Positions 1 through 64,000 of a stretch of DNA of 64,000 nucleotides are shown piece by piece (within the stretch, counting starts at the first letter, position 1; every line of letters starts with the position of its first letter). Position numbers and translations under genes: made by a program. The DNA is from Gemmatimonadota bacterium (lineage in GTDB: Bacteria > Latescibacterota > UBA2968), in assembly GCA_026706845.1 (NCBI GenBank), contig JAPOXY010000082.1:15779-79778 (forward strand), in the 5' to 3' direction. Under the pieces are notes generated by a model that saw only the letters and a program-made list of their open reading frames with translations, did not search any database and was not told the DNA's origin.

Positions 1-212
1 AGACTATGGGCGATATCGTAATCCAGGGTCACCGGCTCCGCTTGTCGGGGCATATAGGTAATCGGCTCCTCACTGACGATCACCCGCAATACGCCGCGAT
101 CCTGCAATTGCGGAAGATCGCCGGTGTATTTGGGTGGCGCGGGTTGTTTTTCGCTGCACTGTACAAAAGCACACAGGATAATCAGTGCTGGGGGAATCAT
201 ACGATGCAACAC
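1..212 (-). CDS. 5' part of a lipoprotein/solute-binding-like gene that runs off the window start (partial)
   Basis: Minus-strand frame opens at GTG 212-210 behind an AAAGGAG-like RBS. Translation MLHRMIPPALIILCAFVQCSEKQ.. looks like a signal/lipobox N-terminus, then LRVIVSEEPITYMPRQAEPVTLDYDIA resembles family-3 solute-binding/MltF-type N-termini. No stop before position 1. Confidence 0.35.
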   Translation of the reverse strand, partial: MLHRMIPPALIILCAFVQCSEKQPAPPKYTGDLPQLQDRGVLRVIVSEEPITYMPRQAEPVTLDYDIAHS

Positions 213-360
213 AGATGTATCTCCTTTCAATATATCGCCTCATCGCCGGCCCGATAGGGCTAAAATATTTTGCGGTATTTTCTTCCCAAAAGAAGAAGGG
301 ATTGCGATATAATCGCACCCCTTTTTTATGAACGAAATACAGATGATAGTTTGGGGCGAT

Positions 361-726
361 TTATGTTTCCCGTCTCCCCGGCGGGTCGGATACAAAGCTT
401 TCGATAGCCGCGTCAACAGATTCCAACGTGCGAAAATGCGACGACAACTTTCCGACCATCATCAAACTCTCCATCCGGTTTGCAATGCCGGCCAACCTGA
501 GATCACCTCCGGCATTTCTCAACATCTCCAGGCTGACCGCCAATACGCCCAACATCGTGCTGCCAAACCACTTCACTCTGGAAAAATCAACCACGACATT
601 TGTAATGCCATCGGCCATGACCTCTTCGACATAATGCTGAAAAGGAACAACTGTAGGACCACTCATCAAGGTACCCGATACACTCAGAACCGCGACCTGG
701 TCGCGAATGTCAACTTTGACTCTCAT
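361..726 (-). CDS. STAS-domain anti-sigma-factor antagonist (SpoIIAA/RsbV-like), paralog 2
   Basis: ORF 361..807; MRVKVDIRDQVAVLSVSGTLMSGP..VVVDFSRVKWFGSTMLGVL aligns residue-for-residue with the upstream paralog, so the start is taken at the internal Met (726). Typical STAS antagonist fold motifs. Confidence 0.7.
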   Translation of the reverse strand: MRVKVDIRDQVAVLSVSGTLMSGPTVVPFQHYVEEVMADGITNVVVDFSRVKWFGSTMLGVLAVSLEMLRNAGGDLRLAGIANRMESLMMVGKLSSHFRTLESVDAAIESFVSDPPGRRET

Positions 727-787
727 CAATTTGGCGAACAGCTCTTCAAAAATTGGACTTTGATCAGTCCACAATTTACAAAAATCT

Positions 788-1138
788 CTATGCATCCTGA
801 TCTGCAAAACTTTCCACAGCCCGATCTACTGTATCCAGAGTCGTAAAAATATTTGCCAACTGTGTAACCATCAAAATACTTTCAATCTTCCTGGTAACGC
901 CCGTCAATCTCAAATCGCCGCCTTCACCGCGCAACGTCGTCAAACTCGCCGTTAGCACGCCCAGCATGGCACTGCCAAACCATCTCACCCTGGAAAAATC
1001 AACCACAACCTTTTTTATACCCTCACTTGCAAGTTTTTTAATATGATCTTGAAAAGGGGCAACCTCGGGGCCGCTCATCAATTCACCCGACAGGGTCAAG
1101 ACAGCGACATCGCCGCGGATCTTTTCCGAAATTTTCAT
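788..1138 (-). CDS. STAS-domain anti-sigma-factor antagonist (SpoIIAA/RsbV-like), paralog 1
   Basis: MKISEKIRGDVAVLTLSGELMSGPEVAPF..VVVDFSRVRWFGSAMLGVL, 116 aa; classic antagonist size and motifs. Confidence 0.75.
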   Translation of the reverse strand: MKISEKIRGDVAVLTLSGELMSGPEVAPFQDHIKKLASEGIKKVVVDFSRVRWFGSAMLGVLTASLTTLRGEGGDLRLTGVTRKIESILMVTQLANIFTTLDTVDRAVESFADQDA

Positions 1139-1325
1139 ACAAACCTCCAGGACCAGAACTCACTGCACATCGCGCAGGGCACTGAAAATACGGCTGAACG
1201 AGAAAAAAATCAAGCTTATCAGTTGATATTATGCAGCGACTCTATATCTTGTGATTTATTTGAAATGAGATATACAAGATATTGTGGCAAAATAAAGCTT
1301 TTTTCGATAAACTGCATAACACCAG

Positions 1326-1814
1326 TTATCGGTTATCAATTGTTTTTTTCGCCTCAATCACCATTTTCAAGGCAGCATCTGCTATCGCATCGCGAATCGC
1401 ATCGCGGTCTCCATCAAACTGAAAGACCTCACACACCACGCCTTCTGCACTGGCAACTGCGATATACGCCGTACCGATAGGCTTGGGCGACCGCCCGCGA
1501 ATGGGGCCAGCGATCCCTGTCTCGGCCAGGCCCAAATCTGCACCACTCACTTCTTGCACGCCTTTGGCCATTGCGCGCGCGGCTTCCGCACTCACAGCAC
1601 CATACGTATCCATCACCTTTTCATCTATCCCCAGCATCTCGCATTTAGACAACGCGCTATACGCAATAACCCCGCGTTCATAATAAGCCGAACTGCCAGG
1701 AACCGAAACAATGCGCGCGCTGATCAGTCCCCCTGTCGTGGTTTCTGCAACTGCAATAGTCCAGTCCCGTTCTCGAAGCAATATTCCGAGCTTTACTTCC
1801 AACTGTTCAGACAT
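1326..1814 (-). CDS. pncC: CinA C-terminal domain protein (PncC-type nicotinamide-nucleotide amidohydrolase)
   Basis: 162 aa; WTIAVAETTTGGLISARIVSVPGSSAYYERGVIAYS is the CinA-C/PncC signature; stand-alone C-domain size. Confidence 0.7.
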   Translation of the reverse strand: MSEQLEVKLGILLRERDWTIAVAETTTGGLISARIVSVPGSSAYYERGVIAYSALSKCEMLGIDEKVMDTYGAVSAEAARAMAKGVQEVSGADLGLAETGIAGPIRGRSPKPIGTAYIAVASAEGVVCEVFQFDGDRDAIRDAIADAALKMVIEAKKTIDNR

Positions 1815-1829
1815 GTTTTACACCGCATA

Positions 1830-2828
1830 TCACCGCTGATCAATAACCACAGGGGAACCCGATTTTGAAGACGCATAAGCTGCACAAAAGAGCTCAACAG
1901 ACTTTCGGCCCTCTTCACCCGACACCACAGGTATCGTGCCTTTGGTGATAGCAGAAACCATATCCTCTGCAATATCGGCAGGCGCATCGGGCACTTCAAA
2001 ACGGCTCAAATCTACCAATTCCTCATCCTTTGTCATCACTTCTATACCGCCGCGTTGATCCCACCGCACAGTGCCTTCCGTGCCGCTGATCTCCACCTGT
2101 GTCCCCAAATTTGGATAACTCGATGTCGTGGTCGTAATCAGCCCCCACGCGCCGCTTTGAAATGTCAACTGTGCAATTGTAATATCTTCCGTTTCAATAT
2201 CGTGTGTCATGGTTGCACTGCGCCCATAAACTTCCTTTACCGGGCCGAGCAACCAGCAGATGAGATCGACAAAATGCACACCCTGATTGGCTATCGATCC
2301 GCCCTCTGTCTCTTTGCGGCTACGCCACCCCATGGGAAAGCCCCCATTGTAATAGCTCTGCTCGCGCCACCACTTCATCTTCACATCACCCAAAAAAATC
2401 TGTCCAATGATCCCCTGATCAATGGCGGCCTTCAATTGCTGGTTTGCCTTAGAATAGCGATTCCCAAAATCCACTGCCAGAACCTTCCCCGCATCTTTTG
2501 CCGCCTGAATCGCCGCATCGCACTTTTCCACGAGAATATCCATCGGCTTGGTAACAAATGCATGTTTGCCTGCTTCTATCGCTTCAATGGCGTAATCGCA
2601 ATGCGTGCCACTGGACGTATAGATACCGATCGCATCGATATCATCACGCGCAAACATCGCCTTGTAATTCGTCGTCCAATCGCATCCATACATTTCGGCC
2701 TGCTCCACGGCCTTTTCTTCCTGTAAATCGCACACGCAAACCAGCGCACTGCCCTCTGCTGCTGCCACCTGTTTTGCTGCTCCGCGGCCACGCCCCAATC
2801 CCATAATACCAAATCTAACGCTCGACAT
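1830..2828 (-). CDS. Gfo/Idh/MocA family NAD(P)-dependent oxidoreductase
   Basis: MSSVRFGIMGLGRGRG..HCDYAIEAIEAGKHAFVTKP Rossmann N-terminus typical of the family. Start chosen at the Met that abuts the valS stop rather than the longer ORF start 2936. Confidence 0.8.
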   Translation of the reverse strand: MSSVRFGIMGLGRGRGAAKQVAAAEGSALVCVCDLQEEKAVEQAEMYGCDWTTNYKAMFARDDIDAIGIYTSSGTHCDYAIEAIEAGKHAFVTKPMDILVEKCDAAIQAAKDAGKVLAVDFGNRYSKANQQLKAAIDQGIIGQIFLGDVKMKWWREQSYYNGGFPMGWRSRKETEGGSIANQGVHFVDLICWLLGPVKEVYGRSATMTHDIETEDITIAQLTFQSGAWGLITTTTSSYPNLGTQVEISGTEGTVRWDQRGGIEVMTKDEELVDLSRFEVPDAPADIAEDMVSAITKGTIPVVSGEEGRKSVELFCAAYASSKSGSPVVIDQR

Positions 2829-2829
2829 T

Positions 2830-5535
2830 TTAATCTCCCTCTGAAAGCACCGCAAAATTTTCCCGCAACTTCGACAGTGTATCCCGATACTCGCGCTCGC
2901 GCTCGCGCTCTTTTGCCACGACCTCTGCGGGGGCATTATTCAAAAAACCCGCATTGCTCAACTTCTTCTCCAATCCGCTCAACGCCTTTTCCAATCCGCC
3001 AATCTCCTTCTCCAACCTCTGACGTTCCACAGTGAGATCTATCACGCCGGCCAAAGGCACAAAAATTTCCACATCACCAACCACAGCACTCGCAGACGCT
3101 GCCGGGCGTTCTAAAGCCGCGCCAAGGGTCAAATTTTCAACGCGCCCCAACGCCTTCATATAGCCCTTAACAGACGTCAAAATCGCACGTGCCTCCTCTG
3201 AATCCGTCTTACACACCACATCCACGAGCTTGCCCGGCGGAATACGCATTGTACCTCGAATATGGCGCACAGCACCCACCACATCCCGCATCAAAGCCAT
3301 TTCTCGCTCGGCAGCTTTATCAAATTGCGTCTTGTCGCATTTGGGCCAGGGCGCGGCAATAAGAGCCTCGCCTTCTCGTGGAAAGGTCTGCCACAACGCC
3401 TCTGAAATAAAAGGCGCAACGGGATGCAACAGGCGCAGCGTGCCTTCAAACACGACACACAAAACCGACTGCGCGGTTTGACGGGCAGTTTGATCATCGC
3501 CATACAGGCGCACTTTCGCCATCTCCACATACCAATCGCAATACGCGCTCCACACAAAATCGTACAACGCGCGCGCCGCCTCGTCAAAGCGATACGCCTC
3601 CAAAGCCTCTGTAACCTGCAACACCGTGCGATTGTACAAACTCAAAATCCACCGATCAGAAAGGTCCGTAATCGGCTCGGGGACCGTCAGCAATGCCACA
3701 TCGAGTATGTCGCGATCGTCCAGATTCATTTGTACAAACCGCGCGGCATTCCAGATCTTGTTGCAAAAATTGCGGCACATTTCCGCAATGGGCGAATCTT
3801 GCAACTTATTGTCCTTCACATCGGCATCAAACCGAATATCCTGCGAACTGCCGCATTGGTACAAAAGCGATAGGCGCGTGGCATCTGCGCCATAGCGGTC
3901 AATCAATTCGCGCGGATCAATCCCCGTACCCAACGACTTGCTCATGCGCTTGCCATCGCGCGTTTGCACCGTGGGATGAACCAGCACCGTCCGAAACGGA
4001 ATCTCGCCCACAAATTCAACAGCTGTCATAATCATCCGAATCACCCACAGATACAAAATATCCCGTCCCGTAATCATCAAATCCGTCGGATGAAACAGCT
4101 TCAAATCCTCCGTATCTTCGGGCCAACCCAGCGTTGCAAAAGGCCACAGTGCCGAGGAAAACCACGTATCGAGCACATCGGGATCTTGCGTCAACTGCTG
4201 ACTGCCACACGTTGTACACACTTCGGGAGGCTCTGCATTCACAATCACCTCGCTGCAATTTTCACACGTCCACACCGGAATGCGGTGCCCCCACCACAGT
4301 TGTCTCGAAATACACCAGTCGCGGATATTCTCCAGCCATTCAATCGAATATTCCCGAAACCGATCCGGCACATAATCGATCTTTTTTTCTCGCATCAAGG
4401 GCAAAATCAAATCGGCCAAATCGCGCATCGCCACAAACCACTGCTCCATAGGCATCGGTTCAATCACCGTGCCACAGCGGTCGTGATGCGGTACCGCGTG
4501 GGTATAATCCTCAATTTTTTCCATCAACTCCAGCTCGTCGAGTGCCTCGACCACCGCCTTGCGACACGCATAACGGTCCTGCCCGACATAAACGCCCGCA
4601 TCCTCCGTCATCTCGCCATTCAGACCAATAACCGCGATTTCGGGCAAATCGTGACGCTGCCCTATCTCGTAATCATTGGGATCGTGTCCCGGCGTCACCT
4701 TCACCGCACCGCTCCCCATTTCCGGATCGGCATAGTCATCTGCCACAATGGGAATGGGGCGATTCATAAGCGGCAACATCACCCTTTTACCCACAGCATT
4801 GCGCCATCGCGCATCGGATGGGTGCACCGCCACTCCGGTATCGCCCAGCATGGTTTCCGGACGCGTTGTCGCCACAACCACATCGGGCGCACCATCTATC
4901 CCTTTGTACCGAATATGCCACAAGTGACTATCGACCTCTCTTTCCTCCACCTCGAGGTCGGAAATCACAGTGCCACACTGCGGACACCAGTTCACCATGC
5001 GTTTGCCCCGATAGATCCAGCCCTTCTCGTAAAAACGCACAAACGTCTCCAACACCGCCCGCACATACTCCTCATCCATTGTAAATCGCTCGCGCGACCA
5101 GTCATAACTACAGCCCAACTCGCGCAACTGTCGCAAAATTGTGCTGCCGTATTTTTCTCGCCAGGCCCATATCCGTTTCAACAAATCTCTGCGCCCAATT
5201 TCTCTGCGCGTCTTTTTTTCGTTCTCCCAGATCTCCTGCTCCACCTTCATCTGCGTGCCAATACCCGCGTGATCTGTACCGGGCAAACACAGCGTGCGAA
5301 ATCCCCGCATCCGCTTGTATCGAATCACCGCGTCGTGAATCGCGTGTTGTAGCGCGTGGCCCATGTGCAACTCCCCCGTCACATTGGGTGGCGGAATCGT
5401 CACCGTATAGGCGGGACCTGTCGCGCGAAATTCCGGACGAAAATATCCCTTCCTGTACCAAAAATCATACCACGTCTTTTCAATATCTTTTGGATCGTAA
5501 GCACGCTCCAAAGCTTTATTCTTCATCGTCTCCAT
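2830..5535 (-). CDS. valS: valyl-tRNA synthetase
   Basis: 901 aa; HMGH (HIGH-type) and KMSKS motifs, PPPNVTGELHMGHA, C-terminal coiled-coil. Confidence 0.95.
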   Translation of the reverse strand: METMKNKALERAYDPKDIEKTWYDFWYRKGYFRPEFRATGPAYTVTIPPPNVTGELHMGHALQHAIHDAVIRYKRMRGFRTLCLPGTDHAGIGTQMKVEQEIWENEKKTRREIGRRDLLKRIWAWREKYGSTILRQLRELGCSYDWSRERFTMDEEYVRAVLETFVRFYEKGWIYRGKRMVNWCPQCGTVISDLEVEEREVDSHLWHIRYKGIDGAPDVVVATTRPETMLGDTGVAVHPSDARWRNAVGKRVMLPLMNRPIPIVADDYADPEMGSGAVKVTPGHDPNDYEIGQRHDLPEIAVIGLNGEMTEDAGVYVGQDRYACRKAVVEALDELELMEKIEDYTHAVPHHDRCGTVIEPMPMEQWFVAMRDLADLILPLMREKKIDYVPDRFREYSIEWLENIRDWCISRQLWWGHRIPVWTCENCSEVIVNAEPPEVCTTCGSQQLTQDPDVLDTWFSSALWPFATLGWPEDTEDLKLFHPTDLMITGRDILYLWVIRMIMTAVEFVGEIPFRTVLVHPTVQTRDGKRMSKSLGTGIDPRELIDRYGADATRLSLLYQCGSSQDIRFDADVKDNKLQDSPIAEMCRNFCNKIWNAARFVQMNLDDRDILDVALLTVPEPITDLSDRWILSLYNRTVLQVTEALEAYRFDEAARALYDFVWSAYCDWYVEMAKVRLYGDDQTARQTAQSVLCVVFEGTLRLLHPVAPFISEALWQTFPREGEALIAAPWPKCDKTQFDKAAEREMALMRDVVGAVRHIRGTMRIPPGKLVDVVCKTDSEEARAILTSVKGYMKALGRVENLTLGAALERPAASASAVVGDVEIFVPLAGVIDLTVERQRLEKEIGGLEKALSGLEKKLSNAGFLNNAPAEVVAKEREREREYRDTLSKLRENFAVLSEGD

Positions 5536-5564
5536 TACTCCTTAATTAGCGGCCTACCCCTTTT

Positions 5565-7103
5565 TTACACCGAATAACTTCGCCACCCCTCATAGATCGT
5601 CCGGACAGCTACTTTAATCACCGCTGTCGTGGGCACAGCCAACAACATGCCGACTGCGCCAAACAACTCGCTGCCAACGAACACAGCAAAAATGACGAGC
5701 AGAGGATGCAAATTAACACTGCGCCCAACCACCATAGGAGCGACAAAAACATTATCTACGAGTTGAACGATCGCAAACACTATAATCACTGGGATAACCA
5801 CACCAAAACTCAGCGCAGAATATTGCAATACAGCGGCAACAACACCGGCAATAATCCCAATCGCAGGTCCCATATAGGGAATTACATTGGCCAAACCAGC
5901 GAGAAGACCAATCACCAAAAAATGTTCCAGACCGATGATATAAAGTCCGGTACTTGACAGAAGCGAAACAATTATTACAGATAACACCATACCGCGCATA
6001 TAGCTCCCCAATTGCCTGTCAATGCGATGCAACAGATTCAATATCAGTTCGAAATATCGATTTGGCACCTGCACGATAATCGCATGCTTCATCGTTCTGC
6101 CCTCTGCCAAAAAAAAGAATAAAGCAAAAGGCACAATGATGAACAAGGTAAGTCCCGATAGCAATTGCCCGACCAATCCGGGAGTTTCCTTAAGCAAAAT
6201 TGTCACGACGTTTTGCAGGTACTGATTCGCGGCCTGTATCCAATCGCGGCCCTTGAGCATTGGCAAAATTTCTTCCACCCAATCGCGGCCCTTAAGCATT
6301 GGCAAAATTTCTTCGAGATAGGTCTGAGCTGATTTCAGCCACGGCAGGAATGAAGTTTCATAAACTGACTTGAGTGCCATCAAAGAACTGGGCTTGTATT
6401 TGCCAAACGCATGTTTTGTCGCCGAGATTAAAATTTTAGATGTGCCAAATTGAACCGAAGCCATTGTATCCGAAACCGATGACACATCCTCCATATTTCC
6501 TCTAAGCGTCAACACAATAGAATCTTCCCGGCTGCCAGACGAACCGTACAACCTCAAAGACGCCTGGCGCGGTTCATCCGCTTGTGGAGAAAATACCACG
6601 CGCAGTGTATCTCGCCCACCGACCACTTTTGGGTTGGCCTGTGGGGCAGCGGATTCCGCGTCTCCCCCACCGGGTATCAATTCCAGGGGCAAGCCATCAA
6701 CCTTAAAATCTTCGAGTTCGCTCTCAAACCGATCAATCTTCACCACATCATCGCCCGTATTTTCCACCACACAGTACCAGGTGCCCTGCTCACCAATAAT
6801 GCTCTTGACCATATCCTCCGTACCGCGCACAATCATAGGCGCGACCACAATAAGCGGAATGACCACAATTGCAAAAACAGCCAGCAAGACGACAACCACG
6901 GCGACAAGACGATTTAAGCGGTGCGATTCGAGAAAATCAACCACAGGCATGAGAAAATACGACAGCACAAACGCAATAAAAAAAGGGACCAGCGTACTTC
7001 GAATAGTATATAGCAACCAGATCATCACAACGATGAGGCCCAAAAAAATCACAATACGCAAAATTTGAGCAGTGCCCAGGCCGCCAGAAGATGGTTCATT
7101 CAT
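5565..7103 (-). CDS. AI-2E family transporter (UPF0118/PerM-like) with a large inserted soluble domain
   Basis: N-terminal TM helices LVPFFIAFVLSYFLMPV and a C-terminal AI-2E core (GLANVIPYMGPAIG..). A ~200 aa non-membrane insert sits between the helices. The start overlaps the upstream gene by 4 nt. Confidence 0.7.
   Translation of the reverse strand: MNEPSSGGLGTAQILRIVIFLGLIVVMIWLLYTIRSTLVPFFIAFVLSYFLMPVVDFLESHRLNRLVAVVVVLLAVFAIVVIPLIVVAPMIVRGTEDMVKSIIGEQGTWYCVVENTGDDVVKIDRFESELEDFKVDGLPLELIPGGGDAESAAPQANPKVVGGRDTLRVVFSPQADEPRQASLRLYGSSGSREDSIVLTLRGNMEDVSSVSDTMASVQFGTSKILISATKHAFGKYKPSSLMALKSVYETSFLPWLKSAQTYLEEILPMLKGRDWVEEILPMLKGRDWIQAANQYLQNVVTILLKETPGLVGQLLSGLTLFIIVPFALFFFLAEGRTMKHAIIVQVPNRYFELILNLLHRIDRQLGSYMRGMVLSVIIVSLLSSTGLYIIGLEHFLVIGLLAGLANVIPYMGPAIGIIAGVVAAVLQYSALSFGVVIPVIIVFAIVQLVDNVFVAPMVVGRSVNLHPLLVIFAVFVGSELFGAVGMLLAVPTTAVIKVAVRTIYEGWRSYSV
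6240..6317. repeat. In-frame 39-bp tandem duplication (2 units, 4 mismatches) inside the AI-2E transporter CDS
   Basis: ccaatcgcggcccttgagcattggcaaaatttcttccac / ccaatcgcggcccttaagcattggcaaaatttcttcgag; encodes EEILPMLKGRDWV/EEILPMLKGRDWI. Confidence 0.9.
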
Positions 7104-7633
7104 GACTCGTCTTCTCCGTCCTCTTTTTGTTTTGCTGCCAACTCATCTCGGGCAACCTGCAAACTGTGATTGGTTTGTCGCAATCGCTCTGCGGCAATCC
7201 GCGAAAGTTGAATGGCAATTTTTACCCCCAAATGCGGTCGTTGTTCCGCCAACTGGTGCAGTGCGTCTCGCGGAAAAAGTGCCAACCTGGTATCTTCTTT
7301 CGCCACTGCTGTTGCTGTTCTCGGCACATTTTCCAAAAGTGCTGTTTCACCAAAAAAGGAACCGGATTCAGATTGAGCAAGTAGCACTTTCTCGCCATCT
7401 TCACCATCCTTCTGAATCACTTCTACACACCCTTTTAACACCACGTAAACACCGTCTCCCGGGGCACCCTGTTCAAAAATAACATCGCCTGTTGAATACT
7501 TGCGCATTTCTATAAGTTGCACCACCGCCTGCAACTCTCGGCGATTCAGTTCCCGAAACAGTGGAATGGCGCGCAATTCGGGAAATAGCGGCTTTTCGCG
7601 TTCCAACCAGCGCTGTAGAAATCGATTCATCAC
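7100..7633 (-). CDS. cyclic-nucleotide-binding (CAP effector) domain protein with no DNA-binding domain
   Basis: FFGETALLENVPRTATAVAKEDTRLALFPRDAL is the cNMP-binding beta-roll signature. The C-terminus is a charged coiled-coil tail with no HTH. 4-nt overlaps with recO upstream and the transporter downstream. Confidence 0.75.
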   Translation of the reverse strand: MMNRFLQRWLEREKPLFPELRAIPLFRELNRRELQAVVQLIEMRKYSTGDVIFEQGAPGDGVYVVLKGCVEVIQKDGEDGEKVLLAQSESGSFFGETALLENVPRTATAVAKEDTRLALFPRDALHQLAEQRPHLGVKIAIQLSRIAAERLRQTNHSLQVARDELAAKQKEDGEDES

Positions 7634-8424
7634 AAATCCCGTATCCCTGCGCGATAAGGCACCGCGGGTTCTGCTGCCCTTAAGCGTTCAAAAAAATCCA
7701 GTGCCTTTGGACGATAGCGCGATTCGATGTGTTGATCAAAAAAAGCGCGCAATATTCGCGTCACCTCTGCGCGATTTACACCCCGCAAGAGGGAAAGATC
7801 GATGCGGTCGGGACGTCCCACCTGTAGATGCGCCATAAAATTTATCGCCTCGAACTGCACGCGCATGCCCGCCTCTGCGTGATTGTCACACAGCGTACCG
7901 CCCAGACTGGGACTAAACCCCAGGCGGTGCCCCTGGAGCCGAGCACCACATTGAACACACCCACTCACATGGGGGCGATATCCCACCGCACCCGCAGCGC
8001 GAATCTGGAAATACCACACCGGTACATCCAGCGCTATTTCAGCAATACTCCCCACCCATTGCATCGCTTCAAGTGCAATACTAAACAAAAGTGGATTGCG
8101 ATCTTCATCTTCGGTAATACAATCCAGAAACTCGCATATCGCGCTTCCAGCTGCCATCCGACCGTAGTGTTGTTTTACCGGTTCAAAAGCGTGTGCAATA
8201 TCGCCTTCGCTCAATATTTGCAACTCTCGATTATCCTGTCGATAAAAAACATAATGTCCCCACGTCATGGGTTCAAGACTCGCGCCAAATTTGCTTTTGG
8301 GTCGTCGCGCTCCTTTGGCTACCAGACGCAACTTGCCGTAATCGCGAGAAAACAGCACCACAACCTTGCTGCTTTCACTCATGCGAAAACCGCGCAACAC
8401 CAACCCATCGGTATGGCAAATCAC
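7630..8424 (-). CDS. recO: DNA repair protein RecO
   Basis: N-terminus GLVLRGFRMSESSKVVVLFSRDYGKLRLVAKGARRPKS matches the RecO OB-fold. CVQCG Zn motif present. Confidence 0.85.
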   Translation of the reverse strand: MICHTDGLVLRGFRMSESSKVVVLFSRDYGKLRLVAKGARRPKSKFGASLEPMTWGHYVFYRQDNRELQILSEGDIAHAFEPVKQHYGRMAAGSAICEFLDCITEDEDRNPLLFSIALEAMQWVGSIAEIALDVPVWYFQIRAAGAVGYRPHVSGCVQCGARLQGHRLGFSPSLGGTLCDNHAEAGMRVQFEAINFMAHLQVGRPDRIDLSLLRGVNRAEVTRILRAFFDQHIESRYRPKALDFFERLRAAEPAVPYRAGIRDL

Positions 8425-8789
8425 GGTGACTCCAATGCTGTCGGTGGATTGGGATAAACCATATAAATCGATTCATTGGGATACACCATGCCATAGCGCT
8501 CTCGAGCAATGCGTTCAATTTCACCCAAATTGTTTTCCAGCAATTTCGCCTCGCGTTCCAACATTGCATTCTGCTGGCGAATAGTTTCAATTTCCCGTTC
8601 TAATGCGGCAATTTGCTGCTTGCGCATTATGAGTTGAAAAATCCCACTATCTCCTGCAAAAAACAAATAAAGCGAAAGCACCACTGGTGCAAATATCAAA
8701 AATCTATTCAGGCGTCGCCTTCCACTTCCCGGTATCATCGGACTGTTTTCCGGCAACACCGTACTTTGTCCCCGATAAAATGAGCGCAT
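8421..8789 (-). CDS. septum formation initiator (FtsB/DivIC-like) protein
   Basis: Single N-terminal TM then a coiled coil QQIAALEREIETIRQQNAMLEREAKLLENNLGEIERIAR.. typical of FtsB/DivIC. Confidence 0.65.
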   Translation of the reverse strand: MRSFYRGQSTVLPENSPMIPGSGRRRLNRFLIFAPVVLSLYLFFAGDSGIFQLIMRKQQIAALEREIETIRQQNAMLEREAKLLENNLGEIERIARERYGMVYPNESIYMVYPNPPTALESP

Positions 8790-8821
8790 AACACAATCTC
8801 CAACGTCAGTTGTCGGTTGTC

Positions 8822-9976
8822 CTACTTCCGATTTAACACCACCATATCATCCCGATGGATAACCACCGCGCCATTGTTGATCCCGAGAATTTCTGCAACT
8901 TCTGGCGTTTTTTTTCCGCGAATACGTCGCACATCATCGGCGTCAAATCGCGTTAAACCGCGCGCAATCTCAACGCGTTTTTCTGATTCAACGCCAATGA
9001 GCTCACCAACTTCAAAATCGCCAATAACGCGGATAATACCCGAAGGCAACAAACTTTTGCCTCCATCGCTCAAAGCAACCACTGCGCCATCATCTACGAC
9101 CACACCCCCTCGCTTTCGGGAATGCACCAACCACAAATCTCTGCTGTTCAAACTGCGATTATCCGCCACAAATAACGTGCCGCAATCTGCCCCATCCAAA
9201 ATTTCGCGCAAACCGTTTGTACATCCATTTGCAATCACCGCCATCTGCCCACCTTGCATCACGGCCTCCGCCGCCCTGAGTTTTGTGCGCATTCCCCCGC
9301 GTCCCAGTGCACTCCCCGAAGACCCTACAGTTGCGTAGAGTTCTTCGGGCATCCCGTGCACAGACCGAACCAGTTGCGCGTCTGAGTCTTTTGCGGGATC
9401 ACTTAAAAACAACCCATCGACATCGGTCAACAACACCAGCATATCCGCATCCACCAGATGCGACACCATTGCGGACAGGCGGTCATTTTCGCCCACAGAC
9501 AATTGCAATTCTTCCACCGCCACGCTGTCGTTCTCATTGACAACAGGCACAACACCATACCGAAACAATTGATCCAATGTATTGCGCGCATTTACATACC
9601 GAGTGCGATTATCCAGATCATCCGATGTCAACAGCACCTGTCCCACCAAAACACCGTGTGCCTCAAATGCCCGTTTGTACGCATCCATCACCAATCCCTG
9701 TCCCACCGCAGCCGTAGCTTGCAAATCGGCCAACCGCCTCGGCCGATTATTCAATCCCAATTGCCCCATACCGGCGCCAACGGCTCCGGATGTCACAATC
9801 GCCACCTGTAAACCGCGATCTCTCAAATATGCCACATCGGCAGCCAGGCGGTCAATCACCGCGAGATTCAATGTGTTGCCATGTGCCGTCACCACCCGCG
9901 TGCCCAATTTTACCACCACCCGCCGCACATCGGCAAACAAAACTTTGCGGTCTATTCGTTTATTCATCCCACTCAT
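8822..9976 (-). CDS. proB: glutamate 5-kinase with C-terminal PUA domain
   Basis: VVVKLGTRVVT.. amino-acid kinase fold. PUA-like C-terminus (VVVDDGAVVALSDGGKSLLPSGI). Confidence 0.9.
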   Translation of the reverse strand: MSGMNKRIDRKVLFADVRRVVVKLGTRVVTAHGNTLNLAVIDRLAADVAYLRDRGLQVAIVTSGAVGAGMGQLGLNNRPRRLADLQATAAVGQGLVMDAYKRAFEAHGVLVGQVLLTSDDLDNRTRYVNARNTLDQLFRYGVVPVVNENDSVAVEELQLSVGENDRLSAMVSHLVDADMLVLLTDVDGLFLSDPAKDSDAQLVRSVHGMPEELYATVGSSGSALGRGGMRTKLRAAEAVMQGGQMAVIANGCTNGLREILDGADCGTLFVADNRSLNSRDLWLVHSRKRGGVVVDDGAVVALSDGGKSLLPSGIIRVIGDFEVGELIGVESEKRVEIARGLTRFDADDVRRIRGKKTPEVAEILGINNGAVVIHRDDMVVLNRK

Positions 9977-10770
9977 GTCAAATCAATTTCGATTTTGGGA
10001 CGCACTGGCACCCCGCGTTCTGCGAGATAGGTTTTGACTTCCGCAATACTGTATTGATTGTAGTGAAAAATCGACGCCGCCAGTGCCGCGCTCGCCTTCC
10101 CTTCGGACAACACCGCGTACATATCCTCTGGTCCCCCTGCCCCTCCAGACGCTACAATCGGCACATCCACGCGCTCGGCAACCATGCGGTTCAATTCAAT
10201 ATCGTATCCATCTTTTGTACCGTCTGCATCAATGCTATTCAAAACCAGTTCTCCCGCGCCGCGGTCCACCAGTTCCTCAGCCCATTCGAGGGCATCTCGT
10301 CCCGTATATGTGCGCCCGCCATTGATAACCACTTCCCATCGCACATCCTCGGTTTGATCGGGATTCGGCTGCCGAATTGCGTCAATTGACCCCACAATTG
10401 CCTGCGATCCAAAACTTTCAGCCCCCTGCGTAATAATTTCAGGCGTGTGTATAGCTGCCGAATTGATCGACGCTTTTTCTGCGCCCCCTTCGATAATTGT
10501 GCGAATGTCCTGATACGTGCGAACGCCTCCGCCAACCGTAAAGGGAATAAACACTTCTTCGGACACGCGCCGCACGAGTTTGCCGACAATATCGCGCTTC
10601 TCCGCCGACGCCGTAATATCGTAAAACACCAGTTCATCGGCACCTTCTGCATCATAGCGTTTCGCGAGTTCAATGGGGTCGCCAGCGTCTTTATCGGCTG
10701 AAAACTTAACCCCGCGCACATTGCGACCGTTTTTCACATCCAAACACGGAATAATTCGCCTGGCCAGCAT
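9973..10770 (-). CDS. hisF: imidazole glycerol phosphate synthase cyclase subunit
   Basis: [34 protein letters not shown]; start taken at MLARRIIP, which aligns with HisF N-termini (the ORF extends to 10788). Confidence 0.9.
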
Positions 10771-10771
10771 C

Positions 10772-11374
10772 CTACACCCTCTCCGCAAAATTCTTCAAAA
10801 TTTTCAAGCCCGCATCCTGACTTTTCTCGGGGTGAAACTGCACGCCAAAAGCCCGACCATTTCCGGCAATCGACGCATAATCAATCCCGTAATCCGTCAC
10901 CCCGACCACATCTTCATCGCGCTCAGACGCCACAAAAAAAGAATGGACAAAATAAAAATAAGACCTGTCGGGCACGCCATCTAAAAGTGCTGTCTCGCGC
11001 TGAATTCGCACCTCATTCCACCCAATTTGCGGAACGCGCTGCCCTTCGGGAAAACGCTTCACTTTCCCCGACAAAATGTCCAACCCCCTGTGCTGCCCCA
11101 TTTCTTCACTCTCGGCAAACATCAATTGCAACCCCAAACAAATACCCAAAAAAGGTCGGCCTTCTGAAATAGCTCTTACAATGGGCGCAATCAATCCCGC
11201 TGTTTTCAGATTGTTCATCGCATCGCCAAATGCTCCAACGCCGGGAAGCACAACGCGCTCGGCGGCATCGATATCCCCGGGGCTATCGACAATAACAGCC
11301 TTTGCCCCAACGTGTTCAAACGCCTTTTGAACACTTCGCAAATTCCCCATCCCGTAATCGACAACCGCAATCAT
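10772..11374 (-). CDS. hisH: imidazole glycerol phosphate synthase glutamine amidotransferase subunit
   Basis: MIAVVDYGMGNLRSVQKAFEHVGA.. class-I GATase, with an ICLGLQLMFAES active-site Cys motif. Confidence 0.9.
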   Translation of the reverse strand: MIAVVDYGMGNLRSVQKAFEHVGAKAVIVDSPGDIDAAERVVLPGVGAFGDAMNNLKTAGLIAPIVRAISEGRPFLGICLGLQLMFAESEEMGQHRGLDILSGKVKRFPEGQRVPQIGWNEVRIQRETALLDGVPDRSYFYFVHSFFVASERDEDVVGVTDYGIDYASIAGNGRAFGVQFHPEKSQDAGLKILKNFAERV

Positions 11375-11375
11375 C

Positions 11376-12215
11376 TCATTCTCCCAATGCGCTCGACCGC
11401 TCTGTAGCAGCCAAAACAGCATCCATCAAAGCAGCGCGCAAACCGCCCTGTTCCAGCGCGTGCAAACCCGCAATCGTCGTTCCGCCCGCCGACGTCACCT
11501 GATCTTTCAAAATTGCCGGATGATCGCCGCTCTCGGCAACCCTGCGCGCAGCTCCCAGCACAGTCTGTGTCGCCAGTGTCAACGCCATATCTTTTGACAA
11601 ACCAGACCGCACCCCGCCATCTGCCAGCGCGTCAATTACCGCGTACACATAGGCAGGTCCACTACCCGCGAGTCCAGTCACCGCATCCATCTGTGATTCT
11701 GAAACAACGACCGCTGCACCAACCGCATTGAACAGAGACAGCGCCAGACTCAGATGATCCTCACCCACATGTGCGCCAGCACATATTCCCGAACCCGCCG
11801 CACCGACCTGCGCCAGAACATTGGGCATCGCGCGAATAACGGGCAGCGAACCCAATTCTGCTTCCAATGCCGCAATACGCACACCCGCCATAAAGGAAAT
11901 AATCACCTGATCACAGTGCAACAAATCCCGAAAGCCCTCAACGGTCTGCTTCCAGAACTGGGGCTTCACACCCAGAACCACAATATCCTGATGGCCCACC
12001 ACTTCGCGCGCATCCGCAGCAATGTGAACACCCAACTCGCGCTTTCTCTGATCCAACACCTCAGCAACCAGATCCACCGCCGTGATATTTTCAGGCGCGA
12101 TCTCTCCCGACCGAATCCAACCGGCCATCAGCGCGCCCCCCATATTGCCTGCACCAATAACAGTAATTCTTTTATTTATCATAGCAATCAGCTTTTTTTT
12201 TACCTCATCAAACAT
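11376..12215 (-). CDS. proC: pyrroline-5-carboxylate reductase
   Basis: [17 protein letters not shown] Rossmann fold; C-terminal P5CR dimerisation region with the [17 protein letters not shown] signature. Confidence 0.85.
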
Positions 12216-13137
12216 ACGTCAACCAGCCGCGCTTATCTTCCGCACGACCTTCCACAACAGCAAAAAAGGCATCCTGTAGTTTCTTGGTGATTTCTCCCCG
12301 AGAACCACAGCCAATTTTGATGTGGTCAATAGTCGTAATAGGCGTTATCTCTGCCGCGCTACCCGTAAAGAACACCTCATCGGCTATGTACAGGGACTCG
12401 CGTGGAATTGGTCGCGTGGTCACGGAATAGCCCAATTCTCGGGCCAGCGTAATAACCGAATGTCGCGTAATACCGGGCAAAATAGACGACTCAGTAGAAG
12501 GCGTGTAAATCTGCCCATTCTTCGCCATAAAAATATTCTCACCGCTGCCTTCGCTCACATAACCCTGTGTATCCAGGGCAATACCCTCGGCATAGCCATC
12601 GGCCATCGCCTCCATTTTAATCAGCTGTGCATTCATATAATTTGCCGCCACCTTGGCCAGCGAAGGCATGGTATTGGGCGCCAGGCGATTCCACGACGCA
12701 AATCGAACCGACACGCCTTTTTCCAGCGCTTCTGGCCCCAGGTACTCGCCCCATTCCCACACCGCGATCACCACGTCAATCGGGCATGGCATCGGATTGA
12801 CGGCCAACTCGCCAACGCCTCCATATCCCCGAAAAACCACGGGCCTGACATAACACGATTGCAAGTTATTAATGCGAATCGTCTCCAAAATAGCCGCTTC
12901 CAGTTCATTTTGTGTATAGGGAATTTCCATGCGATAAATTTTGGCCGAATCGTAAATCCTTTGCACATGATCTCGAAGCCTGAAACAGGCCGGTCCTCTT
13001 TCGGTATGATAACATCGCATCCCCTCAAAAACACTCGAACCGTAATGCACCACATGGGACAACACGTGAATTTTGGCATCGTCCCAATCCACAAAATTCC
13101 CATTAAACCAGATCTTATACGACTTTGGAATGGGCAT
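12208..13137 (-). CDS. ilvE: branched-chain amino acid aminotransferase
   Basis: [43 protein letters not shown]; fold-type IV PLP enzyme. Confidence 0.9.
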
Positions 13138-13158
13138 AAGAAATCCCTTTCTATAAAA

Positions 13159-13935
13159 CTATCTCACAGCCAATGCGCGACAAATCCGTTCAAATCCATC
13201 TATCGATATGGTTTCGGGACGCGCGCGACCATCGATATTCGCTTCCATCAAAATCTCATCATCTACCACACCAGCCAACGCATTGCGCACCATCTTTCTC
13301 CGCTGCTGAAATGCGGCGCGCACCACGCCAAACAAACGCCTTTCATCTGCAATATCATAAGCAGAATTTGCTTCAAAATCCAGCATCAACACAGAAGAAT
13401 GCACTTTGGGTCGCGGATAAAAATGCGCGGGAGGCAGATCAAACAACCGTTTTGCGACACACCGCACCTGTGTAACAACCGACAACACGCCATATATTTT
13501 GCTGCCCGGCGGCGCGATCATGCGTTGTCCCACCTCGCGCTGCACTGTAATCACAGCGCGTTTCCAAACCCTTCGAGCATCTGTAATTTGCCTGATAAGC
13601 GCGCCCGTAATATGATAGGGCAGATTGCCCACCAAAATCGCCTTTTCACTTTTTGACGTTTCAACAAGCGCGGGCAAATTGACCTGCCGCACATCGTCTG
13701 ATACAATTTTTAACCGCGAACCAAATCGATCCGAAAGCAGATCACACAACGCCCCATCAATCTCAATAGCGACCACCTGCCCTGCCCGCCCAACCAAAAG
13801 GCCCGTCAAAGCACCTCGTCCAGGACCAATTTCTACGACCAGATCCTCTTTCTCAACCTGCGCAGCCTCTACGATTCGCGCGATAGATGCACCATCCGTG
13901 AGAAAATGCTGGCCCAGCCGCGTCTTCGTTTTCAC
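13159..13935 (-). CDS. rsmA: 16S rRNA (adenine1518/1519-N6)-dimethyltransferase
   Basis: RLGQHFLTDGASIARIVEAA..VVEIGPGRGALT KsgA motifs. The ORF extends to 13986, but the likely start is GTG (VKTKTRLGQHFL) abutting the tatD stop. Confidence 0.8.
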   Translation of the reverse strand: MKTKTRLGQHFLTDGASIARIVEAAQVEKEDLVVEIGPGRGALTGLLVGRAGQVVAIEIDGALCDLLSDRFGSRLKIVSDDVRQVNLPALVETSKSEKAILVGNLPYHITGALIRQITDARRVWKRAVITVQREVGQRMIAPPGSKIYGVLSVVTQVRCVAKRLFDLPPAHFYPRPKVHSSVLMLDFEANSAYDIADERRLFGVVRAAFQQRRKMVRNALAGVVDDEILMEANIDGRARPETISIDGFERICRALAVR

Positions 13936-14702
13936 GTTGATCCCAATCCAAACAAAGCCTGAGCATTTTGCGTCGTCTGCCGACAAACATCTTCAGTATC
14001 CCCGCATCCTGCATCAGCCAGATACTCGGCGACATAGCGCACATAAGCTGGCTCATTGCGCTTGCCGCGTTTTGGCGCCGGTGCCAGAAACGGACAATCC
14101 GTCTCCAAAAGCAACCGCTCAGCGGGCACATCTAATGCAACCTCCAACGCACCCGAATTTTTGAAAGTAACAATACCGCCAAACCCCAGATAAAAATTGA
14201 GATCCACCGCGCGCTTGGCTCCTTCGACATCCCCGCCAAAACAATGCATCACACCGCCCACCTCCGATCCACCCTCTTCCTCCAACACATCTAACACCCG
14301 CGTTTCAGCACCCCGACTGTGAATAATCAGCGGCAGGCCCATCTCTCTCGCCAGACGAATATGTGCCCGAAACGCCCGTTCCTGAACCTCGCGCGGCGCG
14401 TAATCGCGATAAAAATCCAACCCCGTCTCGCCAACCGCAACAACCCTGTGATGCTCCAAAAGCGCGGGCAACTTTTTTAAAGCCGCTTCATCCGCCTTTG
14501 CAGAATCCGACGGATGAAACCCCGCCGAAGCAAACACATCGTCCTGCGCCTCAGCAAGGGCAATAGCTGCACGACTCGTCTCCAAATTTGTACCCACATT
14601 CACAATCTGCCCCACCCCCGCAGTCCTCGCCCGGGCGAGCAAATCGTCCAAATCCTTCCTGAATTGTGGAAACATCAAATGAGCGTGTGAATCGACAAGC
14701 AT
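13932..14702 (-). CDS. tatD: TatD family metal-dependent hydrolase/DNase
   Basis: MLVDSHAHLMFPQF..GVGQIVNVGT; TIM-barrel TatD motifs, including a C-terminal ETDCPFLAP. Confidence 0.85.
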   Translation of the reverse strand: MLVDSHAHLMFPQFRKDLDDLLARARTAGVGQIVNVGTNLETSRAAIALAEAQDDVFASAGFHPSDSAKADEAALKKLPALLEHHRVVAVGETGLDFYRDYAPREVQERAFRAHIRLAREMGLPLIIHSRGAETRVLDVLEEEGGSEVGGVMHCFGGDVEGAKRAVDLNFYLGFGGIVTFKNSGALEVALDVPAERLLLETDCPFLAPAPKRGKRNEPAYVRYVAEYLADAGCGDTEDVCRQTTQNAQALFGLGST

Positions 14703-14737
14703 GTTGAAATCCTGAAAAACAAAACCGTCGGCTATAT

Positions 14738-14974
14738 TCAGGTTAATGCAGCGTAATCATACACAGGTGTTTCAATAGTGCGAATGGGTTGACATCGTTC
14801 CCAAACCGCCTGTTGCAAACATTCGACAGTCTCTGGAGAAAAGAACCTTTCCCCCGTCTCAACATTGACCCGAGCAGGAACATCTTCAATGATAACAAAC
14901 CGCCCATTGACTTCAATGCTATACGTAACGCTCATCTCAACCAATGTTTCACGTACCGATTCTTGATCAGACAT
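14738..14974 (-). CDS. hypothetical small protein (78 aa) embedded in the housekeeping array
   Basis: ORF of credible codon usage filling the tatD-GNAT gap; MSDQESVRETLVEMSVTYSIEVNGRFVIIEDVPARV..; no family recognised. Confidence 0.4.
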   Translation of the reverse strand: MSDQESVRETLVEMSVTYSIEVNGRFVIIEDVPARVNVETGERFFSPETVECLQQAVWERCQPIRTIETPVYDYAALT

Positions 14975-14975
14975 T

Positions 14976-15527
14976 CTATTTTCTCCACGCCTGTCGGGTC
15001 AGTTGAAACCGCCGTGCGGGTTCGTTCTCGAACTTGGAACTATTGTATAGAAACCCTTCCGTCTCCTGAAACCCATTCTTCTCCAGAACACGAGCGGAAG
15101 TCGGGTTGCACTTCAGACAAGCCGAATGAACCATCTCCATGCCGAGTTCACAAAACGCGTAGTGTAGCGCAAGAGCAACCGCTCTGGTCGTGATTCCCCT
15201 GCCCCAGTGCGACGATGCGATTGCGTAATCACACCGGACGCTGCATTTTTCGTAATCAACTGCTCCGAGTCCCACCACGCCAATCATATCGCCATCTGCA
15301 ACAATAGCGAAAGAGAAACCCTCTCGATTTCTGTGTGCTCTAATGCTTCTTCTGACGAATGTTTCCCCGCCATTCTCCGGATATGGTTGGGGTATGGTAG
15401 TAGTACGCGCAACGCGTTCATCAGAGGCATAGCGCTGCACTGCTGCTGCATCGCTGAGCCGCAATGGACGAATTTTAACCTCTATTTGCTTCTCAATTAA
15501 CCTCTGCCCCATCACTAATCTCACCAT
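14976..15527 (-). CDS. GNAT family N-acetyltransferase (RimJ/RimL-like)
   Basis: IRPLRLSDAAAVQRYASDERV..HWGRGITTRAVALALHYAF..ARVLEKNGF motifs A/B. The 5' end overlaps the metG stop, so the true start is probably internal. Confidence 0.8.
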   Translation of the reverse strand: MVRLVMGQRLIEKQIEVKIRPLRLSDAAAVQRYASDERVARTTTIPQPYPENGGETFVRRSIRAHRNREGFSFAIVADGDMIGVVGLGAVDYEKCSVRCDYAIASSHWGRGITTRAVALALHYAFCELGMEMVHSACLKCNPTSARVLEKNGFQETEGFLYNSSKFENEPARRFQLTRQAWRK

Positions 15528-17397
15528 CCGGCGTTACGAGTGTGAGGCCCTGATCATCGGAAGCCGCCAGCAGCATACCCTGGGATTCGACACCGCGAAT
15601 AGTCGCGGGTTCCAGATTGGCAACCACCACAATCTGCTGCCCAACGAGTGCCTCTGGTTCGTAAAACTCGGCAATCCCGGCGACGATCTGGCGCTGCTCA
15701 TCGCCCAAACTAATTTGCAACTGCAAAAGGCGATCCGCCCCCTTCACGCGCTCGGCTGCCTCAATTTTTGCCACGCGCAATTTGAGCTTCTGAAAATCTG
15801 AAAAAGAAATCAACTCTTCTTCTGGTCTTTCCTCTGCCACATTGACCTCCTCAATACGCGGGAACACCGGATCGCCAGGTGCAACCTTCAAATTGGCATC
15901 CAGACCGCCCCATGTTTTTAAATCATCCAAATGAACATCTTCCGGCGAACCCTTTGCACCGAGTTGTCGCCAAATCTCACACGCCTTTGACGGAATCACC
16001 GGAAACAGCAAAACGGCCAATTGCCGCAGAGTCTCCAGCAACGCGTAAATCGTCACCTCAAGCTCGGCCCTCTTGCTCACATCCTTCACCAAATGCCACG
16101 GCGCCTGCACCTCGACAAACCGATTGGCCTCCCGCACCAACCGCCAAACCGCATCCAGCACCGCATTGGGATTCATCGCATCAATAGCTTTGCCCACCGC
16201 ATCGAGCGTCTCATCAGTCTGCGCCTTCAAAGCGTCGAGTGCGGCATGACGACCATCAACAGCAGGCACAACCCCATCCAAATATCGCGCAGCCATCACC
16301 ACCGAGCGATTCAGCAAATTGCCCAACTCATTGGCCAACTCGGTATTATAGCGCTGAACAAAAGCCTCTTCGCTAAAATTGCTATCTTGCCCCAGCGTCA
16401 TATCGCGCACCAGAAAATACCGAAACGCATCCACCCCGTATTTATCAGCCAGATCCAGAGGCCGAATCGCATTGCCCAGCGACTTCCCCATCTTTGTCTC
16501 ATCCACGAGCCAAAAACCATGCCCCATAATCGTTCTGGGCAATGGCACACCTATTGCCTTGAGCATCGTGGGCCAATAGACGCAGTGCGTGGTCAAAATA
16601 TCCTTGCCAATCAAATGACAAGACGCCTGCCACCAGTGCTCAAAACGCGCATCATCGGCGATATAACCCGGTGCCGTGATATAATTGATCAGCGCATCGA
16701 ACCACACATAACAGACATAATCTTCATCAAAAGGAAGCGGAATCCCCCATTCCAAACGCGCTCTGGGACGAGAAATACACAAATCGCCCAGCGGCTGGCG
16801 CAAAAACCCGAGGATCTCGTTGCGCCGCTTTTCCGGTCGAATAAAATTGGGATGTGTCTCGATATACTCAATGAGCCAGTCCTGGTATTTGCTCATCCTG
16901 AAAAAGTAATTCTTCTCCGAAATCTTCTCTGTAGGCCGCCCGCAATCCGGACAATTCCCATCAACCAGATCTTTTTCCGTCCAGAACCGTTCGTCCGGGA
17001 TACAATACCAGCCTTCGTAATTGTCGGAATAAATCTCACCCGCATCGTAAATGCGTTGCAAAATCTCGGAGACAACGCGCTTGTGCCGCGCTTCGGTTGT
17101 GCGAATAAAATCGTCGTTAGAAATATTTAAGGCCTCCCACAACGCCTGAAATCGCACCACCATCTCATCGGCGTGAGCCTGCGGCGACAAATTGCGTTCC
17201 TTCGCCGCCTCATCCACTTTCTGCCCGTGCTCATCCGTACCCGTCAAAAACAACACATCATCGCCAGCCAGGCGATGAAAACGCGACAGCACATCGGCCA
17301 TAATCGTCGTGTACGCATGCCCGATATGGGGCTCATCATTGACGTAATAAATCGGTGTTGTAATATAAAATGTGCCCATTTTTCTACACCCACTCAA
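15493..17397 (-). CDS. metG: methionyl-tRNA synthetase with C-terminal tRNA-binding (EMAP-like) domain
   Basis: YITTPIYYVNDEPHIGHAY (HIGH), KMGKSLGN (KMSKS), Zn knuckle CPDCG, C-terminal OB-fold. Confidence 0.95.
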   Translation of the reverse strand: MSGCRKMGTFYITTPIYYVNDEPHIGHAYTTIMADVLSRFHRLAGDDVLFLTGTDEHGQKVDEAAKERNLSPQAHADEMVVRFQALWEALNISNDDFIRTTEARHKRVVSEILQRIYDAGEIYSDNYEGWYCIPDERFWTEKDLVDGNCPDCGRPTEKISEKNYFFRMSKYQDWLIEYIETHPNFIRPEKRRNEILGFLRQPLGDLCISRPRARLEWGIPLPFDEDYVCYVWFDALINYITAPGYIADDARFEHWWQASCHLIGKDILTTHCVYWPTMLKAIGVPLPRTIMGHGFWLVDETKMGKSLGNAIRPLDLADKYGVDAFRYFLVRDMTLGQDSNFSEEAFVQRYNTELANELGNLLNRSVVMAARYLDGVVPAVDGRHAALDALKAQTDETLDAVGKAIDAMNPNAVLDAVWRLVREANRFVEVQAPWHLVKDVSKRAELEVTIYALLETLRQLAVLLFPVIPSKACEIWRQLGAKGSPEDVHLDDLKTWGGLDANLKVAPGDPVFPRIEEVNVAEERPEEELISFSDFQKLKLRVAKIEAAERVKGADRLLQLQISLGDEQRQIVAGIAEFYEPEALVGQQIVVVANLEPATIRGVESQGMLLAASDDQGLTLVTPDGEISDGAEVN

Positions 17398-18482
17398 AGG
17401 GACCTGATCTGTCGCCAGAGCGAAATCAAGCCCAGATTCATATTCACATTGCGTTGATTCATCTCCCGCAAAGACTCAATCTTTTTTACAATTGCGGCGA
17501 GTTGGTCCAGATCAAAAACCTCCGCCAATCGCCCGACATTGTCCTCCTGCGCGGCATTGGCTATACAATCGCCCCGACCACATTGCAGCAACAGCGCGTC
17601 CCTGAGCCAGATTTCTGCACCTGCCAAAATATCCAACGCCTCTTGTCGGTCGAGTTTTACCAGTGCTTCAAACGTGCGCTCCTCCTGCTCCCCCAACAAC
17701 GCTTCCAAAAACTTGAAAGATCGATCTTGCCTATCTGCGACATGGCCATCGGTCATATCCAATGCCCTGCGCAAGTCGCCGCCACATGTGCGTGCAATAA
17801 AATCTGCCGTTGTCTCATCAACGCCCCTTGCCACCAACCCGGCACTGATATCCTGAGCCGAAAGCGCGGGAAATTTCACAAACTGACACCGGGACACAAT
17901 GGTGGGCAACAACGCATCGCCATGGGAAGCAATCAAAATCATCAGCGACCGAACAGGTGGTTCCTCCAGAGTTTTCAACATAGCGTTGGCCGCCTCTGCA
18001 CGCATTTGATCCGCGTGTAAAATAAGAGTCGTGCGCCATCCCCCTGCAAAAGCACTATGCGTAAACTGCCGCTGCATCTCCCGAACGCGATCAATGGCAA
18101 TCGCTGCATTGTCGTCGGGCAATGAATAGTGATAAGGCGATTCCCACACCTCGTGCAATGCGCCTTGTCTATCTTCCTCTTTCACACTCCGAGAAAAAGG
18201 AAAGAGCAACGCACTATCCGGATGATTGAGACTTGTCACCTTGTGGCATGCGGCACAATGCCCACAGGCCACAGCAGCATCTCCCGGACAATGCAATGCC
18301 TGCACAAAATCCAATGCCGCAGCCACTGCACCCGTGCCAGAAGTACCCAAAAACAAAAGCGCGTGTGGGACTCGATCTCTTTCAATCAACTCGGCCAAAA
18401 ACCCAACCGCTCGCTCCTGTCCGATCACCCGTTCCAAGTATCGCCTCTTAATATGAAAAGCCGCTGGAACGGAACATTCCAA
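17394..18482 (-). CDS. holB: DNA polymerase III delta-prime subunit
   Basis: VIGQERAVGFLAELIERDRVPHALLFLGTSGTG; Cys cluster CGHCAACHK; clamp-loader fold. Confidence 0.8.
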   Translation of the reverse strand: MECSVPAAFHIKRRYLERVIGQERAVGFLAELIERDRVPHALLFLGTSGTGAVAAALDFVQALHCPGDAAVACGHCAACHKVTSLNHPDSALLFPFSRSVKEEDRQGALHEVWESPYHYSLPDDNAAIAIDRVREMQRQFTHSAFAGGWRTTLILHADQMRAEAANAMLKTLEEPPVRSLMILIASHGDALLPTIVSRCQFVKFPALSAQDISAGLVARGVDETTADFIARTCGGDLRRALDMTDGHVADRQDRSFKFLEALLGEQEERTFEALVKLDRQEALDILAGAEIWLRDALLLQCGRGDCIANAAQEDNVGRLAEVFDLDQLAAIVKKIESLREMNQRNVNMNLGLISLWRQIRSL

Positions 18483-18720
18483 CGGCTTTTTATTAATGCA
18501 AACGACTAAAATGATCCGCTATCCATGCTCCCGCTCACAATGGGAATGTACAACACGTGCAGCCCGTACAGAGACGGGCATCGGCATTTGCATTGTTGGC
18601 ACAAAAAACAACATGGAACGGCTCCATAATCAAAAATATTCACAACGCGGTGAAAGATAATATGCCTTATCCATCCATTTGTCAAGATTTTATTATTAAA
18701 ATAGTTTTACCCCTAAACAG

Positions 18721-18749
18721 TTGACACTTGCGATACAATTTTTTAAGTT
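18721..18749 (+). promoter_or_regulatory. candidate sigma70-type promoter for the GroES-like gene
   Basis: TTGACA (18721-18726), 17-nt spacer, then TAAGTT. A TACAAT hexamer at 18734-18739 is an alternative -10. Lies in the 317-bp AT-rich region between divergent holB and the GroES-like gene. Confidence 0.3.
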
Positions 18750-18800
18750 TCACAAACAATTATTTGGATGTGTTTGGGACTCATTGAGAGAGAAAATGCA

Positions 18801-19220
18801 ATGCAAATAGGAAATAAAGAACTCGTCGTTATCGGCGACCGCGTTTTGGTCAAGCGGGAAGATTTGGAAGAACGAACCAAAGTGGGGCTTTATTTGCCCC
18901 AAACCGTAGTCGAAAAAGAAGAAGTACAGAGCGGTCGCATTATGGCCACAGGCCCAGGTCTGCCCCTGCCAGAAACGCCCGAAGACGATGAACCCTGGCG
19001 CAATTCTCCAAAAGAACCGCGGTATTTGCCCCTGCAAGTTGAGGAAGGCGATTTTGCCTTATTTTTGCAAAAAGCCGCGATGGAGATCTCTTTTGAAGGG
19101 GAGAAATATCTCATTGTGCCCCAGGCTTCCATTCTCGTTGTGATTCGAGAATCGGATACCATAGTAGGCGAAGACGAGGTATTGGATGAATTGGAGGGTT
19201 TGGACGACCTCGACCTGTAA
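18801..19220 (+). CDS. divergent Cpn10/GroES-family protein with internal insertion and acidic C-terminal tail
   Basis: LVVIGDRVLVKRED..GRIMATGPG..YLIVPQASILVVIRE align with the GroES beta-barrel. There is a ~35 aa insert (LPLPETPEDDEPWRNSPKEPRYLPLQ) and a DEVLDELEGLDDLDL tail. No groEL downstream. Confidence 0.5.
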   Translation: MQIGNKELVVIGDRVLVKREDLEERTKVGLYLPQTVVEKEEVQSGRIMATGPGLPLPETPEDDEPWRNSPKEPRYLPLQVEEGDFALFLQKAAMEISFEGEKYLIVPQASILVVIRESDTIVGEDEVLDELEGLDDLDL

Positions 19221-19240
19221 TGGTTTTGTGAAAGTTCATA

Positions 19241-19269
19241 AAAAAAGCCGCTGATTTAGCGGCTTTTTT
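19241..19269. terminator. bidirectional rho-independent terminator between converging GroES-like and FGE-like genes
   Basis: aaaaaaGCCGCTgatttAGCGGCtttttt; 6-bp GC stem flanked by an A-run and a T-run. Confidence 0.8.
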
Positions 19270-19277
19270 ATTTTAAC

Positions 19278-20216
19278 TCACTGTTTCGCCTGTGCCTCAG
19301 TATCCGATCTGGCACATCGAAAACCCAGAGAAGGATAGGTTTTATCGGGCTTTTCACCCCGCCGTCGAGCCATGTGGATATGTGGGGCACTCCAGCCCCC
19401 ACCCCTTATAACGCGCTTTTTTCCCGCCTCTGGCCCCGTGGGATTGTGGAGCGGGGAGACACGATAATATCCTTCGTCAAACCAATCCCAGCACCACTCC
19501 CATACATTGCCCGACATATCGAGTAACCCTTCACTGGTAGCACCTTCGGGGAAGGTTCCCACAGGCAGCGGACGCCGGTTCCGAGTCTCCCGGGTATTTG
19601 TCCTCGTGACGTCAAAACGGTCGCCCCAGGGATAAAGACGGCTTTTTGCCCCCCGTGCTGCGCGTTCCCACTCTGCTTCAGTGGGCAGTCGTTTCCCCTT
19701 CCATGAACAATAGGCATTGGCGTCATGCCACGAAACACCCACAACGGGTTGGTTGGGATCGTTGTATTTGGTCTCGCCCCAATATCTGGGAGTTGCATGC
19801 CCTGTGCTCGTCACAAATTCGCGGTACTGAGCATTGGTTACTTCGCGTGTATCGACCCAATACGCATCGAGATAAACCTTGTGTACAGGCGCGTTTTTAT
19901 CTCGGGTATCTCCCATGAGAAAATCGCCTGCGGGAATTTGCACCTCCATTTTACCCGTACTATCGGAAGACACTGCCGTGCGAGACCTGTACCGTTCAAA
20001 AGGAGAACGTCCATCAATCGTCTTGATACTCAATTTGGAAATTTCGATCCGGCTGGAAGAAAGCTGAAGCGTAATAGAAGTCGCGGTCTCCCGAATCAGT
20101 TCGCCTCGCACAACGCGACCCGATTTGAGAACGACCTCAACGGCCTCAGTTGTATCGACCAGGCCTGATAACACCCCAAATACGATCAAAAATACTCCCG
20201 TAATATACCGCCGCAT
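19278..20216 (-). CDS. secreted FGE-sulfatase (SUMF1-like) domain protein lacking the FGE catalytic cysteine motif
   Basis: Signal peptide, then a ~90 aa beta-rich N-domain, then FGE-sulfatase fold motifs (YWVDTREVTNAQYREFV, GVSWHDANAYCSWKGKRLPTEAEWERAARG, GNVWEWCWDWF, GFRCARS). There is no CHxSYC-like pair near the C-terminus. Confidence 0.8.
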   Translation of the reverse strand: MRRYITGVFLIVFGVLSGLVDTTEAVEVVLKSGRVVRGELIRETATSITLQLSSSRIEISKLSIKTIDGRSPFERYRSRTAVSSDSTGKMEVQIPAGDFLMGDTRDKNAPVHKVYLDAYWVDTREVTNAQYREFVTSTGHATPRYWGETKYNDPNQPVVGVSWHDANAYCSWKGKRLPTEAEWERAARGAKSRLYPWGDRFDVTRTNTRETRNRRPLPVGTFPEGATSEGLLDMSGNVWEWCWDWFDEGYYRVSPLHNPTGPEAGKKRVIRGGGWSAPHIHMARRRGEKPDKTYPSLGFRCARSDTEAQAKQ

Positions 20217-20321
20217 ATTGCCTCCTTGGCGATTGGATTATCGCTTTTTGGTCGCAACTTTGAAAGTAATCATTTCGCGGTATTTTGTCCAGTCCCGCAA
20301 AACATACCCAAAGTGTAAACA

Positions 20322-20351
20322 TAAAAAAGCCCAACCTTAAAAGGCTGGGCT
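20322..20351 (-). terminator. rho-independent terminator downstream of the HU gene
   Basis: Minus-strand reading AGCCCAGCCTTttAAGGTTGGGCTtttttt: 11-bp stem (one mismatch) followed by a U-tract. Confidence 0.75.
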
Positions 20352-20380
20352 CTGCGACGGTTCCCTAAATGCGACAATTG

Positions 20381-20698
20381 CTAAACCATGTCTTTCAGTT
20401 TTTTGAGGGCTGAAATTCTTACACCCTGCGAAGCGGGTTTGGCTGCAATTGTTATTTTTTCGCCCGTGAAGGGATTGACGCCCTCTCGTTCTGCGCGGGC
20501 CGGTTTTTCGACCCTTTTGATTTTGAGCAGACCAGGCAACACAAATTCACCGACAGAACCTGCTGTGATATGGCTCTCAATGGCACTGCCCAACCCATCG
20601 AGAACGCTACCCACATCTTTTTTGCTCAGACCGGTACTTTCTGCGATCGCGCTTACAATTTGGGCTTTGCTCCATCGTTTTGTTACAGCTTGCGACAT
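20381..20698 (-). CDS. HU/IHF family DNA-binding protein
   Basis: 105 aa; GEFVLPGLLKIKRVEKPARAEREGVNPFTGEKITIAAKP has the beta-arm signature. Confidence 0.9.
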   Translation of the reverse strand: MSQAVTKRWSKAQIVSAIAESTGLSKKDVGSVLDGLGSAIESHITAGSVGEFVLPGLLKIKRVEKPARAEREGVNPFTGEKITIAAKPASQGVRISALKKLKDMV

Positions 20699-20779
20699 AA
20701 TTCTCTCCCTTTGTGAAAATGGTTATAATCTCAAACCTAATGCCTCCACGAAGGCAGATAGGTCGAAGGCTATGTCTTA

Positions 20780-20809
20780 ATTATAGTCCAGCATGCTTTG
20801 ATTTGTCAA
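20780..20809 (-). promoter_or_regulatory. consensus sigma70 promoter for the HU gene
   Basis: Minus strand reads TTGACA-18 nt-TATAAT (both perfect hexamers). A ~70-nt leader with a 6-bp hairpin precedes the start codon. Confidence 0.6.
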
Positions 20810-20848
20810 GTATAGATTACCCATTCCTCATTTTTTGTGTCTTTTAGC

Positions 20849-21832
20849 CTACTCCACCCAAATATCCGGGCGTGTATCCACCCCGTAACTCTCAAATATC
20901 GCATCAATAGCACGCTTATCGTCTTCGGATAACGCCACCTCCAATGCCCCCATATTCGACACCACCTCCTCGGGTTTACGCACGCCAACCAGTGCGGTGC
21001 TGATTACGGGATTGGACAACACCCACGCCAGCGCAAGGTGATACACCTCTGTGCCGAGGTCTGCTGCCATCTGTTTTAACGCTTCCACCACCTTCAAATT
21101 GCGCGGGAAATTCTCTTCGGTAAACAAAGGCATATTAAACAACCCACCCTTAGACCGCCAATCTTCTGCGTCGAATGTCGTATTCTCATCAAATGCCCCG
21201 GCGAGCAACCCATGCGCCAGAGATCCATATCCCATCATCCCAATACCGTGCGCTTCGCAATAGGGAAAAACATCCCTCTCCATACGCCGATCAAACATGT
21301 GATAGCCGTATTGCCCCACATCCACCCGCCGCGTCTTCATGCACGCATCGATCTCTTCTGCCTTGAAATTCGATACCCCTCCAAAGCGCACCTTACCCTG
21401 CTGAATCAAATCTTCCAGCACCTGCATAGGCTCTTCAAAAGGCGTGTGCCGATCGGGCCAGTGAATCAAATAGACATCGACATAATCCGTATTCAAAAAC
21501 CGCAAACTATTCTCTACCGACGCCATAATCCGCTTCCTGCGACTGTCGCGCCCCTTTTCCCGTCCCGAATCCGTATATCCAATACCGACCTTTGTCACCA
21601 CAATCACATCCTTGCGTCGATTCCCAAGCCCGCGCGCGAGCAAAGCCTCTGATTTTCCCTTTCCATAGCCTTCGGCCGTATCAAAGCAATTAATTCCCAA
21701 ATCCAGTGCCTTGTGAATGCCCTCAATCACTTCGCCTTCCTCAAAATAACCATAATTCCCACCGAGTTCCCAGCACCCAAACCCAATCGCCGAAACATCC
21801 AATCCCGTCTTTCCAAACGGCCTGTATTCCAT
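20849..21832 (-). CDS. aldo/keto reductase
   Basis: MEYRPFGKTGLDVSAIGFGCWELGG..; AKR TIM-barrel motifs throughout. Confidence 0.85.
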   Translation of the reverse strand: MEYRPFGKTGLDVSAIGFGCWELGGNYGYFEEGEVIEGIHKALDLGINCFDTAEGYGKGKSEALLARGLGNRRKDVIVVTKVGIGYTDSGREKGRDSRRKRIMASVENSLRFLNTDYVDVYLIHWPDRHTPFEEPMQVLEDLIQQGKVRFGGVSNFKAEEIDACMKTRRVDVGQYGYHMFDRRMERDVFPYCEAHGIGMMGYGSLAHGLLAGAFDENTTFDAEDWRSKGGLFNMPLFTEENFPRNLKVVEALKQMAADLGTEVYHLALAWVLSNPVISTALVGVRKPEEVVSNMGALEVALSEDDKRAIDAIFESYGVDTRPDIWVE

Positions 21833-21862
21833 ATCAGACCTCCAGATAAAAATATTGTTTAA

Positions 21863-22654
21863 TCACCGCCCCATCCATCCGCCATCTACCGTCAAAATCG
21901 CACCATTGACATAATTGGCCGCATCCGAACACAAAAACACACATGCGCCTTTCAAATCATCCGGCTGTCCCCATCGCCCCTGCGGAATGCGCGTCAAAAT
22001 TTGCTCGGAACGGACAGAATCACTGCGCAGGGCTTCTGTATTATCCGTTGCAATATAACCCGGCGCAATAGCATTGACATTCACTCCCTTGCTCGCCCAC
22101 TCATTTGACAGCGCCATCGTCAAAGTCGCGATACCCCCTTTGGCCGCGGCGTAACCCGGCACAGTAATACCCCCTTGAAAACTCAGCAACGACGCTGTAA
22201 AAACAATTTTGCCACCTCCGCGTGCCACCATCTCCTTGCCAAACTCGCGTGCGAGAACAAATTGGGCATTCAAATTTACCTCAATCACTCGATCCCAGTA
22301 TTCATCGGGATGATCCGCCGCTGGTTCCCGCAAAATCGTACCCGCATTATTCACCAATATATCGACCTGAGCGACATCTGCTTTCACCTGTGCTATAAAC
22401 GCTCGCAAAGTATCTCGATCGGAAAAATCACACGCATAAGGGCGGAAACTACGACCCAATCCGGTAATATCCCCCTCCACCTCACTACCCGAAGCCAGCG
22501 ATGCACTCACCCCCACAATATCGGCACCTGCCTCGGCCAACCCCTGGGCAAAAGCGCGCCCAATACCGCGCCGACACCCCGTCACCAGTGCAGTCTTGCC
22601 GCTCAAATCAAACTTATCCAAAATTCCCATAATAACCCCTGTTACGCCTGACAA
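21863..22654 (-). CDS. SDR family oxidoreductase (KduD/2-deoxy-D-gluconate 3-dehydrogenase-like)
   Basis: LSGKTALVTGCRRGIGRAFA..NNAG..YAAAKGG (TGxxxGxG, NNAG, YxxxK). Confidence 0.8.
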   Translation of the reverse strand: MSGVTGVIMGILDKFDLSGKTALVTGCRRGIGRAFAQGLAEAGADIVGVSASLASGSEVEGDITGLGRSFRPYACDFSDRDTLRAFIAQVKADVAQVDILVNNAGTILREPAADHPDEYWDRVIEVNLNAQFVLAREFGKEMVARGGGKIVFTASLLSFQGGITVPGYAAAKGGIATLTMALSNEWASKGVNVNAIAPGYIATDNTEALRSDSVRSEQILTRIPQGRWGQPDDLKGACVFLCSDAANYVNGAILTVDGGWMGR

Positions 22655-23658
22655 TCTAAAAGCACCTTCATCACTTCGCCACCCGCCACCATCTGTTCAA
22701 ACCCTTTTGCCGCATCATCCAGTGGTAGCGTATCTGTAATCAGCGCTTTTACATCAACTGCGCCAGACGCCGCCAATCGAATTGCCCGCTCAAAATCTAT
22801 GGGTTCGTACACGCGACACCCCACCAGATGCAATTCCCGCCAAAAAAATCGCTGCAAATCCACAGGCGGTGGTTCAGCGTGTACCCCAACCAGCACAATG
22901 GTTCCGCGAACCCGGGCCAACTCAGTCATAACCTTTGCGCCGGGCGCACTGCCGCTAACTTCAAACACGAGATCCGCACCTGCGCCCCCGGTCCAATCTT
23001 CTGTATATGCCAGAAGATCTGTCTCCAATGGATTCACAATCTCAAAGCCCAATGCCCTCGCCTTTGCCAAACGAAAGGGATTCACTTCGGAAACCACCAC
23101 CTCGGCCCCATCCAATCGCGCCGCCATTGCAACCAGCATCCCAATCGGACCACCGCCAATCACAACCGCGCGATCACCCAATTCCACTTTTGCACGCCGA
23201 ACATCGTGGACAGCGACCGCAAGCGGTTCAATAAGCGCGCCAGCATCGTCGTCCAGTGCATCGGGTACGCGGTGCAGGCGGTCGAGAGGTGCATTCCAAA
23301 AAGCCTGAAATGCCCCTGCAGAGTCAATACCTAAAAAATTCAGATTCTGACAAACATGACGATGCCCCCGTCGGCAAGCCGCACATGCGCCACATGCCAC
23401 TGTGGGTTCAACCACCACGCGATCCCCCACTTTGAACCCGGCATCTTTTGTAACATCTACAATTTCGCCGCACATCTCGTGCCCCATCACCAGGGGAATT
23501 TGCACCCGCTGATCCATATGCCCCTGATAAACATGCAAATCCGTACCGCACAAACCCGCCCGTGCCACCTTGATGAGCACCTCATCATCACCTGGTTTGG
23601 GTTCCGCAATATCGCGCAATTCAACCCGCTCGGGACCCAGATAAACAGACGCCTTCAT
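22642..23658 (-). CDS. zinc-dependent alcohol dehydrogenase family (threonine/sorbitol dehydrogenase-like)
   Basis: MKASVYLGPERVELRDIAEPKPGDDEVLIKVARAGLCGTDLHVYQG..GHEMCGEIVDV; structural-Zn Cys cluster and GxGxxG. Confidence 0.85.
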   Translation of the reverse strand: MKASVYLGPERVELRDIAEPKPGDDEVLIKVARAGLCGTDLHVYQGHMDQRVQIPLVMGHEMCGEIVDVTKDAGFKVGDRVVVEPTVACGACAACRRGHRHVCQNLNFLGIDSAGAFQAFWNAPLDRLHRVPDALDDDAGALIEPLAVAVHDVRRAKVELGDRAVVIGGGPIGMLVAMAARLDGAEVVVSEVNPFRLAKARALGFEIVNPLETDLLAYTEDWTGGAGADLVFEVSGSAPGAKVMTELARVRGTIVLVGVHAEPPPVDLQRFFWRELHLVGCRVYEPIDFERAIRLAASGAVDVKALITDTLPLDDAAKGFEQMVAGGEVMKVLLDCQA

Positions 23659-23819
23659 CTCACCTCCGCAATAACCCTTGAAATTCAGGGCTTTGTAATG
23701 TATAATTCATAAATCGCCGCCTGCAAGAGCCGATCGGAAAATCAAAACCGGTCGGCATTTATGATACTGCACAGAACCCAAAGAGTCAACTTAAAGCATC
23801 CAGGATTTTTTCATCCTCC

Positions 23820-26672
23820 ATGTCCATTCTCCACACCTACATAACCCTCGACCTCGAAACCACGGGTCTGAACCCGAAAGAAGCCGAAATAATCGAAATC
23901 GGTGCTGTCAAAGTCAAAGATGGCGAAATAGTCGATCGCTTTCAGACTTATGTGCGCCCCCAAATGGGTGTACCCGAAGAAACAACGCGCCTGACGGGCA
24001 TCGCATTCAAAGACGTGAGAAACGCACCCCGCATCAACGCGGCAATCGAAAACTTTATGACCTTTGCCGGCGACCAGCCCCTCATCGTACACCAGGGCCG
24101 ATTTGAAACCCGCTTTTTATCTGAAGCCTCTGGCCTGCCCTTTGGCAACAACATACACAGCGTGCGCGATCTCGCGCGGATTGCCCTGCCCAATTTATCC
24201 GATCATCGGGCGAATACGCTCGCGGACTACTTTGAAGTCGCATCCTCAGCAGCACACAAAGCACTTTGCGATGCCGAGCAACTCGCAGGCATATACCCGG
24301 GCGTCATCGAGGTCTTGCGCGAAACATCATTGCAAACAAAACAAAACATACTGCGGCTTTTGCAAGGCACAAATAGCCCCTTGCTCAACATCTTTGTCGA
24401 TCTGGGCAATGAAGCGGTCAAAAGCGAATTTATGAACCGCATTCGCGGTGGAGGAGCAGATGGCCTTCCTCTATCCAATGTGGGTGGCGAAGAACTCCGA
24501 GCGGAAACAGAGGCCAGTGAAGAACCCCTCGACATCGACATGCTCTGCACCCTGTTTGAATCCGGCGGCACATTTGACCGTCAAACCGAAGGATATGAAG
24601 TGCGTACCGAACAGATCGAAATGGTACGCGCCATTGCCGATGCCTTCAACAACAACCATCTCCTCGTCGCCGAAGCCGGCACAGGCGTGGGCAAATCCAT
24701 GGCCTATCTCACCCCGGCCATTCACCACGCCGTACAAAATGACCGCCGCGTCATTGTTTCCACCAATACCAAAAATCTTCAGGAACAATTGTTCTTCAAA
24801 GACCTGCCCCACCTCGAACGCATCCTGAATGTACCCTTCAGCTATGTCCTGCTCAAAGGTCGCAGCAACTATATATGCCTCAATCGGTGGCATGCCGCAC
24901 TCGCCAATATCGAAACCTTCTTTACCGAAGACGAGCGCGAAGGCGCTTTACCCCTCGTTATATGGGCAGAACAAACGCAAACCGGTGACATTTCGGAAAA
25001 CAACGGCTTTGATATGCGTCGCTATGCTGGTCTCTGGTCAAAAGTGTGTTCCGACTCGGGGTATTGCCGCTCGCAAAAGTGCCGCACCAACGGACAGTGC
25101 TTTGCCAACGCCGTGCGCCGTTCTGCCCAAAAAGCACATATCGTAGTTATCAATCACTCCCTGCTCTTTTCCGACATCGTCTCGGAAAATGCCGTGCTGG
25201 GCGAATATGAAGACCTCATCCTGGACGAAGCCCACAACATCGAAAAAATTGCCGCACAATATTTGGGGTGCGAACTCAATATATGGCAAATCAAAAATTT
25301 TTCCGATCAACTGCGCAGTCCGGGTTTTCAGAGCACCGGCACCCTGCCCGCATTGCGTCACTGGATCGGTATAGCCGATCTCAAAGACAATATCTTCGCC
25401 ACCTTTGACAAAGGCATTGGGCGGGCAGTGAACGCCGCCGAAGACATCTATCTCAAAGCGCAGACCTTTTTTCAAGACCTCACGGAATTTCTGTACAGCA
25501 AACAGGGCAGCCGCAAATTTTACTACACGCCAAAAGTGCGCTATCGCCCGGGTGAAAATACGTTTGAAGCGGTTGGTGAAAGTCTTGGGGACTTTGCCGA
25601 AGCGATCAAAGAACTCAACAACAACTTAAAAAATCTGTGCGATTGGCTCAAAGACTTGCCCGACGACACCTTTCCCAACCAGGACGAACTCGTCAACGAA
25701 CTCGACGGGCGCGCACAGGAATGCAGCGACCTGCTCGCAGCCCTCAACCACTTGACCCATCCCGAAGATGAACAATGCGTTTACTGGGTTGAATTGCCAA
25801 CCCGAGAAAACAGCAGTGACACGCGCCTGTTTTCTGCGCCTCTGCACGTCGCCGAAGTATTGCACAACGCACTCTACGACAAAATGCGTACCATCGTCTT
25901 CACATCGGCCACTCTGGGTATTCGCGGCAAACTCATCTACTTTCTTCAGCGCATGGGGCTCGACACCATGCCCGAAGAGCGCGTGCAAACGAGTTGTCTG
26001 GGTTCGCCCTTTGACTACAATTTACAAGCCCTCGTCTGCGTACCTCAATTTATGCCATCGCCCAAATCCCCTCATTTTCAACGCGCCGTTGACGATTTGT
26101 TGCGCCATCTCGCACGCAAAGTCGGACGGGGCACGCTGGCATTATTCACGTCCTACAGCATGCTCAACCAGTCTTATGACGCACTCAAAAACGATCTGTC
26201 GTCCGACGGCATCCTGCTCCTGGGACAGGGGATAGACGGCGCGCGCGGCAGCATTACCGACCGCTTTAAGACCCACCGCCGCGCAATGCTCCTGGGCACC
26301 GACAGTTTCTGGGAAGGGGTAGATATCCCCGGCGAAGCCCTCGAAATCCTGGGCATTATTCGCCTGCCTTTTGCCGTGCCATCTGAGCCCCTCGTTGCAG
26401 CGCACATGGAAGAACTCGAAAAACAGGGCAAAAATCCTTTTTTACACTACTCAGTCCCCGAAGCCATTCTCAAATTTCGCCAGGGTTTTGGCCGCCTGAT
26501 ACGCAACAAATCCGACAGAGGCATTGTCATCGTCTTCGACAGTCGGGTTTTATCCACCTTCTATGGACGGGCTTTTCTCGAAGCATTGCCAGTTCAACAT
26601 CGGGCGTTTCGAGCGCCAGACCATTTATTGCAAGCCATCAAAAGCTGGTTCGACAAAGCGAGCGCGTCGTGA
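23820..26672 (+). CDS. dinG: DinG-family ATP-dependent helicase fused to an N-terminal DnaQ-like 3'-5' exonuclease domain
   Basis: Exo I DLETTG, Exo II HQGRFETRF (variant of HNAxFD), Exo III HKALCDAEQ. Walker A AGTGVGKS, DEAH box LILDEAHN. 4-Cys cluster C-x5-C-x4-C-x5-C between motifs I and II. Confidence 0.85.
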   Translation: MSILHTYITLDLETTGLNPKEAEIIEIGAVKVKDGEIVDRFQTYVRPQMGVPEETTRLTGIAFKDVRNAPRINAAIENFMTFAGDQPLIVHQGRFETRFLSEASGLPFGNNIHSVRDLARIALPNLSDHRANTLADYFEVASSAAHKALCDAEQLAGIYPGVIEVLRETSLQTKQNILRLLQGTNSPLLNIFVDLGNEAVKSEFMNRIRGGGADGLPLSNVGGEELRAETEASEEPLDIDMLCTLFESGGTFDRQTEGYEVRTEQIEMVRAIADAFNNNHLLVAEAGTGVGKSMAYLTPAIHHAVQNDRRVIVSTNTKNLQEQLFFKDLPHLERILNVPFSYVLLKGRSNYICLNRWHAALANIETFFTEDEREGALPLVIWAEQTQTGDISENNGFDMRRYAGLWSKVCSDSGYCRSQKCRTNGQCFANAVRRSAQKAHIVVINHSLLFSDIVSENAVLGEYEDLILDEAHNIEKIAAQYLGCELNIWQIKNFSDQLRSPGFQSTGTLPALRHWIGIADLKDNIFATFDKGIGRAVNAAEDIYLKAQTFFQDLTEFLYSKQGSRKFYYTPKVRYRPGENTFEAVGESLGDFAEAIKELNNNLKNLCDWLKDLPDDTFPNQDELVNELDGRAQECSDLLAALNHLTHPEDEQCVYWVELPTRENSSDTRLFSAPLHVAEVLHNALYDKMRTIVFTSATLGIRGKLIYFLQRMGLDTMPEERVQTSCLGSPFDYNLQALVCVPQFMPSPKSPHFQRAVDDLLRHLARKVGRGTLALFTSYSMLNQSYDALKNDLSSDGILLLGQGIDGARGSITDRFKTHRRAMLLGTDSFWEGVDIPGEALEILGIIRLPFAVPSEPLVAAHMEELEKQGKNPFLHYSVPEAILKFRQGFGRLIRNKSDRGIVIVFDSRVLSTFYGRAFLEALPVQHRAFRAPDHLLQAIKSWFDKASAS

Positions 26673-28090
26673 ATACCAAACACCTGACTTCCATACGCGA
26701 GCCTCTGCGGAAATTGCTGGTACAAATTCCCCAGCGCAATCATCCGCTCGTCGGGCATGCATACCACTTCGCCAATGCCAGCCACGAAGGCCAGGACCGC
26801 GATGCCGGGCAACCGTATATTACCCATCCCATCGGCGTGGCACTCATCCTGGCTTCTGAATTGGGCTTTGCACGCGACGCGGAAATGATGGCAGCGGCAC
26901 TATTGCACGACGCCGTTGAAGACTCTGCCCTGACCCTTAACGACATTGAACCCACCTTTGGCAAAAACATTGCCACCCTCGTCAGTGGCGTCACAAAAGT
27001 AGAAGGATCAAAAGCCGGTCGCACTGCGCGGCGCATTGCCACCTTGCAACATCTGTTCACCCACGCCAGAAGAGACCCTCGCGTACTCATTCTCAAATTA
27101 GCTGACCGCATGTATAACATGCGCAGCCTCGACGGTATTTCAGAAATCGACAGGCGACAACGCATTGCGCGAGAAACCATTGATATATACGCGCCCCTAT
27201 CGCACTTGTTGGGCATGGCCCGTATTCGCCGCGAACTCGAAGACCGCAGTCTTTGCTGCCTTGAACCGCGTATCGCGAATCAGATACAGACGACATTTAG
27301 AACAGAACCAACCGGGCACCTCGTGAAATTCCAGGACACAATTCGCAACTTGCTCAACGCCAACGGCGTGCGGACAAGTGTGCGCGTGCAACAGAAAAGT
27401 TTGGGTAGCATTTACCGCAAAATGCAACATCGTCCCCTCAGTCAAATACAGGATCGCTACGCAGTCGAAGTCATTGTCTCGCGCCGTCGTCTGTGTTATT
27501 TGGCTCTGGGCATTCTGCACGAGCACTTCCTGCCCGTTATGGAGCGTTTCAAAGACTTTATTGCCCTGTCCAAACGCAATGGCTACCAGGCCCTGCATAC
27601 CAGTGTCCACCACAAGGACCAACGCTACGAAATCCACATTCAAACCCCTGCAATGCATCGCCTGGGCGAATTTGGCATCGCCGCATTGCGCGGAGACGTA
27701 CAGCACGAAGAGCGACGCACGCGCTGGTTACACGATTTTGTCGATTGGTACGACCGTGCCGATGCCTCCCATCACCTGATGACTGAACTCAAGCGCATCC
27801 TCTTTACCCGGGAAATTGTCGCACTCACCCCCAGAGGGGATCCCTTTATATTGCCCGAAGATGCGACCGTCGTCGATTTTGCCTTTGCCGTGCATACCGA
27901 CCTCGGCTTACAATGCAAAGGAGGCCGTATCAACGGCGCGCGGGCTTATCCGTTCTCCAAACTCGCCTGGGGCGACACCGTTGAAATTGACACCGACCCA
28001 GACCAACATCCCAAAAAGAGCTGGATCAGCCGCGTTAAAACCTACCGCGCCCGCCGTCACATCCAGCACCATCTCAATAGTCAAAAATAA
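26669..28090 (+). CDS. RelA/SpoT homologue with HD hydrolase, synthetase and TGS domains but no C-terminal regulatory half
   Basis: GTG start overlaps the dinG stop (GTGA). HD motif LLHDAVEDS..RVLILKLADRMYNMRSL; synthetase motifs SIYRKM, DRYAVEVIV, GYQALHTSV, YEIHIQT; TGS domain; protein ends ~30 aa after TGS (473 aa). Confidence 0.8.
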   Translation: MNTKHLTSIREPLRKLLVQIPQRNHPLVGHAYHFANASHEGQDRDAGQPYITHPIGVALILASELGFARDAEMMAAALLHDAVEDSALTLNDIEPTFGKNIATLVSGVTKVEGSKAGRTARRIATLQHLFTHARRDPRVLILKLADRMYNMRSLDGISEIDRRQRIARETIDIYAPLSHLLGMARIRRELEDRSLCCLEPRIANQIQTTFRTEPTGHLVKFQDTIRNLLNANGVRTSVRVQQKSLGSIYRKMQHRPLSQIQDRYAVEVIVSRRRLCYLALGILHEHFLPVMERFKDFIALSKRNGYQALHTSVHHKDQRYEIHIQTPAMHRLGEFGIAALRGDVQHEERRTRWLHDFVDWYDRADASHHLMTELKRILFTREIVALTPRGDPFILPEDATVVDFAFAVHTDLGLQCKGGRINGARAYPFSKLAWGDTVEIDTDPDQHPKKSWISRVKTYRARRHIQHHLNSQK

Positions 28091-28091
28091 T

Positions 28092-28409
28092 ATGCCTCGC
28101 TTTCTCTTATTTTTTGCCATTATCCTGATTTTTGCGTGTTCGGGAACCAATCCCGTTCTCGAAAGTCAAAAGGTGAAGGTCTCGCAAGCCCAAAAGACGC
28201 TGCGCGAAGAACGCATCCGCCTGCAAACCCTGCGCGACAGCCTGCAAAGCGAAATTCGCCGCAATATCGCCCTGGGCATCTCAAAAGAACAGGCAGAACA
28301 AATAGAACATGCCCGTATCAAAATTCAGGAAACCATTGTCGTGGCATCGGAGAGAAATTTGGCGGCGCAACGCGCATTGCTCGATTCCCTCACAAAATAT
28401 TCTCCCTGA
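28092..28409 (+). CDS. small coiled-coil lipoprotein
   Basis: MPRFLLFFAIILIFACSG lipobox, followed by a Q/R/E-rich helical region. Confidence 0.5.
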   Translation: MPRFLLFFAIILIFACSGTNPVLESQKVKVSQAQKTLREERIRLQTLRDSLQSEIRRNIALGISKEQAEQIEHARIKIQETIVVASERNLAAQRALLDSLTKYSP

Positions 28410-28434
28410 GGCTTTGTATTTACAAATATTTACA

Positions 28435-28469
28435 AATATTAACTTGCTCTAATAGCACAAATTTATCAT
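28435..28469 (+). promoter_or_regulatory. operator/promoter-like element copy 1 upstream of the DUF1800-DUF1501 operon
   Basis: aatattaacTTGCTCTAATAGCACAAatttatcat; contains a 17-bp imperfect dyad TTGCTCTA-A-TAGCACAA. Also reads as TTGCTC-17 nt-CATCAT (promoter-like). Confidence 0.45.
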
Positions 28470-28520
28470 CATAACTTATACCTGTATTTAATATCCAATA
28501 GCAAATATTTGTATGTCCAA

Positions 28521-28555
28521 AATATTAACTTGCTCTAATAGCACAAATTTGTCAT
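28521..28555 (+). promoter_or_regulatory. operator/promoter-like element copy 2 (34/35 identical to copy 1)
   Basis: aatattaacTTGCTCTAATAGCACAAatttgtcat, 86 bp downstream of copy 1. TTGCTC-17 nt-CATATT, with TTGACC immediately after. Preceded by the palindrome CAAATATTTG. Confidence 0.45.
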
Positions 28556-28609
28556 ATTGACCACATATCTGCGCTTTCCCGAAAATCTTGAACAAGAGGA
28601 GGAGTATCC

Positions 28610-30082
28610 GTGTCCAATCGCGAACATTTTCCTGTTGCGCCCAAACTTGCGTATGCATCCACGGGACTCGAACCGTATATCCCCTCGGCAGAACAGCCGT
28701 GGGACGAGCACCGGGCCGCACACCTCTTGCGGCGCACCCTGATTGGCCCAACGCCAAAAGAAATTTCAGAAGCTGTGCAAAGCACACCAGAAGCCGTTGT
28801 AGATCGCCTTCTGGAAATGCCTTTTTTGCCACCGAATCCACCCGCTCAGTGGGTTTATCAGGATCCATTTCAAAAACCCAATCAAGACCAGCGCAAAATC
28901 GAGCGCGCGCGCGTTGACGAGACCCGCGCCTGGTGGATGGCACTCATCGTCAACCAGGGGTTCTCAATTCAAGAGCGCATGGTGCTCTTCTGGCACGATC
29001 ACTTTGCCACCCAGGCAAAAGATGTCAGACGTCCACAGTGGATGTATCTCCAGAATTTCCTGTTTCGCAAACACGCCGTCGGCAACTTCAAAACAATCGT
29101 CGAGGGCGTCACGCGCGATCCAGCCATGATCTACTACCTCGACAGCAACTCCAACAGAGTGGGAAGACCCAATGAAAATTACGCCCGAGAACTCATGGAA
29201 TTGTTCACCATGGGCGAGGGCAGTACCTACACAGAACACGACATCGGAGAAGCGGCTCGCGCACTCACGGGGTGGATTGTCGTAGGCAGGCAACCCACTT
29301 TTAGAGAGAACCGATTCGACAAAGGCCAGAAGACATTCCTTGGACAAACCGGCAACTTCAATGAGCAAGACATTATCGATATCATCTTCCAGCAAGAAGT
29401 CACAGCCGAATTTATATGCGGCAAACTCTATCGCGAATTTGTCTATGAGCATCCAGACAAAAACGTCGTCTCGGAACTCGCGCAAATCATGCGCGACAAC
29501 AACTACGAAATCAAACCGGTTTTGAAGACATTGCTCTTGAGCCAGCACTTCTTCGATCCAGCCATCATCGGTGCCAAAATCAAAAGCCCCGTCGAACTCG
29601 TCGCTGGCACAGCGCGCAGTCTCGGTTTCAAAGCTGGCACAGGCAGGAGCATCAGTTCCGAGTACCTCGTTTACATCGCTCAGGTGCTCGGTCAAAAACT
29701 GCTCGATCCCCCCAATGTAGCCGGGTGGCCGGGATATCGACTGTGGATCAGTACGTCAACACTGCCCGAACGCCACAAAATGACCGACGAAATGGTCGAT
29801 GCCAGACCGCGCAATCCCAATCGTTACACCATCATCAACCCGGATACCGTGGGATTCGTCAAGGCATTTCCCGAACCCTATGACGCGGAAAAACTCGTTC
29901 GCGACATGGGAGAGTGTCTGACGGCTTTTCCGGTTGACGAATATCGCCTCGAAATGTTTTTGGAGACACTCCTCGAAGGCGCCGATGTCTATGACTGGAA
30001 TCCCGACGCGATTGCAGCACCCCGACGCATCAAGAATATTCTCAAACTCATCTTTGAATTGCCCGACTATCAACTGAATTAG
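28610..30082 (+). CDS. DUF1800 family protein
   Basis: GTG start behind GAGGAGG RBS; LFWHDHFATQAKDV..MIYYLDSNSN.. match DUF1800 hallmarks. Immediately followed by a DUF1501 gene, which is the canonical pairing. Confidence 0.75.
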   Translation: MSNREHFPVAPKLAYASTGLEPYIPSAEQPWDEHRAAHLLRRTLIGPTPKEISEAVQSTPEAVVDRLLEMPFLPPNPPAQWVYQDPFQKPNQDQRKIERARVDETRAWWMALIVNQGFSIQERMVLFWHDHFATQAKDVRRPQWMYLQNFLFRKHAVGNFKTIVEGVTRDPAMIYYLDSNSNRVGRPNENYARELMELFTMGEGSTYTEHDIGEAARALTGWIVVGRQPTFRENRFDKGQKTFLGQTGNFNEQDIIDIIFQQEVTAEFICGKLYREFVYEHPDKNVVSELAQIMRDNNYEIKPVLKTLLLSQHFFDPAIIGAKIKSPVELVAGTARSLGFKAGTGRSISSEYLVYIAQVLGQKLLDPPNVAGWPGYRLWISTSTLPERHKMTDEMVDARPRNPNRYTIINPDTVGFVKAFPEPYDAEKLVRDMGECLTAFPVDEYRLEMFLETLLEGADVYDWNPDAIAAPRRIKNILKLIFELPDYQLN

Positions 30083-30121
30083 ACTTGAGGCCTGCCTGTT
30101 AGCCTCCAGAAGGAGCTCGTT

Positions 30122-31555
30122 ATGAACAGACGCGACTTTATGAAAAATGCGACTCGAGGTGGTGCCGGATTTGCGCTCGGTGGTTTTATGACGCGGGCTT
30201 ATGGGCGCGCCGAAGCCGTTGGTCCCCTGGCCGCAGCAGCCCTCAGCGAGACCGACCGCGTGCTCGTTATCATTCGCCTCAATGGTGGTAATGACGGCCT
30301 CAACACCCTGGTCAATTTTGAAAACGATGCCTATTATCAGGCGCGTCCCAAAATCCACATCAAAAAATCAGAAGCCCTCAGACTCACCCCAGCACAGGGC
30401 CTGCATCCTCGACTCACCGGATTCAAAGAACTCTATGACGAAGGTCAAATGATGATCATGCAGGGGGTGGGTTATCCCAATCCCAACCGATCACACTTCC
30501 GGTCAACCGACATCTGGTTGACCGCATCGAATTCCAATGAATTTTTGAACCACGGTTGGCTGGGGCGCTATTTTGAATCCCAGACTCCGGGCTTCCCGGA
30601 CACCTTGCCAGAACATCCTCTTGCCGTTGACATCGGTCCCGTGCTTTCTCTTGCCTTATTGGGCAAAAACGGTGCCATGGGCATTGCCCTGCGCAACCCC
30701 AGGCAATTTGTCAATCTCGTGGAGCAGGGCAACAAAATTATCGAAGATGGTAAAATTCCCACACCGGCAGGATATGAACTCGACTTTATCCGCCGCATCA
30801 ACTTTGAATCCCTGCAATATTCCTCACAGGTCAGAGATGCCGCAAATAAAGGCGCGAACAGGGTTGAATACCCCACCGGGAATTCGCTCGCCAACCAGCT
30901 CAGTCTGGTCGCGCGGTTGATCGCAGGCGGCTTGAAATCCAAAGTGTACCTGGTCTCACAGGGCGGATACGACACACATTCCAATCAGCTCAACCGCCAC
31001 AACACCCTGATGGGATATCTCAACGACGCAGTCACGTCTTTTGTTCAAGACCTGCGGCAACATCAGTTACAAGACCGCGTGCTCGGCATGAGCATTTCGG
31101 AATTTGGTCGTCGAACCAAAGAAAACGGCAGCGCAGGTACCGATCACGGCACATCAGCGCCCATGTTCTTCTTTGGCCCATCGGTTCAGGCGGGCATTGC
31201 AGGTCCATCCCCCAACTTTGGGCAGGTTGACAGGCGCGGTGACTTTTACTACGATCACGATTTCCGCCATGTCTATGCCTCAGTGCTCAACCAGTGGTTT
31301 GACGTATCGCAAGATGTTGTCTCAAGCATCTTTTCATCCAATACGTCTCACATACCCATTCTCAGACCATCACCACTATCACCCCTCGAACTCGCCAAAG
31401 TTGACTTTAATGCCGACGGCAAACTCGACTTTACCGACTTTCTCGAATTTGCCCAGGCATTCGGTACCAACGAAACCAAATACGACTTAGACGGCGATGG
31501 CAACGTTGGATTTGGCGATTTCTTGAGATTTGTCGATGCTTACCGAAACCGTTAA
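30122..31555 (+). CDS. DUF1501 (sulfatase/alkaline-phosphatase-like) protein with Tat signal and C-terminal dockerin-like tail
   Basis: MNRRDFMKNATRGGAGFALGG twin-arginine signal; GTDHGTSAPMFFFGPSVQAGIAG DUF1501 core. C-terminus DFNADGKLDFTDFLEFAQAFG + DLDGDGNVGFGDFLRFVDAY is a two-repeat dockerin/EF-hand-like pattern. Confidence 0.85.
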   Translation: MNRRDFMKNATRGGAGFALGGFMTRAYGRAEAVGPLAAAALSETDRVLVIIRLNGGNDGLNTLVNFENDAYYQARPKIHIKKSEALRLTPAQGLHPRLTGFKELYDEGQMMIMQGVGYPNPNRSHFRSTDIWLTASNSNEFLNHGWLGRYFESQTPGFPDTLPEHPLAVDIGPVLSLALLGKNGAMGIALRNPRQFVNLVEQGNKIIEDGKIPTPAGYELDFIRRINFESLQYSSQVRDAANKGANRVEYPTGNSLANQLSLVARLIAGGLKSKVYLVSQGGYDTHSNQLNRHNTLMGYLNDAVTSFVQDLRQHQLQDRVLGMSISEFGRRTKENGSAGTDHGTSAPMFFFGPSVQAGIAGPSPNFGQVDRRGDFYYDHDFRHVYASVLNQWFDVSQDVVSSIFSSNTSHIPILRPSPLSPLELAKVDFNADGKLDFTDFLEFAQAFGTNETKYDLDGDGNVGFGDFLRFVDAYRNR

Positions 31556-31582
31556 GCATCCAGCATCGTCTGAAACCATAAA

Positions 31583-31610
31583 AGCCCCGGTCCTGCACCG
31601 GGGCTTTACT
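31583..31610 (+). terminator. possible terminator after the DUF1800-DUF1501 operon
   Basis: AGCCCCGGTcctgcACCGGGGCT: 9-bp stem, followed by only a short TTT tract. Confidence 0.45.
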
Positions 31611-31637
31611 CATGGGCAATAGAGACGAGGCAAAACC

Positions 31638-33782
31638 ATGCAAAAATCCAAACGCGAAGTCACAATCTCCAACCGCTATCTCTACTTCTACGCCAGCCTG
31701 GTCAAACGCATCTACGGTCTGATCATCCGAAATGAACACAAAAACCAACCCGACGAGCGCTACACGGGCCATCTGGATGAAGATGGAATACCGAGTTCCC
31801 AGGATGCGCCTCATACAAAAGGCAGACTGCCCGACACACCTGTCCAGGATGAAATTGTCCTGTTTCGCTTTCGAAAACGCCTGCTCATAGGAACATGCCA
31901 GGCTGTTTTGCCCCGCAAAATTTCCGAAATCGCAGTCTTATCAGAAGATGGCCGACGCCTCCGCTTTCACCACCCCAACCTCGTCTATCTCACCGGCACC
32001 TCATCGCGCGATGTCCCACTCAAAACTTATGCAATGACCGTCCGCGCTTTGAGCCGGGAAATAGACCTCGAAGACGTATGGGAAATCGCCGTTGAAGCTG
32101 CGACCCCGCTTCCACTTTCAGAAATCGCCGACCTCTTCTACGATACAGAAATCGATGCGACACAATGGATCGCCCTCTATCTTCACCTGCACGGCGCCTG
32201 TCCTTATTTTCAACCTCTATCTTCCAACTCGTATTCGCCCTATACGGTTGATCAGGCATACTTCCGCCGTCAACACATCAGCCGCAAAAAAGATCGGGAT
32301 GAAGAACGCGAAGAATTTATCCATGTCATGGCGAATAATACCGAATCCATTGCAGAACACACACTGACCCAACGCCAGCAAACCTATCTGGAACAGATTC
32401 GACAATACGCATTGTGGGGCAGCGAATCCCAACACGCGACTCACGCTCAGGCATTGATCTCTGAAATTTGCAAAACCAAAAAAAACCGCCAAAAATCCGC
32501 AGTCGAACTACTCATCAAAAAAAAGGTCTGGAAACGCAATCAAAACCTCGACTTGCTCCGCGCCGAAGTTCCAACTTCATTTTTAGACCTCGTCATCCGC
32601 CAGGCAGAAACACTTGTGCCCACTTGTGGCAACCTGAAAAAACAACCCGTCTTTGTGATACACCCGCCCGATCATCCAAACATCGCCCTCTCGTATCGCC
32701 GCCGGTTCTTTGGAGGCGCAGAGTTTGGCGTACACATACCAGATATCGGCGCACTCATCCCCAAAAATTCGCACATCGACCGCGACGCTGCCGAGCGCAT
32801 GGCGCACATACCCTTTCCCGATCAACCCATTCCCATGCTACCCACGCGCTTTTCACACGACCTGGGCCAATTCCAGAGCGACAAAGCGCATCCAGCACTC
32901 AGCATCTTCTGGCGCGTGAATAGGGATAGCCACATCAAAGATTTTTGCATTGCGCAAACGGCCGCAATCAATAAAGCGGATCTTTCACCTGAAAACATTG
33001 ACCATGCACTGAATGACCCCGCTCACCCGCAGCACCGCGCCATACAATTCTTCTCGCAATTATCCGCACGCCTCCTCAAAAAGAGGCAAACAGCCATTCA
33101 CGACCTCGAGGAACAATCACCTCCAAATCACGCCCATCACATTGCCCGTGAACTATCTCTGCTCGCTGGCATAGCCGTTGGTCGGTGGTGCGAAAATAAA
33201 GGGATTCCCGCAATTTACGAAACACGCGATCCCATTGAAAATACCGAGTCTATCGTACAAATCTCTCACCCCATCGTGCGCCGCCACGAACTTCACCGCC
33301 AAACCCCGAACACCGGCCTCAGTACAACACCAGAAACACATCACGGCTATGGCATCTCGCATTATTGTCCCATCACCCAACCCACAACCAGATACACAGA
33401 CCTCGTAATGCAACGCCAGATCGATCACTACCTTAAAACCGACCAATCCCTCTACACAGTTGACGACCTCAACACCCTGCGCTACCGCATGTGGGAAACG
33501 CAGGACCTCATCGACGACCTGGTACACCGCCATACCCGCAACTTAATGTTACAATCGTGGGAAAATCAAATTGGTCGTGAATTTCGCGCCGTTGTCCTCC
33601 ACCTCAAAATGCGCGGCGTCCTCGTCGAACTCCTCAACCATCCCTTCAAAACAGTCATCTATCCGGGTTATCCCGTAGAAGTCGGCGACGAAATTGACCT
33701 GCGCCTGACGGGTATTGATCGCTGGAAAGGCTGGGCACACTTCACAGAAAAAACCTACCAGCAATCAGCAGTCGGCTTTTAG
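31638..33782 (+). CDS. RNB-domain (RNase II/R family) protein with substituted catalytic aspartates, plus C-terminal S1-like domain
   Basis: RNB motifs II-IV are alignable (VHIPDIGALIPKNSHIDRDAAERMAHIPFPDQPIPMLP; HHGYGISHYCPITQPTTRYTDLVMQRQI). Motif I reads FVIHPPDHPNIAL where RNase II has FTIDSASTEDMDDAL. Confidence 0.7.
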   Translation: MQKSKREVTISNRYLYFYASLVKRIYGLIIRNEHKNQPDERYTGHLDEDGIPSSQDAPHTKGRLPDTPVQDEIVLFRFRKRLLIGTCQAVLPRKISEIAVLSEDGRRLRFHHPNLVYLTGTSSRDVPLKTYAMTVRALSREIDLEDVWEIAVEAATPLPLSEIADLFYDTEIDATQWIALYLHLHGACPYFQPLSSNSYSPYTVDQAYFRRQHISRKKDRDEEREEFIHVMANNTESIAEHTLTQRQQTYLEQIRQYALWGSESQHATHAQALISEICKTKKNRQKSAVELLIKKKVWKRNQNLDLLRAEVPTSFLDLVIRQAETLVPTCGNLKKQPVFVIHPPDHPNIALSYRRRFFGGAEFGVHIPDIGALIPKNSHIDRDAAERMAHIPFPDQPIPMLPTRFSHDLGQFQSDKAHPALSIFWRVNRDSHIKDFCIAQTAAINKADLSPENIDHALNDPAHPQHRAIQFFSQLSARLLKKRQTAIHDLEEQSPPNHAHHIARELSLLAGIAVGRWCENKGIPAIYETRDPIENTESIVQISHPIVRRHELHRQTPNTGLSTTPETHHGYGISHYCPITQPTTRYTDLVMQRQIDHYLKTDQSLYTVDDLNTLRYRMWETQDLIDDLVHRHTRNLMLQSWENQIGREFRAVVLHLKMRGVLVELLNHPFKTVIYPGYPVEVGDEIDLRLTGIDRWKGWAHFTEKTYQQSAVGF

Positions 33783-34375
33783 CCCCCTTCCCACGCCGGA
33801 TACAAATCGTGCTCAATGCCCAATAAACTCAAAATTCGGCCAACCACGAAATCTGCCAAATCATCAAACGTCTCCGGCTTCTGATAAAATGCTGGCATCG
33901 CCGGCACCACAACAGCACCCGCTTCGGCCACCGCCACCATATTGCGCAATTGAATCAAATTCATCGGCGTCTCCCGCGGCACAATGATGAGCTTGCGGTG
34001 CTCTTTCAAAGCGACATCAGCGGCGCGCTCAATCAAATTGCGCGACAACCCATGTGCTATACTCGCCAGTGTTTTCATCGAACACGGCACCACCACCATG
34101 CCGTCTGATCGCGCCGAACCACTCGCCAGCGTTGCAGCGAGATTCTTAAGTGGATGCAGCGCCATATTATCTACCGAAACACCGTAAAGTTCCCGAATGA
34201 ATCTCCCAAAATCTCGCTGTTTTCCCTCAAAGCCCGCCTCGTCTCGAAGCAACATCCAGCCAAATTCGGATATCACCACATCCACCGCAACCTCGCGCAT
34301 CAGCAATGCGCGCAACGTGCGCAACGCATAAATAGCCCCACTTGCTCCGGTAATTGCAACCGTAATACGTCTCAT
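33779..34375 (-). CDS. ubiX: UbiX/Pad1 flavin prenyltransferase
   Basis: MRRITVAITGASGAIYALRTLRAL..; flavoprotein fold, ~198 aa from the internal Met. Confidence 0.85.
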   Translation of the reverse strand: MRRITVAITGASGAIYALRTLRALLMREVAVDVVISEFGWMLLRDEAGFEGKQRDFGRFIRELYGVSVDNMALHPLKNLAATLASGSARSDGMVVVPCSMKTLASIAHGLSRNLIERAADVALKEHRKLIIVPRETPMNLIQLRNMVAVAEAGAVVVPAMPAFYQKPETFDDLADFVVGRILSLLGIEHDLYPAWEGG

Positions 34376-34394
34376 AGCAAACAGGCCCCCAAGA

Positions 34395-35249
34395 TTACAA
34401 CAACAAATCGGCCAGTGTCCCGGCAAAATACACCACACTAACTACACCATTCATTGTCAAAGACGCCATACCCGCCTTTGACAAATCCCGATGTCTCACC
34501 AGATAGTGCTCATAAACCAGCAAGCCGCCCACGCACACCACGCCAGCCACATAAATCATCCCCAGATCAAACACCTGCCCCACGCACACCATCAAACCAA
34601 AAGCAATCACATGAAATATTCGCGCAATCCACAATGCGGGACCAACCCCAAATTTCTGCGGAATCGAATACACACCAAACCGTTGATCAAACTCGGCATC
34701 CTGACAGGCGTAAATCACGTCAAACCCCGCGACCCACATCAACACCGCGCCACCGAGCAGTAAAATCTTTGCATCCAATTGTCCCGTCACAGCGATCCAC
34801 GCTCCCACAGGCGCAAGAGACAATGCCAAACCGAGAAAAAGCTGCGTAGTCCACGTAAAACGCTTCGTATAAGAATAAAAAAACACAATGCCCAATGCCA
34901 CGGGCGACAGCATCAAACACAGTGAATTTAAATTATAAGCCGCAAAAACGAGCAGCGCAGAAAAAACGCACACAAACACCTTCACAGCACCTGCAGAAAT
35001 AACTCCCCGCGGCAACTCGCGATTGGCCGTGCGCAGATTGGCCGCATCCATCTTCCGATCCACGAGCCGATTAAAACCCATGGCAGCACTTCTCGCGCCC
35101 ACCATCGCCACCACAATCCAGAACACCTGTTCGGACGAAATCCCGTATCCAGCCGCCGCCAACGCCGCGCCTGAAAGCGCGAATGGCAAGGCAAAAATAC
35201 TGTGGCCGAATTTAATCATCCGACCATAAGTGACAATACCCTCAATCAT
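34395..35249 (-). CDS. UbiA family aromatic prenyltransferase (4-hydroxybenzoate polyprenyltransferase/MqnP-like)
   Basis: Multi-TM protein; FNRLVDRKMDAANLRTANRELPRG Asp-rich motif region. Start taken at MIEGIVTYG to avoid overlapping the upstream gene. Confidence 0.8.
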   Translation of the reverse strand: MIEGIVTYGRMIKFGHSIFALPFALSGAALAAAGYGISSEQVFWIVVAMVGARSAAMGFNRLVDRKMDAANLRTANRELPRGVISAGAVKVFVCVFSALLVFAAYNLNSLCLMLSPVALGIVFFYSYTKRFTWTTQLFLGLALSLAPVGAWIAVTGQLDAKILLLGGAVLMWVAGFDVIYACQDAEFDQRFGVYSIPQKFGVGPALWIARIFHVIAFGLMVCVGQVFDLGMIYVAGVVCVGGLLVYEHYLVRHRDLSKAGMASLTMNGVVSVVYFAGTLADLLL

Positions 35250-35256
35250 CACAGTC

Positions 35257-36120
35257 TTACCTTTGCCGGATAAACTTTTGCAACCGGCCATCTGTCTGCA
35301 CTTCTCCCACGTACAAATCGCCGTGTGAATCCAGCCAGATACCGTGCGGACACTTTTTGAACTCACCCGGAATATCGCTTTCAACCCCGCGCCCCCACTC
35401 GGACAATTTCTCGCCATCAACCGTCCAGATACTCACCCGCTGGTCCAATTCCGCGATATAAACCACGCCATCTTCGTCATCAATATAAACCGTATCGGGA
35501 TGGTGCAAACCCGTCCACTCGCCCTGAAAATTGCCCTCAGTATCAAAAAACTGAATGCGATTATTGCTCCGATCCGCCACCCACAAACGGTCATCCTTAT
35601 CGACCCGCACAGAATGCACCAGATCAAATTGCCCCGGACCAGTACCCGGTTCGCCCCAGGACTTGATCAACTCGCCATCGGGAGTAAACTTGTGCATTCT
35701 CGCATTGCCATACCCATCGGACACGTACATAAACCCTTCGGAGTCAAATGCCACATCGGTCGGCAACCGAAACGGCTCGCCCTCAGCGCCTTCCTGGTCG
35801 GGTGTCCCCACCGTCATCAACAACTCGCCATCGCAACTAAACTTCCGCAAACAATGCGTATTGCGCTCCACACAATAGACGTGATCTTCCGCATCAATAT
35901 AAATGCCATGCGCATCTTTCAACACATCTTCGCCCCACGAAGACAAAAAATTTCCCTCGCGATCAAATACCACCATCGGGTGCTCGCTGCGACTGTACAC
36001 ATAAACGCGATCCTGCGAATCAACAGCCACCGCCGGTACCCATCCAAACGACCAGCCTTCGGGTAGCGTCCACCAATTTTCCTGCACCGTATAGACATAG
36101 TCCCCTTGTCCAAATGTCAT
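35257..36120 (-). CDS. NHL-repeat six-bladed beta-propeller protein
   Basis: Repeated blade motifs (DRVYVYSRSEH; HGIYIDAEDHVYCVERNTH; PTDVAFDSEGFMYVSDGYGNARMHKF; HSVRVDKDDRLWVADRSNNRIQFF; IWLDSHGDLYVGE); no signal peptide. Confidence 0.75.
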   Translation of the reverse strand: MTFGQGDYVYTVQENWWTLPEGWSFGWVPAVAVDSQDRVYVYSRSEHPMVVFDREGNFLSSWGEDVLKDAHGIYIDAEDHVYCVERNTHCLRKFSCDGELLMTVGTPDQEGAEGEPFRLPTDVAFDSEGFMYVSDGYGNARMHKFTPDGELIKSWGEPGTGPGQFDLVHSVRVDKDDRLWVADRSNNRIQFFDTEGNFQGEWTGLHHPDTVYIDDEDGVVYIAELDQRVSIWTVDGEKLSEWGRGVESDIPGEFKKCPHGIWLDSHGDLYVGEVQTDGRLQKFIRQR

Positions 36121-36229
36121 CACATCCTCCTTGTCAGGTAAGAGAGGCATCCCTGCCTCGACATTGAAGTTTCACACATGCGTACGTCAATCACACGCCA
36201 TTGCAATATACACTACAATTTGAGCGCAA

Positions 36230-36264
36230 AAAGAAAAAAAGCTCTGGAAACCCAGAGCTTTTTT
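36230..36264. terminator. bidirectional rho-independent terminator downstream of the protease gene
   Basis: aaagaaaaaaaGCTCTGGaaacCCAGAGCtttttt. Confidence 0.75.
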
Positions 36265-36281
36265 CGAGTAATCATCGCATA

Positions 36282-38804
36282 TCAGGCTGTTCTTCCGAAA
36301 ACACTGGTAAAGAAAATAAAATCGCCGAAATTGACCTGGCCATCCCCATTCAAATCAAAACGCGCATCGGGACTCTCAGAACTAAACGCGGCAACAAACA
36401 GGAGAAAATCGCCAAAATCGATCTTTCCACTGCCATCAAAATCCGCTTGAGCAGCTATCTCCTTCAAAGGAAGAAACACAGCAGGCTGAGAACGCACCGC
36501 CATACCGCGCGGCCTATCCTCAAAATTCAGCGTTCTCAGAATCTGAAACGACTCTGCATCAAAAATAACCAGCTCATTCGAATTCTGATTCGCCACATAC
36601 ACCTGCGATCCGTCGCGCGACACAAACAAAGAGCGCGTCTCTTCACCTTCGGGCAAAACCTTTACAGTATTCACAACGCGATTTTGCGCCACATCGACGA
36701 CGACTAATTGGGCATTCGTGCGATCAGTTCCGTATAACCGCGAACCATCCGGCGATAAAGCGAGGCGAAATATCCCGGCATCCATCCGAATCGTTGTCAC
36801 CACAGACTCCGACTCGGTATCAATCACCGCAATACCGCCACTGCCAACGTCACCAAAGTCCCCCCCCGACACATACAACCGCTTCCCATCCGCAGATATA
36901 ACCAGTGAGCGGGGTTCCTCAATCACATCAATGCGACCAATAGTCGCCCTGCGTGCGGTATCGACAACCAGTACCTGATTGCCATTGATATCTGTAACAT
37001 AAAGCCGCTTCCCATCCGGGTGAATCGCCACACCATAAGGACCGCGTTCTCCGCTAATCGGCACCCGAATGCGAGAACGCACAGTCAAACTCGCCACATC
37101 TATAACCGAAATACTCTTAGATTCTGAATTGGTGACATAGAGCAACTGCCCATTCGCGCTCAAAGCGAGATCCAAAGGCGCAGTATCAACTTTAATATTC
37201 GCCGCCACCTGATGCGTGGCAGTCTCGATAACTGTGACCCGATTCTCAGATGTACCGACAGATCCCCCCGTATTGGCGACAAACAAATAGCGCTGATCCG
37301 GTGTCATCAAAACGCTCAAAGGCACCACGCCAGTGGGAATGCGCGCCACCTCTTCGCCCGTACCCATATCGATAACAGCCACCACATCGACATCTCGCAA
37401 TGCAACAAAAAGTATGGGCGATCCAGACAATGATATCACATCGAATTGCAGCATGGGCAAATCAGATGCTGGCGAAGGCGTCTCATTGCCATCGCCATCG
37501 CGCGCAATCACCCGATACTCAATCCTCGATCCCACACTTTGCCCGTCGAGTTCCGCGGCAAAAATATCGTTCCCCGTAGGGATCATTGGCAGCACCTGCT
37601 CGCCCCCGCCATTGATCCGATAACGCAATTCAACAGTAGCCACCCCTGTATTATCGGTCACCCTTGCCGAAAAGCGATAGGGACCATTGGGATCGGGCGT
37701 ATTTGCTGGAAAAATAGTCTCCCGAATAAAAGGTGCGCCCGGTGCAGAAGGTCCAATCGCAAAATCGATATTTTCTATCACGCGGTCGATTTCGACGCGT
37801 ATGATCTGGGCATTATCCCGCACAAACGCATTGTTGTAATACTCTCTATCAAGTCTTGCTTCATATAACGTCTGAAAAATACCACCAAAATTATCAGCAG
37901 AAATTGCAGGATGGTGGCGCTCAATCGCAACGTGATAATCGCCCGGAGGCAAACCGAGAATTTCATAACGCCCATCGCCATTGGGTCCCTTCTGTTCACC
38001 GGCCGCCCCCGACAGAGCGCTCGCGACAAACATAAGGGAATCTGTTCCCGCCTGATAGACCACCACATGCACGCCAAATGCGGGACCATCGGCACTCAAG
38101 ACCTGCCCACGCACACCGCCGGTCAGCCCTTCTACCGGATATATCGCCGTTATACCTGCACGGTCATCGGCTTCCAGAGAACGCTCTGCACGCGGTGCCT
38201 GGGACGAAGCAAAGGGAAACATTGTCGCGCGCAGTTCGGGGGCACCCACCCAGGGGCTATGATCCAGCCCCAACAAATGACCGATTTCATGCGTCATTAT
38301 AGCGTGAAGATCAAACAGATCCTCAGGCGTATTATTCTCCTCAATCGAAAACTGATGATCCCGCCCATTAAAAACAATATCCACATCCGTAATCAAACCA
38401 TCGTCGTTATTGATGATCCGGGCAAATGCAACGACCCCCGTACCCTCGGGTGCGCCAATAACCTCTCCCGTCGCATCGTAAAAAATCACATTGCGATTAT
38501 CATTACCCGACACTTCAAGCTGTGCTGTACCTTCATATTCAAAGGTAATAAATGCCGACGGCACCGCGCTCCAGTCGTTAAACCCCTGCTGTGCAATCCG
38601 CACCACCTCGGTCTCGGGAAAGGGAAAACTCCCGGTATTGACCACAAAGGGAATACCAGCACCGGCCCGAGAAGGCGACCAGCGATTTGTCACAATACGC
38701 CCACGCGAATTTGTCTCTGTAAGAATCACATACCCCTCTGCACCAACCCACAGAGCGAGCAGAAGGCCAAAAACGCAAATTTTTTTCACAATATTAATCC
38801 TCAT
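36282..38804 (-). CDS. secreted multidomain zinc metalloprotease: metzincin (matrixin-like) + CarbopepD-regulatory-like + YVTN/NHL-type beta-propeller + C-terminal dockerin-like repeats
   Basis: Signal peptide MRINIVKKICVFGLLLALWVGA; HEIGHLLGLDHS with Met-turn ATMFP; repeated LYVTN/RLYV blade motifs; C-terminus DFDGSGKIDFGDFLLFVAAF + DLNGDGQVNFGDFIFFTSVF. Start taken at the signal-peptide Met rather than the ORF start 38900. Confidence 0.75.
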   Translation of the reverse strand: MRINIVKKICVFGLLLALWVGAEGYVILTETNSRGRIVTNRWSPSRAGAGIPFVVNTGSFPFPETEVVRIAQQGFNDWSAVPSAFITFEYEGTAQLEVSGNDNRNVIFYDATGEVIGAPEGTGVVAFARIINNDDGLITDVDIVFNGRDHQFSIEENNTPEDLFDLHAIMTHEIGHLLGLDHSPWVGAPELRATMFPFASSQAPRAERSLEADDRAGITAIYPVEGLTGGVRGQVLSADGPAFGVHVVVYQAGTDSLMFVASALSGAAGEQKGPNGDGRYEILGLPPGDYHVAIERHHPAISADNFGGIFQTLYEARLDREYYNNAFVRDNAQIIRVEIDRVIENIDFAIGPSAPGAPFIRETIFPANTPDPNGPYRFSARVTDNTGVATVELRYRINGGGEQVLPMIPTGNDIFAAELDGQSVGSRIEYRVIARDGDGNETPSPASDLPMLQFDVISLSGSPILFVALRDVDVVAVIDMGTGEEVARIPTGVVPLSVLMTPDQRYLFVANTGGSVGTSENRVTVIETATHQVAANIKVDTAPLDLALSANGQLLYVTNSESKSISVIDVASLTVRSRIRVPISGERGPYGVAIHPDGKRLYVTDINGNQVLVVDTARRATIGRIDVIEEPRSLVISADGKRLYVSGGDFGDVGSGGIAVIDTESESVVTTIRMDAGIFRLALSPDGSRLYGTDRTNAQLVVVDVAQNRVVNTVKVLPEGEETRSLFVSRDGSQVYVANQNSNELVIFDAESFQILRTLNFEDRPRGMAVRSQPAVFLPLKEIAAQADFDGSGKIDFGDFLLFVAAFSSESPDARFDLNGDGQVNFGDFIFFTSVFGRTA

Positions 38805-39186
38805 GTTTGAGTACTGGTTCTGATCGCCTTGCATCCACCATCCACACCTCGGCTTTGCCGTCTCGATCAAAATCCGCTTCTGCATACGCCTTGAAATCAT
38901 CCTCTAAAACGGTCACCCGATAGCGAAAACGTCCGGGTACATTATTGAGTTGTAAAATACCACCATTATTTTCTTCATCAATAGGCAAATAAGTGCCATA
39001 TTCTGCGCGATATGCGTGTTGTAGAGCCGCAATGCGTTGCAACATAATGCGGGCGCGTTCTCGCTCTGCGTCTTCAGGCGTGCGATATGTAAACTGATAA
39101 AACAACACCACGCATATCAATACCAGAAGACCAATCACAACACCCACTTGAGGCAACCGATCTCGATATTTCCAAAATAACATCAC
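38794..39186 (-). CDS. hypothetical membrane-anchored protein (possibly pilin-like fold)
   Basis: Single N-terminal TM (VGVVIGLLVLICVVLFY), then ~90 aa ending RIAALQHAYRAEYGTY..; no prepilin peptidase motif. Overlaps both neighbours. Confidence 0.45.
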   Translation of the reverse strand: MMLFWKYRDRLPQVGVVIGLLVLICVVLFYQFTYRTPEDAERERARIMLQRIAALQHAYRAEYGTYLPIDEENNGGILQLNNVPGRFRYRVTVLEDDFKAYAEADFDRDGKAEVWMVDARRSEPVLKHED

Positions 39187-40862
39187 GGACTCTTTTCATC
39201 AGGTGGCAACATCCACCAGATCCTGGATTCCAACTTTCCGACCTCCATCTCCCATCGCGTCCGCACCTCCACAGTATCGGCACGCGCGATCAAAGGCTCC
39301 GCAGGCACAAACGGAAGGACCTGGCCAGACATCCACTGACCATTGCCATCGCGATCTAAAAAACCGGAAATGCGATACGTCCCCGGAAGCAAATTCGTCA
39401 AACTAAACGTCGTATCCCGCAAAACCTGTTCCCGAAAAAAATCATGCGTCACCCCCTCCATCCATATCACCACATCAGAAGAAGACGTCGTCCCGGAAAC
39501 GCGCCCCAGAGCCGCGGTGTCCATCACAGAAAAAACAAACGAAATCGGTTCAGAAAGAACATTGCCGCCAATATCCAAGAACCTCTCGTGCTTTCCAATA
39601 AGCCGAATCGTCTCGCCATTCGTCCAGAGACTATCCGGTACAAACACGAGATGATTGGGCGCAACCCATTCAAAATCCCCTTGCGGAACAACCGTCGAAT
39701 CAGATGCTATCCAGAAGTCAGACACGGCATCTACGCGCATCGCATCGGAAAACAACATGCGAATCACAGTCGTTGGCAAAACATTCTCGGCATTCTCCGC
39801 CGGTACGCGTGCCAGCACCTCTGGCGCGCGTCGATCTCGCGTACCATCGCCTCGCACCGTTACATCTGTGGTATCGCGATTCCCCCACCGATCTGCGACA
39901 TCAACCCGCACCCTGTATTCCGCACCCTGCGTTTGCAGTTCAGTAATCAACCCCACCCCACTCGAGTCAGCGGGATCTTGATATATCTCCAACACCGACA
40001 GGTCGGTTATTTCAACGCCTGAAACGCGCACTGGTTCATCAAAACGCATCAAAACATGCTGTTGATCGGGAGTGCGTGCGGCAACGAGCGCAGGTGCTGA
40101 TGTATCGCGCACCGCGAGTTTGAGATCGCCCAGGCGAACGCGTCCCTCATCGGAAAGCACCACATCGCCGGGCGGAAGTGCCAACAAGTCGCCAGATGAA
40201 TACGCGCGATCATTATTCTGATCGCCAAAAGCAAATATCCGATAATTCCCAGAACCCAAACGCGGCAATACAAAATGACCCGTTTCATCGGGCTGCGTCA
40301 CATAAGTGGGACGGTCTTTTCCAGGATCGGGTGCCACCACCACAGACAGATCATAAGCCCAAACAAAAACCTGTCCCCTCTCCTCCTTAGACTTCAACAC
40401 CCGCCCATTGAGTTCCCCGCGATTTAAGCGCTCCCCCGTCGCAAATCCAAAACTATAAGAAGACCGCATGCGGTTGCGCCACTCATCCGCGCTCTCCTGC
40501 CCCACCGTAACCAGATACGTCCGATCGGCTTGCAAGCCATCGGACAATCGAACTTCCAGCACATCCCCACGCCACTTGAAATCGAATTCCTCAGCCCCCT
40601 GTGGCGAAATAAATAATGCCCGCTCGACCGACCTGCGATCCATCGCCTCAGAAAAGCGAATGCGAATCGGCGTATCCAACCCGACTCGCACAGAATCATC
40701 TGCGGGCACTGTGTCGATCACCCTCGGCGGCGTTTTATCGAGCGGGCCCCCTGGCGGAGGCATCTGCCGCGCACAGGCTATTAGAAAACAAAAAAAAAGA
40801 TAAAACGTGACACGCGAAATGCGAGCAGTTGTTTGGCGAAAATTTTGGTGATAATGCCACAT
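39183..40862 (-). CDS. Ig-like (SbsA/Big_5-type) domain lipoprotein
   Basis: FYLFFCFLIACARQ lipobox, then TPPRVIDTVPADDSVRVGLDTPIRIRFSEAMDRRSVERALFISP characteristic of SbsA-type Ig-like domains; several such modules follow. Confidence 0.65.
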   Translation of the reverse strand: MWHYHQNFRQTTARISRVTFYLFFCFLIACARQMPPPGGPLDKTPPRVIDTVPADDSVRVGLDTPIRIRFSEAMDRRSVERALFISPQGAEEFDFKWRGDVLEVRLSDGLQADRTYLVTVGQESADEWRNRMRSSYSFGFATGERLNRGELNGRVLKSKEERGQVFVWAYDLSVVVAPDPGKDRPTYVTQPDETGHFVLPRLGSGNYRIFAFGDQNNDRAYSSGDLLALPPGDVVLSDEGRVRLGDLKLAVRDTSAPALVAARTPDQQHVLMRFDEPVRVSGVEITDLSVLEIYQDPADSSGVGLITELQTQGAEYRVRVDVADRWGNRDTTDVTVRGDGTRDRRAPEVLARVPAENAENVLPTTVIRMLFSDAMRVDAVSDFWIASDSTVVPQGDFEWVAPNHLVFVPDSLWTNGETIRLIGKHERFLDIGGNVLSEPISFVFSVMDTAALGRVSGTTSSSDVVIWMEGVTHDFFREQVLRDTTFSLTNLLPGTYRISGFLDRDGNGQWMSGQVLPFVPAEPLIARADTVEVRTRWEMEVGKLESRIWWMLPPDEKSP

Positions 40863-40869
40863 TATTTCT

Positions 40870-41757
40870 TCACGCCCGTGGATGCGCTTGTCGATAGGCT
40901 CTTTTTAACCGCTCAACACTCACATGCGTATAAACCTGCGTAGTAGAAAGACTCGCATGACCGAGCAATTCTCTCACCGCATTGAGATCTGCGCCTGCAT
41001 CCAGCAGATGGGTTGCATAAGCGTGGCGCAATGCATGGGGGGACAAAGTCCGCCCGGTCGCTTTGCCGAGATACCGGGCAACGCGACCTTGAATACCACT
41101 CGGACTCAGCGGACGCCCAGAGCGCGCCAAAAACAAATGACGTCTATCCGTCGTCTGCTCAGAAACCAGTTCCTCTCGCCGCATCAAATAAGCCACCAGT
41201 GCGACCCGGGCCGGTTCCCCAAAAGGAACCAGGCGCTCTTTGTTGCCCTTGCCTATAACCCGCACCAGTTTATCTGCCAGATCCACAGCCTCAATTTTAA
41301 GCCCCGCAAGCTCGCGCAATCGAATTCCCGCGCTATAAAACAACTCCAAAATCGCCCGATCGCGCAATCCCAACACCGTATTGGGCGACGGCAGGGACAT
41401 CGCGCGGGCAACCTCGTCAACATCCAGATAAACGGGCAATATCTTATCCTGCCTGGGCGGACGCACATCGAGTGCTGGATTCCGATCCAAATCCCCCACA
41501 TTGCACAAATAACTCAAAAACGTTCGCACCGCCGCCAGCTTTCGGGCAACAGACCGCCGACCAAATCCCCTATTGAGCAAAAATCCCAAAAAATCCCGCA
41601 CTGCGTTCCGATCAATCTGTTCCACGCGATCCACCTGACGCCCATGCAAAAAAGCGGCGAACTGCTCCAGATCCGTGTTATATGCCGCACACGTATGATC
41701 GGACAATCGCCGCTGCCGCGATAGATGGTTGAGAAATTGTGTAATGGATGTTTTCAT
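40870..41757 (-). CDS. tyrosine site-specific recombinase, XerC/XerD family
   Basis: 295 aa; ARGxxR box, HALRHAYATHLLDAGADLNAVRELLGHASLSTTQVYTHV with the catalytic Tyr. Size and motifs are Xer-like rather than phage-integrase-like. Confidence 0.85.
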   Translation of the reverse strand: MKTSITQFLNHLSRQRRLSDHTCAAYNTDLEQFAAFLHGRQVDRVEQIDRNAVRDFLGFLLNRGFGRRSVARKLAAVRTFLSYLCNVGDLDRNPALDVRPPRQDKILPVYLDVDEVARAMSLPSPNTVLGLRDRAILELFYSAGIRLRELAGLKIEAVDLADKLVRVIGKGNKERLVPFGEPARVALVAYLMRREELVSEQTTDRRHLFLARSGRPLSPSGIQGRVARYLGKATGRTLSPHALRHAYATHLLDAGADLNAVRELLGHASLSTTQVYTHVSVERLKRAYRQAHPRA

Positions 41758-41929
41758 GGCAATGTGAATTAAGTAGAGTTAAAAGCTCTCCACCCTTCTT
41801 GGACGCCCTTGCTTAAAACAAGAGCGTTATAAGTGCCAACAGTCATTACTGACATTGTTCTGCTGCCGTCATCGCGGCATGATGTTGAGCCGCAATCCAG
41901 AAGGTTTTGAGCCGCTGACTGCTTGTTTT

Positions 41930-42178
41930 CTAACTGCTGATCACTAACCGCTGCACATCAAACTGCATCTGGAGATTCAGCCAGAATAAAGGATCAACGC
42001 CGAACCAGTGCCCGAAGCGCAAAGCAGTATCGCTATCCACAGAACACTTGCCCGCGATAATCTGGCCAATGCGATATGGCGGCACATCAATCTGGCGTGC
42101 AAATGTCACTGGATATACCCCAAATTCCACCAATTCGTCTCGCAGAATCTCTCCGGGATGAACAACGCGCTTCAACAT
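41930..42178 (-). CDS. higA: HigA-family (XRE-HTH) antitoxin
   Basis: MLKRVVHPGEILRDELVEFGVYPVTFARQIDVPPYRIGQIIAGKCSVDSDTALRFGHWFGVDPLFWLNLQ is the plasmid-maintenance antidote (HigA/VapI) signature. No higB found beside it. Confidence 0.75.
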   Translation of the reverse strand: MLKRVVHPGEILRDELVEFGVYPVTFARQIDVPPYRIGQIIAGKCSVDSDTALRFGHWFGVDPLFWLNLQMQFDVQRLVISS

Positions 42179-42291
42179 GGCTCAGATCCTCGCGTTTTTA
42201 GTGATAATCTACAACCTCGACATCGGTTGGTCTGGGACTATCGGATCAGGTAAAGCATAGTTAGGGGATCATCTATTCTCATTCTTATTTT

Positions 42292-42378
42292 TTAATGGAC
42301 CGCCGACCATCCATGGCACTTCAGAACAGGCACCCAATCAGGTGACAGATTCATGTCAATCAGAAGCTTCACACTCAT
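42292..42378 (-). pseudogene. truncated DUF5615 (Mut7-C/PIN-like toxin) remnant, 28 codons
   Basis: ATG overlaps the DUF433 stop (ATGA). Translation MSVKLLIDMNLSPDWVPVLKCHGWSAVH then a stop; matches the conserved DUF5615 N-terminus (M.LLLD.NLSP..V..L...GHDAVHV). Only ~110 bp remain before higA. Confidence 0.55.
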
Positions 42379-42605
42379 GGAGTGACCAGTGCAACTTCCC
42401 GTTCTTCGACCCGCCAGGCTGCATAGGCCAGAGCTTGATCGATATCTTCACGCTCGAGATAAGGATAGGCTTTCAGAATTTCCTCGTGTGATCGACCAAC
42501 TGCCAAGAGCCCCACAACAGTTCCAACCGTCACCCGCATTCCCCGAATACATGCCTTACCGCCCATGACCGCGGGATCGAAAGTAATTCTCGCGAATTTT
42601 TCCAC
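42375..42605 (-). CDS. DUF433 domain protein (antitoxin partner of DUF5615)
   Basis: GTG start behind AAGGAG RBS; FDPAVMGGKACIRGMRVTVGTVVGLLAVGRSHEEILKAYPYLEREDIDQALAYAA is the DUF433 signature. Confidence 0.75.
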   Translation of the reverse strand: MEKFARITFDPAVMGGKACIRGMRVTVGTVVGLLAVGRSHEEILKAYPYLEREDIDQALAYAAWRVEEREVALVTP

Positions 42606-42665
42606 GCGCTATCTCCTTCTATATCCGTAAGGACAGTAACTTTCATTGTTGACAAAACCATAACA

Positions 42666-42947
42666 TCATAATATGCCCGATTTTCGCACGGCTTGAATTT
42701 CGCGGTTTATCTCTTCCAAATCCATCTTATCAAGACCTTTTTCAACCGATTGCTTTTGAAGTTCATCAACGGCTTGAATCGCACGCACACGACGGAAAGC
42801 CGCCAGGGTTTCTTCCCAATCGGCATCGGAAACAGATGACAAAATGGCGATAGGTTTTCCCTGAGCCGTAATCACCATTTCTCGCTCATCAGCCAACTGC
42901 TCCCAAATTTCGGATGGTCGCAGATCTCTTATTTGAATAAAACGCAT
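42666..42947 (-). CDS. Phd/YefM-like antitoxin-fold protein
   Basis: MRFIQIRDLRPSEIWEQLADEREMVITAQGKPIAILSSVSDADWEE follows the Phd/YefM N-terminal pattern; acidic helical C-terminus. Confidence 0.55.
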   Translation of the reverse strand: MRFIQIRDLRPSEIWEQLADEREMVITAQGKPIAILSSVSDADWEETLAAFRRVRAIQAVDELQKQSVEKGLDKMDLEEINREIQAVRKSGIL

Positions 42948-42978
42948 TGTGGAATCTCCTACTGCCTTTCAAAACCTT

Positions 42979-43034
42979 CTGGATTGCGGCTTAAACCATG
43001 CCGCAATGACGGGCGAGGCCTGCCTCGCCCCTAC
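42979..43034 (-). terminator. two adjacent stem-loops downstream of topA (possible terminator/insulator)
   Basis: ATTGCGGCttaaaccatGCCGCAAT (8-bp stem) and GACGGGCGAGGcctgCCTCGCCCCT (10-bp stem, one mismatch); only a weak T-run. Confidence 0.4.
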
Positions 43035-43092
43035 GGTTGTTCATCCTTCTTGTATCTTGAGACGGGCAACCACAAGGGATTGCCCCTACATC

Positions 43093-45537
43093 TCACTTCC
43101 TACTTCTTCTTCTCGACCTTCTCCTATTCGTCGCCGGATTTTCCGCAATAATTTTTTTGCAAGCCGCCTGTGTCAAAGACGACGCCTCCACGCCCTTTGG
43201 AATGCGGTAATTATTACCATTGTGTTTGATATAAGGACCGTAGCGCCCGGCGAGAACCTGAATCCCGTCAAAATCGTGAATCACCTGTTGCGACTGCCTG
43301 CCGCCCGCTCCGCCCTGCATAAATTTTTCGAGCGTCTCGCGGTCTAATGTCGCCGCATCCGTCCCTCTGGGAATCCTGTAATTCTTGCCATCTTTGCGAA
43401 TATAAGGACCATACCGCCCATTGAGCACCTGGAAATCGCCAAAATCGCGAATCACATTTTTGGCTTTGCGATCTTCCTCGGCAGCCGCGATCTCCAACGC
43501 GCGATCCAGCGTCACCCCAAACAGATCCTCTCCCTCTGGCAGGGAGAAAAAGTTGCGACCTATTCGCACATAGGGACCATACCGGCCAGTATTGACCTGC
43601 ACCTCATCACCCGCATCATTTTGCCCGAGTTTGCGGGGCAATTCAAAACACTTGAGAGCATCGGCCAATTCAATATCAAAAATACTCTGATTGGGAGGCA
43701 AAGATGCAAACAGAGGCTTTTCCTCTTCACCTGCACCACCAACTTGAACATAGGGACCGTAATTGCCAAAACTCACACTCACCTCGCGCCCCGTATTGGG
43801 ATCTTTGCCCAACTTGCGCCCAATTTTACCAACTGACTTCTTGTCTTCCACCCGCTTATTAAACGGCGGATAAAAAGCCTCCAACATCGCCTTCCACGAA
43901 TTTTTCCCCTGTGCAATCTCGTCAAAATCGTCTTCGAGATGCGATGTAAAACGCAAATCGACAATATCGGGAAAATGCGCCATCAAAAAATCGTTCACCA
44001 CCTCGCCGATATCTGTGGGTTTGAGCTTCTTATCTCGCGTGCGTTCCACATACTCCCGGCTCTGAATCGTCGAAATCGTCGGTGAATAAGTCGAGGGACG
44101 CCCAATACCCTCGCCCTCGAGCTTCTTCACCAGCGAAGCCTCTGTATAACGCGCGGGCGGCCTGGTAAACAACTGCTCCAAATGCAACTTCTCCAAATTG
44201 AGCACCTGTCCCTTTATAACCCTGGGCAAAATCACATCTTTATCACTGATATTGGCCTCTGGATCATCTGACCCCTCGGCATAAACCCTCAAAAATCCAG
44301 GGAATAAAACGCGCTGCCCCTTTGCCTCAAAAATCAATTCACCCGCTTCACCTGCCCGAATGCGAATCGTCGTATATGCAATACGCGCATCGGCCATCTG
44401 CGTCGCCAACGTGCGCTTCCAGATCAAATCGTAAAGCCGAAATTGTCGGGGATCGAGATGGGTCCTGACGCTATTGGGTTTAATCGACAAATCCGCCGGA
44501 CGAATTGCCTCGTGCGCTTCTTGCGCCCCCCTGGTTCTATTGGCAAATCGGCGGGGCTTTTCCACGGTGTAATCCCGGCCAAACTCCTGAGCAATCACCT
44601 CCCGCGCCTGATTCACCGCCTGCTCGGCCAAACTCACCGAATCGGTACGCATATACGTAATCAAACCGCCGGTATATCCGGGAATTTCAAAATTGCCCTC
44701 GTAAAGCTGTTGTGCAACCCGCATCGTCTGCGACACGGAAAAACTTAGTTTGCGAGACGCCTCTTGTTGCAGCGTCGATGTCGTAAACGGAGGCACGGGC
44801 CGCCGCACACCCTCGCGCTCGACCACCTCTGCCACGACAAATTGCCCCTTCAGCGCGCTCGCTTCAATAGCTCTGGCCTCGGCTTCATTTTTCACAGACG
44901 CTTTTTTCCCATTCTGCCGCGTCAATTCAGCCTGAAATTTGGGATCCTTAAAATCGGATTTAATTCTCCAATATTCCTCTGGCTTAAACGCCCGAATTTC
45001 CCGCTCCCGATCAACGATAATCCGCACCGCCACACTCTGCACGCGTCCGGCTGACAATCCCCCCTTTACCTTTCGCCACAACAAAGGCGACAACTCATAT
45101 CCCACAGCGCGGTCCAAAATGCGACGCGCCTGTTGTGCATCCACCAAATTTTGATCCAGTTCGCGCGGATTTTCAAGCGCGTGCAAAACCGCAGACCGGG
45201 TAATCTCGTGAAACACAATCCGCTTAATGGGCTGATTCTTAAGCCCCAGCGCGAAAATCAGATGCCACGAAATAGATTCTCCTTCGCGGTCTTCATCCGT
45301 CGCCAAATATACAGTCGTATCTTTTTTAATATCCTTCTTCAGTGCCTGAATCACACTGCGCTTGTCTTGTGACACCACGTATTTGGGATCAAAACTTTCC
45401 ACATCAAAGCCCAATTCGCGTGCGGGAAGATCGCGCACATGCCCCATAGAAGCAGCGACTTTGTAGTCCTTGCCCACAAATCGAGAAATTGTGCGTGCCT
45501 TAGCAGGTGATTCGACAATAATCAAATTTTTTGCCAT
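43093..45537 (-). CDS. topA: DNA topoisomerase I
   Basis: MAKNLIIVESPAKARTISRFVGKDYKVAASMGHVRDLP Toprim N-terminus; catalytic core. C-terminus has three GRYGPY-type repeat modules. Confidence 0.95.
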   Translation of the reverse strand: MAKNLIIVESPAKARTISRFVGKDYKVAASMGHVRDLPARELGFDVESFDPKYVVSQDKRSVIQALKKDIKKDTTVYLATDEDREGESISWHLIFALGLKNQPIKRIVFHEITRSAVLHALENPRELDQNLVDAQQARRILDRAVGYELSPLLWRKVKGGLSAGRVQSVAVRIIVDREREIRAFKPEEYWRIKSDFKDPKFQAELTRQNGKKASVKNEAEARAIEASALKGQFVVAEVVEREGVRRPVPPFTTSTLQQEASRKLSFSVSQTMRVAQQLYEGNFEIPGYTGGLITYMRTDSVSLAEQAVNQAREVIAQEFGRDYTVEKPRRFANRTRGAQEAHEAIRPADLSIKPNSVRTHLDPRQFRLYDLIWKRTLATQMADARIAYTTIRIRAGEAGELIFEAKGQRVLFPGFLRVYAEGSDDPEANISDKDVILPRVIKGQVLNLEKLHLEQLFTRPPARYTEASLVKKLEGEGIGRPSTYSPTISTIQSREYVERTRDKKLKPTDIGEVVNDFLMAHFPDIVDLRFTSHLEDDFDEIAQGKNSWKAMLEAFYPPFNKRVEDKKSVGKIGRKLGKDPNTGREVSVSFGNYGPYVQVGGAGEEEKPLFASLPPNQSIFDIELADALKCFELPRKLGQNDAGDEVQVNTGRYGPYVRIGRNFFSLPEGEDLFGVTLDRALEIAAAEEDRKAKNVIRDFGDFQVLNGRYGPYIRKDGKNYRIPRGTDAATLDRETLEKFMQGGAGGRQSQQVIHDFDGIQVLAGRYGPYIKHNGNNYRIPKGVEASSLTQAACKKIIAENPATNRRRSRRRSRK

Positions 45538-45627
45538 CAAAACATCCTTTATCATTCAGGGTAGGGGCGACGCTCCTGTATTCGCCCATTACAATCCAGA
45601 AAAAAATACGCGCACCAATTACAAAAG

Positions 45628-47688
45628 TCAAGGTCGCGTCCCGCGGCTCGTACGCGCAGACTGTGCAATGAGCATCTCTGCGCCCATCGCCATCAAAGCT
45701 GCCAACAACACCCATCGCCAGAGCTCCTGACCGTGCCTCTGAGAAAGGACAGCCTCCTTCAAATCGGCCTCGCCATCTACAACGCGCAAGCGACCTTTAC
45801 CAAAAAGTGCCTCGAGTCGCGCCATCGGAACCGGAGTCAAATCGGGTTCGCGCTCATCAACCTGAACGGCAAAGCGATCAGAGACGCGCTCGCGCGCAAA
45901 AATCTCCCACAACCCCGGCACATCCACTGCGCCAACCGGCCACACCGATTGCAAGCCGCGTTGTTGAGGCCAAATTGTTCTGGGTTCTCCACCTGGCGCC
46001 TGCAAAACAGCTTCAGAAACATTTTCCCGTCGGATATCTCTGTACACGACCTGACCGACGCGATAGTCAGATCGACCAAATGCCCCGGCCGCCAGATATC
46101 CACTCAGGCGATGCACAAATGGAACAAAAAAGCCGGAAAGCGGCGCGTCATTCCATCCCAAGTTCGCGCTCACCGAAGACGCAAACAGCACGATGCGCCC
46201 ATTGCCTTTGCGAGACTCGAGAAGCGCGGGTGTCCCCGAAGCAAAGGACAACACAGGACGTGCATTTGCCGCGGGCAAAACCCGATAAGAAACAAAAAAA
46301 CGCGGGCTTTGAAACGCCCCTTTGAGTTCCAGGCCCGATAGCATGGGATGATCGGGCAAAACCGTCTGCAAAGCCTGATAAGCACCCGACAACGCGCCCC
46401 GCGTACCGAGCAATTTGGCCGGAAAAAGCGCGGGTAACACCTGCGCATTATAATATCGGACATCTATTTGATCCCCCAGGAAAATAGCCAGACCAACCCC
46501 GCGTGATATCCGATTTTGCAAAGCGGCAATCGCACCTGTAGAAAGCCGCGCAACATTGCACAAAAAAACCACATCGATATCTTCCAACACCTGATCTGAT
46601 ACGCGTTCGGGTGTAACATGCACCACCTCGCTTGAAACAACGGATAATGCCTCTGCGAGATAATAAGACTCGTGGGATGCCTGACCCACCAGCAAAATGC
46701 GAACGCGCTCTGGAATGCGCAACACTGTCACGCGTTTGTTGTCTGCCTCGAGAGCATCTGCCCCTATTTCCACGCGCAGGGCAACATCCCCCCCTGTTTT
46801 GGGCACAAGCGACGTATGCAATTTGCGACGCCCGCCCGCAGGAACAGGGGCAATATCCTGGCCAATGCGCCGGCCATCCAAAAATATCTGCACAGGCACA
46901 TCGCCTCGATTTGCCACGCCATAATTGATCAATTCGATTGCCAGCGTAATTGAACGCCCGACCTCTGGAGAAGTAGTATTGATCTGCCCAATACCGATAT
47001 TGGCAACTTGCGAAGGCCGCTCGGAGATGATGCACACCGATACATCGTCCAAATTGGACAGTGTATCGGGCAAATTCGTCCACCCATTATATGCGCGATC
47101 CGTTACAAAATACAACTCGCGATTGGGCATCTGTGACCCGGACAAATGCGACAAAGCCAATTGCAATCCCGCCTCAAAATCTGTACTGCCAAATCCGGGT
47201 TGCAGCGTATCCATAAACAACCGCAACCGCTCTGGCGAAGTCACATCGACCTCCTCGACACCCTTGTCTATCAGTGCCAAACGCACATCGTCGCGCTCAT
47301 CAAACAGGGCCAACAGAGCCTGCACCTTGCGAAGCGCGCGCTCAAACAACGTACCTTCTGCTGTGCGGTATTGCATACTCAACGAACGATCGAGCAAAAT
47401 AACCGCCGATGTCCCCGCATCGCCCACCTGCCCGCTGCCCCCACTCAAAGTCGGACGCGCGAAAGCCAGCACAAGCAAAACAATGAGCAGGGTTCGCAAA
47501 ATGAGCAACGCGAGATGCTTGAATTTTAGCCGTCGCATGCGGTCGTGCTGGAGTTTTTGCAAAAGCGCCACATTTGAAAACGACACAGTTACTGCACGGC
47601 GCCGATTCAGCAAATGAATCACAAGCGGCAAAAATGCCGCCCACAAACCGTGCAACAACATTGGATTTGTAAATGAAAGACCGAACAT
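45628..47688 (-). CDS. BatA-like protein: aerotolerance-regulator N-terminal double-TM domain + von Willebrand A domain, C-terminal TM
   Basis: MFGLSFTNPMLLHGLWAAFLPLVIHLLNRRR..; VWA MIDAS region AVILLDRSLSM; C-terminal hydrophobic helix. Confidence 0.7.
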   Translation of the reverse strand: MFGLSFTNPMLLHGLWAAFLPLVIHLLNRRRAVTVSFSNVALLQKLQHDRMRRLKFKHLALLILRTLLIVLLVLAFARPTLSGGSGQVGDAGTSAVILLDRSLSMQYRTAEGTLFERALRKVQALLALFDERDDVRLALIDKGVEEVDVTSPERLRLFMDTLQPGFGSTDFEAGLQLALSHLSGSQMPNRELYFVTDRAYNGWTNLPDTLSNLDDVSVCIISERPSQVANIGIGQINTTSPEVGRSITLAIELINYGVANRGDVPVQIFLDGRRIGQDIAPVPAGGRRKLHTSLVPKTGGDVALRVEIGADALEADNKRVTVLRIPERVRILLVGQASHESYYLAEALSVVSSEVVHVTPERVSDQVLEDIDVVFLCNVARLSTGAIAALQNRISRGVGLAIFLGDQIDVRYYNAQVLPALFPAKLLGTRGALSGAYQALQTVLPDHPMLSGLELKGAFQSPRFFVSYRVLPAANARPVLSFASGTPALLESRKGNGRIVLFASSVSANLGWNDAPLSGFFVPFVHRLSGYLAAGAFGRSDYRVGQVVYRDIRRENVSEAVLQAPGGEPRTIWPQQRGLQSVWPVGAVDVPGLWEIFARERVSDRFAVQVDEREPDLTPVPMARLEALFGKGRLRVVDGEADLKEAVLSQRHGQELWRWVLLAALMAMGAEMLIAQSARTSRGTRP

Positions 47689-47701
47689 GAGAAAAGCTCA
47701 A

Positions 47702-47731
47702 ACAAAAAAACCTGCTTCACAGCAAAGCAGG
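47702..47731 (-). terminator. rho-independent terminator downstream of ptsN
   Basis: Minus strand reads CCTGCTTtgctgtgAAGCAGG followed by ttttttt. Confidence 0.7.
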
Positions 47732-47757
47732 CAACGGGTTAAATCTTATGACATTTA

Positions 47758-48219
47758 TTAGTTTTTCTTATCTTCTGCCTCAATAATCGCCAGAGCCTCC
47801 TCGCGATTTCTAATGCCAATCAAACGCTGTCTAAAATCCTCCCCTTTGAGCACTCTTGATATCCGCGCTAAAGCTTTAATATGCGGTCCCGAGACATCCA
47901 GAGGCGAGACCAGAAGAAAAAAAATGTAGGTCTTTTTGCCATCTAAAGCATTAAAATTAATACCTTCCGACTTGATGCCCAGCACACCGCCCAGTGTCGT
48001 GGCATATTCCGACTTCCCATGGGGAATGGCAATACCGTGCCCAATACCCGTACTCATAATATCTTCGCGCTCTAAAACCGCCTGGAGCACCTTATCGCGG
48101 TCAGTAATTTTATCGCCTACCTCGAGTTCATTAACAAGCTCTTCGAGAATTTCCCGCTTGTTTTGCCCCTTAAGCCCGATAATGATCGATTTGCCCGACA
48201 GAATCTCCATCAACGTCAT
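47758..48219 (-). CDS. ptsN: PTS EIIA(Ntr)/fructose-type IIA domain protein
   Basis: 153 aa; GIGHGIAIPHGK active-site His loop; visibly lower GC than the neighbours. Confidence 0.85.
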   Translation of the reverse strand: MTLMEILSGKSIIIGLKGQNKREILEELVNELEVGDKITDRDKVLQAVLEREDIMSTGIGHGIAIPHGKSEYATTLGGVLGIKSEGINFNALDGKKTYIFFLLVSPLDVSGPHIKALARISRVLKGEDFRQRLIGIRNREEALAIIEAEDKKN

Positions 48220-48466
48220 AAATGCCCTTTCATTCGAGTGAGAGCATAGACATCCCTGCCTGCGCGCCTATCCGCACACATCGCGTTTAGACGGAAAATA
48301 AAACGCCCCTTCAACTAAGTCAAGAAAATTAGATATATTTATACCTGTGCAACCTCATAAGTCGCAAAAGTCATTGAGAAATTCGACAAAAGTGTTTAAC
48401 GTTTAAACGAAACCGAAAATCCAAACAGGCGTGTAAAAACTGCCACGACACTATAAAGGATTATCC

Positions 48467-50770
48467 ATGCACAAATTTCTCTACTCGACCATTTATCTAC
48501 TCCTCATCAGTTTTGCAAGCACGGGATTCGCGCAAAACCGCGACCTCCGCGACGTCATCAACCAGTTGAAAGCAGATCTGGCTACCGCGTCTGATTCATC
48601 GGCGAACTACGCGCGCATGGGCCTGCTCTATTTGCGCCTTGAAGAAGCCGACAGTGCCGAAGCAGCCTTTCAAAATGCACTCGCCTTGCGTCCCGATCTC
48701 GCAATTGCCCACACGGGCCTGGGCCGCGTGTACCAAAACCTGCGCAACAAACCCGACCGCGCGCTGTCGCACTACGAAAAAGCGGTCGCCATCGACACCA
48801 CAGACGCCGATGCCCACGACCGCCTCATCAAAACCCTGCTCGCGCTTGAAGATACGGGAAGCCGCGCGCGAAAAGCAGCCTCCCAAACCATTGCGCGATT
48901 TCCCGACCTGTCTTCTTCCTATCTCCTGCTCGCCCGCGCACATCGCGAAGAAGGAAGCGCGCATCAAGTCGCGCTTTACTACTACAAAAAATACCTCGAG
49001 CGCAACCCCGAAGACCACGAAACCGCATACCAATTTGCCTACGCGCTATACGAAGCCAAAGAATACCGCGACCTCGAAGACATCACATCGCGCATGCGAG
49101 ACCCCCGCGCACTGCCATTACTCGCCCAGGCCCTCATACAAAGACGCGACCACGAAGGCGCACTGGCGACATTTCAACGCTATATTGAGACCCTGCCGAA
49201 AGAAGAACAGCCCCTCTATGACAATATCTCTTATATCGGCTCAAAAGCCGAAGCGCGCGCTTACCGACTCGCGTCTGCCTCAGACGACAAAACGCAACGC
49301 GAGCGTTTTCTCACACGCTTCTGGTTGCAAAAAGATCCCTTTAAAACCTCGGGAGGCGCACTGCGCAGAGCCGAACACTACCGCAGAGTATGGCATGCGC
49401 GAACCCATTTTGGCAGAAAGTGGCCGTGGGATCGCCGGGGAGAAATCTATATTCGATATGGAGAACCCGACTACATCTCCACCTCTCGAAAACTCAATGC
49501 CATCGTACCACTCGATGTACAGCGCCTTCAAGAACAAAAAGCGTATGCGATCTACGGCGATGCGGGCATTGAGGCAAACTTCGTCGGTCCCGTCTATCCG
49601 ATTCGCACCATGGAAGAAGGGGGCCTGGGTCGCGTGGGCAATATGGGCTTTACCGACTACCGCCCCGTCACAACGACCAGCGGCTGGACCTCTGTGCCCT
49701 GGGAAGTGTGGATATACAAAAACCTCGGACAGGGCGCAGAATTTACATTTACCGATGAATTTCTGGGCGGAAACTTCGACTTTGCCCCCGTCCCATCGCT
49801 GACCGAAGAAGACCTCGCCAATATCGAAGCCTCTGGGCGACCGTACATGAGCGTTTATCAGCGCCTCAACGAATTTAACCCCGCCACCCTCGCCCAGTCG
49901 CTCGCGGCAATAGAACCCGAATTGTACAGCCTAGAAGCGCTCGACCCCCTCGACTTTTACTTCGACGCCCTCACCTTTCGGGGACCGGAGAACAAAACCG
50001 AATTGCAGGTTATATTTGGCCTGCCTTTAGACAATGTGGCCCTGCTCACAGATCCGGACACCACTGTAATCGTCGAGCGACGCACCGCGCTTATCTACCC
50101 CCGCGCCCTCAATTATCAAAACACCAAAAGCGCATTGGCCATCGACATCACAGACGACCATCGCGGCCTCGGTTTACAAGCCCTCAGCAGCGTGCGCCAC
50201 ATCGCCGAACCCGGCGTATATGAACTGGCCGTCGAAGCATCGCGTCAAAACACCAACCGCATTGGCGCCTATCGCCAGGGCGAACTTCGCTTGCCCGCCT
50301 ATCACGACAAAAGCCATCTGATGATCAGCGACATCCAGGTCGCCTCTCGCATCATTGAAGCGGACCGCGCACCCGACACATCCTTTGTGCGCGGCAACCT
50401 CTACATTCAGCCACAGCCCTCGGCAACCTTTGTCCCCGGCATGTCCATGTACGTTTACTTTGAAATTTACAATCTCAAACGCGACGAATTTGGACAGACG
50501 CGCTACACCATCTCCTACGAAGTACAAAAACGCCAGGAAACCGGTTTCGCACTCGTCTCTCTCCTCGCCAAATTGGGCAAAAAAAATACCGAGGCCGTTG
50601 GCCTCAGCTTTGATCAAGTCGGTACAACTCCCGACGAAAACACCTATCTCGAAATGCCCCTCACCAACCTCGCGCCCGGACGCTACACCCTCAAACTCAG
50701 CATCACAGACAAAAACGCCGACCAGACCATCAAAAAAGACGCTGTCTTTTTTCTTACGGGCACCCGATAA
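48467..50770 (+). CDS. secreted TPR-repeat protein with GWxTPRS-type domain
   Basis: Signal peptide MHKFLYSTIYLLLISFASTGFA; several TPR units. FWLQKDPFKTSGGALRRAEHYRRVWHARTHFGRKWPWDRRGEIYIRYGEPD matches the GWxTPRS domain pattern (DP..P...EHY.R......F...GW.TDRG..YI.YG.PD). Confidence 0.7.
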   Translation: MHKFLYSTIYLLLISFASTGFAQNRDLRDVINQLKADLATASDSSANYARMGLLYLRLEEADSAEAAFQNALALRPDLAIAHTGLGRVYQNLRNKPDRALSHYEKAVAIDTTDADAHDRLIKTLLALEDTGSRARKAASQTIARFPDLSSSYLLLARAHREEGSAHQVALYYYKKYLERNPEDHETAYQFAYALYEAKEYRDLEDITSRMRDPRALPLLAQALIQRRDHEGALATFQRYIETLPKEEQPLYDNISYIGSKAEARAYRLASASDDKTQRERFLTRFWLQKDPFKTSGGALRRAEHYRRVWHARTHFGRKWPWDRRGEIYIRYGEPDYISTSRKLNAIVPLDVQRLQEQKAYAIYGDAGIEANFVGPVYPIRTMEEGGLGRVGNMGFTDYRPVTTTSGWTSVPWEVWIYKNLGQGAEFTFTDEFLGGNFDFAPVPSLTEEDLANIEASGRPYMSVYQRLNEFNPATLAQSLAAIEPELYSLEALDPLDFYFDALTFRGPENKTELQVIFGLPLDNVALLTDPDTTVIVERRTALIYPRALNYQNTKSALAIDITDDHRGLGLQALSSVRHIAEPGVYELAVEASRQNTNRIGAYRQGELRLPAYHDKSHLMISDIQVASRIIEADRAPDTSFVRGNLYIQPQPSATFVPGMSMYVYFEIYNLKRDEFGQTRYTISYEVQKRQETGFALVSLLAKLGKKNTEAVGLSFDQVGTTPDENTYLEMPLTNLAPGRYTLKLSITDKNADQTIKKDAVFFLTGTR

Positions 50771-50773
50771 TTC

Positions 50774-51304
50774 TCACCCCGTTCTAATCACATACGTCTC
50801 TGCTACCCGATCGTGGATCCCCTGACCATCGGGATGGCGCCGCGCCATGTGAATCAACACCACCCAGACCACCGTACCGATCACCATTGCGGTCGAAGAA
50901 ACCGCAGCCGATTGTCCATCAACTTCAACGGTATCCATCACTTCTCCATCCGCGGGATTCTGGTACAACTCCTCTGGCGTCAACAGAGCCATCACAATAA
51001 ACAGCACAAAAACCGGTGCCCACTTCACCACTGCACGCTGAAACGTCTGCCCATAATTCAACCCACCACCCTGTGCATCAATCACGCGCAATCCCAACAA
51101 CATCTTCCCCGGCGTCTGGCCCATAACCCCCACAAATATCGCGGAATACACCACAATAAAAATAAAATCCACCATCCAAACGCCCGCAGGCGACAGCAGC
51201 ATATTGCGCAGAACCACCGTCAGCACCAGGTGCAAAATCAAAAAATCCAGCACCGTTGCCAACAGACGCCGTCCTACTCCAGCGATTTCACTTTGCATCA
51301 ACAT
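50774..51304 (-). CDS. RDD family membrane protein
   Basis: LLATVLDFLILHLVLTVV..MLLGLRVID pattern with 3 TM segments. Confidence 0.7.
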   Translation of the reverse strand: MLMQSEIAGVGRRLLATVLDFLILHLVLTVVLRNMLLSPAGVWMVDFIFIVVYSAIFVGVMGQTPGKMLLGLRVIDAQGGGLNYGQTFQRAVVKWAPVFVLFIVMALLTPEELYQNPADGEVMDTVEVDGQSAAVSSTAMVIGTVVWVVLIHMARRHPDGQGIHDRVAETYVIRTG

Positions 51305-51351
51305 ATCTTCACCTTATTATTATGAATGTAACTAAAAACTCAGGAGATAAC

Positions 51352-52644
51352 ATGGACCATATCTTTGACGCACAGGGCATACGACGTGCCGTTCTCGTTG
51401 GGGTGGCGCAACGCGGTATCTCCACACGCAGCGCCAGAGAATCTCTCGAAGAACTCGCCCACCTGGCCAGTACTGCCACCTTTGAGGTAATTGATCGCAC
51501 ATTACAAAATCGCGACAAACCCGATCCAGCCACCTATATCGGTTCGGGCAAAATCGACGAACTTCGAGAAATGGCCCAAAAGAGAAATATCGACGCGGTC
51601 ATCTTTGACAATGACCTTTCGCCCTCGCAAATGCGCAACCTCGAAACCGACATTGGGGTGCGCATCCTCGACCGCAGCCTGCTCATTCTCGATATTTTTG
51701 CTTTACACGCACGCACACGCACCGCACAAATTCAAGTGCAAATGGCCCACCTGCGTTATTTGCGCCCCCGCATTCGCCAGTTTAATCCCCACGCAGAACG
51801 TCGCGCAGGCCTCGGATCGGGTGAAACACACACCGAAACCACCCGCAGGTGGATCGAACAGCGCGGAAAGTCCCTCTACGACAGCCTCAAACGCGTGAGA
51901 CGTCAAATGGACACAAGCCGCAAAGGGCGCGGCCATAGTTTTAACGTTGTGCTCGTTGGCTATACCAACGCGGGAAAATCCACGCTTATGCGCGGGCTTT
52001 CGGGTGAAAATGTCCTGGTCGAAAATCAGCTTTTTGCCACTTTGACCAACACCACGCGCAGCGTCGATGTCCAAAGCCATCGCCCCATCTTGCTCACCGA
52101 CACCGTCGGCTTTATCAACCGCTTACCGCACCACCTCTTTGCCTGCTTTCGCGCCACATTACAAGAAGCCGTACAGGCAGACCTGCTCCTTCACGTTGTC
52201 GATGCCAGCCATTCGCAATACAAAATGCAAATGATCACAGTCAGCGAAGTCCTCACAAAACTCAAAATCGATGACAAACCCGTCCTGACTGTCTATAACA
52301 AAATGGACCTCGCGGATTCTGAACGACAAAAAGAAATTGCAAAACGCTGCGCAAAAAATCCCAATACGCTTGCAATTTCTGCGCTCGACGTCGCCAATCT
52401 CGACGCGGTCAAAAATCGGATATGTGATTTCTTGGCTGCCGATGCAGTCACCCTAAAACTCCATGTGCCACAAAGTGAAGGCAAACTCCTCTCACAACTT
52501 TACACCCACAGCGAAATACTGACCCTGGATTATGAGGGCAACGACGTACACCTGCGCATTCGCCTCAATTCCAATCATGCCGAGCGCCTGCAACTGGACC
52601 GCTTCCTGTCTGCAAACCACACACAAGCAGATGCACTCGCTTAA
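51352..52644 (+). CDS. hflX: GTPase HflX
   Basis: AGGAGA RBS; N-terminal HflX domain, G-domain GYTNAGKSTL, DTVGF, NKMD. Confidence 0.9.
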   Translation: MDHIFDAQGIRRAVLVGVAQRGISTRSARESLEELAHLASTATFEVIDRTLQNRDKPDPATYIGSGKIDELREMAQKRNIDAVIFDNDLSPSQMRNLETDIGVRILDRSLLILDIFALHARTRTAQIQVQMAHLRYLRPRIRQFNPHAERRAGLGSGETHTETTRRWIEQRGKSLYDSLKRVRRQMDTSRKGRGHSFNVVLVGYTNAGKSTLMRGLSGENVLVENQLFATLTNTTRSVDVQSHRPILLTDTVGFINRLPHHLFACFRATLQEAVQADLLLHVVDASHSQYKMQMITVSEVLTKLKIDDKPVLTVYNKMDLADSERQKEIAKRCAKNPNTLAISALDVANLDAVKNRICDFLAADAVTLKLHVPQSEGKLLSQLYTHSEILTLDYEGNDVHLRIRLNSNHAERLQLDRFLSANHTQADALA

Positions 52645-53420
52645 TCACTTCTCGCAATCAACGCTCTCGTCGTTGCAACGACAAGCCGCCTGGGCAATAA
52701 GCGCACAGTAAAAGCCAGTATCTTACTCATCAACCCGTGAATAGCCACGCGCTTTCCCTTTTGCATAGCCCTGTACCCATATTTCGCCACATCGGCCCCC
52801 GTGGGCAATCCGCGCATATCAAACAAACGCGAACCCGTTGCACCTGCAGCGCGTTGAAAACCCGTCTCCGTCGCCCCTGGACACAGCGCAGTCACGCTCA
52901 CACCCGTACCCTTTAACTCATTGGCAATCGCATCTGAAAACGACAACACATACGCCTTAGTTGCAAAATACACAGCCATCCTCGGACCGGGTTGAAACGC
53001 CGCAGTCGAAGCCACATTCAAAATTCTTCCCCGACCTCTATCAATCAAACCAGGCAAAAACAACTTGGTCAAATGCGTCAAAGCGACAATATTCACCTGC
53101 AACATATCCGCTTCGGCCAACCAATCTGTCTCCGCATAAAAACCATAAACCCCAAACCCGGCATTATTCACCAGATAATCCACATCCCATCCCAATTCCA
53201 CGACCCTATCATAAACCTTCTTCTCCTCGCCCGGCACCGACAAATCGGCCACAATCACCTCGGCTCTCACACCATACTTCTCCCGTACCTCTCCTGCCAG
53301 GTCGTGCAACTTATCCTCGGACCGCGCCGACAAAATCACATCAACTCCATCAGCCGCAAACACCTGCGCCAATTCCAAACCAATACCACTCGACGCGCCC
53401 GTAATCAGTGCTATTGCCAT
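52641..53420 (-). CDS. SDR family oxidoreductase
   Basis: MAIALITGASSGIGLELA..NNAG..YFATKAY (TGxxxGxG, NNAG, YxxxK). Confidence 0.8.
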   Translation of the reverse strand: MAIALITGASSGIGLELAQVFAADGVDVILSARSEDKLHDLAGEVREKYGVRAEVIVADLSVPGEEKKVYDRVVELGWDVDYLVNNAGFGVYGFYAETDWLAEADMLQVNIVALTHLTKLFLPGLIDRGRGRILNVASTAAFQPGPRMAVYFATKAYVLSFSDAIANELKGTGVSVTALCPGATETGFQRAAGATGSRLFDMRGLPTGADVAKYGYRAMQKGKRVAIHGLMSKILAFTVRLLPRRLVVATTRALIARSD

Positions 53421-53545
53421 AAAACCCGTCTCCTTTTACCTCAATATGCAAAAAAAATCGCGCAATTGCGAACCTAATTATCTGCTTTACAGGTCCATCA
53501 ATTATAACTATTCTTGTTTCCCATCCCACAATCACCGAGGCAACC

Positions 53546-54574
53546 ATGAAACTATTGCAATTCGCACAACCCGAGCGAGGATCTCGCCTGGGGCTTGTCA
53601 AAGGCGACGATGTCTTTGACCTCACGGCCTGTGCCCCCCACCCGGCCTCGCTTCACGACCTCTACTACCGCCATGGGGGCAACAAAAACAGTATTGCATC
53701 CACAGTAGAGTCAATCAATATCCGCAATGCGCCGCGCCTCTCACTCCGCGCCCTCCTCGACAACACGGGCGACCCCGATCAACCCCACCTCATCAGCCCG
53801 GTAACCGCACCGGCAGATGCACCGCACAAACTGCGTATCTGGCTGGCGGGAGTCACCCACGAAGACAGCGCGAAATTGCGCGAAATCGAAGCCAAACAGG
53901 CCACCGGTGATGCCGTCAACGTCTATGATCAAAAATACCGGGAATGTGCACAGGGTGGCACGCCCGAACTCTTTTCCAAAAACGACACCGCTGCCCTCGT
54001 CGGACACGGCGGCTCTATATCCCATCCGCACAACACCCAGCGCCTCGTACCCGAAACAGAACTCGTAACCATCTATGGCCTCAATGCCACAGGTCAAATT
54101 GAGCGATTGGGCTACACCGGCGGCAACGACTACACCGACAACGGCATCGAAGCCGAAAACCCACTCAACTTACCCCAGGCCAAAAACTGGTCCCACGGCT
54201 GTGCCAGCCTCGGTCCCCTGATGGTCACCAACTCAGCCTATGACGACAGCAGCGTAGCCGTCTCTTGCGAAGTGATACGCAACAACACGCGCATTGCCTA
54301 CAAAGAAGGGCATACCGGACAAAACCATCTCAACATGCCCGACGGCCTCTTTCATCTCGAACGATCGCTCTTTTCCCGCTTACCCCTTGAACCCAATACC
54401 CTGCAAATCCTCTACTGGGGCACACCCATTGTCTTTTCCGACGACGACCTCGAAAGCGGCTTGTGTGAAGGCGACCGCGTGTGCATGACCTTTGAAGGCA
54501 TTGGACCGCTCGAAAATCCCATCGCCGCTTTTCCGCAAACAAATCAACTGCAATGGCTGGACAATCACAGATGA
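53546..54574 (+). CDS. fumarylacetoacetate hydrolase (FAH) family protein
   Basis: MKLLQF..GSRLGLV N-terminal domain; PELFSKNDTAALVGHGGSISHP..ETELVTIYG and GGNDYTDNG..AKNWSHGCASLGPLMVT match the FAH-fold catalytic region. Confidence 0.65.
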   Translation: MKLLQFAQPERGSRLGLVKGDDVFDLTACAPHPASLHDLYYRHGGNKNSIASTVESINIRNAPRLSLRALLDNTGDPDQPHLISPVTAPADAPHKLRIWLAGVTHEDSAKLREIEAKQATGDAVNVYDQKYRECAQGGTPELFSKNDTAALVGHGGSISHPHNTQRLVPETELVTIYGLNATGQIERLGYTGGNDYTDNGIEAENPLNLPQAKNWSHGCASLGPLMVTNSAYDDSSVAVSCEVIRNNTRIAYKEGHTGQNHLNMPDGLFHLERSLFSRLPLEPNTLQILYWGTPIVFSDDDLESGLCEGDRVCMTFEGIGPLENPIAAFPQTNQLQWLDNHR

Positions 54575-54586
54575 AAAGGAGGCACC

Positions 54587-54979
54587 ATGAACCGCACGCT
54601 ACTCATCGCGCTCATTCTCACAATCAGTTCCCTCATCTCTCTGATCGTCACCGCATCTTTCGCCCAAATTCCCGACACCTACACCAATTTAAAAGTCCTG
54701 CCCAAAGACATCAAAAAAGCGCAACTCATGCAATACATGAAAGATTTTAGCAAAGCCCTGGGCGTGCGCTGTCACGCTTGCCACAAAGGGGAAGAAGGCC
54801 AATCCCTATCCACTTACGACTTTGCCTCAGACGAAAACCCCCGCAAAGACATCGCGCGCCTCATGATCACCATGACGCAGAAAATCAATAGCGAAATCCT
54901 CAAAGACTTCAAAGAAGGACAATTCACCCAGATCACCTGCCAGACCTGTCATCGCGGACAACAAGTACCGGACGCCTGA
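54587..54979 (+). CDS. small secreted dihaem c-type cytochrome (reaction-centre cytochrome-c-like repeats)
   Basis: Signal peptide; two CxxCH (CHACH, CQTCH), each preceded by NLKVL../KDFKEG.. repeat units. RBS AAAGGAGG 8 nt upstream; 12-nt gap from the FAH gene. Confidence 0.7.
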   Translation: MNRTLLIALILTISSLISLIVTASFAQIPDTYTNLKVLPKDIKKAQLMQYMKDFSKALGVRCHACHKGEEGQSLSTYDFASDENPRKDIARLMITMTQKINSEILKDFKEGQFTQITCQTCHRGQQVPDA

Positions 54980-55136
54980 CATCTCCTCTCCCCTCGAAAG
55001 ATGTGAGACATCCTGTTTTTTCGCCATACTTTACCAACCAGTCAACTAATCATATTATTTTACTAATTAACAATATCTTATATAAATCCACTTTCTTCAA
55101 ATTCAACGTCCTCTCGCACAAAAATACGCTCTACAT

Positions 55137-55165
55137 TTGACAAAATTCATTATCCCTCGTAAATT
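55137..55165 (+). promoter_or_regulatory. candidate sigma70 promoter for the pyruvate dehydrogenase operon
   Basis: TTGACA-17 nt-TAAATT within a ~270-bp AT-rich intergenic region, ~80 nt upstream of aceE. Confidence 0.4.
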
Positions 55166-55247
55166 TCACACACAGAACTGATATTTGGATACGCGCGTAT
55201 ATTGTTTTTAATACCCGTCATTGCACCACAGAACAAAGGGGTTTACC

Positions 55248-57953
55248 ATGGCCGATTCTGTCGCACCAGGTACATTTCGCGATACCGATCCCATCGAAAC
55301 CGAAGAATGGATCGAATCACTGGCTTATGTTCTGCAAAACGGCGGTCCCGACCGCGTGCGCTATTTGCTCGACCGCCTGGAACAAGAAGCGCAAAAAAGT
55401 CTGGGCGTTGACATACCCTTCGCATCTCATACGCCTTATATCAACACCATCCCGCACGACAAACAACTGCCCTATCCGGGCGACCGCGAAATCGAGCGCC
55501 GCATCAAAAGTCTCGTGCGCTGGAATGCCATGGCCATGGTCACCCGTGCCAACAAAGAAGCCGATGGCATTGGCGGTCACATCTCCACCTTTGCATCGGC
55601 TGCCACGCTATACGAAGTGGGTCAAAATCACTTCTTCAAAGCGTCCAATGGCGATTTCTCTGGAGATCAGGTCTTCTTCCAGGGCCATGCCTCGCCCGGC
55701 ATGTATGCCCGCGCCTTCCTCGAAGGTCGGCTGAGCACCGAACACCTCGAAAACTTCCGCCGAGAACTCCGCAATCCCGGCGGCCTGTCTTCCTATCCCC
55801 ATCCCTATCTCATGCCAGACTTCTGGCAATTTCCCACCGTCTCAATGGGACTTGGTCCCCTCGTAGGCATCTTCCAGGCCCGCTTCAACCGCTACCTCGA
55901 AGACCGCGGCCTCAAATCGACCCGCGACTCCAAAGTCTGGGTCTTCGTCGGCGACGGCGAAACAGACGAACCCGAAACCCTCGGCGCCATCAGCCTGGCA
56001 ACCCGCGAACAACTCGACAACCTCATCTTTGTCATCAACTGCAACCTGCAACGCCTCGACGGTCCGGTGCGCGGCAATAGCAAAATCATCCAGGAACTCG
56101 AACAGGTCTTTCGCGGCGCTGGATGGAATGTCATCAAAATTATATGGGGAGACGATTGGGACGCACTACTCGAAAAAGATACCCAGGGCCTGCTCCAGCA
56201 GCGCATGGAAGAAGTCGTCGATGGTCAATACCAGAAATACACCGTCGAATCTGGCGAATACATCCGCCGCGACTTTTTCGGCACCCATCCCGACCTGCTC
56301 AAAATGGTCGAACACCTCTCGGACGAACAACTCCAAAAATTGCGTCGCGGGGGTCACGATCCCGAAAAAGTGTACGCCGCATTCAAAGCCGCTGTGGAAC
56401 ACAAAGGCGCACCGACTGTTATCCTGGCCAAAACCATCAAAGGCTATGGCCTGGGCGAAGCTGGCGAAGGCCGCAACATGACCCACCAGCAAAAAAAGCT
56501 CGAAGAAGACGAGATGCGTGAATTCAAGCGGCGCTTTGACATCCCCATCTCCGACAACGAAGTGGGCAAAGCACCCTTTTATCGTCCCCCCGACGACAGC
56601 CCCGAAATGCAATACTTGCAACAATGCCGCCGCGACCTCGGCGGATATTTGCCCGCCCGAAGCGTGCGTGCCAAACCCATTCAAGCACCCTCGCGCGAGG
56701 TATTTGACGAAGCCTTCAAAGGTACAGGTGACCGCCAGGCCTCTACGACCATGGCCTTTGCGCGTCTGTTTGCCAAACTCGCCCGCGACAAAGATATCGG
56801 CAAGCTCCTCGTCCCCATCATCCCCGACGAAGCCCGCACCTTTGGTATGGATTCCCTGTTTCGGCAACTCGGCATCTACTCGCACATGGGGCAGATATAC
56901 GAACCCGTTGACGCGGGCAACATCAGCTACTATCGAGAAGCCCAGGACGGTCAAATTCTCGAAGAAGGCATCAACGAAGCCGGTGCCATGTCCTCATTCA
57001 TCTGCGCTGGTACAGCTTATGCCACACACGGCGTCAACACCATCCCATTCTACATCTACTACTCCATGTTCGGCTTTCAGCGCGTGGGCGATCTCATGTG
57101 GCTGGCCGGCGATATCCGCTGCAAGGGCTTTCTCTTAGGCGGAACAGCCGGGCGCACCACGCTCAACGGCGAAGGTCTCCAGCACGAAGACGGGCACAGC
57201 CACATTCTCGCCTCATCCGTTCCCAACTGTATTGCCTACGACCCGGCCTATGCCTACGAAATTGCCATCATCATCCAGGACGGCATCCGGCGCATGTACA
57301 AGGAACAGGAAGATGTCTATTACTACATGACCCTGGGCAATGAAAACTACGAACACCCCCCCATGCCCAAAGGCGTTGAAGAAGGCATTGTCAAAGGCAT
57401 TTATCCGCTCAAGAAGCACAGAATGCAACAGGGCCAGCACAAAATTCAGCTCTTTGGCAGTGCATCCATCCTCCGCGAAACCCTCCGCGCGCAAGAAATT
57501 CTCGCCGCCGAATACAATATTTCCGCCGACGTGTGGAGCGTCACCTCATACAAAGAATTGCGGCGGGACGCGCTTGAGACCGAGCGGTGGAACATGCTGC
57601 ACCCAACACGACGTCAAAAAAAGCCGTATATCGTCAAAGTACTCGAAAAAACCGATGGCCCGATCGTCGCCGCATCCGATTACATGAAATCCCTGCCCGA
57701 AATGATCCGCCCCTGGGTACCCGAAGACATGACGGTCCTCGGCACAGATGGATTTGGGCGCAGCGACACGCGCCAGGCTCTGCGCCGACATTTTGAAGTT
57801 GACGCCGAATGCATCGCTGTGGCCGCGCTTCACGTCCTGGCAAAACAGGGCAAAATCAAACGCGAACAGGTCGCCACAGCCATCGACGAACTCGGCATCG
57901 ACCCCGAGAAAATCGATCCGGTATCGGCAGGCCCGGTCACGACGTATTATTAA
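55248..57953 (+). CDS. aceE: pyruvate dehydrogenase E1 component (homodimeric type)
   Basis: MADSVAPGTFRDTDPIETEEWIESLAYVL..; ThDP-binding motif GDGETDEPE; ~900 aa. Confidence 0.95.
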   Translation: MADSVAPGTFRDTDPIETEEWIESLAYVLQNGGPDRVRYLLDRLEQEAQKSLGVDIPFASHTPYINTIPHDKQLPYPGDREIERRIKSLVRWNAMAMVTRANKEADGIGGHISTFASAATLYEVGQNHFFKASNGDFSGDQVFFQGHASPGMYARAFLEGRLSTEHLENFRRELRNPGGLSSYPHPYLMPDFWQFPTVSMGLGPLVGIFQARFNRYLEDRGLKSTRDSKVWVFVGDGETDEPETLGAISLATREQLDNLIFVINCNLQRLDGPVRGNSKIIQELEQVFRGAGWNVIKIIWGDDWDALLEKDTQGLLQQRMEEVVDGQYQKYTVESGEYIRRDFFGTHPDLLKMVEHLSDEQLQKLRRGGHDPEKVYAAFKAAVEHKGAPTVILAKTIKGYGLGEAGEGRNMTHQQKKLEEDEMREFKRRFDIPISDNEVGKAPFYRPPDDSPEMQYLQQCRRDLGGYLPARSVRAKPIQAPSREVFDEAFKGTGDRQASTTMAFARLFAKLARDKDIGKLLVPIIPDEARTFGMDSLFRQLGIYSHMGQIYEPVDAGNISYYREAQDGQILEEGINEAGAMSSFICAGTAYATHGVNTIPFYIYYSMFGFQRVGDLMWLAGDIRCKGFLLGGTAGRTTLNGEGLQHEDGHSHILASSVPNCIAYDPAYAYEIAIIIQDGIRRMYKEQEDVYYYMTLGNENYEHPPMPKGVEEGIVKGIYPLKKHRMQQGQHKIQLFGSASILRETLRAQEILAAEYNISADVWSVTSYKELRRDALETERWNMLHPTRRQKKPYIVKVLEKTDGPIVAASDYMKSLPEMIRPWVPEDMTVLGTDGFGRSDTRQALRRHFEVDAECIAVAALHVLAKQGKIKREQVATAIDELGIDPEKIDPVSAGPVTTYY

Positions 57954-57978
57954 CTCAATCCGCGATTAAGGAGGTCTT

Positions 57979-59250
57979 GTGGCAACCGAATTTAAACTTC
58001 CCGATCTCGGCGAAGGTGTAGAAGCTGGCGATGTTGTCAGCGTACTCGTTGCCGAAGGCGACACCATTGAAGTCGATCAAAGCGTGGTCGAACTCGAAAC
58101 CGACAAAGCCCTCGTTGAAGTACCCAGCAGTGTTGCTGGCACCATCACAAAAATACACATCAGTGCCGGAGACCGCGTGCCCGTAGGCAGCTTATTGATC
58201 TCCGTTGAAGAAGGCGAACAACAAGTCACAGCAACCCCTGAACCGGAAGCCGAAGCACCAACTCCTGCACCAGAAGAAAAGCCCGAACCCACGCCTGTCG
58301 CCGAAGCACCCGAACCAACACCTTCCGCACCCAGGCCACCTGCACCCACATCCAACGGCGACCCCATTCCCGCAGCCCCATCCACGCGGCGGCTCGCGCG
58401 AGAACTCGGCGTAGATCTCACCCAGGTCGCCGGTTCAGGCCCCGGTGGACGCATCTCACAAGACGATATCAAAGCCGCTGTGCGCGACCGACAAACAGGT
58501 GGTCTCGCACCAACAGCACCCGTCGAATTACCCGACTTCTCGAGATGGGGCAACATCGAGCGCCAACCCCTCAGCAAAGTTCGGCAGATTATTGCAAAAA
58601 ATATGAGCCAAGCCTGGCAACAGGTGGCTCATGTCACGCAATTTGATCGCGCAGACGTCACAGACCTCGAAGCATTTCGGCAGCGCAACAAAGAAAAAGC
58701 CGAAGCATTGGGAGCCAAACTGACGCCGACGGTCCTCGCGCTAAAAGCAATCATCACCGCGCTAAAGACCTTTCCGCAATTCAATGCCAGCCTCGATGCA
58801 GGTGCCAATGAAATTATACTCAAACACTACTATAATCTCGGCATCGCCGTTGACACCGAGCGCGGCTTGCTCGTTCCCGTCATCAAAGACGTCGATCGCA
58901 AAGACATCCTGGAACTGGCCCTCGAACTCGGCGACATCAGCCAGCGCGCGCGCACTGGCAAAATTGGCCTCGACGAATTGCAAGGCGGCACATTCACCGT
59001 CACCAACCTGGGCAGCCTGGGCGTAGGCGAATTTACCCCCATCGTCAATCACCCCGAAGTTGCAATATTGGGATTTGGACGCGCAAGAGAAGAAGCCACC
59101 GTACGCGAAGGCCGCATCGAACCCCGCCTCATCATGCCTCTGGCACTGTCTTATGATCACCGCGTTATTGACGGCGCCGACGGTGCGCGATTCATGCGAA
59201 AAATCGTCGATGCGCTCGAAAACCCGGAACTCATGCTCATGGGCGGATAA
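57979..59250 (+). CDS. aceF: dihydrolipoamide acetyltransferase E2 (one lipoyl domain, Pro/Ala linker, E3-binding and catalytic domains)
   Basis: GTG start behind AAGGAGG; lipoyl-lysine motif VELETDKALVEV; catalytic DHRVIDGA. Confidence 0.9.
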   Translation: MATEFKLPDLGEGVEAGDVVSVLVAEGDTIEVDQSVVELETDKALVEVPSSVAGTITKIHISAGDRVPVGSLLISVEEGEQQVTATPEPEAEAPTPAPEEKPEPTPVAEAPEPTPSAPRPPAPTSNGDPIPAAPSTRRLARELGVDLTQVAGSGPGGRISQDDIKAAVRDRQTGGLAPTAPVELPDFSRWGNIERQPLSKVRQIIAKNMSQAWQQVAHVTQFDRADVTDLEAFRQRNKEKAEALGAKLTPTVLALKAIITALKTFPQFNASLDAGANEIILKHYYNLGIAVDTERGLLVPVIKDVDRKDILELALELGDISQRARTGKIGLDELQGGTFTVTNLGSLGVGEFTPIVNHPEVAILGFGRAREEATVREGRIEPRLIMPLALSYDHRVIDGADGARFMRKIVDALENPELMLMGG

Positions 59251-59264
59251 ACTGGAGAAACCAC

Positions 59265-60677
59265 ATGGCCGAAACGCACAAAACCGATCTCCTCGTAATC
59301 GGCGGCGGTCCCGGCGGATATACAGCGGCCTTTCGCGCTGCAGATCTGGGTCTGCAAGTTACCCTTGTCAATGCCGACGACAACCTCGGTGGCACCTGTT
59401 TATTGCGCGGATGCATCCCATCCAAAGCCCTGCTCCACGTTGCCGAACTCATCACCGAAGCCAGTGAAGCCAGAACGTATGGCCTCACCTTTGGCGATCC
59501 CAAAATCGATCTGGACGCCCTGCGAGGTTGGAAAGACAACATCATCACCCGCCTCTCGACCGGTCTGTCTGGTCTGGTGCGCCAGCGCAAAGTCACCCAC
59601 CTGACGGGCTACGCGCAATTTGAGAATTCGCAAAGCGCGTCTATATCAGGCGATGGGGATATCGACCGCGTAGAATTTGAACACGCCATCATCGCCACGG
59701 GATCACGCCCCATTGTCCTCCCAATTTTTGCGCTCGACACACCGCGCATTTTGGACTCGACAACAGCACTCGACCTCGACGAAATACCCAAAAGCCTCCT
59801 CGTCGTAGGCGGGGGCATCATCGGCCTCGAACTCGGCAGTGTTTACGCGGCATTGGGAAGCGCCGTCACAGTCGTCGAAATGACCGACACCCTCTTGCCC
59901 GGCACCGACCCCGACCTGGTCAAACCCCTCGAAACCCGATTGCGTCAGGCATTCAGCGCCATACACACCAGCACGCGCGTCACGCATATCGAAGAAGTCA
60001 ACACCGGCATTGAAGTACACTGGGAAGGCGAAGAATCGAAAACATCCGAAATATTCGACCGCGTCCTCCTCTGCATTGGCCGACGCCCAAATACAGATAA
60101 TATCGGCCTTGAAAACACGGACATTGTACCCAACGATCAGGGATTCATCGAAGTCGATTCACAAATGCGTACAAATGACCCCCGCCTCTTTGCAATCGGC
60201 GATGCTATTCCAGGTCCCGGCCTCGCTCACAAAGCCGCGCACGAAGGCAAAATCGCCGCCGAAGTTCTCGCCGGTGAACCCGCGTCTTTTGACGCACTAA
60301 TACCCTCAGTTGTGTACACCGATCCCGAAATTGCATGGGTGGGCCTGACCGAAACCGACGCTCTCAAACAGGACCGCAAAGTCGATATCGTGCGCTTCCC
60401 CTGGGCTGCTCTGGGCAAAGCGCATGCCATTGGGCGCATCGAAGGCCAGACCAAGCTCATTGTCGATCCCTATACCCAACGCGTACTCGGCATGGGCATT
60501 GTGGGACCACATGCGGGCGACCTCATCGCCGAAGGCGTGCTCGCCATTGAAATGGCTGCCGTCGCCGAAGACATTGCCCACACCATTCATCCCCACCCCT
60601 CCCTCGCCGAATCCATCGGCATCGCCTCAGAAATCCACCTCGGCTCCGCGACCGACGTGTACATGCCCAAAAAGTAG
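59265..60677 (+). CDS. lpdA: dihydrolipoyl dehydrogenase E3
   Basis: GGGPGGY FAD motif; redox disulfide GTCLLRGCIPSKALL; C-terminal HPHPSLAE. Confidence 0.95.
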   Translation: MAETHKTDLLVIGGGPGGYTAAFRAADLGLQVTLVNADDNLGGTCLLRGCIPSKALLHVAELITEASEARTYGLTFGDPKIDLDALRGWKDNIITRLSTGLSGLVRQRKVTHLTGYAQFENSQSASISGDGDIDRVEFEHAIIATGSRPIVLPIFALDTPRILDSTTALDLDEIPKSLLVVGGGIIGLELGSVYAALGSAVTVVEMTDTLLPGTDPDLVKPLETRLRQAFSAIHTSTRVTHIEEVNTGIEVHWEGEESKTSEIFDRVLLCIGRRPNTDNIGLENTDIVPNDQGFIEVDSQMRTNDPRLFAIGDAIPGPGLAHKAAHEGKIAAEVLAGEPASFDALIPSVVYTDPEIAWVGLTETDALKQDRKVDIVRFPWAALGKAHAIGRIEGQTKLIVDPYTQRVLGMGIVGPHAGDLIAEGVLAIEMAAVAEDIAHTIHPHPSLAESIGIASEIHLGSATDVYMPKK

Positions 60678-60681
60678 CTGG

Positions 60682-62091
60682 TTACACACTCAAATCCCCA
60701 TACTGCACCTGCAACCTTCGCAACTCAGCCTTCAACTCCGCCACCAGATCTGCGTACGCCTCATCTCCGTACACATTTCGCAATTCATTGGGATCCTCTT
60801 GCAAATCGAACAACTCCCAGTAATCACCCTCGGCATAATATTCAATCAGCTTGTAGCGATCCGTACGCACGCCGCGGTGCGGGCCAATGCGGTGCGGTGT
60901 AAAATACTGGAACGACGGTTCTGACATCGCCTCTGCCCCCTTGCCGTGCAGCACCCACGAATCTTCAAAATAGGCGTAATAAACAGACCTGCGCCAGTCG
61001 TCCGGTTCTGTCCCCTGGAGCAACGGACGCAAACTCTCACCCTGCACGCCTTCGGGAATATCGACACCCGCAAAATCCAGAATCGTCGGCGCAAAATCCA
61101 CATTCATCACCAGCGCATCGGTCACATTCCCACTTATACCCCCATTTGGATAGCGCACCACCAGCGGAATGCGAATCGACGGCTCGTACATAAACCGCTT
61201 GTCGTACCATCCGTAATCACCCAGAAAATACCCGTGATCCGACGTGTAAATCACCAGCGTATCGTCAGCCCAACCCATCTCATCCAGATAATCCAGCACC
61301 CGCCCCAGATTTTCATCCACACCGTAAATCGTGCGATACCGATCCTTCATAAAACGCTGATAAATCCAGTCCTTCTTTTCCCCTTCACTCAAGCCCTCGG
61401 GTATATCGTCGTAATCGGGCGTCAGACTAATATCAAACTTCATATCTTCAGCCAGAGCCGCAATCTTCCGCGTAGCAAAATCATCGCCATACGTCTCCGG
61501 CTGGGGGATCTCAACATCCTCAAAAAGATGCGCGTGCCGGGGTGCTGGCGTAAACGGCCGATGTGGCGCCTTAAACTGATACACCAGACAGAAAGGCTGT
61601 TCCCCATCCAACCCCCTCAAAAATTCAAGCGCCATATCCGTCGTTATATCCGTGGCATACCCCTCCTTTACGACTTCCTTTCCATTATCGATATACGTCG
61701 GATCAAAATACACGCCCTGCCCGGGATGAATACACCACGTATCAAAACCGCGCGGATCCTGCCGGATATGATACTTGCCAAACAACGCGGTCTTATATCC
61801 CGCATCGCGAAGCAACTCGGGAAACGTCGGCACATTTGGATCCAGAAACTCAATCGCATCGGCCCTCTCGGAATTTCCCCGAATACCGTGGACATGTGAA
61901 AAATATCCCGTCAGCACCGTACCCCGCGCAGGCGCGCACAGTGCGTTAGTCGAAAAACAATTGTTAAACCGCGTACCCTCATTCCCAATGCGGTCCAGAT
62001 TGGGCGTATGCAAAATCGGATTCCCATAACTGCTCATCTCGCGCGGCGTATGGTCATCGGTCATCACAAATAAAATATTCGGTCGCTTCAT
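60682..62091 (-). CDS. Cys-type sulfatase (formylglycine-dependent), apparently without signal peptide
   Basis: MKRPNILFVMTDDH.., CAPARGTVLTG (C-x-P-x-R sulfatase signature I), GKYH. The N-terminus begins directly with the catalytic-domain motif. Confidence 0.85.
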   Translation of the reverse strand: MKRPNILFVMTDDHTPREMSSYGNPILHTPNLDRIGNEGTRFNNCFSTNALCAPARGTVLTGYFSHVHGIRGNSERADAIEFLDPNVPTFPELLRDAGYKTALFGKYHIRQDPRGFDTWCIHPGQGVYFDPTYIDNGKEVVKEGYATDITTDMALEFLRGLDGEQPFCLVYQFKAPHRPFTPAPRHAHLFEDVEIPQPETYGDDFATRKIAALAEDMKFDISLTPDYDDIPEGLSEGEKKDWIYQRFMKDRYRTIYGVDENLGRVLDYLDEMGWADDTLVIYTSDHGYFLGDYGWYDKRFMYEPSIRIPLVVRYPNGGISGNVTDALVMNVDFAPTILDFAGVDIPEGVQGESLRPLLQGTEPDDWRRSVYYAYFEDSWVLHGKGAEAMSEPSFQYFTPHRIGPHRGVRTDRYKLIEYYAEGDYWELFDLQEDPNELRNVYGDEAYADLVAELKAELRRLQVQYGDLSV

Positions 62092-62101
62092 CTTCGCTCC
62101 T

Positions 62102-62635
62102 TCACAAGTTATCAACAAAAGACTTCAACTCTCGATAATACCGCAACTTCTCAACCCTCGGCATGGGCAGCGCACCGCTCGTTGACGGTGCGAGAAACAG
62201 CTTCGCGCCTTCCAGCATCTCATCTTGCAAACCGTAATCTCGCTTCCCACCCATCACTTTTGCATATCCGCTCTTCCCATTAAAACAAATCACCGCGGGC
62301 CGATACCTCTGCATTTTTTCTCGCAACAATTCAAAACCCGACACATAATCGCCATCCGTCAGATCTCCAATCCCCCGCGTCGCGCGCCCCTTCACAATAT
62401 CTGTCAGCCCGATATTATAATCCAAAATAGTCGCATCTTCCCGCGGCTCCAACAATCGATCTGTCAGCCCGGCCTCGTATAAAAACGGCCAAAACTGGTT
62501 GCCTCTCCCCGCGTAATAATGACCAATTTCCGCGGACTTTAAGCTCGGATTAAACCCCACAAACACCAGATGCAGTCCCACGCGCAAATAATCCCGCAAC
62601 ACATAGTCAGCCATATTCCACACCCCTGTTGACAC
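62102..62635 (-). CDS. mug: Mug/TDG-family mismatch-specific uracil-DNA glycosylase
   Basis: [36 protein letters not shown] parallels Mug ILFVGINPGLSSAG..NRFW; ~170 aa. Confidence 0.8.
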
Positions 62636-62707
62636 ATCTCCTACAATTCGGTTAAATTACAACCCCGGAAAAATAAGACAAAGTTCATCTACGAAAGGAA
62701 ATCTTCA

Positions 62708-64000
62708 ATGGCAAAACTGAATAAGTACAGCTCACAGATCACCCAAAAAAAATCCCAGGGCGGATCTCAGGCCATGCTCTATGCCACCGGACTGACGCGC
62801 GCCGACATGGACAAAGCGCAGGTCGGCATCGCCTCGGTCTGGTATGAAGGCAACCCGTGTAACATGCACCTCAACGATCTCGCCGCCGAAACCAAAAAAG
62901 GCGTCACCGAAGCCGGATGCGTTGGCATGCGTTTCAACACCATCGGCGTATCCGACGGCATATCCATGGGCACAGACGGCATGTCCTTCTCCCTTCAATC
63001 CCGTGACCTCATAGCCGACTCCATCGAAACCCTCATGGGCGCGCAATGGTACGATGGCCTGATCGCATTGCCCGGCTGCGACAAAAACATGCCCGGCGTG
63101 GTCATGGCAATGGGACGCCTCAACCGCCCTGCCCTGATGATCTACGGCGGCACCATCAAACCCGGCTGCGCCACCATACAAGGAGAAGAACGCAAACTCG
63201 ACATCATCTCTGCCTTTCAAAGCTACGGCGAATTTCTCACAGACTCGCTCAGCGATGCCGAACGCCAGGAAATCGTCGAACACGCCTGCCCCGGTGCCGG
63301 TGCTTGCGGTGGCATGTACACCGCCAATACCATGGCCAGCGCCATCGAATGCATGGGCCTCTCCTTGCCCTATTCCTCATGTACACCCGCCGAAGACCCC
63401 GACAAACACGCCGAATGCATTCGCGCCGGTCACGCTGTTCGCGCCCTGCTCGAAGCCGACCTCAAACCGCGCGACATCGTCACCAAACAATCATTCCTCA
63501 ACGCCATCCGCCTCGCCGTTGTCACGGGCGGCTCTACCAATATCGTGCTCCACCTGCTCGCCATTGCCAGAGCTTATGACATAGACCTCGACATCGACGA
63601 ATTTCAACACATATCCAACAAAACACCCCTCCTGTGTGACCTCAAACCCTCTGGACGTTACGTCATGGAAGAGCTTCACGACATCGGCGGAACACCCGCA
63701 ATGATGAAATTGCTCCTCGACGCCGACCTCATCGACGGCGACCAGATGACAGTAACGGGCAAAACAATTGCCGAAAATCTCGCCGATATAAAAAACCTTC
63801 CCCCTTATGGCACGGGTGAAGGACAGCAAGACATCGTAAGCCCCTTTAATGACCCCATCAAGCCAACGGGGCATCTGCAAATTTTGCGTGGGAATTTGGC
63901 ACCGGAAGGTTCGGTCGGAAAAATCACGGGCAAAGAAGGCGAGGTATTCAAAGGCGCAGCCAATGTATTCGACTGCGAAGAAGACATGCTCGCCGCCCTC
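62708..64000 (+). CDS. ilvD: dihydroxy-acid dehydratase (5' part; continues beyond the window)
   Basis: [56 protein letters not shown] (Fe-S Cys motifs). Open frame runs to the window end; not in the ORF track because there is no stop. Confidence 0.9.

Follow-up and report, generated by a model that had tools for sequence, protein, structure and literature searches.

An intact DUF433 antitoxin gene followed by a 28-codon remnant of a DUF5615 toxin gene in the variable topA-xerC interval of a Gemmatimonadota bacterium

The association of PIN-domain toxins with COG2442 (DUF433) proteins was predicted as a toxin-antitoxin (TA) pair (PMC2701414) and has been validated experimentally for vapBC10 of Synechocystis, in which VapB10 neutralises VapC10 and both binds and activates its own promoter (PMC3834315). 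The COG4634 proteins have Mut7-C-like reduced PIN domains and are putative toxins (PMC5499597). Orphan antitoxins are abundant, as a Klebsiella survey indicated, and have been read as decay products, as anti-addiction genes or as regulators (PMC7192599); the cross-interactions of TA systems have also been reviewed (PMC7354431). The locus that we describe here resembles vapBC10 in having a DUF433 gene first, with a translationally coupled PIN-like toxin gene downstream of it, and its intact relatives match this arrangement. However, the toxin is only 28 codons long, DUF5615 is not a canonical PIN, and no autoregulated promoter is evident. Like the orphan or anti-addiction antitoxins (PMC7192599, PMC7354431) it has an intact antitoxin beside a degraded toxin in the original context, with close paired copies in relatives. 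The difference from the Klebsiella cases is that here the path of decay is resolved to the base, six breakpoints are found in relatives and three families have been orphaned side by side. Our preferred reading, to which we give a probability of about 0.85, is that this was a VapBC-like DUF433/DUF5615 type II TA module that lost its toxin gene when illegitimate deletion took place between short direct repeats. As such, the locus is a clear but ordinary and well-documented instance of the known decay of TA modules.

The block lies in a 64-kb window (the whole stretch of DNA analysed) between topA (45555-43093) and the gene of a XerC-type recombinase of 295 aa (41757-40870), with the genes all on the minus strand. 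Its features are the following:

42969-43010, minus strand: hairpin repeat on the topA side, GTCATTGCGGC-loop-GCCGCAATCCAGAAGGTTTTGA, with a stem that covaries across loci
42947-42666, minus strand: orphan gene of a Phd/YefM-family antitoxin, 93 aa
42605-42375, minus strand: intact DUF433 antitoxin gene (COG2442, VapB-type), 76 aa, GTG start
42378-42375, minus strand: ATGA overlap between the DUF433 stop and the start of the toxin ORF, read directly; all intact relatives have the 4-nt overlap
42378-42292, minus strand: DUF5615 (Mut7-C-like PIN) toxin pseudogene, codons 1-28 and a fortuitous TAA stop
42294-42298, minus strand: deletion junction with CCATT microhomology, DUF5615 codons 28-29 and end of the M48 peptidase gene
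42285-42296, minus strand: remnant of the M48/PDZ peptidase gene, last four codons (ATT AAA AAA TAA, i.e., IKK and stop)
42260-42198, minus strand: higB pseudogene, last 20 codons and stop, with TGG changed to TGA at 42248-42246
42178-41930, minus strand: orphan higA antitoxin gene, 82 aa, native C-terminal tail replaced
41868-41910, plus strand: inverted copy of the hairpin on the xerC side, with arms of 26 nt that are 96% complementary

A preliminary description of this stretch had reported an intact DUF433 antitoxin gene joined to the next frame by an ATGA overlap at 42378-42375 of the minus strand, and both are present as it said. The full ORF is preceded by AGGAG 8 nt 5' of the GTG (read from the minus strand), and in the Pfam search that the description had proposed, the 76-aa product matched PF04255 over the whole domain (profile positions 1-56 of 56, E=3e-25), its 88.2 bits exceeding the cut-off of 23.6. 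Homologues are numerous over the range of 89-99% identity, many of them 76 aa long and 95-99% identical. The sole change specific to the window is A36V; valine is found in 8 of 101 homologues and the change appears to be a tolerated variant. The exact proteins of the block were found solely in the source sample, whose two assemblies do not differ over 1451 nt (100% identity). The source MAG is labelled Gemmatimonadota at NCBI, and closely related closed genomes are labelled Latescibacterota. The block carries three antitoxin genes (Phd/YefM, DUF433 and HigA) on one strand and zero toxin genes, an antitoxin-only array because higB too is a 20-codon remnant and the Phd/YefM gene is also without a toxin. 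No intact DUF5615 gene, nor any other copy of the lost toxins, was detected by tblastn within the 64-kb window.

A conserved autoregulated promoter is not evident, because only 13-27 nt of upstream sequence are common to the DUF433 module across contexts. Scanning the block for sigma-70 promoters and intrinsic terminators gave nothing above chance, the sigma-70 type being possibly not that of the host, and an Rfam search of 41700-43200 gave no match. Transcription of DUF433 probably continues from upstream, together with the Phd-like gene and higA, its neighbours on the same strand. One could think that DUF433, a winged-helix DNA binder, has been domesticated and is kept as a toxin-independent transcription factor for near or distant genes, given that DNA binding and activation of its own operon are known from VapB10, a COG2442 protein (PMC3834315), and that a regulatory fate of orphan antitoxins has been mentioned as possible (PMC7192599). 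We consider this quite improbable, as no operator or promoter is conserved upstream beyond that short shared stretch, the neighbours vary between relatives and no target is identifiable.

The ORF coupled to DUF433 reads MSVKLLIDMNLSPDWVPVLKCHGWSAVH and ends at the TAA at 42294-42292, in agreement with the 28-codon frame of the earlier account, which had recognised in it the N-terminus of a DUF5615 protein and had suggested a profile search of the peptide, its alignment to full-length DUF5615 proteins and a search of related genomes for an intact partner, guessed at some 110 aa. The sole Pfam match of the 28-mer was PF18480 (DUF5615), over positions 2-26 of the 110 of the profile (E=0.0042). 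Its 17.4 bits fall below the gathering score of 23.8 bits, as one would expect with only a quarter of the domain present, and a full-length orthologue reaches 86.6 bits. We take DUF5615/PF18480 to be equivalent to the COG4634-type Mut7-C-like reduced PIN of the literature.

Direct comparison with relatives supports the identity of the stub far more strongly than the profile match. The intact partner was indeed found, with the same ATGA coupling and a length of 122 aa (PF18480, E=1.3e-24, positions 2-109 of 110), and the 28-mer corresponds to its residues 1-28 with 93% identity (tblastn, E=5e-14), 26 of the 28 residues being identical to the toxins of the loci L187 and L010. At the DNA level the stub is 92-94% identical to the intact loci, the identity ends exactly at 42294, and the alignment covers nt 1-85 of the 369-nt L187 toxin gene and none further. 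The 28-codon ORF is on these grounds the true N-terminus of a DUF5615 toxin; codons 29-122 are missing with respect to L187, which bears out the earlier view of an intact antitoxin with a mostly deleted toxin. The later active-site residues of the complete ~110-residue domain are not included, and the stub, which spans profile positions 2-26 of 110 and so roughly one quarter of the PIN-like domain, is predicted to be unable to act as a nuclease. With the toxin cut to 28 codons, the locus does not have the two intact ORFs of a functional type II TA module.

The comparison with L187, a locus in synteny with ours from a closed relative of 5.33 Mb, delimits what is missing. There the order is BatA-topA-DUF433-DUF5615-144 aa-M48/PDZ peptidase (406 aa)-higA. 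Window positions 42618-42294 correspond to L187 2988-3312 and positions 42298-42265 to L187 5417-5450, so the alignments overlap by 5 nt, the pentamer CCATT; toxin codons 28-29 contain it (GTC CAT T), as do the penultimate codons of the peptidase gene (...CCA ACC ATT AAG AAG TAA). The ~2.1 kb that separate the two repeats in L187 are absent from the window, where GGTCCATT is followed at the junction by AAAAAATAAG. This removed DUF5615 codons 29-122, the 144-aa gene and the M48/PDZ peptidase gene save for IKK and its stop, which align to the 3' end of the 406-aa gene (...KVFPTIKK and stop) in L187, L005 and L006. The TAA that closes the stub was produced by the junction. As to the ~110 bp that the preliminary description had noted before higA, the distance was right (113 nt from the stub), but it is not an empty spacer, since it holds the peptidase codons and the higB remnant. 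In the mechanism that we favour, the ~2.1 kb would have been lost between the two CCATT pentamers. Toxin codons 1-28 have been left with a fortuitous stop, and the peptidase has kept its final four codons; the DUF433 ORF, its RBS and the ATGA of translational coupling are untouched.

The source being a metagenome assembly, and the 28-mer alone scoring under the Pfam gathering threshold, one might suspect a chimeric assembly junction, or take the 28-codon ORF for an unrelated or independent small gene. Both are hardly credible. The junction is identical in the two assemblies of the source sample and in L190, a locus from a different metagenome that has the same 28-aa stub; L190 has other genes upstream (SLFN/AlbA_2, HATPase_c_4) and a DUF433 with 2 changed residues. 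Because it is identical in an independent sample, the junction is no assembly artefact but real and heritable. The high DNA identity of the stub to intact genes, which extends precisely as far as the breakpoint, also argues against an artefact, and the variable length of the stub among relatives (11, 28, 29, 32 and 72 aa) against a conserved small protein. One further locus, L008 (TARA sample, 97% identical), keeps toxin nt 1-92 and 350-369, a spacer of ~75 nt and the last ~10 peptidase codons, and could have arisen independently or represent an intermediate. Both a single deletion and nested steps, perhaps by way of a state such as that of L008, could account for the loss of the toxin.

Among the close relatives, DUF433 is followed by an intact 122-aa partner with the same 4-nt overlap in L010-13, L015, L187, L188, L189 and L193 (overlaps at 4228/4231 and 3228/3231). 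In a broader sample of more distant DUF433 homologues (68-88% aa identity), a full-length DUF5615 lies directly downstream in 58 of the 68 informative loci. Pairing is the ancestral norm, and the state found in the window is therefore derived by deletion. The position of DUF433 immediately upstream of a PIN-like toxin gene is seen here through the remnant and in the relatives through their intact partners. We aligned every locus to the intact L187 toxin gene and found, among loci 92-97% identical in DNA, six distinct breakpoints that inactivate DUF5615, all of them with the full 76-aa DUF433. The nucleotides of DUF5615 that are kept in each class are:

Window and L190: 1-85
L005/6/7/9 and L194: 1-77
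L008: 1-92 and 350-369
L014: 1-23 and 295-367
L016-18: 1-24
L191/192: 1-23

Three of these independent deletion classes (L014, L016-18 and L191/192) have a common left breakpoint, between ...CTGATCGA and T..., inside an ATCGAT palindrome (DUF5615 nt 23-24), which may reflect a deletion hotspot or chance. L186 is devoid of any DUF433 module in the topA-xerC interval.

No locus with an intact toxin and a broken antitoxin was found among those compared. A viability filter predicts this asymmetry of dead toxins and live antitoxins, given the lethality of losing the antitoxin first. In our reading the loss of the toxin first would be the sole viable order, as loss of the antitoxin first would kill and loss of both would leave no trace. 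The asymmetry does not by itself prove selection on the antitoxin.

In a related closed genome we found a second paired DUF433-DUF5615 copy (88% identity in the toxin, 90% in the antitoxin), so targets for cross-neutralisation do exist in the lineage. L188 has in addition a third, distantly related DUF433 gene (2587-2811, minus strand, 74 aa) in divergent orientation, which adjoins its second paired module. An ORF of 135 aa, membrane-like, follows it, and the two are possibly another non-canonical DUF433 pairing.

The other two antitoxin genes of the block have also been left alone. The HigA product is a clear member of the HigBA module family (PF05015/TIGR02607), with a match to TIGR02607 (E=5e-19) of 67.8 bits against a cut-off of 47.7, and the 3' end of higB precedes higA at the canonical 21-nt spacing. 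However, instead of an intact HigB (PF05015) of ~93 aa upstream of higA, the window keeps 20 codons of it with an in-frame TGA, and the tail of higA has been replaced. L021 has an intact HigB of 93 aa, which itself matches PF05015 with E=7.8e-12, and by tblastn the remnant corresponds to its residues 74-93 (75% identity, E=3e-7). The HigB fragments of 20-29 aa gave no match in Pfam and NCBIfam because they are too short. Two further candidates were discarded as HigB remnants by alignment to L187 and L005-7: RMRIDD is spacer past the stop of the M48 peptidase, and ATGATAAAAAGC (MIKS) of L008 is spacer past DUF5615. The 5' breakpoint of higB is common to the window, L005, L006, L008 and L190, so the truncation of higB is the older event; L187 is without even this remnant. 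Over the 84 loci of the HigA family, a full HigB accompanies HigA in 42, remnants in 11 and none in 31.

The window HigA ends in ...FDVQRLVISS (3' end at 41930-41955), and comparison with L190, L005 and L021 showed that it departs in its last 8 codons from the form of 96 aa that stands beside an intact HigB. These codons and the sequence downstream are DNA associated with the hairpin and have taken the place of the native tail of 22 codons (...FDLVVADQQVGAAV...). The two C-terminal forms, of 82 and 96 aa, are spread independently of the deletion classes, both being found in classes A and B, and therefore indicate mosaic recombination.

The Phd-like protein matched PF02604 with E=1e-4 and 22.5 bits, below the gathering score of 29.8, and NCBI names its close relatives Phd/YefM. 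PF02604 is present in the homologues at 55-72% identity, whose genes overlap by 4 nt with that of a PIN_3 toxin of 138-145 aa downstream (L179-L185). In the window block no PIN_3 gene or remnant gave a tblastn match at E<=1. The peptide MKVTVL after the Phd-like gene, which might recall the PIN_3 start MKIVLDTNV, was dropped as a stub for want of tblastn support. The close relatives of the protein (84-94% identity, homologues P0121-P0156) have no recorded match to PF02604 and are never beside PIN_3, which suggests a long-lived lineage of orphan Phd-like antitoxins that may have drifted from the family profile. We propose that the same process, acting in the topA-xerC interval, would have left Phd/YefM, DUF433 and HigA without their toxins.

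This interval (window 40870-45555) is 1.3 kb here and ~16 kb in OZ241986. We compared it in L005-7, L015/L024, L186, L187 and L189-L194 and found that its contents vary, with SLFN/AlbA_2-HATPase_c_4 genes, decaying TA modules, the M48/PDZ peptidase, coiled-coil ORFs and IS transposases. By its gene content it is a hypervariable hotspot of gene shuffling. An integron-like cassette array, suggested by the adjoining tyrosine recombinase, was set aside as an explanation, since the 295-aa neighbour is of ordinary XerC/D size, two-domain, and co-oriented downstream, and the junctions have short microhomology with no shared att-like site.

The antitoxin block is bracketed by the pair of hairpins, which are separated by 1058 nt; 0 such matches would be expected by chance. 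The element consists of GTCAT, an 8-bp stem, a loop, the complementary stem and CCAG(AAGGTTTTGA), between the flanks CGTCAT...ATCCAG; this architecture, with a covarying stem, was also found in L006, L008, L011, L015, L016, L019, L048, L120, L124, L186 and L188. In L187 and L005-7 the topA-side hairpin is broken in the loop and fused to the DUF433 RBS. A similar element is the NTS/dRS3 repeat of Neisseria, which is the substrate of the ssDNA nuclease SsnA (PMC11893778). The window hairpins share with NTS/dRS3 and the Ssn-related motif (SRM) the same non-palindromic flanks and a covarying stem (PMC11893778), and in both cases the hairpins adjoin genes of variable content. They differ from the degenerate SRM pattern in the composition of the stem and by a loop of 9-10 nt, and the 64 kb contain no more than two copies. 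The SRM pattern HGTCWYN(0-2)YYVSBRHN(0-5)WNVSBRGN(0-2)RNCYNB had 0 matches in the window, and the L048 and L124 copies match it. A motif scan of the ORFs of the 64-kb window detected no convincing GIY-YIG (SsnA-like) gene. Directly upstream of the repeat element, just 3' of topA, there is also a GC-rich perfect hairpin, GGGGCGAGGCAGGCCTCGCCC (43022-43042, minus strand), without a T-run, conserved after topA in L005, L006, L015, L016 and L187, which is probably the topA terminator.

It is from this background that one has to judge whether the orphan DUF433 is maintained by selection. A first dN/dS table, with Nd=0 within groups, was discarded as an artefact of ascertainment, the loci having been retrieved by exact protein identity; the comparisons given here used junction-sharing loci from different protein clusters. 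The pN/pS of DUF433 was 0.14 (P=0.016) between the window and L190, which share the junction, and 0.03-0.08 between L194 and L005/6, which share theirs. However, the dead stub gave 0.18, and the higB pseudogene 0.19-0.87 vs 0.11-0.26 for higA, a difference that when pooled has a Fisher p of ~0.03 on non-independent pairs. The selection tests are confounded because dead fragments (the stub and the higB pseudogene) show low pN/pS too; the low signal may be inherited or imported by recombination. Between window and L190 the divergence was 3.1% for DUF433, 9.2% (~3x) for the stub and 10% for higA.

These figures bear on two readings of what the antitoxin is now; the preliminary description had likewise offered a module in the course of decay, or an antitoxin kept for anti-addiction or regulation. 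According to the first, DUF433, the Phd-like protein and HigA have been kept as anti-addiction or immunity genes that neutralise toxins of paralogues or of incoming mobile elements and render the host immune to addiction by these or to abortive effects, a concept treated in previous work (PMC7192599, PMC7354431). It would account for the intact antitoxin ORF in all six deletion classes, for the three consecutive toxin-less antitoxins on one strand and for the threefold slower divergence of DUF433 than of the stub between the window and L190. Likewise, higA is intact across a pS of ~0.25-0.31 after the shared truncation of higB, and the 20-codon higB pseudogene has, unlike higA, gained two independent stop codons. 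Additional paired copies, 88-90% identical, are present in a related genome, and both families are widely distributed, with high identity even between MAGs whose labels name different phyla. The internal controls with likewise low pN/pS, the weakness of the pooled difference between the higB pseudogene and higA, the mosaic patterns indicative of recombination and the fact that survivorship alone accounts for seeing only antitoxin-retaining states all count against it, and we hold this reading only tentatively. That the orphan antitoxin is retained under selection is plausible but unproven, and its likeliest function, if it has any, would plausibly be to neutralise close DUF5615 toxins of paralogous or incoming modules.

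According to the second reading the decay is purely transitional, and DUF433 has no role and has merely not yet been disabled on its way to full loss. We see this as a real possibility, somewhat short of an even chance. The window DUF433 differs from those of its nearest relatives by 2-7 nt, so the deletion may be recent; L186 has no DUF433 and L187 has lost even the higB remnant; and many deletions whittle the interval, where even the C-terminus of higA has been replaced. However, two diverged lineages that share the junction (9% in the stub, 10% in higA) both keep a full-length DUF433, and the orphan higA has lasted much longer.

A bolder proposal is that the block is a selected, antitoxin-only immunity island of three families in a recombination hotspot between topA and xerC, bounded by hairpins, which we regard as unlikely. 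If it were true, the host would be shielded against addiction by the highly identical TA modules in circulation in its community, and against their abortive effects, and the six recurrent toxin deletions would reflect selection for loss of the toxin together with retention of the antitoxin. On our preferred reading of a module inactivated by deletion, the locus and its relatives provide a natural series of the death of a type II TA module resolved to the base, from intact pairs through six deletions, several of whose junctions show short microhomology, to complete loss in one syntenic hotspot. Such a series can calibrate the annotation of TA systems, in which a stub or an orphan antitoxin is readily mistaken for a functional module. 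It leaves the current understanding of TA systems unchanged and supplies concrete pairs of antitoxin and toxin for the anti-addiction hypothesis.
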